In this document: positions 1-64,000 of the stretch, piece by piece
How the letters are laid out: each line of letters begins with the position of its first letter
Position numbering within the stretch: the stretch's first letter is position 1
Assembly (NCBI GenBank): GCA_937996685.1
Contig: CALKUP010000001.1
Coordinates: 45,322-109,321, forward strand
Reading direction: 5' to 3'
Origin: an uncultured bacterium
Lineage (GTDB): Bacteria > Patescibacteriota > Patescibacteriia > UBA9570 > XYC2-FULL-38-9
DNA length: 64,000 nucleotides
Made by a program: the position numbers and the translations under genes
The notes under the pieces: generated by a model
What the model saw: only the letters and a program-made list of their open reading frames with translations
Database searches by the model: none
Told to the model about the DNA's origin: nothing

Positions 1-38
1 TGGTAGACTAATTGAGTCTAAAAGTACAGCTATTTTTT

Positions 39-1298
39 ATGAAGCAGAGTCAATTATTTCAACCCCAATTTGCACCTCTTACCGGAACAGCGACTCCAGC
101 AACCGAGCTCGACATCGCGCGCGTGACTCGCGGTCTTGTTGACATGATCCCAAAAGAGGAATTTTTGCGAAAATTACAAACCGGAGAGCGGATGCGGGTG
201 TATATTGGCGCGGACCCAACACGGCCTGATTTGCATATTGGCCATGCGGTGATTTTGCGCGCATTGCGAGGATTGCAAGACCTGGGGCATGAAGTGGTGT
301 TTTTAATTGGTGATTTCACTGGCCGAATTGGCGATCCAACGGGTAAGGATGCGGCTCGGACAGCGCTCAGCACAGAGCAAGTGATGGCGAATGCAGAAAC
401 CTATCGCGAACAAGTCCAGAAAATTATTGATTTTAGTGATTCTGCAAAAACGCCAGCTATTATGGCATTTAACGCCGATTGGCTTGGAAAGTTGTCATTT
501 GAAGATGTGATTCAGCTTGCGAGTCAGTTTACTGTGCAACAAATGCTTGAGCGCGATATGTTCGAAAATCGGATGAAAGACGGGCAACCGATTTATGTCC
601 ACGAATTTTTTTATCCAATCATGCAAGGATATGATTCTGTTGCAATGGATGTTGATGTTGAAGTTGGCGGGACAGATCAATTATTTAATATGCTCGCAGG
701 CCGCAGCTTGCTTAAAACAGCGACAGGGAAAGAAAAAATTGTCTTGACCTTCGAATTGTTACTCGGACTTGATGGCCGCAAAATGAGCAAGTCGTATGAT
801 AATTATGTTGGTATCAATGACGCGCCAAATGAGATGTACGGCAAGTTGATGTCACTCGCAGATGAGTTGATTCCAAGTTATTGGAAATTGTGCACAGACG
901 TATCGGATGCCGAAATTGAGTCTGTAAAAGCTGATTTGGCGAATGGGGTATTACATCCACGTGATGCGAAAATGAATCTCGCGCGAGCGATTGTTGAGAT
1001 CTGCCATGACATTGCGGCGGCACAAGCTGCCCAAGACGCGTTCGTGAGTCAGTTCCAAAAGAAAGAGCGTCCAGATGATATTCCAGAAGTGCGCGTCGCA
1101 GGTGAGTTGAACGCGGTTGATTTGGTGGTAAATGCAGGTTGTGCAAATTCAAAAGGGGAGGCGCGTCGCTTGATTGAACAGGGTGGTGTGAAATTGAACG
1201 ATGAAAAACTGGCTGATATTACAGCAACTGTGTCTGTAAATAGTGGTGATGTATTGCAAGTCGGCAAACGCCGTTTCGCGAAGTTGATTGTTGAATAA
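39..1298 (+). CDS. tyrS: tyrosyl-tRNA synthetase
   Basis: Frame of track ORF 12..1298. Class I HIGH motif (PDLHIGHAV), KMSKS motif and C-terminal S4-like segment (GEARRLIEQGGVKLN). ATG at 39 chosen; a TTG start at 12 is possible. Confidence 0.85.
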   Translation: MKQSQLFQPQFAPLTGTATPATELDIARVTRGLVDMIPKEEFLRKLQTGERMRVYIGADPTRPDLHIGHAVILRALRGLQDLGHEVVFLIGDFTGRIGDPTGKDAARTALSTEQVMANAETYREQVQKIIDFSDSAKTPAIMAFNADWLGKLSFEDVIQLASQFTVQQMLERDMFENRMKDGQPIYVHEFFYPIMQGYDSVAMDVDVEVGGTDQLFNMLAGRSLLKTATGKEKIVLTFELLLGLDGRKMSKSYDNYVGINDAPNEMYGKLMSLADELIPSYWKLCTDVSDAEIESVKADLANGVLHPRDAKMNLARAIVEICHDIAAAQAAQDAFVSQFQKKERPDDIPEVRVAGELNAVDLVVNAGCANSKGEARRLIEQGGVKLNDEKLADITATVSVNSGDVLQVGKRRFAKLIVE

Positions 1299-1346
1299 AA
1301 AAAAGAGGCGAAGGCATCCGAAGTCGTGGACGCGGTTCCGCCTATA

Positions 1347-1382
1347 CAGCGACGCTATGCCGTGCGTCGCTGTTTGTTGTTT
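1347..1382 (+). terminator. rho-independent terminator after tyrS
   Basis: Perfect inverted repeat cagcgacgc...gcgtcgctg followed by tttgttgttt. Confidence 0.6.
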
Positions 1383-1413
1383 GGTGCAGAGAGCTTGAAG
1401 TCAGGAGGTTGGC

Positions 1414-1806
1414 TTACTGCACGTAGAGGACGCAGATCTTGAGCGTCTCGAGCGCTGCCAAGATCTCGTTCAGGTGCAGCTTAGGGTCCCGTCTCCGTGT
1501 CTGGCCCGTTGTTGGGGAGCTGTCCGGGACGTTCTTCCACGGAATGCTCGCGAGATCAAACGAGATCTCGACGTCAAAGACGAGCCTGTCTGTCCACCTG
1601 TCTCCAAGGCGCGTGTGAACTGAACGCCGAGAGCTCATATGTACCGCGATGAGCGCGCGGCCTATGCCTTGAGCGCCGTAGATCGCCTCCTGGACCTGCT
1701 GGTGCGTTACCAGCGGGACCTCAGGGTTGTCCTGAATGGTGAGCCTCAGCGTTTTCGCGAAGTACGGCCTTGCTGGTTTCGTGTCTTGATTTCCGTTCTC
1801 TACCAT
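1414..1806 (-). CDS. hypothetical protein in a moderately GC-rich islet
   Basis: 130-aa ORF with no recognisable motif. It lies in a GC-elevated segment between the tyrS terminator and uvrB. A competing + strand ORF 1639..1884 overlaps it. Confidence 0.3.
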   Translation of the reverse strand: MVENGNQDTKPARPYFAKTLRLTIQDNPEVPLVTHQQVQEAIYGAQGIGRALIAVHMSSRRSVHTRLGDRWTDRLVFDVEISFDLASIPWKNVPDSSPTTGQTRRRDPKLHLNEILAALETLKICVLYVQ

Positions 1807-1916
1807 CTTGTCCTCCGTGAAAAGTGCGTCGCCATTTTGTTCATTTTAGAGCTGTTTGTCAAATATCAATATGCCGTCTTGTGATTTTTTGGGTTTCGCA
1901 GTAAGCTGAAAGTTCT

Positions 1917-3962
1917 ATGAAATTCGAACTCGCAAGCAATTTTCAACCCTCTGGTGATCAGCCAACAGCGATTAAAACACTGGTGAATGCTGTGCAAACA
2001 GATGAAAAAGACGCTATTTTATTAGGCGTGACCGGTTCTGGAAAAACCTTCACCATGGCGAATGTGATCGCGCAGACTCAAAAACCAACGCTCATCATTT
2101 CACATAACAAAACGCTGGCGGCGCAACTTGCTGGCGAATTTCGAGAATTTTTTCCAAAAAACGCGGTTGAATATTTTGTGAGTTATTACGATTACTATCA
2201 ACCAGAAGCGTATATTGCGCGGAGTGATACCTACATCGAAAAAGAAACCGACATCAACGAAGAGATTGATCGTTTGCGGCACGCGGCTGTGCAATCGATT
2301 TTAACGCGGCGTGACACAATTATTGTCGCGAGTGTGTCATGTATTTATGGGCTCGGCAGTCCAGAGAGTTACAAGGCTGGAAGCAAGGATGTTTCAATTG
2401 GCTCATTGAATCGCGAGCAGTTGCTGATTGCGCTTGTCGACATGCAATATTCTCGCAATGATATTGATTTTCATCGCGGAAGTTTTCGGGTGCGTGGTGA
2501 TATTGTTGAAGTGTTTCAAACATCCAGTGAGCATCGGGCACTGCGGTTTGATTTTTTTGGAAATGACCTTGAAGCAATTTCAGAGTTTGATGTCTTAACT
2601 GGCGAGGTGTTCGGGAATTTTCAAACAGTGACTATTTTTCCAGCGACACTCTATCAAGCAGCAGACGAGCATTTTGCAAAAGCGGTCCAAAATATTCGCG
2701 CTGATATGGAGCGGGAAGTGGCGGCGTTTGAAAAGAAAGGGAAGCTGATTGAAGCGCAGCGCCTGGCGCAACGGACAAAGTTTGATTTGGAGATGATTGA
2801 AAACGTCGGCTATGTGAACGGGATTGAAAATTATTCGCGCTATTTTGATGGTCGCGAGCCAGGGTCGCCACCGTTTACATTAATGGATTATTTTGCGGAT
2901 GATTATTTATTGATTATTGATGAGTCGCACCAAACTATTCCGCAAATTGGTGCAATGTACGGCGGTGATCGCTCACGTAAAGAATCGCTGATTGATCACG
3001 GCTTTCGGGTGAGCGGGGCATACGATAACCGTCCACTTCAGTTTGCAGAATTTGAACAACGCATGCCGCAAACAATTTATGTCTCCGCAACTCCAGGGAA
3101 ATATGAAAAAGCGAAAACAAATGTAGTTGCTGAGCAGTTGATTCGCCCAACCGGAATTACTGAGCCGAAAATTATTGTGAAGCCTGTTGCGACGCAAGTG
3201 AAAGATGTGCTGGAGCGCGTGCGTGAGCGGATTGAAAATGGCCAAAGAGCGTTGATTACAACGCTGACAAAAAAGATGGCCGAAGAGCTGACGGAATATT
3301 TGAATGAGCAAGGCATTGCAGTGCAATATATCCATTCTGATGTTGATAATATGGAGCGTCTCGAGATTTTGCGCGATTTGCGGCTTGGGAAATATGACGT
3401 GTTGATCGGTATTAACTTATTGCGCGAAGGTTTAGACTTGCCTGAAGTGTCTCTTGTGGCAATTTTAGATGCAGACAAAGAAGGGTTTTTGCGTTCAGAA
3501 ACAGCACTGACACAAACCATGGGACGCGCTGCTCGACATTTGGAAGGCACGGCGATTTTGTATGCAGATGTGATTACCGGCTCAATGCAACGCGCGATGG
3601 ATGAAATTAATCGACGGCGCACACTGCAAGAGGAATATAATAAGGAGCACAATATTGTGCCGGCTGCGATTGTCAAAGCGATTCGAGACGACCGATTGTC
3701 TGGAATGAAAAAAGTTGAGGAAGTAGATGATTCGCTTATTGATCCAGAAATTACAGACAAGCTCGCTGAGCCAGAATTTGTGCGCGTGCTTGATGAACTT
3801 CGTGGACGAATGCATCTTGCTGCTGAGAATTTAGAGTTTGAAGAAGCCGCCCGTTTGCGGGATAATTTGGATGAGCTTGAAACAGTCTTTCGACAGAAGT
3901 TTGGTGATTTGAAAAAACTGGCGAAACAAGCCAAGTCCGGCAACAGAAAAAAACGTGGATAA
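1917..3962 (+). CDS. uvrB: excinuclease ABC subunit B
   Basis: Walker A motif GVTGSGKTFTMANVI, helicase motifs and a C-terminal UVR domain (EEAARLRDNLDELE); 681 aa. Confidence 0.9.
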   Translation: MKFELASNFQPSGDQPTAIKTLVNAVQTDEKDAILLGVTGSGKTFTMANVIAQTQKPTLIISHNKTLAAQLAGEFREFFPKNAVEYFVSYYDYYQPEAYIARSDTYIEKETDINEEIDRLRHAAVQSILTRRDTIIVASVSCIYGLGSPESYKAGSKDVSIGSLNREQLLIALVDMQYSRNDIDFHRGSFRVRGDIVEVFQTSSEHRALRFDFFGNDLEAISEFDVLTGEVFGNFQTVTIFPATLYQAADEHFAKAVQNIRADMEREVAAFEKKGKLIEAQRLAQRTKFDLEMIENVGYVNGIENYSRYFDGREPGSPPFTLMDYFADDYLLIIDESHQTIPQIGAMYGGDRSRKESLIDHGFRVSGAYDNRPLQFAEFEQRMPQTIYVSATPGKYEKAKTNVVAEQLIRPTGITEPKIIVKPVATQVKDVLERVRERIENGQRALITTLTKKMAEELTEYLNEQGIAVQYIHSDVDNMERLEILRDLRLGKYDVLIGINLLREGLDLPEVSLVAILDADKEGFLRSETALTQTMGRAARHLEGTAILYADVITGSMQRAMDEINRRRTLQEEYNKEHNIVPAAIVKAIRDDRLSGMKKVEEVDDSLIDPEITDKLAEPEFVRVLDELRGRMHLAAENLEFEEAARLRDNLDELETVFRQKFGDLKKLAKQAKSGNRKKRG

Positions 3963-3969
3963 TTGTAGA

Positions 3970-4362
3970 TATATGAAAACAGTACTCGCATTTGGAACCT
4001 ACGACGTCTTTCACAAAGGGCATGAATATTTTTTGCGTGAAGCTGCGAAATTAGGCGATCGGTTAGTGGTGGTTGTTGCGCGCGATGCGAATGTTGAGCG
4101 ACTGAAAGGTCGCAAGTCACACGACTCAGAAGATGTGCGTTTGCAGAACGTTGCGGCGTTTGAAGTGGTCGATGAAGCGCGGCTTGGATATGAAGAGTGG
4201 GGGAAGCACTTGCAGGTGCTTACTGATGTTGCGCCAGATGTGATCGCGCTTGGGTATGACCAAAAAGCGAAATTGCCGCAAGAGTGGGAAGCAAAAGCTG
4301 TGCGATTAGAATCGTTTGAACCAGAAATATACAAAAGCTCGAAGTTGCGACCACAGGAATAA
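3970..4362 (+). CDS. cytidylyltransferase-superfamily nucleotidyltransferase, archaeal RibL-like FMN adenylyltransferase
   Basis: Nucleotidyltransferase motif (H/T)xGH in GTYDVFHKGH, then VVVARDANVERLKGRK...VIALGYDQ, which follows the pattern of the archaeal FAD synthetase RibL. Family assignment is from memory. Confidence 0.55.
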   Translation, partial: YMKTVLAFGTYDVFHKGHEYFLREAAKLGDRLVVVVARDANVERLKGRKSHDSEDVRLQNVAAFEVVDEARLGYEEWGKHLQVLTDVAPDVIALGYDQKAKLPQEWEAKAVRLESFEPEIYKSSKLRPQE

Positions 4363-4396
4363 TGTAGTAACATTGCAAAACGTCAAGGAGGGCGTC

Positions 4397-4603
4397 ATGG
4401 CTTCGCGGGAAGAAGATGAGGTAGAAAGAATAAAAAAAGAGCTCCGTGGTCCGCAGGTGCCGCCTGTGTCGCCGCTTGCCGGCCCTGGCAGGTTCTCGTC
4501 CAGCATGAGGGGTCCCGCGGTCCACGGGCCGGGACCTGGAACATTGCACACAGACGAGGCTGATAGGTGGCCGACGCCACCCGGCTCAAAAAACCCATCC
4601 TGA
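4397..4603 (+). CDS. small Pro/Gly-rich hypothetical protein in a GC-rich islet
   Basis: ATG sits 6 nt after a strong SD (aggaggg). The 68-aa low-complexity product is MASREEDEVERIKKELRGPQVPP.... The segment is very GC-rich compared with its flanks. It could be a remnant. Confidence 0.3.
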   Translation: MASREEDEVERIKKELRGPQVPPVSPLAGPGRFSSSMRGPAVHGPGPGTLHTDEADRWPTPPGSKNPS

Positions 4604-4620
4604 GTCAGTTCCCCAGGTGC

Positions 4621-4664
4621 GCCTGCGAAATACGATTCTTCGTGTTCTTGCAGGCCGTTTTTCC
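4621..4664 (+). terminator. putative rho-independent terminator
   Basis: gcctgc...gcaggc stem with a long loop, followed by cgttttt. Confidence 0.4.
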
Positions 4665-4789
4665 AAAGAACAGCATGCGTGCTGAGTTTTGAAAAGATGT
4701 TTTGTTGATATGGTCTCACATATGCTTTATATTTAGTTAGGCTTACTAAATATAAAATAGCCCGGAGGCGTCTTTACGTAAGGGAATAT

Positions 4790-5206
4790 ATGAAAATTGA
4801 ACAAGATATCGCCCTGCAGATATATAGTCTCATGCGCCTCATGCGTAAAAATGTAACAAATACATTAACGCTCGCACATGAACTCAGTATGGTGCAGATA
4901 CAAGCATTGCAGCTTATTTCCGAAGGACACGAAACAATGCGCGTTCTCGCAAATGAGATGCATGTCAAAATGCCGACATTGACTACACATATCGATAAGC
5001 TTGAAAAAGCGGGATATGTAAAACGATCGCACGATTCAGATGATCGTCGAGTCATTCGTGTCACAATGACCGCAAAAGGAAAAACAGCTTGGAAAAAATC
5101 CATGGATGCAAAAATGGAGCGGATGCAAAAGATGCTCCAAAAAATGTCGCTCAAAGACAAAAAAGATTTACAACGAATTATTACAAACATTTCAAAAGGC
5201 CTATGA
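4790..5206 (+). CDS. MarR-family transcriptional regulator
   Basis: Winged-helix MarR pattern (LTLAHELSMVQIQALQLIS...VKRSHDSDDRRVIRVTMTAKGK). Its stop overlaps the start of the downstream MFS gene (ATGA). Confidence 0.8.
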   Translation: MKIEQDIALQIYSLMRLMRKNVTNTLTLAHELSMVQIQALQLISEGHETMRVLANEMHVKMPTLTTHIDKLEKAGYVKRSHDSDDRRVIRVTMTAKGKTAWKKSMDAKMERMQKMLQKMSLKDKKDLQRIITNISKGL

Positions 5207-6891
5207 TCATGTCCGAGCTTACAAAAAACCAGAAGATCAGTGTGATGGTTGGTGTTATCCTCGCGATGCTCCTGTCAGCGCTTGATCAAACCATCGTCGC
5301 AACAGCGATGCCGCGCATTGCACAAGAGCTGAATGGCTTTGAGCATTTGAGTTGGCTCTTTACTTCATACATGCTCGCGTCGACAATCATTGTCCCTATT
5401 TACGGTAAGTTGTCAGACATGTACGGCCGTAAATATTTCTATATCAGTGGTATTATTATTTTCTTAATCGGTTCTGCATTGTCTGGCGCGGCCCAGGATA
5501 TGACACAATTGATTATCTTTCGCGCGATTCAAGGCCTTGGCGGTGGTGCGATTATGGTGAATTCATTTGCGGTGATTGGCGATATTTTCCCACCAGCAGA
5601 GCGTAGTAAATGGCAGGGGCTCATTGGCGGTGTGTTTGGATTATCTAGTGTTGCTGGGCCACTTATTGGTGGCGCGCTGACAGACGCTGGAAACTGGCGT
5701 TGGGTGTTTTATGTCAACATCCCAGTAGGAATTATTGCACTTGCAGTTGTATGGTATGTCTTGCCGCGAATTGTCCCTGAGGCGCGCAAACGCAGTATTG
5801 ATGTTCTGGGTGCGTTGACAATGGCAGCTTCGTTGATTTGTTTGTTGCTTGCGTGCGTGTGGGGTGGAACAGAATATGCATGGGGATCTTCACAAATTAT
5901 CGGATTATTTGTTGGTGCTGCTCTGTCTCTTGCTGCGTTCATCTTCATTGAATCAAAAGCGAAGGAGCCGATTCTTCCGCTTGAATTATTCAAGTCCCGC
6001 GTGTTTGTGACATCCGTTGCGACAACATTTTTAATCGGCATGGGAATGTTTGGTGCGATTTCATACATCCCACTATTCGCGCAAACAGTGATCGGCGTGA
6101 ACGCGACTCGTTCTGGATTGATTTTGACACCAATGATGGTTGGAATGATTACTTCAAGTGTATTCACAGGGCAGTATATTTCTCGTGTTGGTACATACAA
6201 AAAACTAACAATCGTAGGACTTGCTGTCGGCTCTCTTGGAATGTTCTTGTTGTCACAAATGTCAGCAGACACAACTAATCTGCAATTGATTCGAAATATG
6301 GTGATTGTCGGACTTGGTCTCGGCGTCGGCATGCCAGTCTTTAATGTGATCGTGCAAAGTGCGTTTGATCACAGCAAGCTCGGTGTTGTGACAGCGTCTG
6401 TGCAATTGTTCCGTAGCATCGGAGGAAGTGTGGGTGTAGCAATTTTTGGAACAATCTTGAACAACCGTTTAGCGGGACATATTGACGAAGCAAAAGGAAA
6501 TGCGTTTTTGCAAAATGTTGGTTCGATCGCGCCGCAGTTTAATCCTGATACATTTAATGCGAACACGCTACAGCAAGTCTTAAGTTTTCAAGGAAAGGAA
6601 CGCATCTTTGCGATGTTGCATCAAGCGCCAGCGGCTATGCAAGGACAGTTGATTTCTGGGTTTGAGCAATTTGCAGAAATGATGCGTGTTGGACTTGCCG
6701 ATTCTATCACTGTTGCTTTTACGGGTTCTGCAATTGTAATGGGCGTTGCGTTTGTGATTACATGGTTCTTGCCGGAAATTGCGATCCGCAAAACACATAG
6801 CTCGGCGCTGTCAGAAGGTGGAGCGGAACTTGCCGTAGAGCTCGGTGAATTTGATGCGGCAGACGAGCCAGAACTTGGTCGCGTAAAATAA
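5203..6891 (+). CDS. MFS transporter, DHA2/EmrB-QacA-like 14-TMS drug:H+ antiporter
   Basis: Start MIMSELTKNQ overlaps the marR stop by 4 nt. It has the MFS signature GKLSDMYGRK, about 14 hydrophobic segments and 563 aa. Confidence 0.8.
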   Translation: MIMSELTKNQKISVMVGVILAMLLSALDQTIVATAMPRIAQELNGFEHLSWLFTSYMLASTIIVPIYGKLSDMYGRKYFYISGIIIFLIGSALSGAAQDMTQLIIFRAIQGLGGGAIMVNSFAVIGDIFPPAERSKWQGLIGGVFGLSSVAGPLIGGALTDAGNWRWVFYVNIPVGIIALAVVWYVLPRIVPEARKRSIDVLGALTMAASLICLLLACVWGGTEYAWGSSQIIGLFVGAALSLAAFIFIESKAKEPILPLELFKSRVFVTSVATTFLIGMGMFGAISYIPLFAQTVIGVNATRSGLILTPMMVGMITSSVFTGQYISRVGTYKKLTIVGLAVGSLGMFLLSQMSADTTNLQLIRNMVIVGLGLGVGMPVFNVIVQSAFDHSKLGVVTASVQLFRSIGGSVGVAIFGTILNNRLAGHIDEAKGNAFLQNVGSIAPQFNPDTFNANTLQQVLSFQGKERIFAMLHQAPAAMQGQLISGFEQFAEMMRVGLADSITVAFTGSAIVMGVAFVITWFLPEIAIRKTHSSALSEGGAELAVELGEFDAADEPELGRVK

Positions 6892-6908
6892 TAAAGCACA
6901 AAAAGAAA

Positions 6909-6946
6909 AACGCAGATGATTGCAACAAGCACGTCTGCGTTTTTTT
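6909..6946 (+). terminator. rho-independent terminator after the MFS gene
   Basis: Perfect 7-bp stem acgcaga/tctgcgt followed by T7. Confidence 0.7.
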
Positions 6947-7137
6947 AATAAAGAAAGGCCTGAGAACAGTAGTGTGTTTGGCAGCGTGGTGGACGGTTCG
7001 CCTCGTTGGTTTCAGAAAGCAGGGAGGTGACCTTCCAAGCGCACGGCACGTTCCAGTGTCACTACTTATTCTCAGGCGCAGGTGTTTTACACTATGTATT
7101 ACGTCTTGGTCAAGATAGTTGCAATTTTTATCGTTTT

Positions 7138-7166
7138 TTGATAGTGTTTTGAGGCTCTCAAATTAT
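7138..7166 (+). promoter_or_regulatory. putative sigma70-like promoter of rpsT
   Basis: TTGATA, a 17-nt spacer, then AATTAT, about 50 nt upstream of the rpsT start. Found by pattern inspection only. Confidence 0.3.
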
Positions 7167-7215
7167 ATACACAAATTGTCCCAAACAATTATTATCATTC
7201 TATTTATTCATTCTT

Positions 7216-7479
7216 ATGGCAAATAAAGCAGCAGCAAAAAAAGATTTGCGCCAAACCGCAAAACGTACAGCCCGCAATAACATCAAGCGAAAATCAATCA
7301 AAGAAGCAATGAAAATGCTTGAAAAAGCGTTGAAAGAAGGCGCGTCTGACGTTGAAGCATTGGTTGTGAAGGCGCAAAAGGCGCTTGATAAAGCAGCGAA
7401 AACAAATGTGATTCACAAAAACAAAGCATCTCGCTTGAAATCACAAGTTGCAAAAAAAGCTAAAGCAGTCAAAAAATAA
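7216..7479 (+). CDS. rpsT: 30S ribosomal protein S20
   Basis: MANKAAAKKDLRQTAKRTARNNIKRKSIKEA... is the typical S20 N-terminus; 87 aa. Confidence 0.9.
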   Translation: MANKAAAKKDLRQTAKRTARNNIKRKSIKEAMKMLEKALKEGASDVEALVVKAQKALDKAAKTNVIHKNKASRLKSQVAKKAKAVKK

Positions 7480-7493
7480 TACTGTTCCTACAA

Positions 7494-7526
7494 AAAAACC
7501 TCCAGTGCGGAGGTTTTTTATTTTGT
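7494..7526. terminator. bidirectional rho-independent terminator between convergent rpsT and holA
   Basis: Hairpin cctcc-agtgc-ggagg flanked by an A-run upstream and ttttttatttt downstream. Confidence 0.75.
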
Positions 7527-7540
7527 CCCGTTTTTCATTA

Positions 7541-8482
7541 CTACTCAGGCGTGCACAAGGTTGCAAAGAGTAGGAGAAAGCGACTTTCTGGATCCGGAAG
7601 TTTTCCGGTTTTACTGTCCGCGTCAATATGCGCTAGCTCATTCATCGCGTATTCAAGTTGTTCGACAGTAAATTTCGCGCCGCCTTCCTTGGCCTTTTTT
7701 GCGACAAATTCATGAACACCAGGCAGTGTCGCGTTTGGAGAGAGAGCGAACATCCGTAGTAAAACAAAATGTCGAAACAGAATTGTAGTGAGCAGTTGCA
7801 CTGCTGCGCCGCCGCTGACATGGGCGTGGAGTTCTTTCGCAATCGCTTGAATATTTTTACTACTCACTGCATCAGTGAGCGCAAAAAAGTTTTCCGGAGT
7901 TTCGTTGTTTTGTAATATTTCATCAACAACCGTTTTTGTAATGATTGCCGGATTTTTTTCTTGAGCCATAAACGCAAGCGACTTCACTGTGAGCGCGAGT
8001 TGCCATGTGTCAGCATGGAGCGCATTTGCAAGGTCGCGAGCAGCAGCATCTTCAATAGAGGCTCCCCAGCGAGTGGCTTCTTTTTCAACAAACGCTTTTG
8101 CTTCAAAGGCGGTGAGCGGCGCAAAGGTTTCTGTTTTTTGCGCGAGTTGCAATGCTTCTTTAAGCGTTGATTTTTTTGCGGGCATTGCATCAAGGGCGAC
8201 CAGGCAAATAACATCATCAGATAGGCTGCCGAGTGCGTGCGCGAGCGTCTCTTGATCTGTTTCTGCGAGAGCAAACGGGTCGCGAAGTACAACACATTTT
8301 TTTGTTGAAAACAAATCACCCGCAGTGAGAGCTTGTTTTATTTCGCCAATAGAAGCGACGTCGCATGAAAGGTCAGCAATTGCGCTGTCTGCTGTGTTAA
8401 ATTTTTGCACAAATGCATCACGCAAGACAGTGAGGCGTTGTCGTTTTCGAAAATGGTCTGCGCCAGTTAAAACAATGATCAT
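7541..8482 (-). CDS. holA: DNA polymerase III subunit delta
   Basis: 313-aa ORF directly downstream of polA on the same strand. N-terminus MIIVLTGADHFRKRQ... and overall size and pattern are HolA-like. Family call is from memory. Confidence 0.55.
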   Translation of the reverse strand: MIIVLTGADHFRKRQRLTVLRDAFVQKFNTADSAIADLSCDVASIGEIKQALTAGDLFSTKKCVVLRDPFALAETDQETLAHALGSLSDDVICLVALDAMPAKKSTLKEALQLAQKTETFAPLTAFEAKAFVEKEATRWGASIEDAAARDLANALHADTWQLALTVKSLAFMAQEKNPAIITKTVVDEILQNNETPENFFALTDAVSSKNIQAIAKELHAHVSGGAAVQLLTTILFRHFVLLRMFALSPNATLPGVHEFVAKKAKEGGAKFTVEQLEYAMNELAHIDADSKTGKLPDPESRFLLLFATLCTPE

Positions 8483-8500
8483 AGGGGTTCATTGTACGGA

Positions 8501-11236
8501 TTACGCGACGTCCGTCAATTCGCCCCAATTTTCTCCAACTTCAGCATCGACTGTTAACGGAACATTGAGTTCAACAGCGTGTTCCATGATTTTTTTAATT
8601 TTCGCAGTCTCTGATTTGACTTTGTCTTTTTTCACTTCAAACACAAGTTCATCGTGCACTTGCAGAATCATTGTTGCGTCAATATCGCCAGCGGCAATGG
8701 CTTTGCCAACTGCGATCATCGCGATTTTCATAATGTCTGCCGCTGTCCCTTGAACAGGCATGTTTACGGCCGCGCGTTCTGCGGCTGCTTTGAGCATCGG
8801 ATTTTTTCCTTGAATATCCGGCAGGTTGCGGCGGTGTCCAAATAATGTTTCGGCGTATCCGGATTGTTCTGTTTCCGCTTTAATGCGTTCGATGTATGTT
8901 TGAATGCCGGTGTGGACGGAAAAGTATTTATCAAGAAACACGCGCGCTTCGTCTCGGGAAATTCCGGAGTCACGCATAATGCCTTGCACGCCCATGCCGT
9001 AGAGAATGCCGAAGTTGATGGCTTTTGCAGCGCGACGCATATCTTTTGTCACCTTGTCCATTGGGACATCGTTTAATTCAGCGGCGGTTTTACTGTGAAT
9101 GTCCTCGCCATTTTGAAAGGCTTCTGTCATCACGGCATCGCCAGACAAGTGGGCAACAACCCGAAGTTCAATTTGTGAGTAATCAAGCGCGATGAGCAAA
9201 TTGCCTTTGTCTGCAATAAAGGCTTTGCGGATTTCACGGCCAAGCTCTGTGCGAATTGGAATGTTCTGCAAGTTTGGGTCTGTTGAGCTGAGGCGTCCGG
9301 TTGCGGCGATTGTTTGGTTAAATGACGTGTGAATGCGTCCTGTTTTTTGATTGATCAATGTCGGAAGTGAGTCGATGTAGGTTGATGTCAGTTTTTTTAA
9401 TTCACGAAATTCAGAAATTTTATCAATAATTGGATGCAGTCCGCGTAATTTTTCAAGTTCTGACGCCGCTGTCGAAAGACCAGTTTTTGTCTTTTTGATT
9501 TTGTCCGTTGAGATTTGCAATTTGTCGAATAAAATTTCGGCTAATTGCGCAGGACTTGCAACGTTAAATTCCGCACCAGCCATATCTTGAATTTCTCGAT
9601 TCACAATCGCAATACGTTTGTGTAGTTTTTTACTCATGTCGTGCAAAAATGGCACGTCAATTTTTACTCCCGCTTCTTCAACAGATACCAGGGTTCTCAG
9701 TGTTTCCATTTCAATGTCGAAGAATAATGTTTCATAGCCTTCGCTTGTGATACGTGGAGCAAATCGGTTATACAGGCGCAATGAAAAATCAGCATCTTCA
9801 GCGGCGTACCAGGCAACTTTTTCTACTGCGACATCTGCCATCGATAATTGGTTTTTGCCTTTGCCGATGAGCTCCTCAATGGATTGCATGGTGTAATCAA
9901 ATTCGGCAAACGCCAACGCGTCTAGTGAGTGTCCGCGTCCGCCACCGCTCAAAATGTATGATGCAAGCATGGTGTCGAAAGCGACTCCAGCAACAGCAAC
10001 GCCCGCGCCATGTAAAATTTCAACATCGTATTTAATGTTGTGGCCAGTTTTTTGAATCGCCGGATTTTCTAGAATCGCTTGAATATCTTTCGGAACACTA
10101 ACGGCGCCATTTTTTGTCATGCATGGAATATAGATGCCGTGGCCTTCTTCCCAGGCAATACTAATGCCAACAAGTTCTGCGGCCATTGCATCAACGCCGG
10201 TTGTTTCGGTGTCGATTGCTATCATTGATTGTTTTTCAATGATAGCGCAGACGTCTGCAATGTCTTCAGGAGTTTGAATAAGGCGATAGACAGAATCTTT
10301 ATCGACTGGTTTTTCGTTCACCGCCTCTTCCTCAATGCCGATCGCAAACAAACCTTCTTTTTTTGTAAACCCTGGAAGTGTTTCAATTGTTTTTAGTAAT
10401 GAATGAAATTCCCATGCCCGAAACAAATCGCGAATTTTTGCTTCGTTGTACTGTCCGATTTTTGCAGCACTTGCATCAAACTCAACCGGCGCGTCGCACA
10501 CAATGGTTGCGAGTTCACGCGACATTTCGGCTTGGTCTTGCTGTCCTTCAAGTGCCTTGCGATTCCGTCCGGTAATCTCTTCCAAGTGAGCGTAAATATT
10601 TTCAATTGTGCCAAATGCTTTGAGTAGTTCTGTCGCGCCTTTTTCGCCAATGCCTTTCACGCCTGGAATATTATCAGAGGTATCACCACGAAGTCCTTTG
10701 TATTCGATGACTTGTTCCGGTGTAAATTGATATGCCGCTTCAACAGACGCGCGATCAAATAATTCCATTTCCTTAACCCCTTTTTTCAACCGCAATACTT
10801 TTGTATGCGCGTCGACAAGCTGCAACAAATCCATGTCACCGGTCAAAATAATTGCTTCTTGTTTTTTTGTTTTGGTCGCTTGTTTTGCGATGGTTCCAAT
10901 AAGATCGTCTGCTTCAAATCCAGAGAGCTTGAATACTGGAAAGCCAAATGCTGCAACAACGTCTTCAACGAGCGGGAACTGCGTAATCAAGTCAGCGTCA
11001 GTTTCAGAGCGATTCGCCTTATAGTCTTTGAATTGTTTGTGACGAAATGTTGGGCCTTTTGAGTCAAAACAGACAACGACCTCGTCTGGTTTCATGTCCT
11101 TGAGGGCGTTGATTGTCATTAATAAAAAGCCGTAGACCGCTCCAACCGGTGTTCCGTCAGAAGAGGTAAGTGGAGGGAGGGCGTGATATGCACGGTGAAT
11201 GAGCGCGTGAGCGTCGATAATAAGGAGTTTTTTCAT
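8501..11236 (-). CDS. polA: DNA polymerase I
   Basis: 911 aa. It has an N-terminal 5'-3' exonuclease, a 3'-5' exo region and a C-terminal family A polymerase with motifs RRAAKAINFGILYGM and QVHDELVFE. Confidence 0.9.
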   Translation of the reverse strand: MKKLLIIDAHALIHRAYHALPPLTSSDGTPVGAVYGFLLMTINALKDMKPDEVVVCFDSKGPTFRHKQFKDYKANRSETDADLITQFPLVEDVVAAFGFPVFKLSGFEADDLIGTIAKQATKTKKQEAIILTGDMDLLQLVDAHTKVLRLKKGVKEMELFDRASVEAAYQFTPEQVIEYKGLRGDTSDNIPGVKGIGEKGATELLKAFGTIENIYAHLEEITGRNRKALEGQQDQAEMSRELATIVCDAPVEFDASAAKIGQYNEAKIRDLFRAWEFHSLLKTIETLPGFTKKEGLFAIGIEEEAVNEKPVDKDSVYRLIQTPEDIADVCAIIEKQSMIAIDTETTGVDAMAAELVGISIAWEEGHGIYIPCMTKNGAVSVPKDIQAILENPAIQKTGHNIKYDVEILHGAGVAVAGVAFDTMLASYILSGGGRGHSLDALAFAEFDYTMQSIEELIGKGKNQLSMADVAVEKVAWYAAEDADFSLRLYNRFAPRITSEGYETLFFDIEMETLRTLVSVEEAGVKIDVPFLHDMSKKLHKRIAIVNREIQDMAGAEFNVASPAQLAEILFDKLQISTDKIKKTKTGLSTAASELEKLRGLHPIIDKISEFRELKKLTSTYIDSLPTLINQKTGRIHTSFNQTIAATGRLSSTDPNLQNIPIRTELGREIRKAFIADKGNLLIALDYSQIELRVVAHLSGDAVMTEAFQNGEDIHSKTAAELNDVPMDKVTKDMRRAAKAINFGILYGMGVQGIMRDSGISRDEARVFLDKYFSVHTGIQTYIERIKAETEQSGYAETLFGHRRNLPDIQGKNPMLKAAAERAAVNMPVQGTAADIMKIAMIAVGKAIAAGDIDATMILQVHDELVFEVKKDKVKSETAKIKKIMEHAVELNVPLTVDAEVGENWGELTDVA

Positions 11237-11372
11237 GTATTGATACTAACAGACCGTGTGGATCCGTGCCAGCAATCATTTTTGTGGTGATATTTAGCAG
11301 AGAGTATCGACAAAATCCGCGACGTGCGGTACGGTTGCGGCAACACCGTACCTTACAGTATTGGAGGGTCAA

Positions 11373-12020
11373 ATGGGACGAGGACGCGAATTGCGTAAGC
11401 GCCGCCAGCGTACCCGTACAGGCTGGCAAAGTGTCCCTGTGAGCTGGTCGGAAAACAATGAGCACCACATCGTGCCTCGTTCTCGGATCTTTTACGATCC
11501 AGAACACGGAGACGAAAAACGGATTCAGGTTCTGTGCTACTTCTGGCATACGCTGTGCTGGCACAGACTGTTCGAAAATGCGTTGCCAGGAGAAGTTGTC
11601 GAGGTGTTGATGTTGGCTGCGAAGTCGGCAAAAGACATGACGTTTCGTGGGCAAGTTCATCAGCAGCGCTGGCGCTTGATCAAAGAGGCTCTGTGGCGAA
11701 CGCGTCAAAAAACAGATGCCTTCTTCCGAGCGCAGGGCCGCGCCGCCATCCGATTGCATTTGCGTGACCAAGACATCGAAGACCTGGACCTTGATTTTTC
11801 TTTGTTCCCAAAACGGGAGCAAAAGGATCTTGAGTTCCTTTTCGGAGACACGCTGCGGTCGACGCTCGGTATTCACTGGATGCTTGAGCAAGTAATGCCG
11901 GTCACAGCGATCAAGGCAATGCCGGCGCTGAATCTCCAAAATCTTCGTGACCTCGCAATGAGATGTCATCACAGAGTGATGGCGCATCGCGCAGCACGGA
12001 AGACCGGCCGGGCAGGATAA
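11373..12020 (+). CDS. hypothetical basic protein with an HNH-like nuclease motif, in a GC-rich islet
   Basis: ATG follows a strong SD (ggaggg). SENNEHHIVPRSR...VLCYFWHTLCWH resembles the HNH core (HH-I-x-P-R ... LC..H...H). The segment is GC-rich relative to its flanks. Confidence 0.4.
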   Translation: MGRGRELRKRRQRTRTGWQSVPVSWSENNEHHIVPRSRIFYDPEHGDEKRIQVLCYFWHTLCWHRLFENALPGEVVEVLMLAAKSAKDMTFRGQVHQQRWRLIKEALWRTRQKTDAFFRAQGRAAIRLHLRDQDIEDLDLDFSLFPKREQKDLEFLFGDTLRSTLGIHWMLEQVMPVTAIKAMPALNLQNLRDLAMRCHHRVMAHRAARKTGRAG

Positions 12021-12092
12021 CGGCCCACAACAACAGAGGGGGAACAAGAGGTGATCGGACGGGTCATCTCTTTTTCTTTATATATAGAGTGT

Positions 12093-14348
12093 TTATCGAC
12101 CACGCCGAAATTCATCAGACAGCGCATAAAATACACCGATATCGTCGATGATGTTCAGTGGCTGTAACGGTGGATTCGATGATGGTGTGTTCGATGATGG
12201 TGTGTTCACGTGTGTTGTGTCGAGTTGATCAAAGTCCCATTGTGGTTCTTGAGTCGATTGATGTATATTGCTAGGTGGTTGTGCCTGCTCTGTGCTCGGT
12301 AGTAGTTTGTAATTTTTGAGTACTTGAACGAGGCGTGCAATCCTTTTTCGTTTCAACAAGGCTTGCATTGTGTGATGTTGTTCGATGGTGTTCCAATAGT
12401 TGTAGATGCCAAGCAGTAAAAGGACAAGAAGTAGGATTGCGACAAGAGTTATTTGTATTGGGTGTGCGCGTACGGTATTCCACAAAGAACTGTTCGATTG
12501 AGAATCTTCAGCTGCTTGGTTGCTTGTTGCTGCGCGAAATTTGTTTTGCGCTGCTGTATGCGTTGCCTGGCTCTCAGGCGCACCGACTGTTGCGCTATTT
12601 GCTTGTTCCGTGTCTGCCTGCGCGGATTCTTGCGTGACATCTTGCGCGCTGCGAGGAATGATTTTCCGCACACCGCTGACCTGTTCGACAATTCCGGTCA
12701 CAGAAACACTGCTTCCTTCTTTAAAGTCTTTTGCGCTGACTCCGGCAGAGCTTTTCAGCGCTGCAGAAATTCCGTTTTCTAAATTCCAGGTTGTGCTGGA
12801 TTTGTCGGCAAGGACGCTGCTGGTTTGGACAAGAGTTCCATCGAGTGTTTCGTTGAGTTCGTCAACATTTTTTGGGGCCACCTCCGTTGTTTCTCCGGTG
12901 ATTTGAATGTCGCTGGCCTGGCTGATTTTCACCCGTTTTATACCTCGAGATTCTCCAAGCTCTCCAGAAACCGTTGCCTTGCTTCCAATAGCTAGCTCAG
13001 GAAACAGTTTTGCATATGAATAGATTTGAATGCCGCTGGTTGCGTCTTGCAACATAAAATATTGTGTTCCAAGTTGACCAGGCAGCGCGGTGACAGTTCC
13101 TGAAACGGTTACTTCAGCGCCGTCTTGCAATAGCTTTGCTGCTGCAATGGTTTGTGCAGTGTTTGATTGCAATACGGTTTTTGCTTGTGCGGGTGTAGCA
13201 GTGCTTGGTGTCACGGCTTTTGCAACACCGCCGCCTACCGCTGCTGCTGTTTTTTGTGTGACAACAGATGCCGCGTGGGCACTGTTTGCAGCGCCGGGTG
13301 TCGGGGTTGTTGTCCATGAAAAGCCTGAATGAAATCGAGCGTATGATTGTCCTTCAGCACTCGCAGTGTATTGCACGCTATCAATTGTGCTGCCGAAGGG
13401 GTCAGTAAGGGTAATTGTTTCGCCAGAGTTATTCAGTGAGATTTTCGTTGCGCTTGATTGCAATAACAATAATTCTCCTGCGCCGAGTATCGTGTCTTTT
13501 ATGGTGTAGGTTTTTGCGTCATCGCTCACGCTCCAGTCGCGCAACTGAATATCACTGTCACCGATGTTTGCCAATTCAATCCATTCAGCGTTAGTGTCTG
13601 AGCCGACGGGGTTTGGGAGAAGTTCGTTGATGACAATATCGCTTGATGTTTGTGTTGTTGTTTCTTGTGTGGTTGTTGTTGGGGTAGTGATCTCGGTTGA
13701 AGGAGTATTATTTGTGGGCGCGGTTGTTTCTGTTGTCGCGGCGACTGTGTCTTGCTGCGTGGTTGCTGCTGCAGCTGTAAAAATATTTGCGCTGCCAGCA
13801 GTCGGTGTCGGCGTGAATTCCCAGGTCGTTAATCCGTTTGGTTGCGCAAGGTGTTTTGACCATGACGCTCCGGACAGTGCGGTTTCGTACGTTGTTTGAT
13901 CAAGCGCAACTCCGGAAGCATTAGTTAATACAATCGTGTCGCCGCCGTTGTTTAAAAATATTTTCGTGACGCTAAACGGCAATGCAAGATATGAGTGCGC
14001 TGCGAGTGATGTTGACTCGACCGTGCTTTCTGAAAGCGTGAACGCTTTTCCAGAAGCGTCGGTGAGCGTGAGGTCAGAAATTGAAACAGCAGAATTATTC
14101 GGATTGTAGATTTCAATAAACTCTTCTTGTCCGGTTGTCGGAGCAGGGTAGAGTTCGCTGATTTGAATGGCGGTCGTTGTTTCTGTTGGGATAGCTGCAG
14201 ACTCAGTCGTTATTGGCGGAGTTTGGACAACAGCGCCAGTTGTTTCATCGACATACTGACATTGTAAAATAACAGCGCTGGCAGACGTTGGGATGCATGC
14301 GCCTATAATAATGAAGACTGCGAGCAGTTGCGCGACAGTGCGTTGCAT
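12093..14348 (-). CDS. cell-surface protein with two lamin-tail domains, a Thr-rich linker, an OB-fold-like segment and a C-terminal TM anchor
   Basis: Signal peptide MQRTVAQLLAVFIIIGACIPTSASA. The two LTD motifs are ISELYPAPTTGQEEFIEIYN and INELLPNPVGSDTNAEWIELAN. The linker is Thr-rich (TTETTAPTNNTPSTEITTPTTTTQETTTQT). VSGTVTALPGQLGTQYFMLQDATSGIQIY matches the OB-fold seen in extracellular nucleic-acid-binding proteins. There is a C-terminal TM helix and a cytoplasmic tail containing an NTPSS repeat. Confidence 0.7.
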   Translation of the reverse strand: MQRTVAQLLAVFIIIGACIPTSASAVILQCQYVDETTGAVVQTPPITTESAAIPTETTTAIQISELYPAPTTGQEEFIEIYNPNNSAVSISDLTLTDASGKAFTLSESTVESTSLAAHSYLALPFSVTKIFLNNGGDTIVLTNASGVALDQTTYETALSGASWSKHLAQPNGLTTWEFTPTPTAGSANIFTAAAATTQQDTVAATTETTAPTNNTPSTEITTPTTTTQETTTQTSSDIVINELLPNPVGSDTNAEWIELANIGDSDIQLRDWSVSDDAKTYTIKDTILGAGELLLLQSSATKISLNNSGETITLTDPFGSTIDSVQYTASAEGQSYARFHSGFSWTTTPTPGAANSAHAASVVTQKTAAAVGGGVAKAVTPSTATPAQAKTVLQSNTAQTIAAAKLLQDGAEVTVSGTVTALPGQLGTQYFMLQDATSGIQIYSYAKLFPELAIGSKATVSGELGESRGIKRVKISQASDIQITGETTEVAPKNVDELNETLDGTLVQTSSVLADKSSTTWNLENGISAALKSSAGVSAKDFKEGSSVSVTGIVEQVSGVRKIIPRSAQDVTQESAQADTEQANSATVGAPESQATHTAAQNKFRAATSNQAAEDSQSNSSLWNTVRAHPIQITLVAILLLVLLLLGIYNYWNTIEQHHTMQALLKRKRIARLVQVLKNYKLLPSTEQAQPPSNIHQSTQEPQWDFDQLDTTHVNTPSSNTPSSNPPLQPLNIIDDIGVFYALSDEFRRGR

Positions 14349-14468
14349 AAAAAAATATCCTTCTAGTGCGAGAAGCGCCTGAAGGATGTGTCGGGTCTAT
14401 TGTGCAATACTGTTTCGTGGCTGTCAATTGGTTGACGCTGGCCCGTGATCCATCTATTCTTGCAGATA

Positions 14469-16381
14469 TGTTGAATCATTCTTTTGTTCGTCGTGCGTCA
14501 TTTTTTCTTTCGGTGGTGTTTTTGATATCCGCGATTGCGCGCGTCGGGCTTTTTTGGAAAACAGAAATAGCGAATCAAGTCTTGGTTGGAGCATTAGTGC
14601 TTGGTTTATGCGCGGCGTTAATTGTCGGAAGAAAGCGTCAGATCACGATTCACATGCTACCAACGCTCTACGGCTTTGCGGTTCTTGAATTAGTGAACAC
14701 AGCTCGTGTGTTATGGCCGAGTCTGTTGCCACAAAAGCAGCTTATTGGGATGTTGCTTGGAACAACAGAGTCTGCTGGTATGTTGTCATTTCTTGGGGTG
14801 ACTGCGCTTGTGCTCGGAGTGTCGTACACACTGTCTGATGTTTTTATGCAGGTGTGTACAGGTGCGACGCCTCGCCGGTGGCTGACTGTGTTTCAGCGGC
14901 GCCCATTCTTTTTTGCTTTGCTCTTTTCGTTTGTGCTCACGAGTGTGTATAGCATTGACCTTGCGCTTCGACACGCAGCGTTTACAGCAACGGTCTATGA
15001 CTTCGGGATTTTTGATCAAGCGCTCTATATGCTATCGCGCGGTGCAACGGGTTCAACAACGCGTCAGTTTACAAACATCTTTTTTGACCACCAGCATTTT
15101 TCTTTAGTGCTGCTCACACCACTGTATTGGATCGGACGGGGACTACATGGATACACGCTGCAGATTCTAACGCCATTTTTGTTGATTTTTTTTCCATCTG
15201 TGGTGACTTTTTATATTGCGCAAACATTCGCAGCTCTGCGTGGGCTGGATATTAAAAAACCGTATTGGGTTATTCCGACGACGAGTCTGTTGTTGTGGTT
15301 GCATCCATATACGCAATCCGCGATCGGATTTTATTTTCATGAAAAATACCTCATGCCATTGGTATTCACTGGCTTTTTATATACAGTCGTCTCTTTTGTG
15401 CATGCGCCAACCTGGCGCTGGTTCGCTGGAATGTGCACATTCGCGCTTCTCTGGTCTGGGATAAAAGAAGATCAGTGGTTGTTTGTTTTTGTGTGTGTAT
15501 TGCAGTGCGGTGTTGCGACGTGGTTGCATGCAGGCGTTCGATCAGCCGTGAACCGTTTCCGTGTGCTAGGGGTCTCTGCAGTTGCTGTTGTGCCGCTTGT
15601 GTACGCCGGTTTTTTGAGTTGGTTTCACACCCAATCAACCAATGGCCAATATGTGCATTTGTATTCCCATCTTGGTCTTGCGGCTCGGCAGTGTTTTGTT
15701 GAATTGAATCCAGCAGCGGCGTTGCAGACATTAAAGCTCATGGATGATGTAAACATCTATCAATATCAACATTTATTGACGCTTGATCTATTCGGCGTAA
15801 TTGTCTTTCCGTTGAGTGTGCTCGGCAATTACGCGGAGCGGTTGCTTGCGGAAAGCCCTTCATTAAAAAATCCAATTTTTCATTATGGCGTTGATGTGCC
15901 AATCTATTCTGCTGTTGGGTTTGTGTTGCTTCTGTTGTTATTGCAAAAACATCTGCCCGCTCTATCACGCCGTGTCCATTTTTTTGGTATCACACTCGCA
16001 CTTGTTGGTTTTTCAGCGCTGCTTGGCTGGAACGCTATTTATTATCTCGTGCCAACAATGCAACGCGATGTTGTTCGATTTGTTGAAACTCGGTCAGAGC
16101 GAGTATCTGTTGCAGAGACAGCAAGGCGTATTCCTGCTGACGCATCGCTTGTGGTGTCTGATGGTTGGGCGACGCATTTCACGGCCCGCACGTCTGTTGC
16201 GCAATGGCCAGAAGTCTTGCAATTACCAGAAGGCACGCCTGGCAAAAATGCTCTCGCTACTTTTGATTATTGGCTTTTGCGTAGAAGTGACGCAACGACC
16301 GCGGCGCAAGTGCAGTTGCTGGTCGATTCAGGATATCAAATTATCGAAGAAACTGAATTTGCTTTTCTTGTGCAGCGATAG
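14469..16381 (+). CDS. DUF2079-family polytopic membrane protein, GT-C-like
   Basis: Many TM segments and the motif YDFGIFDQALYMLSRG that I associate with DUF2079. The start is uncertain; the track ORF begins at GTG 14366 and the first ATG in frame is at 14469. Confidence 0.6.
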
Positions 16382-16441
16382 CATTCTCTGTTTTGACGAA
16401 TTTGTGAAATCGCGATAGGCTGTTTGAACGTTTCCGCTTCT

Positions 16442-16526
16442 GCCGGAGTGGTGAAATTGGTATACACGCTTGCCTTAGGAGCATGTGGAGAAATCCGTGG
16501 AGGTTCGAGTCCTCTCTCCGGCACCA
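16442..16526 (+). tRNA. tRNA-Leu (anticodon UAG), long variable arm, CCA encoded
   Basis: Hand-folded cloverleaf. Acceptor is GCCGGAG/CTCCGGC. D-stem is GTG/CAC. The anticodon loop is CTTAGGA, and the anticodon stem has one U-U mismatch. The variable arm is GGA-GAAA-TCC and the T-loop is GGTTCGAGTCC. The antisense ORF translates to the typical PERGLEPP artefact. Confidence 0.8.
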
Positions 16527-16858
16527 AATATCGTACGCAGTATTGTAATAAAAAAACGAGCCTGAGCAATCGTCACGTTGTGGGTCTAGTAGGCTATGAG
16601 CCAATAGACGAACGCAATGATTACGCAGGCCAAGAAAGCGATGGTCTTTTTGTACTCCATCGCTTCAATGACGACGAGTCCAATAAAATTCAGAGCGAAC
16701 CACCCACACTGCTCAAGATCCTCAGAGGTCATGGGATTCTCCGTGTTGCTGCAAAGTGCGTCTGAAGGCATTTTCAGTTGGCGCGACTGTAGCAAAATCA
16801 GGCTAATTGTCAACTTCTTTTGTGAGCCGGATCTTGTGTCGTGTGGTATTATTTTTAT

Positions 16859-17398
16859 ATGAAATACGTCGCACTGCTCCGCGGAATTAACGTTGGAGGA
16901 AATAACAAGGTCGAGATGAAGAAATTGAAAGCACTTTTTGAGTCTCTTGGTTTTGATGATGTTGTGACCTATATCAATTCTGGCAATGTTGTATTTGGGT
17001 CAAAAAAGGTTAGTCCAAAAACCCTGGCGAAAAAAATTGAAACAGCGATTGAAAATGAATTTGGGTTTACGGTTGCTGTGCTCGTGCGTGACGAAAAAAA
17101 TATCGCAACGGTTGCAAAGAAGATTCCGGCGGCATGGGTGAATAATGCTGAAATGCGAACTGATGTATTATTTTTATGGAGCGAGATTGATAACCCAAAG
17201 ATTGTGAAAGAGTTTGAGGTGAACGCAGGTATCGAACATCTGAAATATATTGATGGGGCAGTGGTGTGGAATATCAAAAAGAAGGATTACAATAAAAGTC
17301 GCGTACCGAAAATCATGTTGCGGAAAGATGTCTATAAAAACATCACCATTCGAAATGTGAATACTCTGCGAAAGTTGAATGATTTGCTGGCGAAGTAA
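16859..17398 (+). CDS. DUF1697-family protein
   Basis: MKYVALLRGINVGGNNKVEMKKLKALFESLGFDDVVTYINSGNVVF matches the DUF1697 hallmark. Start is at the internal ATG of track ORF 16841..17398. Confidence 0.75.
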   Translation: MKYVALLRGINVGGNNKVEMKKLKALFESLGFDDVVTYINSGNVVFGSKKVSPKTLAKKIETAIENEFGFTVAVLVRDEKNIATVAKKIPAAWVNNAEMRTDVLFLWSEIDNPKIVKEFEVNAGIEHLKYIDGAVVWNIKKKDYNKSRVPKIMLRKDVYKNITIRNVNTLRKLNDLLAK

Positions 17399-17406
17399 AT
17401 AAAAAA

Positions 17407-17430
17407 CCCGGAACATGTCCGGGCTTTTTA
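17407..17430. terminator. bidirectional rho-independent terminator
   Basis: cccgga-acatg-tccggg hairpin with an A6 run upstream and T5 downstream, between convergent genes. Confidence 0.75.
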
Positions 17431-17447
17431 CAACGCCAAAGGCTGTA

Positions 17448-18146
17448 TTAAAACGCAAAACTTTTATAGAAGGCTTCAAAATCTTTGTCTGTTGCGCCGC
17501 CGTCCATAATTTCAAATGTCTTGCCGTTTTTTTCAAGATAAATCGCTGTTGTCTGCACTGCAGTGTCACCGCTAGTCACAGTCACCTTGGCTCCTTTTAA
17601 TGAGCCGACGGTGATGTCTTCTTTTTTTTCTTTACGGTCTTTTGCTGATTTTGATAATTCTGGAATCAGGTCAGCGGCTTTTTTTGAACTATAAATAGAA
17701 ACAAACCATTCGCCTTCATATCCGTCTTCATCTTTTGAGTCTGTGAGACCAAATGGATAAAAACCCAACTCTTCTTTGTCGCTCAAAAACTCTGTGCCTT
17801 TTGGAAGTTTCACAGAAAAGCCGTACTTGTCGTTTTTGTATGTACTACTCGCCGCTGTTTCTGTCGCGGTGTTTGTATTTTTATTCGCGTTGCTTGTTGT
17901 GTTGGTGTTTGCGTTGCTATTTTCGTTATCGTTTTTCGTGGTGTTTGTATTCTTGTTACTATTTTTATTCGCGTTCTTATTGCTGTTTTTATTTGTCACA
18001 TTGATCATGACGTCGTCGTTTGTGACATTTGTGTTACTTTTCGTGTCTGTGTCGCTGTTTTTGCCAATGAGTAAATATGCGATGACGCCAATCAATACAA
18101 CCATGACAAGTCCCATGATAATAAGAAGTGTTTTTTGATTCTTCAT
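17448..18146 (-). CDS. membrane-anchored Asn/Lys/Thr-rich low-complexity protein
   Basis: N-terminal TM or signal-anchor segment (LLIIMGLVMVVLIGVIAYLLIG). It is followed by about 90 aa of NKN/NTN repeats and then a C-terminal region of roughly 120 aa that looks globular. Confidence 0.55.
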   Translation of the reverse strand: MKNQKTLLIIMGLVMVVLIGVIAYLLIGKNSDTDTKSNTNVTNDDVMINVTNKNSNKNANKNSNKNTNTTKNDNENSNANTNTTSNANKNTNTATETAASSTYKNDKYGFSVKLPKGTEFLSDKEELGFYPFGLTDSKDEDGYEGEWFVSIYSSKKAADLIPELSKSAKDRKEKKEDITVGSLKGAKVTVTSGDTAVQTTAIYLEKNGKTFEIMDGGATDKDFEAFYKSFAF

Positions 18147-18261
18147 AAAATGATAAATAATTTTTCTTAGTATAGCATTAAATGGTCTTGCTGTAATAGA
18201 TGTTGCTTGTTTTGATATAAATGTGTTAAGAGATGTAATTGCACGTTAATAGGGGAAGGCA

Positions 18262-18684
18262 ATGGCCTTGTCATTTGTTAGGAATGAAACAACATTCGGC
18301 ACTTGTCCTCTTTGTCACAAAGGAAACAATAGTACTCGGTTGGTTGTGAGCAAGAAATATGGACAGAGGTGCTGTAGTGATTGTCGCGCTGGTAAGTCGA
18401 TAATCATTTGCGCACGCTGCGCCGCCGATGCCCGAATCGCTGGGAGCGGTGTCCGTGGTCCCGTCTGCTTTGCCTGCTACAAGCGGTTTGACCAGCCGAA
18501 ACAACAGTGCTTTTGTTGTGGTGAAGTTCAGATCCTGAAAGACACGAGTCGGAGGCTCTGCAAAAAATGCCTCACCAAAAAAAACGTGGTGTGCATCACC
18601 TGCGAGAAGGTACGGCCAGATGCAGGCCACGGCATGTGCGGACCGTGCTCTCGCCGTCGGTTGCGTCATCAGTCTACCGCATAA
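18262..18684 (+). CDS. cysteine-rich protein with four tandem zinc ribbons (hypothetical)
   Basis: Eight CxxC-type pairs within 140 aa (CPLC, CSDC, CARC, CFAC, CFCC, CKKC, CITC, CGPC). The segment is somewhat GC-elevated. Confidence 0.5.
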   Translation: MALSFVRNETTFGTCPLCHKGNNSTRLVVSKKYGQRCCSDCRAGKSIIICARCAADARIAGSGVRGPVCFACYKRFDQPKQQCFCCGEVQILKDTSRRLCKKCLTKKNVVCITCEKVRPDAGHGMCGPCSRRRLRHQSTA

Positions 18685-18723
18685 TGTATGCGACGCCGGA
18701 CTTGATGTATGCAACCTTTTTTC

Positions 18724-19728
18724 TTATGAAATTTTTGTTGACATATCGCGATACAGCGCAATCATGCCAATAGCGCGAGCGATGTTGTGATCACGACGAG
18801 AAGTATACCGTGTGTCGTCCCACCCAAAATAATTATCGTTGACAATATCAGTAGCAAAGCGAGCTGCGAGCTCAAGGGTGATCATTTTAACAGCTTGAGG
18901 GATGAGTTTCTGTTCTTCTTCTGACAACTGAATTGACTCTAATATTCCTTCAAGCGCCGCAGTGTAATGCTCGAGATGAAATGTATTATTCGGGTCGTCT
19001 TCTTGCCCACCGCACCATGAGCGCAATGCATCGCCAATATCAACCAGCGGTGTATGCACCATCGTTGTATCAAAGTCGATCATGCAGGTTTCAGTGTCAT
19101 CAGTTGCAAATAAAATATTGGAAATTTTTGGATCACCATGCACAACGCGGGTTGGAAGATTTTTTGGGAGAAGATTTTTTTCGAGTTCAGGTGCGATGGT
19201 TTGTAATAATTCCCACTGACTGTCATGTACAAGAGCGCGTGCCTGTGCTTCAACCGCTCGCCATTCATCTAGAATGTCTGCTGTTTGATGCATTTTAAAA
19301 GAGCTGGTAAGTTCACCTGCGTCAAAATTTTTCATTCCGGCAAGAAACTGCCCCAGCGTTTCCCCGGCACGCCGTGCAATGTCAGCAGACGGAACAACGT
19401 GATATGTTTCACCTGGAATCGCGACCATAAGCTGCCAAAGATATTCTTGCGCGTCGATAAAAAATGGCACCTCTTGTGAAGAAGGAACGAGTGTAATGGT
19501 TGGAATACCTTCTGAGCGCAAATGTGTAACAACGCGATTAGCGTCGATAATCGTTTCCTTGCCAAAAATTTTTGCCATGCGTTGCAAGATGTATGTGCTG
19601 TCTTGTGCATGAACCACAAATGACCGATTGATTAAACTCAGCGGAATCGGTTCAATGGATTGAATGTTTTGAATACCAAATTCTGGGAGAATGGTTTGCT
19701 GGAGGTAGTCTTGAAGTGTTTGATCCAT
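18724..19728 (-). CDS. phosphotransferase-family protein, APH/choline-kinase-like
   Basis: Brenner motif VVHGDPKISNILF and the metal-binding MIDFDT. Internal ATG start (MDQTLQDY); the track ORF extends to a GTG at 19812. Confidence 0.65.
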   Translation of the reverse strand: MDQTLQDYLQQTILPEFGIQNIQSIEPIPLSLINRSFVVHAQDSTYILQRMAKIFGKETIIDANRVVTHLRSEGIPTITLVPSSQEVPFFIDAQEYLWQLMVAIPGETYHVVPSADIARRAGETLGQFLAGMKNFDAGELTSSFKMHQTADILDEWRAVEAQARALVHDSQWELLQTIAPELEKNLLPKNLPTRVVHGDPKISNILFATDDTETCMIDFDTTMVHTPLVDIGDALRSWCGGQEDDPNNTFHLEHYTAALEGILESIQLSEEEQKLIPQAVKMITLELAARFATDIVNDNYFGWDDTRYTSRRDHNIARAIGMIALYRDMSTKIS

Positions 19729-19821
19729 AGAACTACAGCATACTGGATTTTTGCTATTTACCAAAATAAGAAAAATGGTGCCACGTCTTTTGAAAAACGC
19801 AGCACCGAGCACAAGAGAGGG

Positions 19822-20475
19822 CTACAACCGGAATTGGTAGCCGGCGTAGACGATGGGGGTGTCGAGCAGGTTCACATGTGCGTAGAACCCGCCGATGGAG
19901 ATTCGCGGTCCAACGCGCGGGCCGTAGGTGTTCTCCCAGAAGACGCCAAGTTGCGGGCCTTTCTTCCACGGTCCAGCAGCAGCATACCCTTCGTAGTAGT
20001 AGCTGACCGGACGATCCTCGCTGAATCCCAGCGAGTGGATGGTCAGTGCACTGACTCGTCCGCCGGCTGCCGACAAGAGCGCGCTGTACCCAATCTGCGG
20101 CTGCACGCCCGTGCCAGGAAAGAAGGCAATCACGCCAATATTCAGGTTCTGCCGAACCGTGAGGCTTTTACCTTCCCATGACCAGTGGATGCCAGCGCGC
20201 CCAGCAGTCCAGCCGCTGATGCTTTGGTCATCGCTCCAGTGGACGTCGATGCCGGACTGGGCGAAGACACTCACCCCGAGCCAGTGGCAGTCGCAGGCGC
20301 CGAAGTGCCTGTTTGGTCCGATCGCGCTGACGGTCGTCAGCTTCACCCGGCCGAGTTCCGGAGAGGCTGCGAGTTGCACGTCTCCGAAGGTGTTGTGCGC
20401 AATCGCGGTGTGTTCAGGCTCCTGTCCAGCAAAAGCGCTGGAAAGGGCGGCGGCGAGCAAAAGAGCAGGGAACAT
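19822..20475 (-). CDS. secreted beta-strand-rich hypothetical protein in a high-GC islet, outer-membrane beta-barrel-like
   Basis: Cleavable signal peptide MFPALLLAAALSSAFA. Strands alternate hydrophobic and polar residues. The C-terminus YAGYQFRL is aromatic-rich. The segment is strongly GC-rich and several spurious ORFs cross it in other frames. Confidence 0.4.
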   Translation of the reverse strand: MFPALLLAAALSSAFAGQEPEHTAIAHNTFGDVQLAASPELGRVKLTTVSAIGPNRHFGACDCHWLGVSVFAQSGIDVHWSDDQSISGWTAGRAGIHWSWEGKSLTVRQNLNIGVIAFFPGTGVQPQIGYSALLSAAGGRVSALTIHSLGFSEDRPVSYYYEGYAAAGPWKKGPQLGVFWENTYGPRVGPRISIGGFYAHVNLLDTPIVYAGYQFRL

Positions 20476-20704
20476 GAGGACTCCAACGGGGTCGTGTTCG
20501 TCGCGTCATGCGAACGAACAGAGTAATCTGCGCCTGAATTCAATAAAATAAAAGCCGTTAGAACGTGTTGCGTTGACCTGTACCAGAAAAAGAGGGTGTT
20601 TTGTTGTGGTTTTGCGCAATCAGCTATCCACTGACTTGATTTTTATAGGTATTTTTGTTATCATAAAAAAGATGACAGAATAATTTTGTGAAAAACAATA
20701 GAAA

Positions 20705-21886
20705 ATGAGCCCTCATTCATTGTCAGAAAAACTTGTACAGCTCGGTTTAACGCATAATCAAGCGGCGGTTTACGAAGCGTTGCTTCAACATGGTCAATCA
20801 AAAGCGGCGGTTCTTATTAAAGAAACGGGATTGCATCGCAATATTGTTTATGAAGCACTGGATGCGCTTGAAAAGCGGCTGTTGATTTTTAAAACAACTC
20901 AAGGCGGTGTGGCGCTGTTTCAGTTGTCTGACCCTGATTCACTGCTTACTGAGGCAAATCAACGATTATCGCTCGCTCAAGCTATTGTCACCGAAGTGAA
21001 TATTTCACGTAGTCGTTCAAATCATGAAGTGAAGTTATATGAAGGGATGAGTGGGCTGCAGGCGCATAGACAATCGCTGTTGTCTGATCTTGAAGAGTCA
21101 AAAGAGGAACATTATATTATTGCAGGCTCACATAAACAGAAAGAGTTATACGATCTTGTGTTTCAGGGGTATGACCAACAGCGCATACAGAAACAATTGC
21201 CAGCGAAGATTTTGTTTTCGAATACGGACATGGCATATGCTGAGGTGGTCGGAGGTCTTGAATATACCGCTGCGAAAATTTTGCCGCAGCACATGCAAGC
21301 GCCTGTCATGATTGATATTTGGAAAGATCACGTCGCATTTATGACGAATGATGAAGAGCCGTTTGTTGTTTCGATTCGTAATGCGCAGATGTTTGAGTCA
21401 TTTCGTGAATATTTTCAAACGCTATGGCAACAAGATGTTGAAACGATTACCGGTTTGTCCGTCATTCAGACGTCGTTTTTGCGTTGGATGTATGAAATGA
21501 AGCCAGGGGAGGAGTATATGGTGATTGGTGCAAATTACGGCGAAGAAGAATCAGCGAATATCATGAGACCGTGGTTCGTGAAATACCACAAAAAACGCTT
21601 GCAGTATGGCGTGCGGGCTCGGTTGTTGACGTTGTCTGGCAGCATACAAGCAGTGGTTGATGAAATTGTTGAAGCAAACGATCCTGAAATGAAGCTGACT
21701 GAGCTGCGTGTGATGCAAAAAGAATTAACATCACCAATGCAAATAAACATCTATCCAACTGCTGTGCGATTTATTTATTGGGACGTTGAAGAAAAAGCTG
21801 TTGCAATTGATATACGACGAAAAGATATTCGTGATGCAATGGTGCAATATTTTACAGCGCTCTGGAATGCGAGCGACAAAGTATAG
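20705..21886 (+). CDS. TrmB-like winged-helix transcriptional regulator
   Basis: N-terminal HTH LGLTHNQAAVYEALLQHGQSKAAVLIKETGLHRNIVYEALDALEKRLL is typical of the TrmB family; 393 aa. Confidence 0.5.
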   Translation: MSPHSLSEKLVQLGLTHNQAAVYEALLQHGQSKAAVLIKETGLHRNIVYEALDALEKRLLIFKTTQGGVALFQLSDPDSLLTEANQRLSLAQAIVTEVNISRSRSNHEVKLYEGMSGLQAHRQSLLSDLEESKEEHYIIAGSHKQKELYDLVFQGYDQQRIQKQLPAKILFSNTDMAYAEVVGGLEYTAAKILPQHMQAPVMIDIWKDHVAFMTNDEEPFVVSIRNAQMFESFREYFQTLWQQDVETITGLSVIQTSFLRWMYEMKPGEEYMVIGANYGEEESANIMRPWFVKYHKKRLQYGVRARLLTLSGSIQAVVDEIVEANDPEMKLTELRVMQKELTSPMQINIYPTAVRFIYWDVEEKAVAIDIRRKDIRDAMVQYFTALWNASDKV

Positions 21887-21897
21887 GATGTTTCGTG

Positions 21898-21980
21898 TAC
21901 CGTGGGAGAGACTCGAACTCTCACAACTGTGAAGTTACTGGCACCTGAAGCCAGCGCGTCTACCATTCCGCCACCACGGC
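21898..21980 (-). tRNA. tRNA-Leu (anticodon CAG), long variable arm, CCA not encoded
   Basis: Reverse complement folds as acceptor GCCGTGG/CCACGGT, anticodon stem CTGGC/GCCAG with loop TTCAGGT, and T-loop GAGTTCGAGTCTC. Coordinates are accurate to about 2 nt. Confidence 0.75.
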
Positions 21981-22172
21981 ATATACATATATATGTATGC
22001 CAAAATATCCTAGCAATGAATAGATGAAGTCGCAAGAATGTGGGATTTGCTTTTTTTGAGGAGCATCCGTAAGATTTGCGCATTGATTGTTCAAAAAGGG
22101 CGATCATGCTTTTTGAGAACATCAACAGTGCTCATGCCACCAGGTCCCAAGAGGCCTATAGAAGGAGGGCGC

Positions 22173-23441
22173 ATGCCGGTCACAGCAGTTGTCGGAGCGC
22201 AATACGGAGATGAAGGGAAGGGTCGCATCGTCGACTACCTCGCCCAGCACGCGGACATGATCATCCGGTACCAGGGCGGCGACAACGCCGGCCACACCGT
22301 GATCAACCAGTACGGCAAGTTCGCTCTGCACATGGTGCCGTCGGGTGTGTTCAACCCCGTCGCCAAGTGCATCGTTGGCGCGGGCTGCGTCGTCAACCCT
22401 GAGAACCTGCTCGCCGAGCTTGCGCAGATCGAAGCTGCGGGTGTGCTGACGGGCAACCTGATGCTGAGCGAGCGCGCTCACATCGTCATGCCGTACCACC
22501 CGATGATCGACGGGCTCCAGGAGAGCAACCGGTCGGGCAAGGAGGTCATCGGCACGACCAAGCGCGGGATCGGACCGACCTACGCTGACAAGGCGGCTCG
22601 TTGGGGCCTGCGCCTCGGCGACCTGCTCCACCCTGACTGGTTCCGTGAGCGCCTCAGCAACGTGCTTCCGCACAAGAACCGCGAGATCACGGAGTTCGGC
22701 GGCCAGCCGTTCGAGATGAGCGAGTTGCTCGCCACCGCCGAGGTTTGGCGCGCCAAGCTCGGCCACCGCATCGTCGACACCATGCCGATCGTGCAGGCGG
22801 CGGTCAGCCAGGACCTCAACGTGTTGCTCGAAGGCCAGCTCGGCGTGATGCGCGACATCGACTGGGGTATCTACCCGTACGTCACGTCGTCCAACCCGAT
22901 CTCGGGCGCGGCGTCGGCGGGTGCGGGCCTGCCGCCCCAGGCGATCAAGAACGTGCTCGGCGTGGTCAAGGCCTACGCCACTGCGGTCGGCGCTGGTCCG
23001 TTCCCGGTTGAGCTCACCGACGAGGTGGGTGAGCGCCTGTGCGACATCGGCAAGGAATACGGCGCGACGACTGGTCGTAAGCGTCGCTGCGGCTGGTTTG
23101 ATGCCGTTGCCTTGCGCTACGCCGCGTGGCTCAACGGCTTCACCAGCCTCGCGATCACCAAGCTCGACGTGCTCGACACCTTCGAGGAGATCAAGGTCTG
23201 CATCGGCTACCGCTGGCGCGACCGCGTTTTCACGCACGTGCCTGATGCCGCGATCTACGGTGAGTGCGAACCGGTGTACGAGACGTGGCCGGGCTGGAAC
23301 GAGTCCACCTGCGACGTCCGCACCTGGGACGACCTGCCCAAGCCCGCGCGCCTCTATCTGCGCCGCTTGAGCCAGCTCGTGGGCGTGCGCATCCAGTTCA
23401 TTTCGGTGGGCCCCGAGCGCGAACAGCTCATTGTGATGTGA
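22173..23441 (+). CDS. purA: adenylosuccinate synthetase, high-GC and likely horizontally acquired
   Basis: Motifs [32 protein letters not shown] and [16 protein letters not shown] sits 6 nt after ggaggg. Codon third positions are overwhelmingly G/C, unlike the neighbouring genes. Confidence 0.85.
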
Positions 23442-24087
23442 TGCGGACGGCGTCACGACACAGTTCTCAGTGCTCAATGCACTATTGAGCACCAGCGGCG
23501 CGTTGTGCGTGGATTTTATCCCGTACAACCCGCTGCTTTTTTCTTTATAGAATCGAAAGCGTACTTATCCCCATTTTTATCCACTTATACACAGAGTTGT
23601 CCCAGGATAGGGGTTTGACATGAAAGTGCCTTTCACGTATAGTGTTTTAGCTCTCTGAAATTTTAATTTTACGCGGCATACGACGCTAAAGCAACGAAAA
23701 AACTCTGTGGACCCTTTGTTTATTGATTCGTTGTTCAGCCAATGCCATTTCACGATGACAATCGTTACCACAACAAACAACACAAGCAACTAAGCCGATA
23801 GCACAATCTGTGTGTACCGGAGTCGCTTGTAAGCGATTTTTTTGAACCCTTTCCAACTCACTTCACCTTCACAGACCTGTTTTTTCTCTAATATTTAGAA
23901 AAAAGTAGACCTGTGCCGATGAATTCTCGAACCTGACAGCACGAACGTTGACAACTGAATAGATCAAGATCTGCAATAGATAAAAAAATTGTAATTTTCG
24001 TTGATTCCGTAACAAGAATCTCAACAATTCTCATATAACATACAATGTTCAAATATATGTGTTCAAAATGTATAGTCTCAACTATAC

Positions 24088-26996
<2,909 letters not shown>

Positions 26997-27209
26997 ATGG
27001 TCTTGACGTATAGTTGATACTATACCGCGTGCAAGACGCACGCTCTACGTTTCAGTTTGTATAAAAGCAAACAAGAGAAGAAACAACGCAGAAATATTTT
27101 GATCTATTCAGTTAAGTAACGTTTTATCGCAAGAGAGGTGATGCTCTCCTGTGATGAAAGCGGTTAGAGTCACCAGAGTTGTGATGCGAAACAGATTCGC
27201 GTAACAATT

Positions 27210-27314
27210 CTGGTGGTTCTAGCGACACGGAAACACCTGTTCCCATTCCGAACACAGCAGTTAAGCGTGTCAGCGCCGATGATAGCCTTCGGGTGAAAGT
27301 AGGTCACCGCCAGT
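27210..27314 (+). rRNA. rrf: 5S ribosomal RNA
   Basis: tctggtggttctagcgacacgg...gttcccattccgaacacagcagttaagc...gtaggtcaccgccag is typical 5S. Ends are approximate. Confidence 0.8.
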
Positions 27315-27326
27315 TTATCGATCTAA

Positions 27327-27349
27327 GCGTCCCTTCGGGGGCGCTTTTT
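27327..27349 (+). terminator. rho-independent terminator of the rRNA unit
   Basis: gcgtccc-ttcg-ggggcgc hairpin with one G-U pair, followed by T5. Confidence 0.7.
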
Positions 27350-27431
27350 CGTTTTTATTAGTAGAAATAATACCTATAACCCGGTTGCATATTTTTCCCA
27401 GTTCGGTAGGGTGTATGCAGGAGGTGTTTTG

Positions 27432-27923
27432 ATGACCAATACAAACCAAGTCTTGTCCGTTCAAGTACCGAAGAGCTCTAAACTTCGTCGGAGGTTTACA
27501 ACACAGGATCGCGACAGACTAATGTCCTTTGTCATTGAATGGGCACGCCTTGCAGGTGCGATCCAAGAGCAGTTGCAATACGTTGCGTACCTGGTTTTGA
27601 AAGACAATAGTCAGAGCCTTGCAGTCGCGGCTCACGCTCTTGTAGATCATCGGGGTTGCTTGGGGTGTGATGCTCATTGGGTGCCCGGGATAAGTAACGA
27701 GCTGGATTGCCTGGCGTTGTTTCTCGACTTCAAGGCGAGGCGGCGACCTGCTCCGCGTACGGAAGAGGAGGACGATCCAGGAGGTGGTGAACAGTGGGGT
27801 TGCTACGACCTCGCGATTCTTGTGTACTACGGTCACGATGGAAAATTCGTTTTCGCACGGGTTGACCTCGCGCTCGATTTCGAGCACAAAATAGCGGAGG
27901 AGTTCTTCGCTCCGGATGCGTAA
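27432..27923 (+). CDS. hypothetical protein in a GC-rich islet
   Basis: ATG follows a strong SD (gcaggagg). The 163-aa product has no recognised motif. It is GC-rich relative to flanks and sits immediately downstream of the rRNA terminator. Confidence 0.4.
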   Translation: MTNTNQVLSVQVPKSSKLRRRFTTQDRDRLMSFVIEWARLAGAIQEQLQYVAYLVLKDNSQSLAVAAHALVDHRGCLGCDAHWVPGISNELDCLALFLDFKARRRPAPRTEEEDDPGGGEQWGCYDLAILVYYGHDGKFVFARVDLALDFEHKIAEEFFAPDA

Positions 27924-28069
27924 TCTCGCGCCAGGCCACCTCAGGTCACAACATCATTCTGACGTGGCAACAGGGAGGGGTGTTTCACAAAGCGCCCTTC
28001 CTTATTTCTTATTTGATATATGCTACGTGGTAGTTTTTTTAGAGTGATACATGTGCTAGGCTAGAGCGT

Positions 28070-29365
28070 ATGAAAACCATTATTGATCTCCACATGCACT
28101 CGCATTATTCGCGAGCGACCAGCAAGCAACTGACGCCGTTTGGGATTGTTCGCGCTGCGGCGCTGAAGGGCGTTGATGTGATTGCGACAGGCGATATCAC
28201 GCATCCGCAATGGCTCGATGAAATTGAACGCGATTGCATTGAAGATGGTAGTGGATTTTTGACGTTGAAGCCTGAAGTGATTGAACGAAACTGGAAAGCG
28301 GAAGATCCGTATTGGATGCGCGAGGCAATGACTCGAGTGCGGCTCATTTTGTTTGGTGAGGTGAGTAATATCTATAGACGCGATGACAAAACACGTCGAG
28401 TACATATGTTGTTCGGCGTTTCTTCGCTCGCAGCAGCGCGTGCGGTCAACACTGAGTTGCAGGATCGTGGATATAACATTCTGTATGACGGGCGACCAAT
28501 TATCGGGATGGATGTTCGCGAGCTAATGAAAATGTATTTGGACGTAGATCCGAATGCGCTTGTGATCCCGGCGCATATTTGGACGCCATGGTTTGCATTG
28601 TTTGGCAGCAAGTCGGGCTTTGATTCTTTAGAAGAGTGTTTTGGCGACATGACGCCGCATATTTTTGCTATTGAAACAGGCTTGTCGTCTGACCCGGCAA
28701 TGAACGTGCGAGTAAGCTCCTTGAACAACGTGTTGATTACCAGTCACTCTGACGCCCATTCAACAGAAAAAGTTGGGCGAGAAGCAACCGTGATGGAATT
28801 GCCAGAACGCACATACACCGCCTTGCATACAGCAATGAAAAATCGAGAAGGCCCGCTCTGTACAATTGAGTTTTATCCGGAAGAAGGGAAGTATCACATG
28901 GATGGCCACAGAGCGTGCAATGTTCGACTCACCCCAAAAGAAACCTTGAAAAATAACGGCTTGTGTCCGGTGTGCAAATTACCAGTGGTAGTCGGAGTCA
29001 TGAATCGCGTGGAGCAAATCGCGGATCAAACGGCGGACGAGCGACCAAAAAATGTCAGCGCACCATTTCAATCAATCGTTCCGCTTCCAGAAATTATTGC
29101 ATCAGCCTTTGGTGTGAAAAGTGTGACAAGCAAGCGCGTGCAAGCAGAATTCATGTCGCTGATTCACGCACTTGGTAATGAGTTTTTTATTTTACTTGAT
29201 GCGCCAATTAAAGACATTGCTCGTGTTGCGCATCCGCTCGTTGCGGAAGGGGTCAAGCGAGTGCGCGAAGGAACAATTCACATTGAACCAGGCTATGACG
29301 GAGCATTTGGTGTTGTCGAGGTCTTTACGCAAGATGAGCGCGCGCAATACAAACAGCGCTCGTAG
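28070..29365 (+). CDS. PHP-domain protein, endonuclease Q-like
   Basis: PHP N-terminus DLHMHSHYSRATS with further metal-binding His and Asp residues. An internal CPVCKLP zinc-finger-like motif sits about two thirds of the way along. At 431 aa it matches the size and architecture of EndoQ/TIGR00375-type proteins as I recall them. Confidence 0.5.
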   Translation: MKTIIDLHMHSHYSRATSKQLTPFGIVRAAALKGVDVIATGDITHPQWLDEIERDCIEDGSGFLTLKPEVIERNWKAEDPYWMREAMTRVRLILFGEVSNIYRRDDKTRRVHMLFGVSSLAAARAVNTELQDRGYNILYDGRPIIGMDVRELMKMYLDVDPNALVIPAHIWTPWFALFGSKSGFDSLEECFGDMTPHIFAIETGLSSDPAMNVRVSSLNNVLITSHSDAHSTEKVGREATVMELPERTYTALHTAMKNREGPLCTIEFYPEEGKYHMDGHRACNVRLTPKETLKNNGLCPVCKLPVVVGVMNRVEQIADQTADERPKNVSAPFQSIVPLPEIIASAFGVKSVTSKRVQAEFMSLIHALGNEFFILLDAPIKDIARVAHPLVAEGVKRVREGTIHIEPGYDGAFGVVEVFTQDERAQYKQRS

Positions 29366-29386
29366 CTCTTTGTAGTTTCGCGACTG

Positions 29387-30070
29387 TTATTCAATAACGC
29401 GAATCATGTCAGCAGATGAACGGCGCATTTTCGCGAGGTGTGCGTATTTGTCGTCTTCTGCGTGATATCCGATTGCAAGGGCAACTTCTGCGTGATATCC
29501 AGTGCCACGCAGGCCAAGGGCTTTATTGAAACCGGGTTCCATAAATCCCCCCATTGGACACGCGTCTACACCCAATAGCGCTGCTGTTTCAAGCATAAAG
29601 CCAAGGCTGATATAGGCCTGTTTTGCTGCCCATTCGTGGTCTTTTCGGCCAGCCGGCGTCCATTTTGCAAGTCCTGGAAACCAGCGAACAAAGCGAGTGA
29701 TTTTGACATAGAGCATCACGCTTTTTCGAAAGCCAGCGAGTGAAGAAACGTCAATGTTGCGGGCCGCTGCAATGCGTTCCATCGCAGCGTCAACGTCATC
29801 CACGGTCAAGACATTTTTGATAGAAAAAACAATCAAATGAGATGCATCAGTAATTTGTGATTGACCCATCGCCGGCTTCAAGAGTTCTTTGCGTATTTCT
29901 GGATTCTTGACGACGATAATATCAAACGGTTGCAAACCAAGACTGCTTGGGGCAAGTCGTCCGGCTTCAAGAATAGTTTGCAGATATTCTTCTGATACTT
30001 TTTTTGTTGGGTCAAATCGTTTGACTGCATAACGATGTTGTAAGGCATCGAGAATTGTTGATGTGTTCAT
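29387..30070 (-). CDS. nitroreductase-family NAD(P)H:FMN oxidoreductase
   Basis: MNTSTILDALQHRYAVKRFDPTKKVSEEYLQTILEAGRLAPSSLGLQPF is the classic nitroreductase N-terminus; 227 aa. Confidence 0.75.
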   Translation of the reverse strand: MNTSTILDALQHRYAVKRFDPTKKVSEEYLQTILEAGRLAPSSLGLQPFDIIVVKNPEIRKELLKPAMGQSQITDASHLIVFSIKNVLTVDDVDAAMERIAAARNIDVSSLAGFRKSVMLYVKITRFVRWFPGLAKWTPAGRKDHEWAAKQAYISLGFMLETAALLGVDACPMGGFMEPGFNKALGLRGTGYHAEVALAIGYHAEDDKYAHLAKMRRSSADMIRVIE

Positions 30071-30091
30071 ATGTGTGAGAAATACTATATA

Positions 30092-30418
30092 TTAACGAGA
30101 GTGTTTTTTGCCCCAGGCTCGAAATGAGTCAAGAATTGGGTCAACAGCTTTAGCTTTTTTTGTGAGTGTATATTCTACTTTTGGAGGAATAACCGGATAG
30201 GCTTTGCGAGTAATGAGTCCTGCAAATTCCAGCTCTTCTAATCGCTCGGTCAGGGTTTTTGTTGAAATTCCATGGACTGATTTGAGTAGCTCGCCGAAGC
30301 GTTTTTTGCCAGTTTGCAAGTCGCGCAGAATGAGTAGGGTGTATTTTTTCCCGAGCAAGGCAAGGGCATGCTCGATCGGACAGGCGTCCCCAGGTTGTAT
30401 TTTTTTATCCACAGCCAT
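30092..30418 (-). CDS. HxlR-family transcriptional regulator
   Basis: CPIEHALALLGKKYTLLILRDLQTGKKRFGELLKSVHGISTKTLTERLEELEFAGLITRKAY. It is paired with a nitroreductase, which is typical for this family. Confidence 0.8.
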   Translation of the reverse strand: MAVDKKIQPGDACPIEHALALLGKKYTLLILRDLQTGKKRFGELLKSVHGISTKTLTERLEELEFAGLITRKAYPVIPPKVEYTLTKKAKAVDPILDSFRAWGKKHSR

Positions 30419-30527
30419 AATCTTTACTTTACTATATGAAACTACTTTACAAAAGAAAGTATAAAACGTATCCTATAGATTGTCAATGCAATTGACGTTA
30501 TTTAATACGCAAAGAATAAAAAGAGTT

Positions 30528-30887
30528 ATGGAATTACAAGAACTCAAAGCAATCGTTGAAGAACACAACGCAATGCTTTCAACAGGAAAAATCGTTGATA
30601 CATACACAAAGTACTACGGTGAAAATGTGAGCATGCAAGAAAACTTGGATGCGCCAACTGTTGGTTTTGAAGCAAACCTTGAACGTGAAAAAGCGTTTGA
30701 AGGTAGCATTGTTGCTGTGCACGAAATCACTCCAGTGGCTGTTGCATACGGAGAAAACGGTCTCGTCATGTCACAATGGGTGTACAAGTTTACTCACAAA
30801 GAATGGGGTGAAGTAACAATGGCACAAGTTGCTGTTCAACAATGGGAAAATGGAAAAATTGTTAAAGAACAATTCTTCCACGCATAA
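30528..30887 (+). CDS. NTF2/SnoaL-like small protein
   Basis: About 120 aa with a ketosteroid-isomerase-like pattern (ending ...KEQFFHA). Start is at the internal ATG; the assignment is weak. Confidence 0.4.
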   Translation: MELQELKAIVEEHNAMLSTGKIVDTYTKYYGENVSMQENLDAPTVGFEANLEREKAFEGSIVAVHEITPVAVAYGENGLVMSQWVYKFTHKEWGEVTMAQVAVQQWENGKIVKEQFFHA

Positions 30888-30940
30888 AGAGAGGTCTCTT
30901 TAGAAAAAAGCCGTACAAGAGTGTGCGGCTTTTTTTGTGT

Positions 30941-31579
30941 TTACGAATTTTCTTGGTCGCGCCTTTTTTTGAATATATAGATAAATATCGCAATGATCAG
31001 CAGGAGAATAATTCCGTATCCAATAGTTTCAAAGCTGTCTAAGTCATTATTGATATTTTCGAGAGCTTGAGTTCCGGTAAATCCTAAATAGAGATAAAAA
31101 ATATTACGCACCCATAATCCTGCTGCACTACTGATGAGGTATGTTTTGAGGTCTAATTGTAATATTCCGGCCGCAAACGAAACTGGCGCGGTTGGAACAA
31201 TTGGAGTCGCGCGCAGTAAAAATAATGCGACAGCATCTTTCGGGCCCTGCCCTAATTTTTCACTCATTGCAAGAATTTGCTTTTGACTGACGCCAATGTA
31301 TTTACCCCATTGTCCGACAAGAACGGCGTTCAGCAAATGTGCGAATTTATAAATAATATACCCACCGATGCTTTTTCCAACAGCACCAACGAAGGCAAGA
31401 AAAAAGAGGAGTACGTACGCATGGCCTTGTGATTTTGCGAGTGAGCCGCCAAGTGTCATGACTAATGGTGACGGAATTGGTGCGATCAACTCTTCAATAA
31501 ACGCCCCGCTAAAAACAAATAGAGGTAGCGGAATTATTTCGGAGAGTGAATAGAGGTTTGTAATGAAAAAATCAATCAT
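30941..31579 (-). CDS. DedA/TVP38-family membrane protein
   Basis: EIIPLPLFVFSGAFIEELIAPIPSPLVMTLGGSLA... matches the DedA motif pattern and the protein has several TM helices. Start is at the internal ATG (MIDFFITNLY). Confidence 0.7.
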   Translation of the reverse strand: MIDFFITNLYSLSEIIPLPLFVFSGAFIEELIAPIPSPLVMTLGGSLAKSQGHAYVLLFFLAFVGAVGKSIGGYIIYKFAHLLNAVLVGQWGKYIGVSQKQILAMSEKLGQGPKDAVALFLLRATPIVPTAPVSFAAGILQLDLKTYLISSAAGLWVRNIFYLYLGFTGTQALENINNDLDSFETIGYGIILLLIIAIFIYIFKKRRDQENS

Positions 31580-31705
31580 AGTATATATTATTGTAACACA
31601 CTGTACAGCACTTTTTCCGTACACACAATATTGTTTTCTTTGGTAAATCCCGCTAGGATGAATAAACACACTGAATCAATAGTGTGCTCATTCCAAGGAC
31701 AAAGC

Positions 31706-32398
31706 ATGACAAATGAATTGCCACAGTGGGACCCGAGCGTGACGGTGTTTTCGCGTTCGCAGCGCCCGACTCGTGACGAGGTTGAGGCAATGGCCCAGAT
31801 GATGGGCCTGGGCTTTCAGAGCTCTCGCTTGATGCAGCATTGGGCTGGCGACACGAGCGTTTCCGGCATCGTCGAGTTGATGCGGATGACGTTGTGGGCG
31901 GGTCTTCGATATGGCTGGGTCGCGACGACCTGGGACGACAGTGTCCCGACGGCGGTTTCTGTCTGGATTCCGCCGGGCGTGCGTGTGCCTGCGTGGTGGC
32001 AGGCGAGCTTGCTTCCGAGCATGGTCCGACAGTTTGGACTCACTCAAGCCTGCTTGATCCTCCGAGACCTCATCGTTTTAGACGGTGTGCATTCCGCGGC
32101 TGATCGGGAGATCGGAGAGCATGCCTATCTGCTCACGATTGTCACGCATCCGGGCTATCGACGCCAAGGACACTTCGCGCGCCTGATGATGCCGGTGGTG
32201 GACTGGTGCGATCACGTGGGCTGCGCTGCGTACCTCGAGTCCGATGACACCGGCGAGTCTGATCCTGATAAATGGAACAGATATCGTTACAGGAACTTCG
32301 GTTTTCGGTTGTACGGCAACGGAATTCCAGTTAGCGCAGAAGCACTGCGCTTGCTCTACCCGGCAATGATTCGCCCGAAACGCCCACAGCATTCCTGA
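31706..32398 (+). CDS. GNAT-family N-acetyltransferase, GC-rich and likely horizontally acquired
   Basis: Acetyl-CoA binding motif A LLTIVTHPGYRRQGHFARLM. The segment is clearly GC-rich relative to flanks and abuts tRNA-Ser. Confidence 0.6.
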   Translation: MTNELPQWDPSVTVFSRSQRPTRDEVEAMAQMMGLGFQSSRLMQHWAGDTSVSGIVELMRMTLWAGLRYGWVATTWDDSVPTAVSVWIPPGVRVPAWWQASLLPSMVRQFGLTQACLILRDLIVLDGVHSAADREIGEHAYLLTIVTHPGYRRQGHFARLMMPVVDWCDHVGCAAYLESDDTGESDPDKWNRYRYRNFGFRLYGNGIPVSAEALRLLYPAMIRPKRPQHS

Positions 32399-32441
32399 TG
32401 AGGGGTGTGGTTGTTCCGGGTTCTTTTTTTATTCAAATATG

Positions 32442-32526
32442 CGGAGAGGGAGGGATTCGAACCCTCGGTATCTTGCGATACAACGCTTTTCGAGAGCGCC
32501 ACATTCAACCGCTCTGCCACCTCTCC
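32442..32526 (-). tRNA. tRNA-Ser (anticodon CGA), long variable arm, CCA not encoded
   Basis: Reverse complement reads GGAGAGG-TG-GCAGAGCGGTTGAATGTG-GCGCT-CTCGAAA-AGCGT-variable arm-GAGGGTTCGAATCCCTC-CCTCTCC-G. Frame checked against the antisense track ORF. Confidence 0.8.
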
Positions 32527-32600
32527 ATGTTCACGCGGTTTATACAGACTAACGCCCAGGCGCGGTTGCGTCAAATAGTGAAATTACGTAGTATAGGTGC

Positions 32601-32945
32601 ATGAAAAAACAACAACCATTAAAAGGTGTGAAAAACGTTGTCGGTGGATTTTTTGAGTTCATCCGAGAACAAGGCGTTGTCAGTCTTGCTGTTGGTTTTA
32701 TTCTCGGTGGCTCAATCACAAAACTTGTGACTGCACTTGTGAACGATATTATTACTCCAACAATTGGTATTTTTATCGGCTCAGTCAAAACATTAAATGA
32801 TGCAAAGTGGATAGTTGGGAACGCGGAAATTCTCTGGGGAAATTTTGCAGCAACAACGATTGATTTTATCGTCGTCGCATTTGTTGTGTATGTTGGGGTA
32901 AAGATTTTCGGCATTGATAAAATCGATAAGAAAAAAGAAAAATAA
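32601..32945 (+). CDS. mscL: large-conductance mechanosensitive channel
   Basis: FFEFIREQGVVSLAVGFILGGSITKLVTALVNDIITP is the MscL signature; 114 aa. Confidence 0.85.
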   Translation: MKKQQPLKGVKNVVGGFFEFIREQGVVSLAVGFILGGSITKLVTALVNDIITPTIGIFIGSVKTLNDAKWIVGNAEILWGNFAATTIDFIVVAFVVYVGVKIFGIDKIDKKKEK

Positions 32946-32946
32946 G

Positions 32947-33501
32947 ATGAGTACACAGACTGATTGGGCAGTGCGAATGCATGACCAGTATACACATCAG
33001 TATCCGGAGGTTGTTGCAAGCGTGCAGCGGGTGTTACGTGATATTTCAGCGACTTCTCATTTTTATGACCACGTAAAATTTTGTTATTGGGTCGGCAAGT
33101 CAAACGGCGAGCAGTTACAAGAAGATATCGACGTCCTTGATATTGTCCAAAATATATTGATTGTTGAATTTTTATTTCGAGAATGTGAGTTGTTGCCAAT
33201 GGTTGCGGACGAAGCAGCGGAAGATAGAACGGGAGCGTTGGTTGAATATCAAGAAGTGATGAATGCGTCTCCATGGGCTCGTTCGCAAACCGGTTGGATG
33301 TCGATTGATGATGAGTCATATGCGGCATTGCATTTGTTTCCGGAGGTATTACGCGATGGTGTGGTTGCACCGTTATTGCCAAAAGACGCAGACCAGCAGG
33401 AGTATGATCACGTCGACGGTTTTTTTATTGCGTACGGTTCTGATCAGCCAGTAAAAAAAGGACTCACACTGAGTGAGTGGGAGTCCTGGATGGTACAATA
33501 A
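32947..33501 (+). CDS. hypothetical protein
   Basis: 184-aa ORF immediately after mscL with no recognised motif. Confidence 0.4.
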   Translation: MSTQTDWAVRMHDQYTHQYPEVVASVQRVLRDISATSHFYDHVKFCYWVGKSNGEQLQEDIDVLDIVQNILIVEFLFRECELLPMVADEAAEDRTGALVEYQEVMNASPWARSQTGWMSIDDESYAALHLFPEVLRDGVVAPLLPKDADQQEYDHVDGFFIAYGSDQPVKKGLTLSEWESWMVQ

Positions 33502-33504
33502 ATA

Positions 33505-35871
33505 TTAAGAAGTTCTCGGTTTTGCCTTGGTAATTCTGATACTCAAACCAGTGCGCAGCGTGTGCTTTGGTGGTGTGTGTTGTCGGCTACGAGTTTTGTC
33601 GCCGCCCCCGACTCGATGTCGATAGATGTTGCGAAGATCTTCTCCATACACTGAAACAGGGAATAAGGCTTCCATTGCAGATCGAACCCCTTGGGTGTCA
33701 AATAAGCGTCGCATGGAGCGAGTTTTGTCGTCTTCTTTTTTGTCTTCAAAGTCATCTTCGCCGCCATAGAACTCTAAGGTTTCTGTGTCTCTTGTTTCTT
33801 CAATGACACGCATGCCTGGAACAAAAATTTGGTACTCCTTGTATTGTTTTTTGCCATCTGGCCGAGTGACTTCAAGGTCAAATTTTGCCATACGAATTTT
33901 TCCTTTACCTCCTCCGCCCGAACTGTCAAAGCCTTCACCAGGAAGTGGCAGGGGCTTGTAGTTGATAATCCGCGCAGGTATGCCTTTTTCATTTGCAACG
34001 CGCAACATCCCTTCAATAAGATAGGCAATTTGTTTTTGAGTCTTTATTTTTTCTAGTGGGTTATTACGCGCATCAAGTACCTTGCCGCCTGTTTGAATTG
34101 TTACGTATTCAATATTGCTAATATTGTCTTCTGGAACAATGTCAAAGACATAGGCTGATCGATTCGCGTCGTCTAAAAATTCCTGAGCTGTGCGATTGTC
34201 CCCGCGAGATCGATCTCGTGCGATTACTTTTCGCAGTGCTTGAGCGAGGCTTTTTGGTGGGCTCCACATTTGCACTGGGAATTCTTCGCGTCGAGGTCCG
34301 AGCACTAGCGCACGAGCGCCGCGACCAGAATCAGTGGCCACTTTCAAGAGGCTTTGTTCAATTGTGCGAAAAAGTTGCGTGCCAAGAGCGACGATTTCTT
34401 GTTGCGCTTGGTCTACTTCTGTCATGAGAAGCATTAAAATCAGTTTGCGTTTGGCTTCCCACAAGACAACGCCTCGATTTTCAGCGGACGGGAGGTGGGA
34501 GAGTGCTATTTCTGGCTGAAAGATAATTTCTAGCAATTGATCAACGTCCAGGCCACGAATTTCTTCTGCAACCGAGATAACAACTGGTTCACTGCCTGCT
34601 ACTTCAACGCCTGACGCTTGTTGTTGGAGCATCTCAAAAAATCCATCAACATCATTTGTGTGTCGATTAATGTCTGCCAATCGGTTGGTTGGCAGGAGTC
34701 CGCGATCATATAGCTCTTGAGTGAGTTGCTGTCCATTGCCATAATGTTTCGATGTTGTGTCTAGCGTATATGCGCGCACTGTCCCGACAATTTTTAATAA
34801 CCGAGCAGCTTGTGGGTTTTTTAATAAAATCCGCAGCTCTGTTGTGTCGAGCTTTTTGTCACCTGCAAGGAGTGGAAAAATCAGACTAATTGATGGAATG
34901 CCTTTGCCGGATTCAATGTCAAAATGCTCCGCAACGTTCTCGAGCACGCCCTCTGTATTTGAGTATTCCAGTGCTTGTCGAATATCTTGAATGTCAGCGT
35001 CTGTTGTTTCAATAATCTCGCTCCATAGCTCCTTTGTTTGGTGTATTGCGGCCACCGTGTCGTTATCGAGCGATGTCTCTGAACCAGCGAGCAGTGTTTT
35101 TAGCAGTGCCTTTGCTTCCGGCATTCGAGTGCGCGCCGCCGCAAGTGCGGGCCGAAGCGCGTCATTTTTCATTCGTGAATCTTCCGGTCGTGTTCCATAC
35201 AAAAGATAGTCGAGTACTTTCAGTTTTTTAATCGCTTCCATGCGAGCAAAATAATAACTTGCAAGCTGATGAACTTCGTGAACGGAATCGTCTTCAGTTG
35301 TGACGTCAGCTCGATTGTCTGCGTTGTATTGCATATGTTCAACCAGTGATACTTCTCGTCCATTGAGTGCAACTGAACCATTGATAACGAGGTCTTTGTA
35401 TTGCGACGGGGTGAGATAGGCAAAGCTCGCAATTTTATCTTCTGCTTGATCGAGTGGATACATGCTGTCTCCAGGAAGCAGTCGGCCGAGACAGTAACGA
35501 GCAACTTGCGTTCGCCGCTCTTCGGTCGCTTTATGGGTAAACGTGTATTGTTGTTCTACGGGAAGTTCAACCAGTCGATCCCGCTTTGTTTTTGCATGGG
35601 TTTCTTCAATCATTTCTCGAAGTGCCGCATCGATTACAGATTCACTGAATTGACCGTTTGGTTTTCGTTCGCGACCACCGCCAACGGGCATTAACAGTCC
35701 ATTTGCGTTTGCGCCACCCTTGATTGTCATGACCATTCGAGTGAGCTCTACTGTTTTTGGATCCGCGTCATCAGGAAGCATGTCTGGATTTGCTGATTGA
35801 AATAACAATACACGCACAACTTCATTTGGTGTTGGCTCTGTTTCAATTGGTTTGCGTTTTTCGAGTGACAT
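33505..35871 (-). CDS. large hypothetical protein, about 789 aa, with an N-terminal NUDIX-like motif
   Basis: GQFSESVIDAALREMIEETHA fits the E-x7-REUxEE core of the NUDIX box. The remaining ~650 aa are unassigned. Start is at the internal ATG (MSLEKRKP). Confidence 0.45.
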   Translation of the reverse strand: MSLEKRKPIETEPTPNEVVRVLLFQSANPDMLPDDADPKTVELTRMVMTIKGGANANGLLMPVGGGRERKPNGQFSESVIDAALREMIEETHAKTKRDRLVELPVEQQYTFTHKATEERRTQVARYCLGRLLPGDSMYPLDQAEDKIASFAYLTPSQYKDLVINGSVALNGREVSLVEHMQYNADNRADVTTEDDSVHEVHQLASYYFARMEAIKKLKVLDYLLYGTRPEDSRMKNDALRPALAAARTRMPEAKALLKTLLAGSETSLDNDTVAAIHQTKELWSEIIETTDADIQDIRQALEYSNTEGVLENVAEHFDIESGKGIPSISLIFPLLAGDKKLDTTELRILLKNPQAARLLKIVGTVRAYTLDTTSKHYGNGQQLTQELYDRGLLPTNRLADINRHTNDVDGFFEMLQQQASGVEVAGSEPVVISVAEEIRGLDVDQLLEIIFQPEIALSHLPSAENRGVVLWEAKRKLILMLLMTEVDQAQQEIVALGTQLFRTIEQSLLKVATDSGRGARALVLGPRREEFPVQMWSPPKSLAQALRKVIARDRSRGDNRTAQEFLDDANRSAYVFDIVPEDNISNIEYVTIQTGGKVLDARNNPLEKIKTQKQIAYLIEGMLRVANEKGIPARIINYKPLPLPGEGFDSSGGGGKGKIRMAKFDLEVTRPDGKKQYKEYQIFVPGMRVIEETRDTETLEFYGGEDDFEDKKEDDKTRSMRRLFDTQGVRSAMEALFPVSVYGEDLRNIYRHRVGGGDKTRSRQHTPPKHTLRTGLSIRITKAKPRTS

Positions 35872-35928
35872 GTAAAAAAATGATGATCTTATTGCTTTTT
35901 TACCATATTTTCGGCAGTATAACAATGA

Positions 35929-37179
35929 ATGAAAAAACATAATCTCATTATTATTGGCGGCGGCGCATCTGGCTTGATGGCGGCTGTTGTGGTTGCTCGG
36001 CGAGGACAGCGCGTTTTGATTTTGGAAAAGAACGCCGTTGTTGGGCAAAAGCTCGCGATTACTGGCGGTGGGCGCTGTAACATTACAAATCTGCAAACAG
36101 ATCGACATGCGCTGCTAGCAAATTACGGCGCAGCGAGTAAATTTTTATTTTCTCCGTTCGCGCAGTTTTCAAATGAAGATACCGTTGAATTTTTTGAAGA
36201 GCTTGGACTCCCAATAAAAGTCGAGGCCAACAATCGTGCCTTCCCAGTTTCGGAATCCGCGCCAGATGTTGTTCGTGTGCTCAAAGAAGAGTGTGTGCGG
36301 CTCGGTGTCGAAATTCGGACACACGCGACTGTGAAACAGATTGAAAGTGCAAACGGCGCAATCACAGGAGTTGTGTGCGGCGGAGAAGTGCTGGTTGCAG
36401 ATTCGTATCTGCTTGCGACAGGCGGAAATTCACGCCCGGAAACAGGGTCAACCGGTGATGGATTTGCATGGTTGAAAGACCTTGAGCACACCGTTGTTGC
36501 GCCAACTCCAACGCTGGTGCCGTGGCTTTGTGCGGATAGCTGGACGAAACAAGCCTCTGGAGTGACACTAGAAAATGCCGCGCTGACAGTATTTGTGAAT
36601 GGTGCGAAAAAGGTTCGCAAAGTGGGGAATATATTGTGTACACACCAGGGCTTGTCTGGTCCGCTGATTTTGAATACATCCGGAGAGATTGCGCAGCCGC
36701 TTGCAGCTGGCGCAGCGGTCTCAGCGACAATTGATTTGTTTCCGACACTCGATCATGGAGCGCTTGATGCACAGCTTCTTGAATTGTTTGCGCTCGCGCC
36801 AAGCAAGCAAGTAAAAAATATTTTGACCGGACTTATTCCAGCGACACTTGTTCCGTCGGTGTTGTCGTTACTTGCAGCGAAGCAGACAGAAGATATCGCA
36901 GCCTTGACTGCAAGTGTGCTGCATCGCGAACAGCGTCGTGCGCTTGTGCAATTACTGAAGGCGATGCCAGTGACGGTTTCTGGCTTGGCAGGTTTTGAAA
37001 AGGCGATTGTGGCTGACGGTGGAGTCGCGCTAGAAGAAATTGATATGAAAACGATGCGCTCTAAAAAAATCAGCAATTTGTTTGTGACTGGAGATTTGTT
37101 ACATATCAATCGACCATCTGGTGGTTTTTCGTTGCAACTGTGTTGGACAACCGGTTTTGTTGCGGGGACGCATTGTTGA
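35929..37179 (+). CDS. HI0933-family flavoprotein (BaiN/aminoacetone-oxidase-like FAD enzyme)
   Basis: GGGASGLMAAV Rossmann motif, then EKNAVVGQKLAITGGGRCNITN, which is typical of the HI0933-like family; 416 aa. Confidence 0.75.
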   Translation: MKKHNLIIIGGGASGLMAAVVVARRGQRVLILEKNAVVGQKLAITGGGRCNITNLQTDRHALLANYGAASKFLFSPFAQFSNEDTVEFFEELGLPIKVEANNRAFPVSESAPDVVRVLKEECVRLGVEIRTHATVKQIESANGAITGVVCGGEVLVADSYLLATGGNSRPETGSTGDGFAWLKDLEHTVVAPTPTLVPWLCADSWTKQASGVTLENAALTVFVNGAKKVRKVGNILCTHQGLSGPLILNTSGEIAQPLAAGAAVSATIDLFPTLDHGALDAQLLELFALAPSKQVKNILTGLIPATLVPSVLSLLAAKQTEDIAALTASVLHREQRRALVQLLKAMPVTVSGLAGFEKAIVADGGVALEEIDMKTMRSKKISNLFVTGDLLHINRPSGGFSLQLCWTTGFVAGTHC

Positions 37180-37239
37180 ATAGAATAAGAAAATGTTCGG
37201 GCCGCCGACGGTGAAGTCAGCAGCCCGGGTGAGCGAGGG

Positions 37240-37539
37240 TCAGTCCTTGAACTCGACCCAGCCAACGCCAGTGTTGGCGTTGTAGTAGGCGGTATAGCCC
37301 GGCTCGGGCACAACACGCTCCGCCGTCATCCAGCCGGTGCCCTCGAACAAAAACATGCCGGGCGAACCAGACTCGTACGCCAGCTCCATGATGCGGAGGG
37401 AAGCAGGACCGGCCGAGGTCATGAAAACCACTGCGCCGGGGGTAGGTGCGTAGGCTTCGAGAAAGCCGAACGCGACTCCCTGAGCCGGGGGGTTGTGGAG
37501 ACTTGAGACAATGTTGAGTCGTGTCAATGGGCACCTCAT
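37240..37539 (-). CDS. hypothetical protein in a GC-rich islet
   Basis: ORF in a strongly GC-rich approximately 400-bp segment between the HI0933 gene and proS. No motif was found and the start is uncertain (track ORF 37240..37602). Confidence 0.25.
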   Translation of the reverse strand: MRCPLTRLNIVSSLHNPPAQGVAFGFLEAYAPTPGAVVFMTSAGPASLRIMELAYESGSPGMFLFEGTGWMTAERVVPEPGYTAYYNANTGVGWVEFKD

Positions 37540-37658
37540 TACGGTTTGTTGTGATCGTCTGGCACCGTAAAACCAGACCGCTGAAAATACCATATTTTCC
37601 ATAAAAGGTCAATGCATTTGGGTTGAACTCTGGCGAAAACGTGGTAGTATGAATTTCT

Positions 37659-39089
37659 ATGAAAAAGACAACAATTACTCCTCAAAGTGACAATTTTGCT
37701 GACTGGTATCAAGATGTGGTGCGAGAAGCGGATTTGGCTGAAAGTTCAGAAGTGCGCGGTTGTGGCATTGTGAAGCCCTATGGCTATAAAATCTGGGATT
37801 TAATGCGCGCTGAAATGGCTCGGTTAATCGAATCAACAGGCGCAGAAAATGTGTATTTTCCAATTTTTGTGCCGATGGCAAATTTAGAAGCTGAAGAAGA
37901 TCATGTGGAAGGCTTTGCTCCTGAGCTCGCAGTTGTGACACATGGTGGAGGCAAAGAGCTTAAAGAAAAGCTCGCAGTGCGCCCAACGTCTGAAGCAGCG
38001 ATGTACCCGACCTATGCAAAATGGATTCAAAGTTATCGTGATTTACCACTCCGTTTAAATCAATGGTGCAATGTCGTGCGGTGGGAAAAACGACCTCGCG
38101 CATTTATTCGTTGGAGTGAGTTCCAATGGCAAGAAGGCCACAGTGCATTTGCGACCGAAGCGGAAGCTCGTGCTGAGGTGTGGCAGATGTTGGATTTATA
38201 TGAGCAGGTCTATAAATTTATGGCTATTCCTGTGTTTCAAGGTCGAAAATCTGAAGTAGAAAAATTTGCTGGCGCAGAAATGACAACAACCGTTGAAATT
38301 ATGGTTCGTGACGGAAAAGCAATTCAAGGTGCGACGAGTCATTATCTTGGAACAAATTTTGCAAAAGTCTTCGACGTGAAATATCGTGGTGAAGATGAGC
38401 AAGATCATTTTGCACATCAAACCAGCTGGGGATTTGCCTGGCGGGCAGTTGGTGCGGTGATTATGGCGCATGGCGATGATCACGGTTTGCGTTTGCCGCC
38501 AAATGTCGCGCCGATTCAAATTGTGATTGTGCCGATTTACAAAGAAGAGAACAAAGATGTTGTGTTGAAATACGCGAGTGATGTTGAGGCGCAGTTGAAA
38601 GCAGCAGGAAATTTCCGTGTGAAAGTTGATCTGCGTGACAACATGAGTCCGGGTTTCAAATTCAACGAATGGGAAGTCAAAGGCGTGCCAGTGCGATTAG
38701 AAATTGGCGGCAAAGAAGCGGAAGCGGGGACAGTGACGTTGTTCCGTCGTGATTTAAATACAAAAGAAAATCTCACAGCCGACGCAGCAGTTAGCGGTAT
38801 GCAGCAATTAATGGCAGATATTCACGAGACATTATGGAATCAATTATCTGAATTCCAGGGCACACATGTTCATCGGATCGAAAGCATTGATGAGATTGGT
38901 GATCAAGTTGGTTTTTTTGAAGCCAGTTGGTCTGAAGATGTCGCGTCTGAAAAATTGTTGAAAGAAAAATATTCAATGGTGTCACGCGTGTTGCCGAAAG
39001 ACAAGATGGACGCCGCTCCAAAAAACGCGAAGTGCTTTATTACGGGCAAGGAAGCAAAACATGATTGGTTGTTTGCGAAAAGCTACTAA
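37659..39089 (+). CDS. proS: prolyl-tRNA synthetase, archaeal/eukaryotic-type
   Basis: The 476-aa class II aaRS has the archaeal-type N-terminus SDNFADWYQDVVREADL and no bacterial-type INS editing domain. It has the C-terminal Zn-binding-type extension. Confidence 0.85.
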   Translation: MKKTTITPQSDNFADWYQDVVREADLAESSEVRGCGIVKPYGYKIWDLMRAEMARLIESTGAENVYFPIFVPMANLEAEEDHVEGFAPELAVVTHGGGKELKEKLAVRPTSEAAMYPTYAKWIQSYRDLPLRLNQWCNVVRWEKRPRAFIRWSEFQWQEGHSAFATEAEARAEVWQMLDLYEQVYKFMAIPVFQGRKSEVEKFAGAEMTTTVEIMVRDGKAIQGATSHYLGTNFAKVFDVKYRGEDEQDHFAHQTSWGFAWRAVGAVIMAHGDDHGLRLPPNVAPIQIVIVPIYKEENKDVVLKYASDVEAQLKAAGNFRVKVDLRDNMSPGFKFNEWEVKGVPVRLEIGGKEAEAGTVTLFRRDLNTKENLTADAAVSGMQQLMADIHETLWNQLSEFQGTHVHRIESIDEIGDQVGFFEASWSEDVASEKLLKEKYSMVSRVLPKDKMDAAPKNAKCFITGKEAKHDWLFAKSY

Positions 39090-39168
39090 GCAATTTGCAT
39101 ACGTTTGAAAAAGTACAAATAAAAGGTAGACTAGATCTATCTTTTATTTTACCTATCGCACATAACGT

Positions 39169-40002
39169 ATGATCTCTATGAATCACAATAAAACAGTGTT
39201 TATTACCGGCGCATCTAGCGGTATTGGCAAAGCTGCTGCCGAAGAATTTTTAAAAAATGGTTGGAACGTTGTCGCGACAATGCGCTCGAAAGAGAAGGGC
39301 GCAGAGCTCGCCGCGCACCCAAATTGCTTGATTGTTGAGCTTGATGTTGGCCGCGCCGACACTGTGACGGCCGGCGTTGCTGCAGCCATTGAGCGATTCC
39401 AAAAGATTGATGTGCTGGTGAATAACGCGGGGTATGCGCTCACCGGTCCATTTGAAACCATGGATGATGCCGCGATTGCGCAACAGTTTGATACGAATGT
39501 GCTCGGGCTGATGCGGATGACAAAAGCAGTGTTGCCGCAGATGCGCGCAAACGGCGGCGGCATAATTATCAATATCGCATCAATGGGCGGACGAGTAACG
39601 TTTCCGCTCTATAGTGTCTATCATGGAACAAAATTTGCGGTCGAAGGTTTTACGGAATCGTTGCAATTTGAACTTGCGCCTCAAAACATTCGTGTGAAAT
39701 TGATCGAGCCGGGTGCGATTAAAACGGATTTTTATTCACGCTCAATGGCGCATTCAAACGCTGATGGTATTGCAGAATATGAAGCTCTCTTAGCAAAAGC
39801 CATGCCAGTGTTAAATACCGCGGGCGCAAACGGCACAAGCCCAAGTGTTGTCGCACAAACTATTGTCCAGGCAGCAAACGACAATTCTCAAAAATTACGC
39901 TACCCAGTTGGTCAAAATTCTCGCTTATTATTATTTGTTCACGCAATTGTTCCGCAGCGTCTGTACGCAGCGCTTATCCGTTTGTATTTTCGAATTTCAT
40001 AA
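39169..40002 (+). CDS. short-chain dehydrogenase/reductase (SDR)
   Basis: TGASSGIGKA cofactor motif, NNAG and YxxxK (YHGTKFAVEG). Confidence 0.8.
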   Translation: MISMNHNKTVFITGASSGIGKAAAEEFLKNGWNVVATMRSKEKGAELAAHPNCLIVELDVGRADTVTAGVAAAIERFQKIDVLVNNAGYALTGPFETMDDAAIAQQFDTNVLGLMRMTKAVLPQMRANGGGIIINIASMGGRVTFPLYSVYHGTKFAVEGFTESLQFELAPQNIRVKLIEPGAIKTDFYSRSMAHSNADGIAEYEALLAKAMPVLNTAGANGTSPSVVAQTIVQAANDNSQKLRYPVGQNSRLLLFVHAIVPQRLYAALIRLYFRIS

Positions 40003-40015
40003 TAGATAGACACAT

Positions 40016-40567
40016 ATGATGACAGATGCAGAATTAACTTGGAAAAAAGTGAGTGAAGAAGCCTATCTGGCTCGCGGTGGATTTCGTCGTTTGATGACAC
40101 GGAATTTTCTATTACCAAATGGAAAAGAAGTGGTAATGGACATCACAAATACACAAACTGTTGTGCAGGTGATTGCGTTTACGGATGATGAGCATTTGTT
40201 GATCGTTGATCAATACCGACCAGGTCCCGAGGCAATCATGTCGGATATTCCAGGTGGATATGTTGAAGATTCAGAAGACGTTGCTGTTGCTGCTGAGCGT
40301 GAACTTCTTGAAGAGACGGGCTACGTGCCGTCACAAATTAAGCTCATTGGTGAAACAAGGCCAGATGGGTATTCAACATTGCGTAAATATACATTTCTCG
40401 CAACAGGCTGCAAAAAGGTTTCTGAGCAATCGTTAGATGACAATGAATTTTTGCGAGTTCGAGAAATTTCATTGACTGATTATGTGGCAATAGCAGCTCA
40501 GGCGCAAACAAGTAGCAGTGTTGATGGGCTGTTCCACTATTTTCATTATATCGGAAAAATTCTATGA
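40016..40567 (+). CDS. NUDIX hydrolase
   Basis: Canonical NUDIX box PGGYVEDSEDVAVAAERELLEETGYV. Confidence 0.8.
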   Translation: MMTDAELTWKKVSEEAYLARGGFRRLMTRNFLLPNGKEVVMDITNTQTVVQVIAFTDDEHLLIVDQYRPGPEAIMSDIPGGYVEDSEDVAVAAERELLEETGYVPSQIKLIGETRPDGYSTLRKYTFLATGCKKVSEQSLDDNEFLRVREISLTDYVAIAAQAQTSSSVDGLFHYFHYIGKIL

Positions 40568-41289
40568 CAACTGCTGCAGATATCAAAAACGCCCTTGCTG
40601 CACAAGCGTCGCCAGAAAAAGCCGCGAAGTCGATGTGGTTTTTTAAAACAGGCAAAGGGGAATATAGCGCGCACGATCAATTCATTGGTGTGACTGTCCC
40701 GGAGCAGCGCGCTATCGCAAAGCAGTTTCGAGATGCGTCGATGACGGTGCTCGCGCAATTACTGAAATCAAAAATCCACGAACATCGCTTAACAGCGCTG
40801 ATTATTTTGACTGATCGTTTTCCAAAAGCTGACAGCGAAACAAAGCAGGCAATCTATGATTTTTACATGAGTCACATACAGGCTGTGAACAATTGGGACT
40901 TGGTTGATACATCTGCTGGAAAAATTGTTGGCGGATTTTTATATACAGAATCTCGCGCAGAGCAAAAGCGCGTTCTTCTGAAGCTCGCACGAAGTCGTGA
41001 TCTGTGGGAGCAACGGATTGCGATCATTGCAACGCAGTATTTTATCGCACACGATGATTTTGTTTGGACGCAAACAATTGCAGATATGCTGATGAATCAT
41101 CCGCATGACTTGATTCATAAAGCAACGGGCTGGATGCTGCGTGAAATGGGGAAGCGCGGTGGTGACGATATTTTGGAAACGTATTTGAAATCGCGATACA
41201 CAACAATGCCGCGAACGATGTTGCGGTATGCGATTGAGCGTTTACCAGAAACGCGCCGAAAGCAGTATTTACACGGAACTATTTCGTAG
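40564..41289 (+). CDS. DNA alkylation repair protein, AlkD/AlkC HEAT-like family
   Basis: N-terminus AAQASPEKAAKSMWFFKTGKGEYSAHDQFIGVTVPEQRAIAKQF follows the AlkD pattern. It overlaps the NUDIX stop by 4 nt. Confidence 0.65.
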   Translation: MTTAADIKNALAAQASPEKAAKSMWFFKTGKGEYSAHDQFIGVTVPEQRAIAKQFRDASMTVLAQLLKSKIHEHRLTALIILTDRFPKADSETKQAIYDFYMSHIQAVNNWDLVDTSAGKIVGGFLYTESRAEQKRVLLKLARSRDLWEQRIAIIATQYFIAHDDFVWTQTIADMLMNHPHDLIHKATGWMLREMGKRGGDDILETYLKSRYTTMPRTMLRYAIERLPETRRKQYLHGTIS

Positions 41290-41767
41290 TTTTTTTTGAC
41301 CAGGCTGCAAATTCATCCATGGATTTTTCCATGCTCGGTTCAAAGCTGATTTTAGCGGCTGCGGTGCTGATGCCGCTAATAAGCGTCAGGATCATTTTCA
41401 TACTTAATGAAACGCCGTAGCAGACAATATGTGCTGACATTTCATGGTTCGCAGTTTCAGCGTAGAGCTTGATCGCTTCTTTGGTTGGAAATTCACTGTC
41501 ATCAATTTGAGAAAAGTCTGCAATCGCAAACAACGGGTGGCCAGCTTTTTTGTAGGCGTCAAGACAAGAGTCACGCAACCACTCCGCTTCTTTCACGGTA
41601 ATTTCATCATTCCACGTTGGTTTGCCAAAGTGGATATGGATGAGATTTTTTTCCGGAAACCAACTAATAATATTATCAAGTTGTTCGTAAAAATAATATT
41701 CAACCGCACCATCAGGATTTGCGCAGTGTGTGCATTTGAGTTGTTGAATAACTGTTGCTTTATCCAT
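41279..41767 (-). CDS. hypothetical protein
   Basis: 162-aa ORF with no recognised motif. It is convergent with alkD and overlaps it slightly. Confidence 0.4.
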   Translation of the reverse strand: MDKATVIQQLKCTHCANPDGAVEYYFYEQLDNIISWFPEKNLIHIHFGKPTWNDEITVKEAEWLRDSCLDAYKKAGHPLFAIADFSQIDDSEFPTKEAIKLYAETANHEMSAHIVCYGVSLSMKMILTLISGISTAAAKISFEPSMEKSMDEFAAWSKKTTK

Positions 41768-41812
41768 AGGTATTTACACTACCATTCATTCTAAAAGGGG
41801 GCAAACACGATC

Positions 41813-42796
41813 TTATTCTTCCTCTGAATAGGAGTTGCTGCGACTCGCGCGTTTTTTCCCAAACAGTTGGGTTGCGCTCGCTCTGCCGCCGTTATACACA
41901 AACAACACAATCGCAGAAGCGACAATCGGGAGGTGTCCGAGGACTTCGTGAGGCCCGAGAATAGTTGCGGTAATTCCAAAGACTACGGCAATAGCAACAA
42001 GTGTTGGGCGAACAAGAATGCCAGTGAAGAGGAGTGTTCCAAGCAAGAGTTCTGTCATGCCGGCAGACAAAATAAATAAACGATCAGAAAACCAGTCAAA
42101 GCCGTAGAGTTCCATGAAATTCCAATTGTGTTCTGTTAAAAAGGCGGCGGACAGGCCGGGGTGAAATAATTTTTCTGATAAGGCAAGAGTGATAAAAGAA
42201 ATTCCGGCGGTCACACGAATAGCAGTGACGCTATAACCAGCAAAACGATGCAGTGGATTTTTTGTTCCGCCGTCTTGAATAAAAATAGCCAGTCCAATAC
42301 CAAAGACATGCGCGTGTTCAAGAAGTTCAAGAATCCCAAACTGCCAGGCTGTTGCGATATATCCCGCCATAAGCAATAAGCTTGCAATTCGAACAAAAAA
42401 TCCGGTAATAAATAAAATACCCGCAACCAGTAGTCCGCCGCGAATCACTTGTGTAACAATGTCAGAGACAGGAAACACAGGCGCGATGATGCTATTATCG
42501 ATGCTGCTGATAATGAGCCATAGACCAACCATTGCTTGAAAGAGCCGAGAAATACTCGCGCTCCACCGTTTGCGATTGCGGCCCTTTGGTGTGAAGCGTT
42601 TATCAAGAAAAAAGCCGCATAATACAATGGCTGCGATAATAAAAATCCAGACAACAACGGCGGATTCTGTTACATCAAATGGCTCAATTGCAACTTCTTT
42701 TTCAGCAAACCATTTCACGTGCGCGCTGGCTGCGATTGGCAGCGCTGCAGCAAGTGTTGTCATTATTGCGGTGACAAAAGGTGCGCGATGTTTCAT
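41813..42796 (-). CDS. polytopic membrane protein (hypothetical, DoxX-like segments)
   Basis: Signal-like N-terminus and at least eight hydrophobic helices; 327 aa. Confidence 0.5.
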   Translation of the reverse strand: MKHRAPFVTAIMTTLAAALPIAASAHVKWFAEKEVAIEPFDVTESAVVVWIFIIAAIVLCGFFLDKRFTPKGRNRKRWSASISRLFQAMVGLWLIISSIDNSIIAPVFPVSDIVTQVIRGGLLVAGILFITGFFVRIASLLLMAGYIATAWQFGILELLEHAHVFGIGLAIFIQDGGTKNPLHRFAGYSVTAIRVTAGISFITLALSEKLFHPGLSAAFLTEHNWNFMELYGFDWFSDRLFILSAGMTELLLGTLLFTGILVRPTLVAIAVVFGITATILGPHEVLGHLPIVASAIVLFVYNGGRASATQLFGKKRASRSNSYSEEE

Positions 42797-43101
42797 AAAG
42801 CGTTTTCAATAGCGGCTTTCCAGCGCTTGCGTGACCACACAGAAAAATGGTGAATAACACCTTCTGTGTCGTGAACCCAAATCCCATGACTAAATAGTCC
42901 GAGATTATTGCGATAGCTGACTTGGGTGATGTTCGATAATGCAATTTCAAAATCGTACTGTTTAAAATTGTGCAGATGCGCAATAAAGACCAGGCGTTGA
43001 TTTGTGAGAAAAAGCTTCCCAATCATTAAGGTTTTGTCAATGTAATGATTGGCTTCTGTTTCGCGAAGTAAGACTTCGTTTGTGAGGAGAGTGAGTTTCA
43101 T
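42793..43101 (-). CDS. bacterial PH/GRAM-like domain protein
   Basis: 102 aa. LTNQRLVFIAHLHNFKQYDFEIALSNITQVSY resembles the YokE/bPH fold pattern. It has a 4-nt overlap with the downstream membrane protein. Confidence 0.4.
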   Translation of the reverse strand: MKLTLLTNEVLLRETEANHYIDKTLMIGKLFLTNQRLVFIAHLHNFKQYDFEIALSNITQVSYRNNLGLFSHGIWVHDTEGVIHHFSVWSRKRWKAAIENAL

Positions 43102-43191
43102 ACGTTGTATCTATTGTAGTCCTGAAAACGGTGAATTTCAAGGGGTGGGCCCTATTTGTGAATGCTGCCCATTCTCATATATAATCATTCT

Positions 43192-43614
43192 ATGAATATT
43201 ACTCTTCTTTCTATTGGAAAAACGAGCCTTGCGGGGTGTACTGAAACAGAGCAGGTATACATAAAGCGATTGCAGGGGTTGTTTCGTGTGCAGACGCAGT
43301 ATGTCAAAACAGAAAAGGATTTTCTTGAGATTGTGCAAAAACATCAAGGTGTTGTTGTGCTGTTAGATGAAGGCGGACTGCAGATGAATTCACATGAATT
43401 CGCAGCATATATGGAGTCGATGTTGCTGCGCACACAGCATGTATTGTTAGTGATTGGGGATGCTGCGGGACTGCCGGCAGAATTGCGTGCAGCAGGACAC
43501 GCGGTCATTGGATTATCGCCACTAACATTTCCGCATGATATTGCGCGGGTTGTATTGCTAGAGCAGTTATATCGCGCGCAAACAATCATTCAAAACCATC
43601 CATACCACAAATAA
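43192..43614 (+). CDS. rlmH: 23S rRNA (pseudouridine1915-N3)-methyltransferase
   Basis: MNITLLSIGK... and the C-terminal ...EQLYRAQTIIQNHPYHK are typical of the SPOUT RlmH/YbeA family. Confidence 0.75.
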   Translation: MNITLLSIGKTSLAGCTETEQVYIKRLQGLFRVQTQYVKTEKDFLEIVQKHQGVVVLLDEGGLQMNSHEFAAYMESMLLRTQHVLLVIGDAAGLPAELRAAGHAVIGLSPLTFPHDIARVVLLEQLYRAQTIIQNHPYHK

Positions 43615-43678
43615 AATCGTTTGATTGTTTGTCTTTTCTGTGGTATAATACAGTCTCCAATTGAGATAATCTATTTTT

Positions 43679-44545
43679 ATGGTAACAACTGCTGTTATTC
43701 CAGTCGCAGGTCTCGGTACTCGTTTCTTGCCGCAAACAAAATCTGTCCCAAAAGAGTTGCTTCCCGTCGTTGATAAGCCAGTTATTCAGTATATTGTTGA
43801 AGAGGCGGTTGCGAGTGGTTTAACAAACATTATTTTTGTATTGTCCCCAGATAAAGAGGCGATTCGCGGCCACTTTTTTGAAAATGTAAAATTACAAGAT
43901 GAGTTAGTCAAAAAAGGAAAGCATACAGAACTCGCAACAATTTCTTCTTTGCATTCAATGGCAACGTTTCATTATGCAATTCAAGAAGAGCCACGTGGAC
44001 TTGGTGATGCGATTTTGAAAGCTCGTCCATTTATTCCAGAAGGTGAGGCGTGTGTTGTGTTTGGTGGTGATGATATTGTAGAAGGTGATGTGCCAGCAGC
44101 AAAACAGCTGATGGATGTGTATGAGCAATATCACGCGCCAGTCATTGGTGTAACAAATGTTGCAAAAGAAGATGTGGTTCGATATGGGATCATTGATCCA
44201 AAAGAATCATTAGACAATGCAGTGTTTTCATTGGATACCATCGTTGAAAAACCAGCTGTTGCAGATGCTCCGTCAACGCTTGGGGTTGGTGGTCGTTGGT
44301 TGATTACCGCTGATGTCCTTGATGAACTTGCGCGGACTCCAGAAGATGCGAGTGGTGAAATTCAAATCACAAAAGCTTTACAAACATTGGCTGAAACACA
44401 AACATTGTACGCAAAACAATATGAGGGTGTCTATCGTGATTGTGGAAATAAAATTGAGTATTTGAAAACGGTTATTACTTTTGCGTTAAAAAATCCAGAG
44501 ACACGTGATCAAATCGCTTCTTATATTCGACAACTTGATATATAA
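43679..44545 (+). CDS. galU: UTP--glucose-1-phosphate uridylyltransferase
   Basis: AVIPVAGLGTRFLPQTKSVPKELLPVVDKPVIQYIVEEA is the GalU signature. Confidence 0.85.
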   Translation: MVTTAVIPVAGLGTRFLPQTKSVPKELLPVVDKPVIQYIVEEAVASGLTNIIFVLSPDKEAIRGHFFENVKLQDELVKKGKHTELATISSLHSMATFHYAIQEEPRGLGDAILKARPFIPEGEACVVFGGDDIVEGDVPAAKQLMDVYEQYHAPVIGVTNVAKEDVVRYGIIDPKESLDNAVFSLDTIVEKPAVADAPSTLGVGGRWLITADVLDELARTPEDASGEIQITKALQTLAETQTLYAKQYEGVYRDCGNKIEYLKTVITFALKNPETRDQIASYIRQLDI

Positions 44546-44552
44546 TTATTTC

Positions 44553-45941
44553 ATGAAACGCTTTCGAGCATTGCTTACTCACACTCGGTCACGCGCCGCG
44601 CTGCTTGCTGTTATTTTGTTGTCGACACTTTCTTTGTCTGGCGCAAGTTGTGGCGGCACAGCGCTAACTGCCCCAGACCCGGTTGTATTAAAAGTATGGC
44701 GCTCAGAAGACAGTCAAGAAAATTTCCAAGCAGCAATGACTGCGTACACTGCGCAGTATCCACATGTGTCGTTTGAATATCGCGTCTTTCAACCAGAGGA
44801 GTATGAAGCGGCGCTGCTGTCTGCCTGGGCAAAGGGAGAGGGGCCGGACATTTTTTCTATTCCAAATAATGAAGTTGGCAATTTTCAGCAGTACATTGCG
44901 CCGATGCCAAAAAATGCATCATTTGCATATTCGTATACAAAAAAATCATTTGGCCGCACACAAACTGTCGTTGCGCAGCGTGATGTGACATTTTTAGTTC
45001 CGTCACAAATTCGTGATCAGTTTGCTCCAGCGGTTGGTTCTGATGTGATCATTGATAATGCTGTATATGGTTTGCCATATGCGCTTGATACAATGGTGTT
45101 GTATTACAACCGCGACATGCTTTCAAAAGCGCAGGTAGCTGTTCCGCCCGCAACCTGGGAAGACTATCGAAATGCCGTGCAAACAATCACACGTCGTGAT
45201 GAACAAAAAAATATTTTGCAAGCCGGGGGTTCAATTGGCACAGCCAATAATGTCCCGTATTTTTTCGATATTATTTCAGCGATCATGATGCAAAATGGCA
45301 CACAAATGGTGACGCCGTCTGGTCAAGTTGCCTTTGCTGAGGAGGTTAATGGAAATTTACGTGGTGCGGAAACAGTTGATTTTTACACAAAGTTTGCCAA
45401 TCCAGAGTGGCAAACGTACACATGGAATGCAACAGAGCCTGATAGTCGTTCAGCATTTATTGACGGCCGGACTGCCTTATTTTTTGGCTACGGACGTGAT
45501 CAAAAACGCATTCAACAACAAGCGCCAAATTTAAATTTTTCTTATAGCGCTTTACCGCAAATTGATTTGAATAATCGTGTTGATTATGCGTCCTACATGG
45601 TTGAAGTAGTGCATCTTGGATCAAAAAATCCAGAACATGCGTGGAATTTTATTCAAACAATCGCAACAACAGACCAAGGAAAAGTGTTTGCGGATGCAAT
45701 TGGCAGAACGCCAGCTCGTTTAGTTGATATTGCTGCGTTAAAAGATGATCCAGATCGTGGTGTCTTTGCAAAATCAGCACTGACTGCTCGAACGTGGTAT
45801 CACGGACAAGATTCTGGAGCGGCGGTCGCAGCGTTTAAGGAGTTGGTGGAAAATGTGCTTGCAAAAACCGGAACTGTTCAAGATTTAGTGAATATTGCCG
45901 CGCAAAAAGTCGCGCTTTCATGGCAAGCAAAAACAGAATAA
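44553..45941 (+). CDS. ABC-transporter extracellular solute-binding protein, family 1 sugar-type, probable lipoprotein
   Basis: Signal peptide with a Cys-containing lipobox-like LSGASCGG. The family 1 SBP pattern is present. No cognate permease or ATPase is adjacent. Confidence 0.65.
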   Translation: MKRFRALLTHTRSRAALLAVILLSTLSLSGASCGGTALTAPDPVVLKVWRSEDSQENFQAAMTAYTAQYPHVSFEYRVFQPEEYEAALLSAWAKGEGPDIFSIPNNEVGNFQQYIAPMPKNASFAYSYTKKSFGRTQTVVAQRDVTFLVPSQIRDQFAPAVGSDVIIDNAVYGLPYALDTMVLYYNRDMLSKAQVAVPPATWEDYRNAVQTITRRDEQKNILQAGGSIGTANNVPYFFDIISAIMMQNGTQMVTPSGQVAFAEEVNGNLRGAETVDFYTKFANPEWQTYTWNATEPDSRSAFIDGRTALFFGYGRDQKRIQQQAPNLNFSYSALPQIDLNNRVDYASYMVEVVHLGSKNPEHAWNFIQTIATTDQGKVFADAIGRTPARLVDIAALKDDPDRGVFAKSALTARTWYHGQDSGAAVAAFKELVENVLAKTGTVQDLVNIAAQKVALSWQAKTE

Positions 45942-45945
45942 GTAT

Positions 45946-46980
45946 ATGAATAGGATTACTCGCTCATTGTTCTCTGTCCGCCTTCTTTCGCTGGCGCTAT
46001 TAGGGTTTGTAAGTCTTGCTGTATTTACACCAAGTGTTGCATATGCAGATCAGGAAAGTGATTGTATTTCAAGTTGTGAGTCTGCATTTCCATCTGCGAC
46101 ATATACTCCTGACCCAGGAGATCCAAGAACGCCTCAGCAACAGGCAAGTTACGATAATTACCACACGTGTGTGAATGCGTGCATTGACCAATTTGGAGAT
46201 CAAGCACAGGCCGCTGCAGACGCGAATCAGGCAGCTGCAGACGCCGCTGCGGCTGCGGCTGATGCATTAGGAAATGCCGCTGCAGACGGCGGCAATACAA
46301 CAACTGGCAATGGCGCGACAACACCAACTGTGACAAATCCAACAGGAGGAACTACGCCGTCAGGTAAAGTGACGAATCCTGGAGCAACTGCTGACAGGGC
46401 GTTGCCAACTCTTTTGCCAGAATGTGCAACAACAACCGGTTCTTGTGGAATTTGTGATGTATTTGCAATGTTTGGAAATATCGCTGAAATTTTACTCGAT
46501 CTTATTTCTGGAGTTGTTATTTTAATGGTGATTGTTGGTGGGTTCTTCTGGATTAGTTCTGCCGGGAGTTCTGATCGTATTGATCGTGGAAAGCAGATTT
46601 TGATCGGCGCATTTATGGGCTCTATCTTTGTGTTTGCTGGTTTTGTACTTGTAAATCTCACAATGATCGCGTTGCTGGGCGGCTCTGGAAAAGCTGGGAA
46701 CTATGGAATTGTATCGCCGTTTGGTAATACGGAATGGAACAAGATATGCTCTGAAACCTCTGCGGTTGTACCACCTGCCGTTAATAACACGGCGACCGGG
46801 CAAAATCCAGCCCCAGCTCCGGTGCCGGTACCAGCTGGGTCTACATGTTATATTTTAGCCTCAGGTGGAGATGGTCGGCCATGTAAAGAGTCCACGTGCA
46901 ATGACGTGAATACATGTGTGTGTAAAGGAGTTCTTGACCCATCCTCTGGTTCAACGAGTTATTCTTGTGTGGCAAAATAA
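45946..46980 (+). CDS. long Cys-rich paralog of the TrbC/VirB2-like pilin family
   Basis: Signal-anchor segment. The extracellular regions are Cys-rich (CISSCES...CVNACIDQF and a C-terminal CNDVNTCVCKG). The central core LISGVVILMVIVGGFFWISSAGSSDRIDRGKQILIGAFMGSIFVFAGFVL aligns with the four short paralogs downstream. Confidence 0.6.
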   Translation: MNRITRSLFSVRLLSLALLGFVSLAVFTPSVAYADQESDCISSCESAFPSATYTPDPGDPRTPQQQASYDNYHTCVNACIDQFGDQAQAAADANQAAADAAAAAADALGNAAADGGNTTTGNGATTPTVTNPTGGTTPSGKVTNPGATADRALPTLLPECATTTGSCGICDVFAMFGNIAEILLDLISGVVILMVIVGGFFWISSAGSSDRIDRGKQILIGAFMGSIFVFAGFVLVNLTMIALLGGSGKAGNYGIVSPFGNTEWNKICSETSAVVPPAVNNTATGQNPAPAPVPVPAGSTCYILASGGDGRPCKESTCNDVNTCVCKGVLDPSSGSTSYSCVAK

Positions 46981-47057
46981 AAACAAGCACCTTTTGTTCT
47001 GTAAAATTTAGTCAAAAATAGCATGACATTGCAGCATGTCGTAATGATTGATATAGT

Positions 47058-47435
47058 ATGCATATGAAAAAATATTTTCGTTTTATCGCAATTGGAGCTG
47101 CGGTGTTCTTGCCGGTAATGGTGCAAGCAGCAACAAACACAGCTTCATTAATCAACCCAATTGGCGGTTCAACAACCAGTCCAAACGGCGTGACTGATCC
47201 AAATGTGTTGATCGCAAACATCATTCGGTCTGTATTGGGCGTTGTTGCAGTAATCGCACTGGTGGTGATTATTTACGGCGGTGTTGAAATGTTGATTTCA
47301 GCGGGAAATGAAGAGCGCGTGAAACGTGGTCGCGATTCATTGATGTGGGCGTTTATTGGTTTATTGATTGTTTTTGGAAGTTACGCGATTATCCGAGCAG
47401 CGTTCCAGGTATTAGGAGGAGAGACAATTACATAA
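47058..47435 (+). CDS. TrbC/VirB2-like pilin-family small membrane protein, paralog 1
   Basis: Signal peptide (VQA-ATNT), then two TM helices joined by the conserved loop ISAGNEERVKRG; 125 aa. Confidence 0.65.
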   Translation: MHMKKYFRFIAIGAAVFLPVMVQAATNTASLINPIGGSTTSPNGVTDPNVLIANIIRSVLGVVAVIALVVIIYGGVEMLISAGNEERVKRGRDSLMWAFIGLLIVFGSYAIIRAAFQVLGGETIT

Positions 47436-47454
47436 ATACCATGTTTGCAGTATT

Positions 47455-47486
47455 AAAAAAACTCTTGGAAATCCCAAGAGTTTTTT
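47455..47486. terminator. bidirectional rho-independent terminator
   Basis: Perfect hairpin ctcttgg-aaatc-ccaagag flanked by A7 upstream and T6 downstream, between convergent pilin genes. Confidence 0.75.
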
Positions 47487-47503
47487 GTAGTATACGTAAG
47501 TTT

Positions 47504-47857
47504 TTAAATAAATTGACCAAAGAGCAATAAGATGCTGAAAGAAGAGAAAATGATAATAAGGCCAATAATTGCCCATAGCAAAATTTGTCGACCAGTTTTA
47601 ATTTTGTCTTCGTTGCCAGCAGATGTCAGGATAGTAAACCCAGCGTAAATAATGAGCACTAACGCAACAACAGCAAGAACGCCGAGGCCGCTTTTAATGA
47701 TATTAAAAATATAATCAAGCAAACTTGTTTTTGGGAGTCCTGCGCCAGAAGCAACTCTGCCACCTGGGTCAAAGTATTGGGATGGTGATTGCGCAAGGGC
47801 TTGCACTGGGCTGCCGAGAGCAAGAGCGCCGAGGACGAGAAAAAAGGCATTTTTCAT
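47504..47857 (-). CDS. TrbC/VirB2-like pilin-family small membrane protein, paralog 2
   Basis: Start MKNAFFLVLGALALGSPVQALA is a signal peptide. Core is FTILTSAGNEDKIKTGRQILLWAIIGLIIIF. Confidence 0.65.
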   Translation of the reverse strand: MKNAFFLVLGALALGSPVQALAQSPSQYFDPGGRVASGAGLPKTSLLDYIFNIIKSGLGVLAVVALVLIIYAGFTILTSAGNEDKIKTGRQILLWAIIGLIIIFSSFSILLLFGQFI

Positions 47858-47874
47858 AGAAATAGCGTATGTCA

Positions 47875-48258
47875 TTATTGTGCGCCAGAGCCAGTTGCGC
47901 TGCCGATAGTGCCGAATAAATAGAGTGTGATTCCCCATGAAGCAAGAACAATCACAAGGCCAATTGCCGCAGCTGCGAGTGTGCTCTTTGCGGTTTTGAT
48001 TTTGTCTTCATTACCAGCGGCGGTCATCCATGTAAACCCAGCCCATAAAAATAATCCTAATGCAACAAGTGCCAAAAAGCTGAGCGCAACGTTCAAGACG
48101 TTGCCGACAATTGTTGTTGGACTATTTGTTCCAAGTCCAGTTTTTCCAATATCTGCTTCTAAGGTAGAGCTGATAAATGGAGCAGCAAAGGTTTTTGTTG
48201 GAAGGGTTGTGACAAGTAATCCGCCTACTGCGTACAAAAGATTTTTTATTTTCATCAT
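47875..48258 (-). CDS. TrbC/VirB2-like pilin-family small membrane protein, paralog 3
   Basis: Signal peptide ...TKTFA-APF. Core is FTWMTAAGNEDKIKTAKSTLAAAAIGLVIVLASWGI. It lies 17 nt upstream of paralog 2 on the same strand. Confidence 0.65.
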   Translation of the reverse strand: MMKIKNLLYAVGGLLVTTLPTKTFAAPFISSTLEADIGKTGLGTNSPTTIVGNVLNVALSFLALVALGLFLWAGFTWMTAAGNEDKIKTAKSTLAAAAIGLVIVLASWGITLYLFGTIGSATGSGAQ

Positions 48259-48350
48259 ATGAAAAGAATTATATTTAGACGTTCAATTTATAAAATCCTA
48301 ACATAAAGGACTCTTTGCGTCTATTCTGTTCCTGTTATGTTGTAGAGTGT

Positions 48351-48379
48351 TTGGCAAAAGATTCGTCTCGTGCTATTCT
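48351..48379 (+). promoter_or_regulatory. putative sigma70-like promoter of pilin paralog 4, in a divergent intergenic region
   Basis: TTGGCA, a 17-nt spacer, then TATTCT, about 35 nt upstream of a strong SD (aaaggaggtg) and the ATG at 48415. Confidence 0.45.
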
Positions 48380-48414
48380 GCAAGTACATATTATTCCAGA
48401 AAGGAGGTGACGAC

Positions 48415-48792
48415 ATGAAGAAACTCGCACGATTATTATCATCATTTGGTTTCACAGCGATGGGCTTGCTTGCTGCAAATCCCGTTTCTGCGCAATTGAA
48501 GACCAGCTTTTCAGGTTCTGAAGTTCCAGCACTTGGAACTCGAACTCCACAAGCGATCATCGGACAAGTAATCAACGTAGCGCTTGGTTTCTTGGCATTC
48601 GTTGCTGTTATCCTTATCCTATATGGTGGTTTTTTGTGGATGACTGCTGCCGGAAATGAAGATCGCGTTGAACAAGCGAAGAAATTATTAACAGCCGCTA
48701 TTATCGGTTTGGTAATTATTTTAGCTGCTTGGGGAATTTCCCTGTACGCTATTGGTACTCTTGCAACCGCTACTGGAACATCTGTCAAATAA
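48415..48792 (+). CDS. TrbC/VirB2-like pilin-family small membrane protein, paralog 4
   Basis: Strong SD. Signal peptide ...ANPVSA-QLK. Core is FLWMTAAGNEDRVEQAKKLLTAAIIGLVIILAAWGI. Confidence 0.7.
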   Translation: MKKLARLLSSFGFTAMGLLAANPVSAQLKTSFSGSEVPALGTRTPQAIIGQVINVALGFLAFVAVILILYGGFLWMTAAGNEDRVEQAKKLLTAAIIGLVIILAAWGISLYAIGTLATATGTSVK

Positions 48793-48810
48793 AAAACAGA
48801 CCAGTCAAAA

Positions 48811-48840
48811 AGGCGTCCGTTTATCGGGCGTCTTTTTTTT
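48811..48840 (+). terminator. probable terminator after pilin paralog 4
   Basis: Imperfect hairpin ggcgtccg...cgggcgtc followed by T8. Confidence 0.45.
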
Positions 48841-48869
48841 ATTCCGATTGTTTGGTATTCTCTACAAGA

Positions 48870-50936
48870 ATGAAAGCTATACATCGTTTACGATTTTTTT
48901 TGTTACAAGACTTTTTGTCTGTCCCGCGCCTGCTATGGTTCTGGATGATTGGAGTCTGCTGTGTTGTGATTGGAATCTGCGTCGTATCGTATACGCAATT
49001 TCAATATGCAGGCCTTGATCTTGGAATTTACAATCAAGTTCTATGGAATACAGCGCATGGTCGTTTATTTGAGTTTACATTTAATGAATCATCATATCTT
49101 GTTGATCACCGTGAATGGTTGTTGATTTTGTTGACGCCGATCTACTGGGTTGTAAATCAACCGCTTGTGTTGGTGGTAATTCAGTCAGTGATTGTGAACA
49201 GCGTTGTGATTCCGATGTATTTGCTTGCGCGAACAGTCTTTGACGGAATGGTGCCGCATCCAAAAAAAGCTGCGCTATTTGTTGCGGCAGCGGTATTATT
49301 GCATCCAACAATCTTAAATATGCAGCTGTTTGAGTTTCATGTCCTTGCGCTCACAGCACCGCTCGCTGTCTGGTGGTGGTATGGCATTGTGACGCAGCGC
49401 CGCTTTCGTTGGGTCTTTTTTATCATCCTGCTACTCATGCGTGAAGATGTTGCTATTACAACTGCTGGCGTCGGTGTGCTGCTGTATATAACAGAACAAA
49501 AACGTTGGAAGGAAGCGGCGGTGATTGTGATCGCGAGTGTTATGTGGTTTGCAGCGATGGTTTGGGCTGGAGGGTATTTTTCCGTTGAAGATAATCCATT
49601 ATTTTTCTCGTTGTATTCATGGATGGGAACCACGCCACTCAACGTGCTTCAGTACATGGCGCTGCATCCGCTGGCTGTGTTGCGACATGTGTTATCGGCT
49701 GGGAATATATTTTTGTTTTTATTATTTTTAATGAGCACGGCCTTTTTGCCGCTCCTTGCATTTCGTCGTTTGTTTCCGGCACTGCTCGGTTTGAGTGTCT
49801 ATTTTTTCATGGGCAGTATTAAAATTGGCATGGATATTTTTCTGTATCATTACGGAGTATTGATTACAATTTGGACATGTATCGCCGCGCTCTATGGATA
49901 CAGAAGATTATTTGATGATACAAAAAAATGGAAAGTGCCATTTTTTACACAGAAGGACATGCATTATTTTGCGGCGCCAATCGTGATGGTCGTATTGTTT
50001 TCAACCTGGGTATTTTTTGGGCTTCATTGGGCATTGCTTGATATTGTAAAACTGCATTCAGAAGATCGCAGTGGTTTGCGGGCGGTGATGCAAGATATTC
50101 CAGCAGACGCTTCGGTAATGGCGTCTGATCGAGTGTATCCATATCTTTCAAGTCGACAATTTTTGTATTCAACAAAATATATCAATAGCGGGTTAAAGCA
50201 CTATTCATCTCTTGCGTATCAATTTCGCTCCTTTGATTGGCTGGTGATGACTGATGAAGTGGCGCGGATGCAAAACGGTAGTTCAATTCAAACAAAAGCG
50301 AACTCGGTTAAGCGCTTGCGATACCAGTTGCAAAAAAACGCGCTTGTGCCAGTCCGCCTTTTTGAGCAAGGCGTGTTGTATGGACCGGCTGCTGCAGCAC
50401 CTGCTCCGTCAGAGCCTGTGCGGTCTGCCGTTGGTTTTGTGTCGCAGGTTCATGCAAATCAACGGGTGCATCCGACGGCACGCTTGGATGGATATACGTA
50501 TGATGATGCAACGCGTCAATTTTCTCTCCAACTGACACGTATGAACGATGATCAGGCGATAGCGTTTCGGGCTGATCATGAAGATGATCAAGAGCTCTTT
50601 GTTCGGGTGTTGTGGCACACGCGTTATGGTCTGCCAGCATCAACGCAATATCGATTGCTCGGTAGCGCAACAGATCCAATGTATCTCTGGGGGAATGACG
50701 AGTCGCGGGTTATGCAGCTGCCATGGATTTTTCCAGAAGGAGCAACGGATGTTCGGTTAGAATTTGGTAGTTTGTATTTACCGCCGCAGCACCTTGCTGT
50801 CACTCAAACAATGCCGCTTATGCGAAAGCCATTGCCGCTTGAATATACTGACGTTACGCCAATAGTGGCTGTTGATGAGCGTTGTAAAATCACCCCTACT
50901 CAAGAGCTTGGTTCTTGTAGCGTAAACACGAAATAG
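48870..50936 (+). CDS. DUF2079-family polytopic membrane protein, GT-C-like, paralog of the 14469..16381 gene
   Basis: Same motif class (AGLDLGIYNQVLWNTAHGRLFE) and multi-TM architecture as the gene at 14469..16381. Start is at the internal ATG (MKAIHRL). Confidence 0.6.
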   Translation: MKAIHRLRFFLLQDFLSVPRLLWFWMIGVCCVVIGICVVSYTQFQYAGLDLGIYNQVLWNTAHGRLFEFTFNESSYLVDHREWLLILLTPIYWVVNQPLVLVVIQSVIVNSVVIPMYLLARTVFDGMVPHPKKAALFVAAAVLLHPTILNMQLFEFHVLALTAPLAVWWWYGIVTQRRFRWVFFIILLLMREDVAITTAGVGVLLYITEQKRWKEAAVIVIASVMWFAAMVWAGGYFSVEDNPLFFSLYSWMGTTPLNVLQYMALHPLAVLRHVLSAGNIFLFLLFLMSTAFLPLLAFRRLFPALLGLSVYFFMGSIKIGMDIFLYHYGVLITIWTCIAALYGYRRLFDDTKKWKVPFFTQKDMHYFAAPIVMVVLFSTWVFFGLHWALLDIVKLHSEDRSGLRAVMQDIPADASVMASDRVYPYLSSRQFLYSTKYINSGLKHYSSLAYQFRSFDWLVMTDEVARMQNGSSIQTKANSVKRLRYQLQKNALVPVRLFEQGVLYGPAAAAPAPSEPVRSAVGFVSQVHANQRVHPTARLDGYTYDDATRQFSLQLTRMNDDQAIAFRADHEDDQELFVRVLWHTRYGLPASTQYRLLGSATDPMYLWGNDESRVMQLPWIFPEGATDVRLEFGSLYLPPQHLAVTQTMPLMRKPLPLEYTDVTPIVAVDERCKITPTQELGSCSVNTK

Positions 50937-52522
50937 TCGCTGTCTGCAAAAATTTCAATAAATCGCGGGTCAGCTTTGATGAGTCGAAGCATTCCGTTGT
51001 TTGATGTCTCGACAATTACGGCTTTTGCATGAAAGTCATCGCGAATGTGTTCGAAGACGTTGTCTTTTTGTGTGCCAAGCGTGATGTCATGCCAGAGCCA
51101 GTAGCGCGCTGGATCTTGGTGGTAGAGAAATGTTGGATCCAGTCCGACGATGTAGTGGTTTTGCCGATTCCAATAAAACAATTGCGGGAACATATCCCAG
51201 TCACTGTGAAACACAATATCACCAGGTTGTGTGTGCGCGGCAATCGCTTGAGAGGCTGCTTTTGTATCTGAGTAGACAAATCCAGATTGCAGATCAGCGT
51301 GAACATTTGTGATGTTTTGGATGCCGATGATTGCAATCAGTAAGATAGAAAGAATTGCAATTGCTCCATGGTTTGCGTATAGAATGACTGATTTTGGTGT
51401 TTGGATATATCGAGTCATTCGTTGTTCGATGGTTTCTAGGAATATCGATAACGATGCTCTGTGTGTGGATTCGTTGCGAACGGTGTCTCGGAGTAGAAAA
51501 GCACCACTGATAACCGCCCATGGAATCAGGTATTCAATGTATCGCTGAGATTTCAATGTAAATACCAGTAAAATGGAGCTGTACAAGAATAGTCCAATTG
51601 TTTCTCCAGATAGTCGTTTATAGCGCGTGAGTGCAAATATGCTACTGAGTAGCCAGGGGATCAGGACAATACTGTCTCGTAGTAACATGTTCGAAACAGC
51701 AATCGGATACCACTCTCTGCCGACGCCAATAACGTCTTGTGCGTTTAAGATACCGATCACAATCAGTTGTTGCCAGATGAGTGCAAAATGATCAGGGAAT
51801 GACGGATGGATCAGTAGTCCGCTGGCTGTGCCGATGAGAATAATGCCGAATGCTTTGAGGAGTGAGATTGCTTGTGTACGACGTTCCGTTGTTCGATTAA
51901 TAAGCCACGCGCCAGCGCCGCCAAGGGACAAGCATGCAGCAAGGAGTGGGAGGACGATAAATCCGCCGTAACTCCAGACAAAGAAAAAGCTCACAAGCAG
52001 TAAAAAGCGATGCCAACGTGGCTGCAGAAGCAGCATGACGCTGACAATTAAAAAGAGTGCGCTTGTGCTTGGAGCTTTGACGAGCCCCATGCGAAATAAA
52101 AAGCTGCTTGAAAGCAGCAAGGCAAGTATCCAGAGTTCTGAAAATGGCGCTTTGTTTTTTACGAGCAATGCATAGATGCCGACAATAACAAGGCTCGCTA
52201 AAATAATTGTCAGAATTTTTGCACCAAGAAATGGAGGCAAAAGCGTGACAAAGGGAATCAGTAAAACGTGATAGAGAAAATGATGGTCGGTGTAGTGTGT
52301 GCCGAGAGAGGTGTATGGTAGCCAAGAAAATGTGTGCGGAATATTGTGTGTGTCCCGAATTATTTCGGCCATTGCGATATGGTAGAAGGAGTCTGGGTCA
52401 GTAAAGCGTTCGCTATTGAGCGACCAGCTGTACAACGCAACACTGAGGCAAAATAGCAAAAGCCCAATAAGCAGTCGAGGAGCAAGATGTGAGTGGCGTT
52501 GATGCCAGGGAGTCTGCGTCAT
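50900..52522 (-). CDS. GT-C-fold-like polytopic membrane protein (putative glycosyltransferase)
   Basis: About 13 N-terminal TM helices plus a C-terminal soluble domain. The acidic loop motif FTDPDSFYH in the first extracytoplasmic loop is reminiscent of ArnT/PMT-type GT-C enzymes. The assignment is inferential. Confidence 0.45.
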   Translation of the reverse strand: MTQTPWHQRHSHLAPRLLIGLLLFCLSVALYSWSLNSERFTDPDSFYHIAMAEIIRDTHNIPHTFSWLPYTSLGTHYTDHHFLYHVLLIPFVTLLPPFLGAKILTIILASLVIVGIYALLVKNKAPFSELWILALLLSSSFLFRMGLVKAPSTSALFLIVSVMLLLQPRWHRFLLLVSFFFVWSYGGFIVLPLLAACLSLGGAGAWLINRTTERRTQAISLLKAFGIILIGTASGLLIHPSFPDHFALIWQQLIVIGILNAQDVIGVGREWYPIAVSNMLLRDSIVLIPWLLSSIFALTRYKRLSGETIGLFLYSSILLVFTLKSQRYIEYLIPWAVISGAFLLRDTVRNESTHRASLSIFLETIEQRMTRYIQTPKSVILYANHGAIAILSILLIAIIGIQNITNVHADLQSGFVYSDTKAASQAIAAHTQPGDIVFHSDWDMFPQLFYWNRQNHYIVGLDPTFLYHQDPARYWLWHDITLGTQKDNVFEHIRDDFHAKAVIVETSNNGMLRLIKADPRFIEIFADSDYFVFTLQEPSS

Positions 52523-52708
52523 AGTGGCTAGAGTGTATCACGGCAGCCCTGGTGTTCTCAACTCAGAAACAATAAAACCTCGTCTTCAAGCATGGGTCAG
52601 GCGAGGTTTTATTCGTTCTTGATTTTGCAAAATCTACTGACAACTTATCACATTTTTTTAGCCTGTCAAGTTGACCAAAAATACCCCCCTTTGGTAGGAT
52701 GAACTCCT

Positions 52709-53431
52709 ATGTCAGGACATTCCAAATGGGCAACCATCAAACGAAAAAAAGAGGCTCTTGATTCACGTCGTGGAGCTGTTTTTACCAAGCTGAGTAAGAA
52801 TATTTCTATTGCCGCCAAAAACGGCAAAGATCCAGATATGAATCCGACGCTCCGCACAGCAATTGAAAATGCTCGAGCAGCGAACATGCCAAAGGATAAT
52901 ATCGAGAAGGCGATTTTAAAAGGTGCAGGTGAAGTTCCGGGAGCGATTTATGAAGAATTGCGGTATGAGGCGTATGGTCCGGGTGGTGTTGCGATGATTA
53001 TCGAGTGCGTCACCGACAACACAAACCGAACCGTGTCGTTTGTGCGCAGTACGCTGACAAAAAACGGCTGCAGTCTCGGAAGTTCCGGCAGTGTATTATT
53101 TCAATTTGAACAAAAAGGAGTAATTCAAATTCCGGCGAGTAACTTGTCTGGAGTGGATCGCGAAGAATTGGAGCTTGCATGTATTGATGCTGGAGCGGAA
53201 GATATTGATGACAGTGTTGACGGGATGTTTGTGACAACTTCACGTGAAGCGTTTCATGCGGTTCAGCAGTTTTTGGCTGAACAAAACGTGTCGCCAGCAA
53301 ATGCCGCGCTTGAATGGATTGCCGGGCAAACTGTTGCACTCGATAATGCAACGCAAACAAAGTTGGACAATTTGATTGATATTTTAGAAAGCGACGACGA
53401 TGTGGTATCTGTCCACACGAACGCTGCATAA
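52709..53431 (+). CDS. yebC: YebC/PmpR-family transcriptional regulatory protein
   Basis: MSGHSKWATIKRKKEALDSRRGAVFTKLSKNISIAAKNG is the YebC signature. It is in the usual position upstream of ruvC. Confidence 0.85.
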   Translation: MSGHSKWATIKRKKEALDSRRGAVFTKLSKNISIAAKNGKDPDMNPTLRTAIENARAANMPKDNIEKAILKGAGEVPGAIYEELRYEAYGPGGVAMIIECVTDNTNRTVSFVRSTLTKNGCSLGSSGSVLFQFEQKGVIQIPASNLSGVDREELELACIDAGAEDIDDSVDGMFVTTSREAFHAVQQFLAEQNVSPANAALEWIAGQTVALDNATQTKLDNLIDILESDDDVVSVHTNAA

Positions 53432-53440
53432 TTGGTGTAT

Positions 53441-53944
53441 ATGAAAATTCTTGGCATCGACCCCGGCCTTCATCGTGTCGGAATTGCGGTTGCTGATATT
53501 ACCGCTGGTCGCTACCAGCTTATTCAATGTGGTGTGATTACGACGCCATCTGAATTATCGCTTTCTGTGCGGTTAGTGCAGCTCCGTGATGATCTGACTG
53601 CATTTATCGCGCAACATCCGGATATTGCAGTGTGCGGCATTGAAGAATTGTTTTTTTCAAAAAACGTGACAACCGCTCCAATGGTCTATCAAGCGCGTGG
53701 GGTTATTTTGGAGTTGCTGGAACGCGTTGGTGTGCAATCGGTTATTTCGGTGAAGCCCCAGCATGTCAAACAATATGTCACAGGATCAGGCAGTGCTGAT
53801 AAGCGCGAGGTGCAAGAAATGGTGCGACATACGTTTCATTTGGATGCTGTACCGAAGCCGGATGATGCGGCTGATGCGGCGGCGATTGCGATTGCTGCAG
53901 AGGCGATATTTCGAAGCCAAGGGCACCAAAAAAACGCGTCATAG
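53441..53944 (+). CDS. ruvC: crossover junction endodeoxyribonuclease RuvC
   Basis: MKILGIDPGLHRVGIAVADI plus the catalytic acidic residues; 167 aa. Confidence 0.85.
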   Translation: MKILGIDPGLHRVGIAVADITAGRYQLIQCGVITTPSELSLSVRLVQLRDDLTAFIAQHPDIAVCGIEELFFSKNVTTAPMVYQARGVILELLERVGVQSVISVKPQHVKQYVTGSGSADKREVQEMVRHTFHLDAVPKPDDAADAAAIAIAAEAIFRSQGHQKNAS

Positions 53945-53950
53945 ACTCTT

Positions 53951-53979
53951 GATTTTTTGCTCCGTTTGTGGTATATTGA
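53951..53979 (+). promoter_or_regulatory. putative sigma70-like promoter of the inserted 7TM/ATP-grasp module
   Basis: TTGATT, a 17-nt spacer, then TATATT, immediately after the ruvC stop and about 18 nt upstream of the ATG at 53997. Confidence 0.5.
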
Positions 53980-53996
53980 GTAGGAATAATTTTCCT

Positions 53997-55571
53997 ATGA
54001 AACACTTTTTTCTTTTTAGCGTTTTGTGTGCAACGCTGACGCTGTTTGCGCCACACATTACGTTTGCTCAAGATGTCACGGCAGATCAAGCAGCTCCTGA
54101 GCCACTGGTGGTAAACGCAGGAACAGACGCGGCAGTTGTTGCTGGTCGATCTGTTCGTTTGGCGGCAACTGGCTCCACAAAGCCGGTGAATGTCGAAAAC
54201 CCGGAAATCGTGTACACCTGGGATTTTGGCGACGGATCAACCGATTCTGGGTTTGAAGTAAACCATGTTTATAAAGAAAGTGGTCGATATCGTGCCGTTG
54301 TCACAGGCAAGCGAATCGCAAACGGTGCGAGCGAAGAGATGTCTGATAGTGTTGAAGTGATTGTTCAAGACCGTTTGGCGTTATTAATTGTTGATAAAAC
54401 AATTTCAGCTGAACAAATTGCGCAATTGAAAAATTATGGCGCAACACAAGGGACGCTTGTGAGTGTTATTCAATCTGCCGGCGCGCCGCAAGAATCAGCA
54501 ATGGTGCAAGAACTCGCGCAAGAATTGTTGAAAGCGGAAGATGATGTGCGTTTGGCAAATGTTATTATTACATGGACATCTGGCAATACAGGTATTAACA
54601 CGTTGATTGAGTTGTCTCGTATTTTGGCGTTAAACGGAACGCCGTCAGATCAATACAATTTTGAAGACAAGGCGATTGTGAGTATTTCGGACAATCAGCC
54701 AATTTCAACAAGTGCTCGTTTAGCACAAAATGTGTTTCAAGGGTTGAACCCGGGCTTCATTGTCGTTGCTGATCGTGTGGTGATGAATCCGGCGATTAAA
54801 GCGGAATCTCCAACACAATTGGAAGAAGCGTTGCGATATAGTGATGCACAATATCAAATCATCACTCCATACACCGCGCGTGGCATCGGAAAGTTGTCGC
54901 CGGCAAACTTCTTGTCATTCACAATGAATTACATGGTGAATAACGGAGTTCCGGTTAATTCCTTGTATTTGATTCTCATGCTTCCAGTGCTAGCGACGAT
55001 TGTTGCGGCAACTCGCCAATTGGTTGGTATTAAAGCCTTTGGTATTTTTGTCCCAACCGTGCTTGCGTTGTCGTTTCTTGGAACTGGATTGAAATATGGT
55101 CTGACGATTTTTGTGAGTCTTGTGATTTTGGGTTCGATTGCGCGTCTGCTGGCTCGCAAATTGAAAATCGCCTATTTACCACGCATGGCAATTGTAATTT
55201 CTTTGCTTGCGTTTTGTATTTTCACAATGTTTTTTGTTGGCGCGCTGTTTAACAAAACAGGCTTTATCGCAGTGTCAGTGTTCCCAATTTTGATCATGAC
55301 TGTGATTACTGAGCATTTTATTACCGAGCAAATTGAGCAAGGCTGGAAAAGTGCAATGAAGCTCTCGATTGAGACATTGATTTTGGCATTGATTGGTTTC
55401 TCAATTGCTGATTGGACATGGTTCAAAAGTGTTGTCTTGGCATTCCCGGAATTGATCTTGCTCACTTTTGTCATTAATTATGGTATTGGTAAATTTACTG
55501 GTTTGCGTTTGACTGAATATATCCGATTCCGTCACGTCTTTAAACATATCCGCAATGCTGAAAAGTCTTAA
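53997..55571 (+). CDS. secreted PKD-domain protein with a C-terminal 7-TM domain (7TM component of a RimK-like ATP-grasp/retropepsin system)
   Basis: Signal peptide MKHFFLFSVLCATLTLFAPHITFA. PKD-like segment YTWDFGDGSTDSGFEVNHVYKESGRYRAVV. An extracellular region of about 250 aa follows, then seven hydrophobic helices in the last ~250 aa. The stop overlaps the next gene. Confidence 0.65.
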   Translation: MKHFFLFSVLCATLTLFAPHITFAQDVTADQAAPEPLVVNAGTDAAVVAGRSVRLAATGSTKPVNVENPEIVYTWDFGDGSTDSGFEVNHVYKESGRYRAVVTGKRIANGASEEMSDSVEVIVQDRLALLIVDKTISAEQIAQLKNYGATQGTLVSVIQSAGAPQESAMVQELAQELLKAEDDVRLANVIITWTSGNTGINTLIELSRILALNGTPSDQYNFEDKAIVSISDNQPISTSARLAQNVFQGLNPGFIVVADRVVMNPAIKAESPTQLEEALRYSDAQYQIITPYTARGIGKLSPANFLSFTMNYMVNNGVPVNSLYLILMLPVLATIVAATRQLVGIKAFGIFVPTVLALSFLGTGLKYGLTIFVSLVILGSIARLLARKLKIAYLPRMAIVISLLAFCIFTMFFVGALFNKTGFIAVSVFPILIMTVITEHFITEQIEQGWKSAMKLSIETLILALIGFSIADWTWFKSVVLAFPELILLTFVINYGIGKFTGLRLTEYIRFRHVFKHIRNAEKS

Positions 55572-57054
55572 TAAAGTTTTAGGCATTAACGCTCGAAACC
55601 GAGTGTATTTGCGAGCCAATAAAAAACACGCTCGCAATATTGCCGATGATAAGCTTGCAACCAAAAAAATCCTCATTGATAACAGCATTGGAACTGCTGA
55701 TTTGCTGGCGGTGATTCATAATACAAATGATATTCGTGAGTTTGATTGGGAGTCCTTGCCGTCAACATTTGTCATTAAGCCAAACAAAGGTTTTGGCGGG
55801 CAAGGTATTTTGGTGATTTTTAATCGTTTGAAAAACGGGAATTGGATTACAACCAACAAAAAACAACTAACGGTCAATGATCTGCAAGAGCATATTCGTA
55901 ATATTTTAGATGGTAATTTTTCGTTATTGAATACAGCAGATACGGCGATTATTGAGTCTCGTCTTTCAATGAGTCCGTTTTTCAAAGTGTTTTCAACCCA
56001 AGGAATCCCAGATATCCGTGTGGTGGTATACAACGGTGTGCCGGTTATGGCGATGATTCGGGTTCCGACCAAAAAGTCTGAAGGCAAGGCAAATCTCGCG
56101 CAAGGAGGTATCGCGATCGGCATTGATATTGCGACCGGCCGGACAACCTATGCTGTTGTGAAGTCATGGCTCTATGAAAAAGAAATTGAGTTTCACCCAG
56201 ACACAGGAGCACAGTTGCGCGGGAAGCAGATTCCGTTATGGAACGATATTTTGCTGACTGCAGTGCGAGCAGCGCAGGCAACAGGCATGCGATATGCTGG
56301 CGTTGATGTGTCAGTTGATAAAGTAATCGGACCGGTTGTATTAGAATTAAATGCGCGACCAGGACTGGGCATTCAAGTGGCAAACATGTTGCCGCTTCGA
56401 GATCGATTGCAACGCATTCGAGGATTGAAAGTAAAATCCCCAGAAAGTGGCATTGCGCTCGCAAAAGAATTATTTGCCGGGCCATTTGATGCCGAAGTAG
56501 AAAATATTACAGGCCGACAAGTGATTGGATTGCAAGAGCCTGTTTCTGTGTGGGCTGATTCAGCTCAAAAAGTGGAAACGTTTGCAAAGATTGATTCTGG
56601 CGCAAAGACAAGTTCGATTGATGAAGCGCTGGCTCGTCAACTTGGGTTTGGCCCTGAGCTGGATCTATTTGCACAGTCTGCAAAACAGAATTTTGCAACA
56701 AAAGTAGAAGCTCATGTGCATGCAGAGCAATTGAAAAAAACACTCAGTGCTCAATCAGAGAAGATTGCTGACGTGAGTGTTGTCACCTCATCTCATGGAA
56801 TGTCGATCCGAATGCATGTCCGGATTACAGTGGTGCTTTCTGGACGGGAAATGATCATTACCCCAAATGTCTATAATCGAGAAAATCTGACATATCCTAT
56901 TTTAGTGGGTGTGACAGATCTTGGATTTTATTTGCTTGATCCGAGTAAAGCAGCGTCTGCAGAAGTGAAGGCCTTTCGGGCAGAGCGCAAAAAAACCATC
57001 GAGGAAAAAGTGCATCACGAAGTAGATATTGCAGAAATCGACGCAGCAGAGTAA
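55555..57054 (+). CDS. RimK-like ATP-grasp ligase (alpha-L-glutamate-ligase-related) fused to a C-terminal retropepsin-like (clan AA, DSGA) protease domain
   Basis: The N-terminal LGINARNRVYLRANKKHARNIADDKLATKKIL...PNKGFGGQGILVI and ...VVLELNARPGLGIQ follow the ATP-grasp/RimK-related pattern. The C-terminal FAKIDSGAKTSSID carries the D-S/T-G-A aspartyl-protease signature. It overlaps the upstream gene by 17 nt. Confidence 0.65.
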   Translation: MLKSLNKVLGINARNRVYLRANKKHARNIADDKLATKKILIDNSIGTADLLAVIHNTNDIREFDWESLPSTFVIKPNKGFGGQGILVIFNRLKNGNWITTNKKQLTVNDLQEHIRNILDGNFSLLNTADTAIIESRLSMSPFFKVFSTQGIPDIRVVVYNGVPVMAMIRVPTKKSEGKANLAQGGIAIGIDIATGRTTYAVVKSWLYEKEIEFHPDTGAQLRGKQIPLWNDILLTAVRAAQATGMRYAGVDVSVDKVIGPVVLELNARPGLGIQVANMLPLRDRLQRIRGLKVKSPESGIALAKELFAGPFDAEVENITGRQVIGLQEPVSVWADSAQKVETFAKIDSGAKTSSIDEALARQLGFGPELDLFAQSAKQNFATKVEAHVHAEQLKKTLSAQSEKIADVSVVTSSHGMSIRMHVRITVVLSGREMIITPNVYNRENLTYPILVGVTDLGFYLLDPSKAASAEVKAFRAERKKTIEEKVHHEVDIAEIDAAE

Positions 57055-57065
57055 GTTGTATTTAT

Positions 57066-57650
57066 ATGATTGCATTTTTAACGGGAACGATTCATTCCAT
57101 TGATGAATTGAGTATTATTTTATTGGTCAACGGGATCGGATATCGCGTCTATTGTCCGTCAACAACAATCAGTGATATTCACCTTGGTGAAAACATTGAG
57201 TTGTATATCCATCACCATATTCGTGATGATGCGCAAGAGTTATTTGGTGTGCGCGGGCAAGACGAGCATCAATTTTTACAATTAGTATTAAAAGTGTCTG
57301 GCGTTGGTCCAAAAATGGCCTTAACAATGTTGTCGCAATTCACTCCGGCGCAGCTGTATAATGCGGTGATGAGCCAAGATGTCGCGCTATTAACGAGTAT
57401 TTCTGGTATCGGTAAAAAAACAGCAGAGCGGATTGTTTTAGAGTTAAAGGATTCAACCGTGGCAATTTTTTCTGCAGGGACAGCGCCAGCTGCCGCGGTT
57501 GTGCCAAGTGCTGATTCGCTTGTTGTGTCTGCGTTGCAAGGACTTGGGTATCAACAGCAAGAAATTCAAGAAGTGCTTGCGCGGATCGATACAACTCTTG
57601 AACCAGAAGAGCAAATTCGTGCTGCCTTATCAGTATTCGCGCGATCATGA
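57066..57650 (+). CDS. ruvA: Holliday junction DNA helicase subunit RuvA
   Basis: MIAFLTGTIHSIDELSIILLVNGIGYRVYCP, HhH motifs (SGVGPKMAL, SGIGKKTAERI) and a C-terminal domain III; 194 aa. Confidence 0.85.
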   Translation: MIAFLTGTIHSIDELSIILLVNGIGYRVYCPSTTISDIHLGENIELYIHHHIRDDAQELFGVRGQDEHQFLQLVLKVSGVGPKMALTMLSQFTPAQLYNAVMSQDVALLTSISGIGKKTAERIVLELKDSTVAIFSAGTAPAAAVVPSADSLVVSALQGLGYQQQEIQEVLARIDTTLEPEEQIRAALSVFARS

Positions 57651-58720
57651 GTGAATTTCAGATTGAATACGAACATGATTCAGAGGACTTATGGGACAGT
57701 GGTCGTGCTTCGGCATATTTCCCGAGTCCCTTGGAGTCTTGGGATTGGAAGGCTGTGCAAGAAGGTGTTGGGAGAGTTTGTCATACAGTGCGAGTGCTGA
57801 CGAATAGCGGGGAATTGCTTGCGAGTACGCTTCTTGTTGAGATGCGCGGATCATTCGGCTTGTATTACTTGTTATCACCGCGGGGTCCTGTGTTAACGCA
57901 TGCGGCTCGGCTTGATTCAGCGCTGTGTGAGCGCATGATGCAAGCATTGCGAGGCGGTATTGCGGCGCATTTTCCAAAAGCATTATTTTGGCGTACAGAG
58001 CCTGATGCTCCTGTTGTGGTTCCGGTGTCTGGAATTCATTTTCAACCTGCGCCATGGAAAACATTCGCAGCCTTTCGGGTGCATGATGTACAGCCGGCGT
58101 GGACTCGCGTGTTGTCATTGCGTGGCGTGAGCGCAGAACAGCTACTTTCCCAAATGAAGCAGAAAACACGGTACAATATCCGCCTCGCTGAAAAGAAGGG
58201 GGTTGTTGTGCGGCAGGTGTTTCGAGATGCTGTGAGCGATGTGGAATGGAACGCGGTTGTCGATCAATGGATTGCATTGCAAGACGAAACAGCGCAACGA
58301 CATGGGATTCAGCATCATGGCGCGGATTATTATCGCGGGCTTGCTGGGGCGCAGTGGCGTGGTCGTTTTGTGTCGTTTGTTGAAGCGTCATACAACGGAG
58401 AAGTGATCGCAATGGCAGTTCTGTTGTCTGATGCAGGCGCCCAAACAGTGACGTATCTCTTCGGAGCCTCAAGTGGTCAATATATGAACGTGATGGCGCC
58501 CTATGCAGTGCAATGGCATGCAATTCAATATGCCTTGCAAGCTGGTTTCGGACAATATGATTTTTACGGCATTGCGCCACAAGGAGCTGCGGATACACAT
58601 TCGCTCGCAGCAGTGAGTCGCTTTAAAGAAGGATTTGGCGGTGAGGTGTTTGTCTATCCAGGAACCTACGATTTCCCCATTCGGCCATTTTTGTATAGTC
58701 TGTATAGACTAAAACGATAA
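57647..58720 (+). CDS. FemAB/FemX-family peptidoglycan interpeptide-bridge aminoacyltransferase
   Basis: Overall FemX pattern, notably YMNVMAPYAVQWHAIQYALQAGFGQYDFYGI (compare FemX ...YYAPYAVQ...IQWAL...YDLGGI). It overlaps ruvA by 4 nt and is moderately GC-elevated. Confidence 0.7.
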   Translation: MSEFQIEYEHDSEDLWDSGRASAYFPSPLESWDWKAVQEGVGRVCHTVRVLTNSGELLASTLLVEMRGSFGLYYLLSPRGPVLTHAARLDSALCERMMQALRGGIAAHFPKALFWRTEPDAPVVVPVSGIHFQPAPWKTFAAFRVHDVQPAWTRVLSLRGVSAEQLLSQMKQKTRYNIRLAEKKGVVVRQVFRDAVSDVEWNAVVDQWIALQDETAQRHGIQHHGADYYRGLAGAQWRGRFVSFVEASYNGEVIAMAVLLSDAGAQTVTYLFGASSGQYMNVMAPYAVQWHAIQYALQAGFGQYDFYGIAPQGAADTHSLAAVSRFKEGFGGEVFVYPGTYDFPIRPFLYSLYRLKR

Positions 58721-58724
58721 ACGT

Positions 58725-59657
58725 ATGACAAAACGGATTGTAACGATTGGCGGAGGTTCCGGACAACCTGAATTATTACGCGCTTTAAAACAATACCCAT
58801 ATCGACTGTCGGCGATTGTGTCGATGATGGACAACGGGGGATCGTCTGGGATATTGCGCGATGAAGAAGGCGTGCTGCCTCCTGGAGATTTGCGACGCAG
58901 CATCACCGCGCTTGCGGACGAGAGTGTCGCAGCTGACATGAGCACTGCCTGGGAAGAGCGAGACGAGGCAGGTCACGCGGCAGGGAATATTGCGTTGGTT
59001 GAAAAAACGCATGAATTTGGTGATATGCAATTGGCGGCTGACTGGTTTTTACAAGAGGCGCAATCAGAGCACGAAGCAATTTGTTCAACGCTTGAACCAA
59101 CGGATTTGGTGGCTGATTTTTCTGATGGAACACGTGTGTTCGGTGAACATGAAATTGATGTGCCAGAGGCGTCACGTCGTGATCCCAATGCACGTATTGA
59201 ATATTTGAGTTTAGAGCCTGTTGTATCAGCCGCGCCGCGTGCATTCCAGGCAATTAAATCAGCAGACGCGATTGTGTTATCAATGGGTGATGTGTTTACG
59301 AGCGTGATTCCGGTGTTGCTGCTTGAAGGGCTCAACGAGGCAATTGCAGATCGTCAGGCACTCGCGCGTATTCCTGTGATTGCGGTGTGTAATCGAACAA
59401 CAAAATTGGGAGAAACACATGGATTTTCAATGAAGCAATTACTTGATACATTTGCGCTCTATCTTGAGCCAGGAATACTAACTCATGCAATTGTTGATTC
59501 ATATAGTGTACCAGTGCCCGAAACCGCAGAAGCGTTTTCTGTAGAAGATATGGACACACCAATCTCAATATCTCGGGTTGATTTAAGTGATGAAAATAAT
59601 GCGGCAGTTGTCAGTGGATCGAAGGCCGCAAAAGCGATTCATGCAATTGTTCAATAA
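58725..59657 (+). CDS. YvcK/CofD-like (UPF0052) gluconeogenesis-factor family protein
   Basis: IVTIGGGSGQPELLRAL...SMMDNGGSSGILRDE is the UPF0052 hallmark. Confidence 0.75.
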   Translation: MTKRIVTIGGGSGQPELLRALKQYPYRLSAIVSMMDNGGSSGILRDEEGVLPPGDLRRSITALADESVAADMSTAWEERDEAGHAAGNIALVEKTHEFGDMQLAADWFLQEAQSEHEAICSTLEPTDLVADFSDGTRVFGEHEIDVPEASRRDPNARIEYLSLEPVVSAAPRAFQAIKSADAIVLSMGDVFTSVIPVLLLEGLNEAIADRQALARIPVIAVCNRTTKLGETHGFSMKQLLDTFALYLEPGILTHAIVDSYSVPVPETAEAFSVEDMDTPISISRVDLSDENNAAVVSGSKAAKAIHAIVQ

Positions 59658-59659
59658 GT

Positions 59660-60277
59660 ATGAAAAAACTCGTTATTGATTTTGACTACACAGTATTTAA
59701 CACAACGGCAATGCGACAGGCGTTTGTCGATGTTCTTGTAGCAAACCACGATATCTCACCAGAGATGTATCACGCAGCGGAACGGCAGATTGTTGAGACG
59801 CACGGCGGCTATCTACTAGATGCTCATCTCGCAGCACTAGCGGTTGATGCTGAGGAGCAAGCGATTATGATGCGTCATTGCTTGGAAGTTCTCAAGGGTG
59901 CTGGACAGTGGATCTATTCAGATGTGAAAGTGGCGCTAGAAGCGGCGCGTGAGAGTGGAGTGCATGTGACATTACTGTCGTTAGGGGATCCGCAATGGCA
60001 AGAATTAAAGATTGATGCGTCGGGTATTGCGCAGTGGTGTGATGAAGTGCTTGTGACGGCGAGTCCGAAGGTTGAGCAAGCGGCTGTGTTTGTTGGCGAC
60101 GACATTGTGTGTGTAAATGACAAGGGCGCAGAAATTGATGAAATTGCTGGAAAATATCCAGATATTCAGTGGTTTTGGGTGACGCGCCCGGAAGCGCCAT
60201 ATATTCACTTCATCCCAAAAACAACGCATGTGCAAGTCTCGAGTTTTTCTGAGATTTCTGCTATACTGACTGCATAA
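59660..60277 (+). CDS. HAD-superfamily hydrolase (putative)
   Basis: The N-terminal LVIDFDYTVFNT is the HAD motif I (DxD); 205 aa. Confidence 0.5.
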   Translation: MKKLVIDFDYTVFNTTAMRQAFVDVLVANHDISPEMYHAAERQIVETHGGYLLDAHLAALAVDAEEQAIMMRHCLEVLKGAGQWIYSDVKVALEAARESGVHVTLLSLGDPQWQELKIDASGIAQWCDEVLVTASPKVEQAAVFVGDDIVCVNDKGAEIDEIAGKYPDIQWFWVTRPEAPYIHFIPKTTHVQVSSFSEISAILTA

Positions 60278-60280
60278 TCA

Positions 60281-60541
60281 TTGAAATATCAACGATATAT
60301 GTCAGATCTGCAGTCACATAAAACCAATCGGATTGAAGCACTTGGAGCGCGTTTGACGTTTTCGTACTCAGAAGGTGTGTCTCGCACGGTTCTTGAAGAG
60401 CTTGAGGCGGCGATTAAAGAAGATCCGCATTTTTTCACAAATTTGTCAGCGGTTACGCCAATGCGCTGGACATCGACGCATACATATAAAGCGTATCATT
60501 TATTGCGTAAAGGAAATTACGAGTTAATTATTGAAGCATAA
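60281..60541 (+). CDS. small hypothetical protein
   Basis: 86-aa ORF between the HAD gene and xseA. The start may be the ATG at 60299. Confidence 0.35.
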   Translation: MKYQRYMSDLQSHKTNRIEALGARLTFSYSEGVSRTVLEELEAAIKEDPHFFTNLSAVTPMRWTSTHTYKAYHLLRKGNYELIIEA

Positions 60542-60544
60542 ATC

Positions 60545-61717
60545 ATGCGCATTTATTCGGTTTCAGAATACCGGGAAGAAGTCAACGAGCTTCTTGCGCA
60601 GGTGACGGTGGCAATTGAGGGTGAAATTTCGTCATACAATATGTCGCAAAATCGATTTGTGTGGTTTTCGTTATCTGACGGAACAACGCTGATTGATTGT
60701 TTTATGATGGCGTTTGCGTTGAAAGTCCCGCTGGCGGAAGGGATGCGCGTCCGGATTGTTGGAAGCCCAACCATGTTTAAAAAAGGCAAATTGGTGTTTC
60801 AGCCGCGACAAGTGGAATTGGTGGGCGATGGAGATTTGCAAAAATCGTTTGAGTTATTAAAAGCGCAACTTGAGAAAGAAGGATTGTTTAATGAATCGCG
60901 CAAACGTGCGTTGCCGCGTTTTCCAGAGCATATCGGTCTTGTAACCAGTCGTGACGCAGCGGCGTACACAGATATTATTCGTGTTCTCACAAATCGGTTC
61001 CCTGCATTGCGTGTGACCGTTGTGCATGTTCAGGTGCAAGGTAGCAGTGCTGTGGGGTCAGTTGTTGCGGGTCTGGAAAAACTGTACGCATTTGCAAAAA
61101 CAACACCATTAGACTGCATTGTGATTTCACGCGGTGGCGGCTCGATGGAAGACTTGCAAGCGTTTAATGCAGAAGAGGTTGTGCGTGCCGTGTTCCAATC
61201 GCCAGTGCCGACTGTTGCAGCAATTGGGCATGAGCGGGATACAACGCTCATTGATTTGGTTGCAGATGTGCGAGCCGCAACACCAAGTAATGCTGCGGAG
61301 CTGCTAACACCGCAAATTGATGACGTGATTGAAACGGTAGACGCATGGACAACGAAGGCGCAAAAAACCGTAATCTACCAATTGCAGACAATTGCACATC
61401 GTTTGGATATGATAGAGCAGCAATGCGTGCGCATCGCGAGTGCTCCAATGCAGCGTATGACACAGCTTGAAACACGATTACGCAATGCAGTGCAGCTCAT
61501 TCGGCAACAGATTGCGAGTAGTCAACAGCGAGTGGGAGATTTTGAATCATTGCTGCGACAGCTACATCCAGAGCAATTGTTGAAAAAAGGGTTCACAATC
61601 ACCCGCGACGCAAATGGCCGTATTATCAAAAGCGCGGCAGTTGCGCAAAAACAGGCGAGTGTCACCGTGCAGTTTGCGGATGGTTCTATTTCGACACGTC
61701 CGACAGTTGACCAATAA
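60545..61717 (+). CDS. xseA: exodeoxyribonuclease VII large subunit
   Basis: N-terminal OB-fold (VTVAIEGEISSYN...), then GLVTSRDAAAYTDIIRVLTNRFP and RGGGSMEDLQAFN, all typical XseA motifs. Confidence 0.85.
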   Translation: MRIYSVSEYREEVNELLAQVTVAIEGEISSYNMSQNRFVWFSLSDGTTLIDCFMMAFALKVPLAEGMRVRIVGSPTMFKKGKLVFQPRQVELVGDGDLQKSFELLKAQLEKEGLFNESRKRALPRFPEHIGLVTSRDAAAYTDIIRVLTNRFPALRVTVVHVQVQGSSAVGSVVAGLEKLYAFAKTTPLDCIVISRGGGSMEDLQAFNAEEVVRAVFQSPVPTVAAIGHERDTTLIDLVADVRAATPSNAAELLTPQIDDVIETVDAWTTKAQKTVIYQLQTIAHRLDMIEQQCVRIASAPMQRMTQLETRLRNAVQLIRQQIASSQQRVGDFESLLRQLHPEQLLKKGFTITRDANGRIIKSAAVAQKQASVTVQFADGSISTRPTVDQ

Positions 61718-61754
61718 TCATTAGTTTCCTAGGATAGGAAGAACAGTATTTTTT

Positions 61755-61985
61755 ATGCCAAAAACACCAGCCAAAAAAGGAGTCAAAAAAACCAGCGATG
61801 ATTTTCATATTGGAAAAGAAATGGAGGCACTGGAGCAAGCGATTGACGCGATTGAAAGTGAAGACGGTGATATTGATGCGTCTATTGAGCAGCTGACAAT
61901 TGCAATGGAAAAAGCCAAGCTCATTCGTGCGCATTTGAAACAAGCGCAATTACGAGTTGATGAATTAACAAGTAGTGATCTATGA
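61755..61985 (+). CDS. xseB: exodeoxyribonuclease VII small subunit
   Basis: FHIGKEMEALEQAIDAIESEDGDIDASIEQLTIAMEKAKLIRAHLKQAQLRVDEL is a typical XseB coiled coil; 76 aa. Confidence 0.85.
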   Translation: MPKTPAKKGVKKTSDDFHIGKEMEALEQAIDAIESEDGDIDASIEQLTIAMEKAKLIRAHLKQAQLRVDELTSSDL

Positions 61986-62938
61986 AAAAAATAGTAACAG
62001 TATTGTTTTTATACAGTGGAGATGATTGGGAGAAATCGGCCCCTTTTTTACAAACACCTTTTCAAGACAATGGATATCGAAATTTTTATACACGCGGCCT
62101 CAATGAATTCGGCATACTTTGTGTGCGAGCGTCTATTGATTGGTATCAAAACGGTGTCTGGCAAAAATATTGGACATTTGATGGTGAGCAATGGGTCAAG
62201 CATGACGAGTCTATTCGCCCAGATATTGTTGTTGATAAATCAGGTTTGTATTTCCCTTCGTATCAGAAGCTGCAGGACATGCAGCAACATGTGGTTTTGT
62301 TAAATGCATGGGAATTAAAAATGATCGCTTCTGATAAATTGATTACATCCGTTGTCTTTCAGGACTTGATGCCACAATCAAAATTAGTGTATACGACAGA
62401 TCAGCTGATTCAAGCAATCACGGGTATGGAATCGGCAGATATTGTAATCAAGCCGCAGCATGGCTTTGGTGGAAATGGGATTGTTATCTTGCCGGCAGAA
62501 GAAGCAAAGCAAGTAGAAATCCATGAGCCGTGTATTGTACAACCATTTATTGATACATCCGGTGGTATTCATGGCATTGTCCAAGGGTACCATGATTTAC
62601 GCGTTGTTGTGATGGGTGATAATCCGGCATATTCTTTTGTTCGTACTCCCGCTCCAGGTTCAAAGTTGTGTAATTTAGCACAAGGTGGCAGCGCGCTCTA
62701 TGTTCCGCTTGCTGATGTCCCATCCGCGGTCATGGATCTTATTACCCGTGTGCGACGTCAATTACAAACGTTTCCGCACTCGATTTATTCCGTTGATTTT
62801 TTGTTTGACGAACATCAAAAGCCGTGGATTGTTGAAATGAATGCCACGACCGGCCTTGATTATCGTGATGAGTCACCTGAGTTGAAGCAATTTGGTTACG
62901 ATGCGCATTTTCGTTATTTCCTTTCATTGGTAAAATAG
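61982..62938 (+). CDS. ATP-grasp domain protein (RimK/glutathione-synthetase-like ligase, unassigned)
   Basis: IVIKPQHGFGGNGIVIL, HDLRVVVMGD, NLAQGGSALYVP and PWIVEMNATTGLD follow the ATP-grasp pattern. The start overlaps the xseB stop by 4 nt. Confidence 0.6.
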   Translation: MKKIVTVLFLYSGDDWEKSAPFLQTPFQDNGYRNFYTRGLNEFGILCVRASIDWYQNGVWQKYWTFDGEQWVKHDESIRPDIVVDKSGLYFPSYQKLQDMQQHVVLLNAWELKMIASDKLITSVVFQDLMPQSKLVYTTDQLIQAITGMESADIVIKPQHGFGGNGIVILPAEEAKQVEIHEPCIVQPFIDTSGGIHGIVQGYHDLRVVVMGDNPAYSFVRTPAPGSKLCNLAQGGSALYVPLADVPSAVMDLITRVRRQLQTFPHSIYSVDFLFDEHQKPWIVEMNATTGLDYRDESPELKQFGYDAHFRYFLSLVK

Positions 62939-62959
62939 TGGCTCACGCATGTTATTGAT

Positions 62960-63778
62960 ATGATAAAAATTTTCTTTTCAATTATCGGAGTATGTATTGC
63001 CTTTTTGATTGGAGTGTTGTTTTTTTTATACATTACCGCGCCATCTCATTACACGGTATTAGTGATTGGTTCTGATCAACGCGGTGACGAACGGGCGCGA
63101 TCTGATGTCATGTTTGTGGTCAGTATTCCAAAATCCGGAGACAAGCAGCCGGTATTTTTGAGTGTGCCGCGTGACACGAAAGTGGAAGACAAAGAACACG
63201 GTTTGCAAAAAATGACGCATTTTTATGCGATGGGAGACCGAACGGATCCAAACAAAAAACTCGGCAACCGAACGCTCACACAAGAAAAAGTAGAAGATCT
63301 CCTTGATATTAAGGTCGACGGAACACTTGAAGTGACATTTGATTCTTTCCAAGAAATTATTGATAGCGTTGATGGTGTGTCATTAGAAGGAAAAAACACA
63401 ACTGGCTCACAAGCATTGGCGCGGATTCGTGATCGCTTCACAGAAGGTCGCTCTGATTTTGATCGTCAAGCAAATGAGCGTGAAGTCTTTCGGGGGATTT
63501 TAACAAAAATCAAAAGTCCAACAAAAGCACGTGCACTGTATGATTATTTTCAGACGTCGGATAAAGCCAATCTTGAAATCAACAAAGTTAAGCTGGCTCG
63601 ATTCGCTTTTGGAGCTGGAATTGCTCGGGGCGGTGACGTGAGTATTGGTGAAATGAAAGAATTAGAAGTTCCAGGAAAGGGTGAAAAAATCTACACACCA
63701 TCCTTTGGAAAGGCGTTATATTATTGGGTTGTTGACGAACCAGAGCTCAAAAAAATCGTGGACGAAAACTTAAAATAG
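62960..63778 (+). CDS. LytR-CpsA-Psr (LCP) family cell-wall glycopolymer transferase
   Basis: N-terminal TM anchor, then LVIGSDQRGDERARSDVMFVVSIP...LSVPRDTKVE, which is the LCP hallmark. Confidence 0.8.
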   Translation: MIKIFFSIIGVCIAFLIGVLFFLYITAPSHYTVLVIGSDQRGDERARSDVMFVVSIPKSGDKQPVFLSVPRDTKVEDKEHGLQKMTHFYAMGDRTDPNKKLGNRTLTQEKVEDLLDIKVDGTLEVTFDSFQEIIDSVDGVSLEGKNTTGSQALARIRDRFTEGRSDFDRQANEREVFRGILTKIKSPTKARALYDYFQTSDKANLEINKVKLARFAFGAGIARGGDVSIGEMKELEVPGKGEKIYTPSFGKALYYWVVDEPELKKIVDENLK

Positions 63779-63821
63779 TGCTATAATATCAGAAATTCAG
63801 TTTATTTTTAGCTATTTTTGT

Positions 63822-64000
63822 ATGTCCGAAAAAATAACCCACCCTGCAGAGGTGGAACCGGCTATTGAGGGTTCGGAAGTTGGTCGGGAGATATTTGATG
63901 CGCAGTGGTACGCTGAATTTGTAGAGCTCGGCTCATTTCAAGCGTATGAATATTTTGATGACAGTAAAGCATCTGTAGAACAACCAGAAAAAACTCGACG
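63822..64000 (+). CDS. hypothetical protein, 5' fragment that runs off the window
   Basis: ORF beginning MSEKITHPAEVEPAIEGSEVGREIFDAQWYAEF... with no stop before the window end. Confidence 0.3.
   Translation, partial: MSEKITHPAEVEPAIEGSEVGREIFDAQWYAEFVELGSFQAYEYFDDSKASVEQPEKTR

Follow-up and report, generated by a model that had tools for sequence, protein, structure and literature searches.

Organization of the ruvC-ruvA interval

In the 64,000-nucleotide stretch analysed here (the window), the interval between ruvC and ruvA is occupied by a two-gene unit encoding a seven-helix membrane protein and a cytoplasmic ligase-protease fusion enzyme (Table 1). The two genes, here called gene 1 and gene 2, overlap by 17 nt. 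The reading frames and their flanks agreed with the description in an earlier note on this DNA, and all peptide strings cited there were found in the proteins. The view that the genome is CPR-like was also borne out, the named homologs being those of Candidatus Kerfeldbacteria and other Patescibacteria.

Table 1. Features in and around the ruvC-ruvA interval (positions within the window)
Feature	Position	Strand	Remarks
yebC	52709-53431		upstream of ruvC
ruvC	53432..53944	+	upstream flank; PF02075 1.1e-34
sigma70-like hexamers	53949..53977	+	TTGATT-N17-TATATT, TG extended -10; at chance level, not conserved
gene 1	53997..55571	+	524-aa membrane protein: signal peptide, PKD, orphan alpha/beta, 7TM, basic cytoplasmic tail
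predicted signal peptide	53997..54068	+	residues 1-24 (...ITFA/QD); N-terminal hydrophobic segment
PKD domain	54102..54368	+	about residues 36-124; WDFGDG motif
orphan extracytoplasmic alpha/beta domain	54369..54944	+	residues 125-316; flavodoxin-like three-layer fold
RloB / 7TM_transglut-type seven-helix domain	54957..55490	+	residues 321-498; PF14402 5.2e-31
basic C-terminal helix	55491..55568	+	GLRLxEYxRFR...; conserved; predicted cytoplasmic
gene 2	55555..57054	+	499-aa cytoplasmic RloC-type ATP-grasp ligase + retropepsin-like peptidase fusion
ATP-grasp ligase domain	55573..56427	+	residues 7-291; PF14397, TIGR02291
RloA/RimB-like retropepsin-like domain	56515..56952	+	about residues 321-466; PF05618
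catalytic motif	56587..56604	+	K345-I-D347-S-G-A350; aligns to AKxDTGAK of RloA structures
ruvA	57066..57650	+	downstream flank; Pfam RuvA_N, HHH_5, RuvA_C
second stand-alone ATP-grasp ligase	61982..62938	+	318 aa; ATPgrasp_ST 1e-9, GSH-S_ATP 4e-8, RimK 1e-7

Envelope genes are also present within the window (FemAB, a CofD-family protein and LCP), and the same co-directional array carries ruvC, ruvA and xseAB as well. In at least 11 of 68 other CPR loci, a homolog of the stand-alone 318-aa ATP-grasp protein is encoded directly 3' of the fusion gene, and the gene in the window is possibly a displaced third member of the module.

The membrane protein

The AF2 model of gene 1 had a mean pLDDT of 89.3, and homologs of identical architecture in Patescibacteria shared 31-78% identity with it. 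Residues A24 and Q25, on either side of the end of the predicted signal peptide, were nearly invariant in an alignment of homologs (alignment A2). The PKD-like domain noticed earlier was confirmed by a Pfam match and a beta-sandwich fold. Between it and the first transmembrane helix lies a spacer of about 195 aa, shorter than the extracellular region of about 250 aa claimed before. The alpha/beta domain in this region (about 190 aa) is not transglutaminase-like.

The membrane domain matched PF14402 with 108.5 bits against a cutoff of 25, over profile positions 54-247 of 248. Seven hydrophobic segments, matched by helices in the AF2 model, upheld the count of exactly seven. NF052267 (RloB) matched this 7TM part only (1.5e-23), and the score was far below the 900-bit cutoff for full-length RloB, which includes the periplasmic inactive transglutaminase. 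Residues P330, P353, R383, P395, P430, E439, Q445 and P484-E485 were invariant in the homolog alignment. The protein is predicted to have its N-terminus outside and its C-terminus inside.

The C-terminal tails of 14 homologs were compared. Residues G502, L503, R504, E507, R510 and F511 were invariant, and the tail of gene 1 contains seven Lys or Arg residues. Gene 2 may dock at this conserved basic helix. The earlier suggestion that the 7TM protein is itself a target of the enzyme found no support, as its C-terminus is not an acidic acceptor tail. An encoded poly-Glu substrate was likewise considered and dismissed: the window encodes no poly-Glu or Asp/Glu tract of six or more residues and no acidic acceptor tail, and the 7TM C-tails are basic.

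The ligase-protease fusion

The AF2 model of gene 2 had a mean pLDDT of 87.4, and neither a signal peptide nor a hydrophobic segment was found in the protein. The best 120 homologs were all 450-690 aa long, and most had both precomputed Pfam matches. The order of a PF14397/TIGR02291 ligase followed by PF05618 in one open reading frame established that ligase and protease are indeed fused.

The RimK-related ATP-grasp half was verified by profile matches (ATPgrasp_ST, 1e-68). TIGR02291 gave 273.5 bits (E 1.9e-81, profile positions 11-293 of 317), which is below the trusted cutoff of 314.2 and places gene 2 outside the RloC equivalog. The RimK model TIGR00768 (rimK_fam) reached 45.4 bits against a cutoff of 143.4. 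Judged by these scores, the RloC family TIGR02291 is clearly the closest family of the ligase domain. The fold, the Lys of the KP..G..G motif and the Mg-binding D...E-x-N motif of the ATP-grasp superfamily are all present; residues K75, E134, R136, D251, E264 and N266 were invariant in 75 fusion homologs. Ddl enzymes were good structural matches. To our knowledge, the Glu specificity of RloC-type ligases has never been demonstrated biochemically, Pseudomonas included.

The C-terminal half matched PF05618 above the Pfam cutoff (3.5e-7) and has a retropepsin fold with the D-[ST]-G-A motif, so that the proposed clan AA retropepsin-like domain with D-S-G-A could be verified. The NCBIfam RloA model scored far below its cutoff. 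A search with the domain profile gave the RloA crystal structures 9G58 and 9G59 as the best solved relatives; these were missed by phmmer when full-length gene 2 was searched against PDB. In the 75 fusion homologs D347, G349, A350, R419 and R442 were invariant and K345 was at least 90% conserved. In the profile alignment K345, D347, R419 and R442 were spaced as K46, D48, R114 and R137 of RloA, and the residues of the poly-Glu channel (RloA K46, R114 and R137) thus have counterparts in K345, R419 and R442. In RloA these four residues are predicted to coordinate poly-Glu, substitutions at D48, R114 and R137 left the triple mutant uncomplemented, and cleavage in vitro was reduced by alanine at coordinating residues (PMC12239564). 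In a Dojkabacteria-type subgroup the fused domain has kept D-T-G and lost the Lys and the second Arg, so poly-Glu specificity is not universal in the family.

RloA has an N-terminal signal peptide and is periplasmic, whereas the peptidase of gene 2 is internal and C-terminal to the ligase. Because it lacks a signal peptide and is fused to a cytoplasmic ligase, it must be cytoplasmic. What appeared to be two tandem protease domains in three loci (L012, L033 and L065) was actually a separate downstream gene. The stand-alone peptidase paralogs beside the fusion gene in these loci hint at pairing.

Distribution and gene order in CPR bacteria

The fusion protein has relatives in no fewer than 592 species-level genomes; the 80 best loci have the appearance of CPR. 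The gene directly 5' of the one for the fusion protein encodes a 7TM protein in 74 of 75 testable species-level loci, and the two overlap by 17-20 nt here and in L001, L002 and L009. The PKD and alpha/beta head is rare (9 of 74 loci); in CPR bacteria the partner is usually a bare 7TM protein of about 215 aa. ruvC adjoins the 7TM gene in 42 of 70 testable species-level loci, in 40 of them upstream on the same strand and in two as a divergent ruvA-ruvC arrangement (L080 and L083); in about 40% of the loci, of Dojkabacteria type and others, the pair occurs without ruvC. ruvA directly followed the pair in 1 of 68 species-level loci and in five of the nine loci of the closest homologs; this immediate position was seen only in Kerfeldbacteria-like genomes. 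Directly downstream of the pair, L005, L006 and L008 carry genes for Mur_ligase_M, PBP1A, a glycosyltransferase and extra Ddl/RimK-like ATP-grasp proteins.

The 7TM-fusion pair is thus CPR-wide and common to hundreds of Patescibacteria genomes, not a one-off insertion. The earlier note had described it as inserted, compacted here, with its own promoter and interrupting the canonical yebC-ruvC-ruvA arrangement, a framing that implies a local event such as the recent, horizontal acquisition of a cassette. A consensus-like promoter inside the 52-nt spacer between ruvC and gene 1 and a GC dip to 0.38 at 55250-56000 would suit this framing. However, the order yebC-ruvC-7TM-fusion also occurs in Kerfeld-, Falkow-, Moran- and Paceibacteria-type genomes, GC across the module is within the range of the flanks, and no direct or inverted repeats bound it; a mobile insertion was rejected on these grounds. 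The hexamers do exist, but eight such pairs were observed in the 5.6-kb region and 8.1 were expected from shuffling. The spacer could not be aligned with relatives, and ruvC and the 7TM gene overlap in L009 and are 19 nt apart in L002. A promoter belonging to the pair is unproven because sites of this kind are found at chance frequency and the spacer is not conserved. A recent acquisition is effectively refuted by the synteny survey and is hardly credible. The note had also held that its reading would fail if the genes proved to be a lineage-conserved part of the ruv operon with a known function; the conserved ruv neighbourhood was found, and the function is known only in part.

Proposed function and alternatives

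On balance, we consider it somewhat probable that the pair is a vertically inherited, CPR-wide two-gene system of the Rlo/Rim type for the membrane-docked synthesis and trimming of poly-alpha-glutamate, or a similar acidic peptide, with a link to the envelope. An Rlo-type function is favoured because the ligase and peptidase residues are conserved, the latter with RloA-like spacing, because the 7TM gene is so constantly paired, and because of the rlo and Rim precedents. Envelope genes are often neighbours, in the window and in other lineages, and were counted in favour of the envelope link. The linkage to ruvC is unexplained by this model.

From the domain identities, the conserved catalytic residues, the strict gene pairing and the phylogenetic spread, we infer a scheme for substrate, docking, dimerisation, export or sensing, and physiology. 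Gene 1 is an RloB-like protein, and gene 2 would be a bifunctional enzyme, an RloC-type amino-acid ligase followed by a retropepsin-like endopeptidase. The fusion protein would dock at the cytoplasmic face of the 7TM protein, and its ligase domain would build alpha-linked chains of Glu or similar acidic residues, free or on an acceptor. The peptidase domains may pair into the obligatory retropepsin dimer, a homodimer whose active site lies at the interface, which would trim or release the chains and might stimulate the ligase, as RimB does RimK. The 7TM protein could pass the product to the surface, or tune the balance of ligase and protease according to a signal from the ectodomain. The output would presumably be envelope or osmotic homeostasis. 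That the protease is cytoplasmic and covalently joined to the ligase argues for a shared product, as with RimK and RimB, and the strictly kept 7TM pairing makes the membrane partner appear essential.

The envelope genes near the pair across lineages (FemAB, CofD and LCP in the window, and the downstream genes of L005, L006 and L008), the structural matches to Ddl and the cell-shape and beta-lactam phenotypes of rlo mutants (PMC12239564) would also fit a cell-wall peptide ligase and trimmer. Such an enzyme would attach an amino acid to a precursor of peptidoglycan or of a secondary polymer, with the peptidase editing it and the 7TM protein handling the lipid-linked intermediate. We regard this as unlikely: by sequence the ligase stands nearest to families of alpha-L-glutamate ligases and not to Ddl or Mur, the peptidase has kept the basic residues that bind poly-Glu in RloA, and CPR genomes pack unrelated genes in long co-directional arrays, so that neighbourhood is weak evidence.

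Cytoplasmic modification of S6 of the RimK/RimB type, in which Glu is added and removed and the 7TM gene is a mere conserved neighbour or a membrane anchor, appears decidedly unlikely. The ligase is of the RloC type (273 bits with TIGR02291 versus 45 bits with TIGR00768, cutoff 143), the domain order is opposite to that of RimBK, and neither the near-obligatory 7TM pairing (74/75 loci) nor the overlap is seen at rim loci. The S6 gene of this organism, rpsF, lies outside the window. The linkage to yebC-ruvC could instead reflect a shared role in DNA recombination or repair, e.g. the tethering of a repair or competence component to the membrane or its tagging with peptides, as 42 of 70 testable loci have ruvC next to the pair, the two divergent ones among them. 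Nevertheless, some 40% of the loci have no ruvC beside the pair, neither protein has a nucleic-acid-related domain, and the experimental data on homologs all point to envelope, osmotic stress or poly-Glu; a repair role is very improbable.

Within the preferred Rlo/Rim-type reading, we suggest tentatively, as a rather doubtful extension, that the CPR pair is a minimal and possibly ancestral Rlo form, a self-contained membrane-docked synthase-trimmer of poly-alpha-glutamate (acidic peptide) with the 7TM protein delivering or gating the product at the surface. If so, RloB-type 7TM proteins would form the functional core by linking peptide ligation in the cytoplasm with the envelope, proteobacteria would have added the secreted protease and the transglutaminase head later, and ultra-small, metabolically reduced bacteria would possess a widespread device for envelope or osmotic homeostasis. 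The CPR variant has no transglutaminase head, which implies that the core function does not require one, and it offers a natural experiment on the biochemical role of RloB and RloC. With two genes, the system could lend itself to reconstitution in vitro. At least several hundred Patescibacteria species carry this gene pair, for which the proposal supplies a plausible role, and the Rlo genes of Pseudomonas are relevant to antibiotic tolerance, biofilm formation and cell shape.

Comparison with known systems

A system of 7TM, inactive transglutaminase, RimK-like ATP-grasp and aspartyl-peptidase proteins was reportedly predicted by Iyer, Abhiman, Burroughs and Aravind in 2009; PF14400, PF14401 and PF14402 are its Pfam families. 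The link to it drawn in the earlier note is real: the 7TM, RimK-related ATP-grasp and clan AA peptidase domains were verified, the gene-neighbourhood concept is the same, and PF14402 was matched above threshold. At E values up to 0.1, however, the window proteins matched neither PF14400 (Transglut_i_TM) nor PF14401 (RLAN).

The description of such systems as functionally uncharacterised has been overtaken, since genetic and biochemical studies of rloABC and RimB/RimK appeared in 2025 (PMC12239564, PMC11957791). In P. aeruginosa, rloABC has effects on cell shape, on biofilm and on the tolerance of hypo-osmotic conditions (Lormand et al., mBio 2025, PMC12239564), and both RloA and RimB cleave poly-glutamate (PMC12239564, PMC11957791). 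In a triple rloA protease mutant, deletion of rloB or rloC fully rescued the hypo-osmotic growth defect and partly rescued the other defects (PMC12239564), which indicates that rloA, rloB and rloC act in one process. RimB binds to RimK and increases its ATPase activity fourfold, and the synthesis of poly-alpha-Glu requires RimB (PMC11957791). Proteolytic activity has been shown for a naturally occurring hybrid of RimB and RimK (Little et al., JBC 2025, PMC11957791). No paper tying Rim or Rlo proteins to Patescibacteria was found in the literature.

The pair resembles RimK/RimB in that an ATP-grasp glutamate ligase is teamed, in the cytoplasm, with a retropepsin-like endopeptidase for poly-Glu. 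A natural and active hybrid with ligase and protease on a single chain is known in RimBK (D. psychrophila DP2392). RimBK, however, has RimB at the N-terminus and a true RimK (TIGR00768) at the C-terminus, while gene 2 has the reverse order and an RloC-type ligase. Rim loci have no 7TM partner, and the RimBK hybrid occurs mainly in Flavobacteriales and Rhodobacterales (PMC11957791), the present fusion in CPR bacteria.

The likeness to RloABC extends to the RloB-like 7TM protein (PF14402), the ATP-grasp ligase of the RloC family (TIGR02291/PF14397), the PF05618 retropepsin-like peptidase with its K-x-D-[ST]-G-A motif and both Arg residues, and the adjacent, co-directional genes. Pseudomonas has three genes and this locus two; the host there is a proteobacterium and here a monoderm-like CPR bacterium; and the pair scores under the equivalog cutoffs for RloB, RloA and TIGR02291. 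RloB has an inactive transglutaminase head, in place of which gene 1 has the PKD and orphan flavodoxin-like alpha/beta ectodomain and most CPR homologs have none. RloA is secreted to the periplasm, whereas the protease here sits on the C-terminus of the ligase in the cytoplasm, and the two systems therefore cannot work exactly alike. The pair is a fused variant of the Rlo/Rim systems of Pseudomonas that has not been described before, in which the ligase-then-protease order, the necessarily cytoplasmic protease and the missing transglutaminase head are new.

Results

The gene order drawn in the earlier note, with two co-directional genes between ruvC and ruvA, agreed with the ORF map and the Pfam matches (see table). 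The maximal ORF of gene 1 opens within ruvC, and the ATG at 53997 (MKHFFLF...) is the sensible start. The two genes are probably translationally coupled. A TTGATT-N17-TATATT pair, previously read as the module's own sigma70-like promoter, is indeed present, but such sites occurred at chance frequency (8 found, 8.1 expected in the region), and the spacer between ruvC and gene 1 is not conserved, the two genes overlapping or lying 19 nt apart in relatives. Just upstream of yebC, two large multi-pass membrane proteins converge with an overlap of 37 nt; one is a DUF2079 protein and the other, of 540 aa, is without a Pfam match. These two, FemAB, the CofD-family protein and LCP form a set of envelope genes interleaved with the repair genes ruvC, ruvA and xseA. 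No 16S rRNA gene was found in the 64-kb window by an Rfam gathering scan, and the rRNA genes are probably unlinked.

Features of the window and of related loci (L numbers) carrying the fusion gene
Feature	Position	Strand	Remarks
23S and 5S rRNA genes	24090-27315
Membrane protein	48729-50936	+	converging
Membrane protein	50900-52522	-	converging
yebC	52709-53431		full-length Pfam match
ruvC	53432-53944	+	full-length Pfam match
Promoter-like site	53949-53977		TTGATT-N17-TATATT
Gene 1 (7TM protein)	53997-55571	+	524 aa
Gene 2 (fusion gene)	55555-57054	+	499 aa; 17-nt overlap with gene 1
ruvA	57066-57650	+	full-length Pfam match
FemAB	57647-58720
CofD-family protein	58725-59657
Second ATP-grasp ligase	61982-62938	+	318 aa; stand-alone; RimK/GSH-S/YheCD-like
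LCP	62960-63778
Second ATP-grasp homologs	L005 7426-8385; L006 2937-3896; L011 9392-10264		and others
Free retropepsin-like gene	L012 4320-4802; L033 7119-7664; L065 2831-3331		DTGA kept
bAvd/23S_rRNA_IVP-family gene	L005 4439-4801; L008 1415-1780		small; between yebC and ruvC
Divergent ruvA-ruvC	L080 5989-7012; L083 433-1511		Levybacteria-type; opposite strand to 7TM gene
Dojkabacteria-type fusion ORFs	L051, L055, L059, L061, L063, L067, L071, L073, L075, L077, L081, L082

The product of gene 1 begins with a hydrophobic leader ending ITFA/QD. Seven hydrophobic segments within residues 321-498 coincided with helices of the AF2 model (mean pLDDT 89.3), and this part of the protein matched Pfam 7TM_transglut (5e-31) and the 7TM half of NCBIfam RloB (1.5e-23), in agreement with the seven TM helices counted earlier. 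With the ectodomain outside and seven helices, the basic C-terminal tail (7 Lys/Arg) would be cytoplasmic. A basic C-terminal helix, GLRLxEYxRFR, is invariant in the 7TM homologs, and the conserved intramembrane residues P330, P353, P395, P430, E439 and P484-E485 fit an active role of the protein rather than that of a passive anchor. The middle region of about 190 aa, ahead of the helices, has an alternating beta/alpha, flavodoxin-like fold. When 1.84 billion representatives were searched exhaustively with HMMER, 52 matches to it were obtained, and most of the full-length ones share the PKD/middle domain/7TM layout; it is thus an orphan domain specific to the gene 1 family.

Residues 7-291 of gene 2 matched TIGR02291 'alpha-L-glutamate ligase-like' (2e-81) and ATPgrasp_ST (1e-68), and residues 338-466 matched PF05618 above threshold. 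The profile of the peptidase domain alone retrieved 9G58 (2e-10) and 9G59 (1e-8), the crystal structures of RloA of Lormand et al. (PMC12239564). Both the ATP-grasp half and the aspartyl-protease-type domain around DSGA, as proposed before, were thus substantiated. No hydrophobic segment was found in gene 2. The AF2 models of both proteins were confident (alignments of 75 homologs for gene 2 and 69 for gene 1). Among 75 fusion homologs K75, E134, R136, D251, E264 and N266 of the ATP-grasp part and D347, G349, A350, R419 and R442 of the peptidase are invariant, while K345 is kept in at least 90%. In the profile alignment, K345, D347, R419 and R442 of gene 2 fall on K46, D48, R114 and R137 of RloA, residues with a predicted role in poly-glutamate coordination; the triple mutant was no longer complemented by RloA with substitutions at D48, R114 and R137 (PMC12239564). 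The fusion protein consists of an intact-looking RloC-type ligase and an intact-looking peptidase of the poly-Glu-binding type.

The peptidase varies among relatives. In a Dojkabacteria-type subgroup its motif is mostly F-[MI]-D-T-G-[VI] instead of K-I-D-[ST]-G-A, and the equivalent of R442 is lost; in L076 the Asp is missing. In this subgroup the domain probably has a different substrate specificity or is inactive. Three loci carry an extra stand-alone retropepsin-like gene (about 160-180 aa) right after the fusion gene, and in one of them (L065) the fused copy is without D[ST]GA, a hint that fused and free protease domains may form heterodimers. In the window the second ATP-grasp gene lies 5 kb downstream, whereas in at least 11 of 68 other CPR loci its homolog is the next gene after the fusion gene. 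An ancestral module of three genes, split here later by ruvA-femAB-cofD-HAD-xseAB, is therefore possible.

All of the best 120 gene 2 homologs (452-688 aa) are long enough for the same fusion, most with both domain matches, and the named ones belong almost entirely to Candidatus Kerfeldbacteria, Moranbacteria, Falkowbacteria or 'Patescibacteria group'. In a scan with one genome per species at least 592 genomes contained a relative. The best 80 of these loci appear to be CPR, some with doubtful automatic labels, and span Kerfeld-, Falkow-, Moran-, Paceibacteria-, Dojka-, Levy- and Shapirobacteria. Several records with a CPR-typical locus (L014, L017, L020, L054, L058 and others) bear the title 'uncultured Bdellovibrionales', 'Gammaproteobacteria' or 'Candidatus Fimivivens'; their gene order is of the Moranbacteria type, so these labels are probably automatic misassignments.

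When the window proteins were mapped onto all ORFs of the 80 loci, the peptidase domain was detectable in 77, and the 7TM gene lay directly upstream of the fusion gene in 74 of 75 testable loci. The RloB-type 7TM protein is strictly paired with the cytoplasmic protein. The head consisting of PKD and middle domain was confined to 9 of 74 loci; the usual CPR partner is a bare 7TM protein of about 215 aa.

Discussion

The earlier note had taken the gene pair for an insertion into ruvC-ruvA. A recently acquired cassette is hardly credible: in 40 of 70 loci ruvC immediately precedes the 7TM gene in the same orientation, and in 2 more it is divergent from it, no repeats bounding the pair were found, and its GC content is unremarkable. 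The pair is an old, vertically inherited CPR module, usually located after ruvC. In L080 and L083 the ruvC linkage is kept though co-transcription is impossible. A functional link to DNA repair, to which the linkage with ruvC might point, is very improbable. The gene right after the fusion gene is ruvA in just 1 of 68 loci, and also in the Kerfeldbacteria-like loci obtained through the closest homologs. Elsewhere, further ATP-grasp ligases, a Mur ligase, a glycosyltransferase or PBP1A follow. Ligation of cell-wall peptides, in keeping with such neighbors, is unlikely for a peptidase of the poly-Glu-binding type, and of the rivals it is the hardest to exclude. Modification of ribosomal protein S6, from which the cytoplasmic retropepsin RimB strips Glu after polyglutamylation (PMC11957791), is quite unlikely for an enzyme paired with a membrane protein.

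In the preferred reading, a glutamate-chain system at the membrane, the fusion protein would dock on the 7TM protein, with the invariant basic helix as candidate site. The ligase may build an acidic chain, of alpha-linked glutamate or the like, which paired peptidase domains would trim or release; like RimB, these domains might also activate the ligase. Export of the product or regulation of the enzyme could fall to the 7TM protein. Overall, the observation of the earlier note stood with small corrections, while its interpretation was only partly supported.

No paper linking Rlo or Rim systems to Patescibacteria, or mentioning 7TM_transglut by name, was found in the literature. The module is not confined to this genome and represents no new category; a widespread CPR gene pair gains an annotation, and the variant sharpens hypotheses on an experimentally open system. 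The products of rloABC in P. aeruginosa are RloA, a secreted retropepsin, RloB, a 7TM protein with an inactive transglutaminase, and RloC, a cytoplasmic ATP-grasp protein. RloA cuts glutamate runs of at least 8; loss of the three RloA paralogs causes death in low-salt medium and disturbs cell shape, biofilm formation and beta-lactam tolerance, and deletion of rloB or rloC suppresses the low-salt growth defect fully and the other defects partly (PMC12239564). RimB increases the ATPase activity of RimK 4-fold and is required for poly-alpha-Glu synthesis, and a natural RimB-RimK hybrid with N-terminal protease is active (PMC11957791). The scores fell short of the equivalog cutoffs of RloA, RloB and RloC, and the module is better named Rlo-like than Rlo. 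The components are of the Rlo type, but the protease is cytoplasmic, which would place control of the product before any export and brings the module closer to Rim than to Rlo in this respect. The module combines Rlo-type components, without a transglutaminase head and widely spread in CPR, with a Rim-like cytoplasmic pairing of ligase and protease in the reverse of the RimBK domain order.
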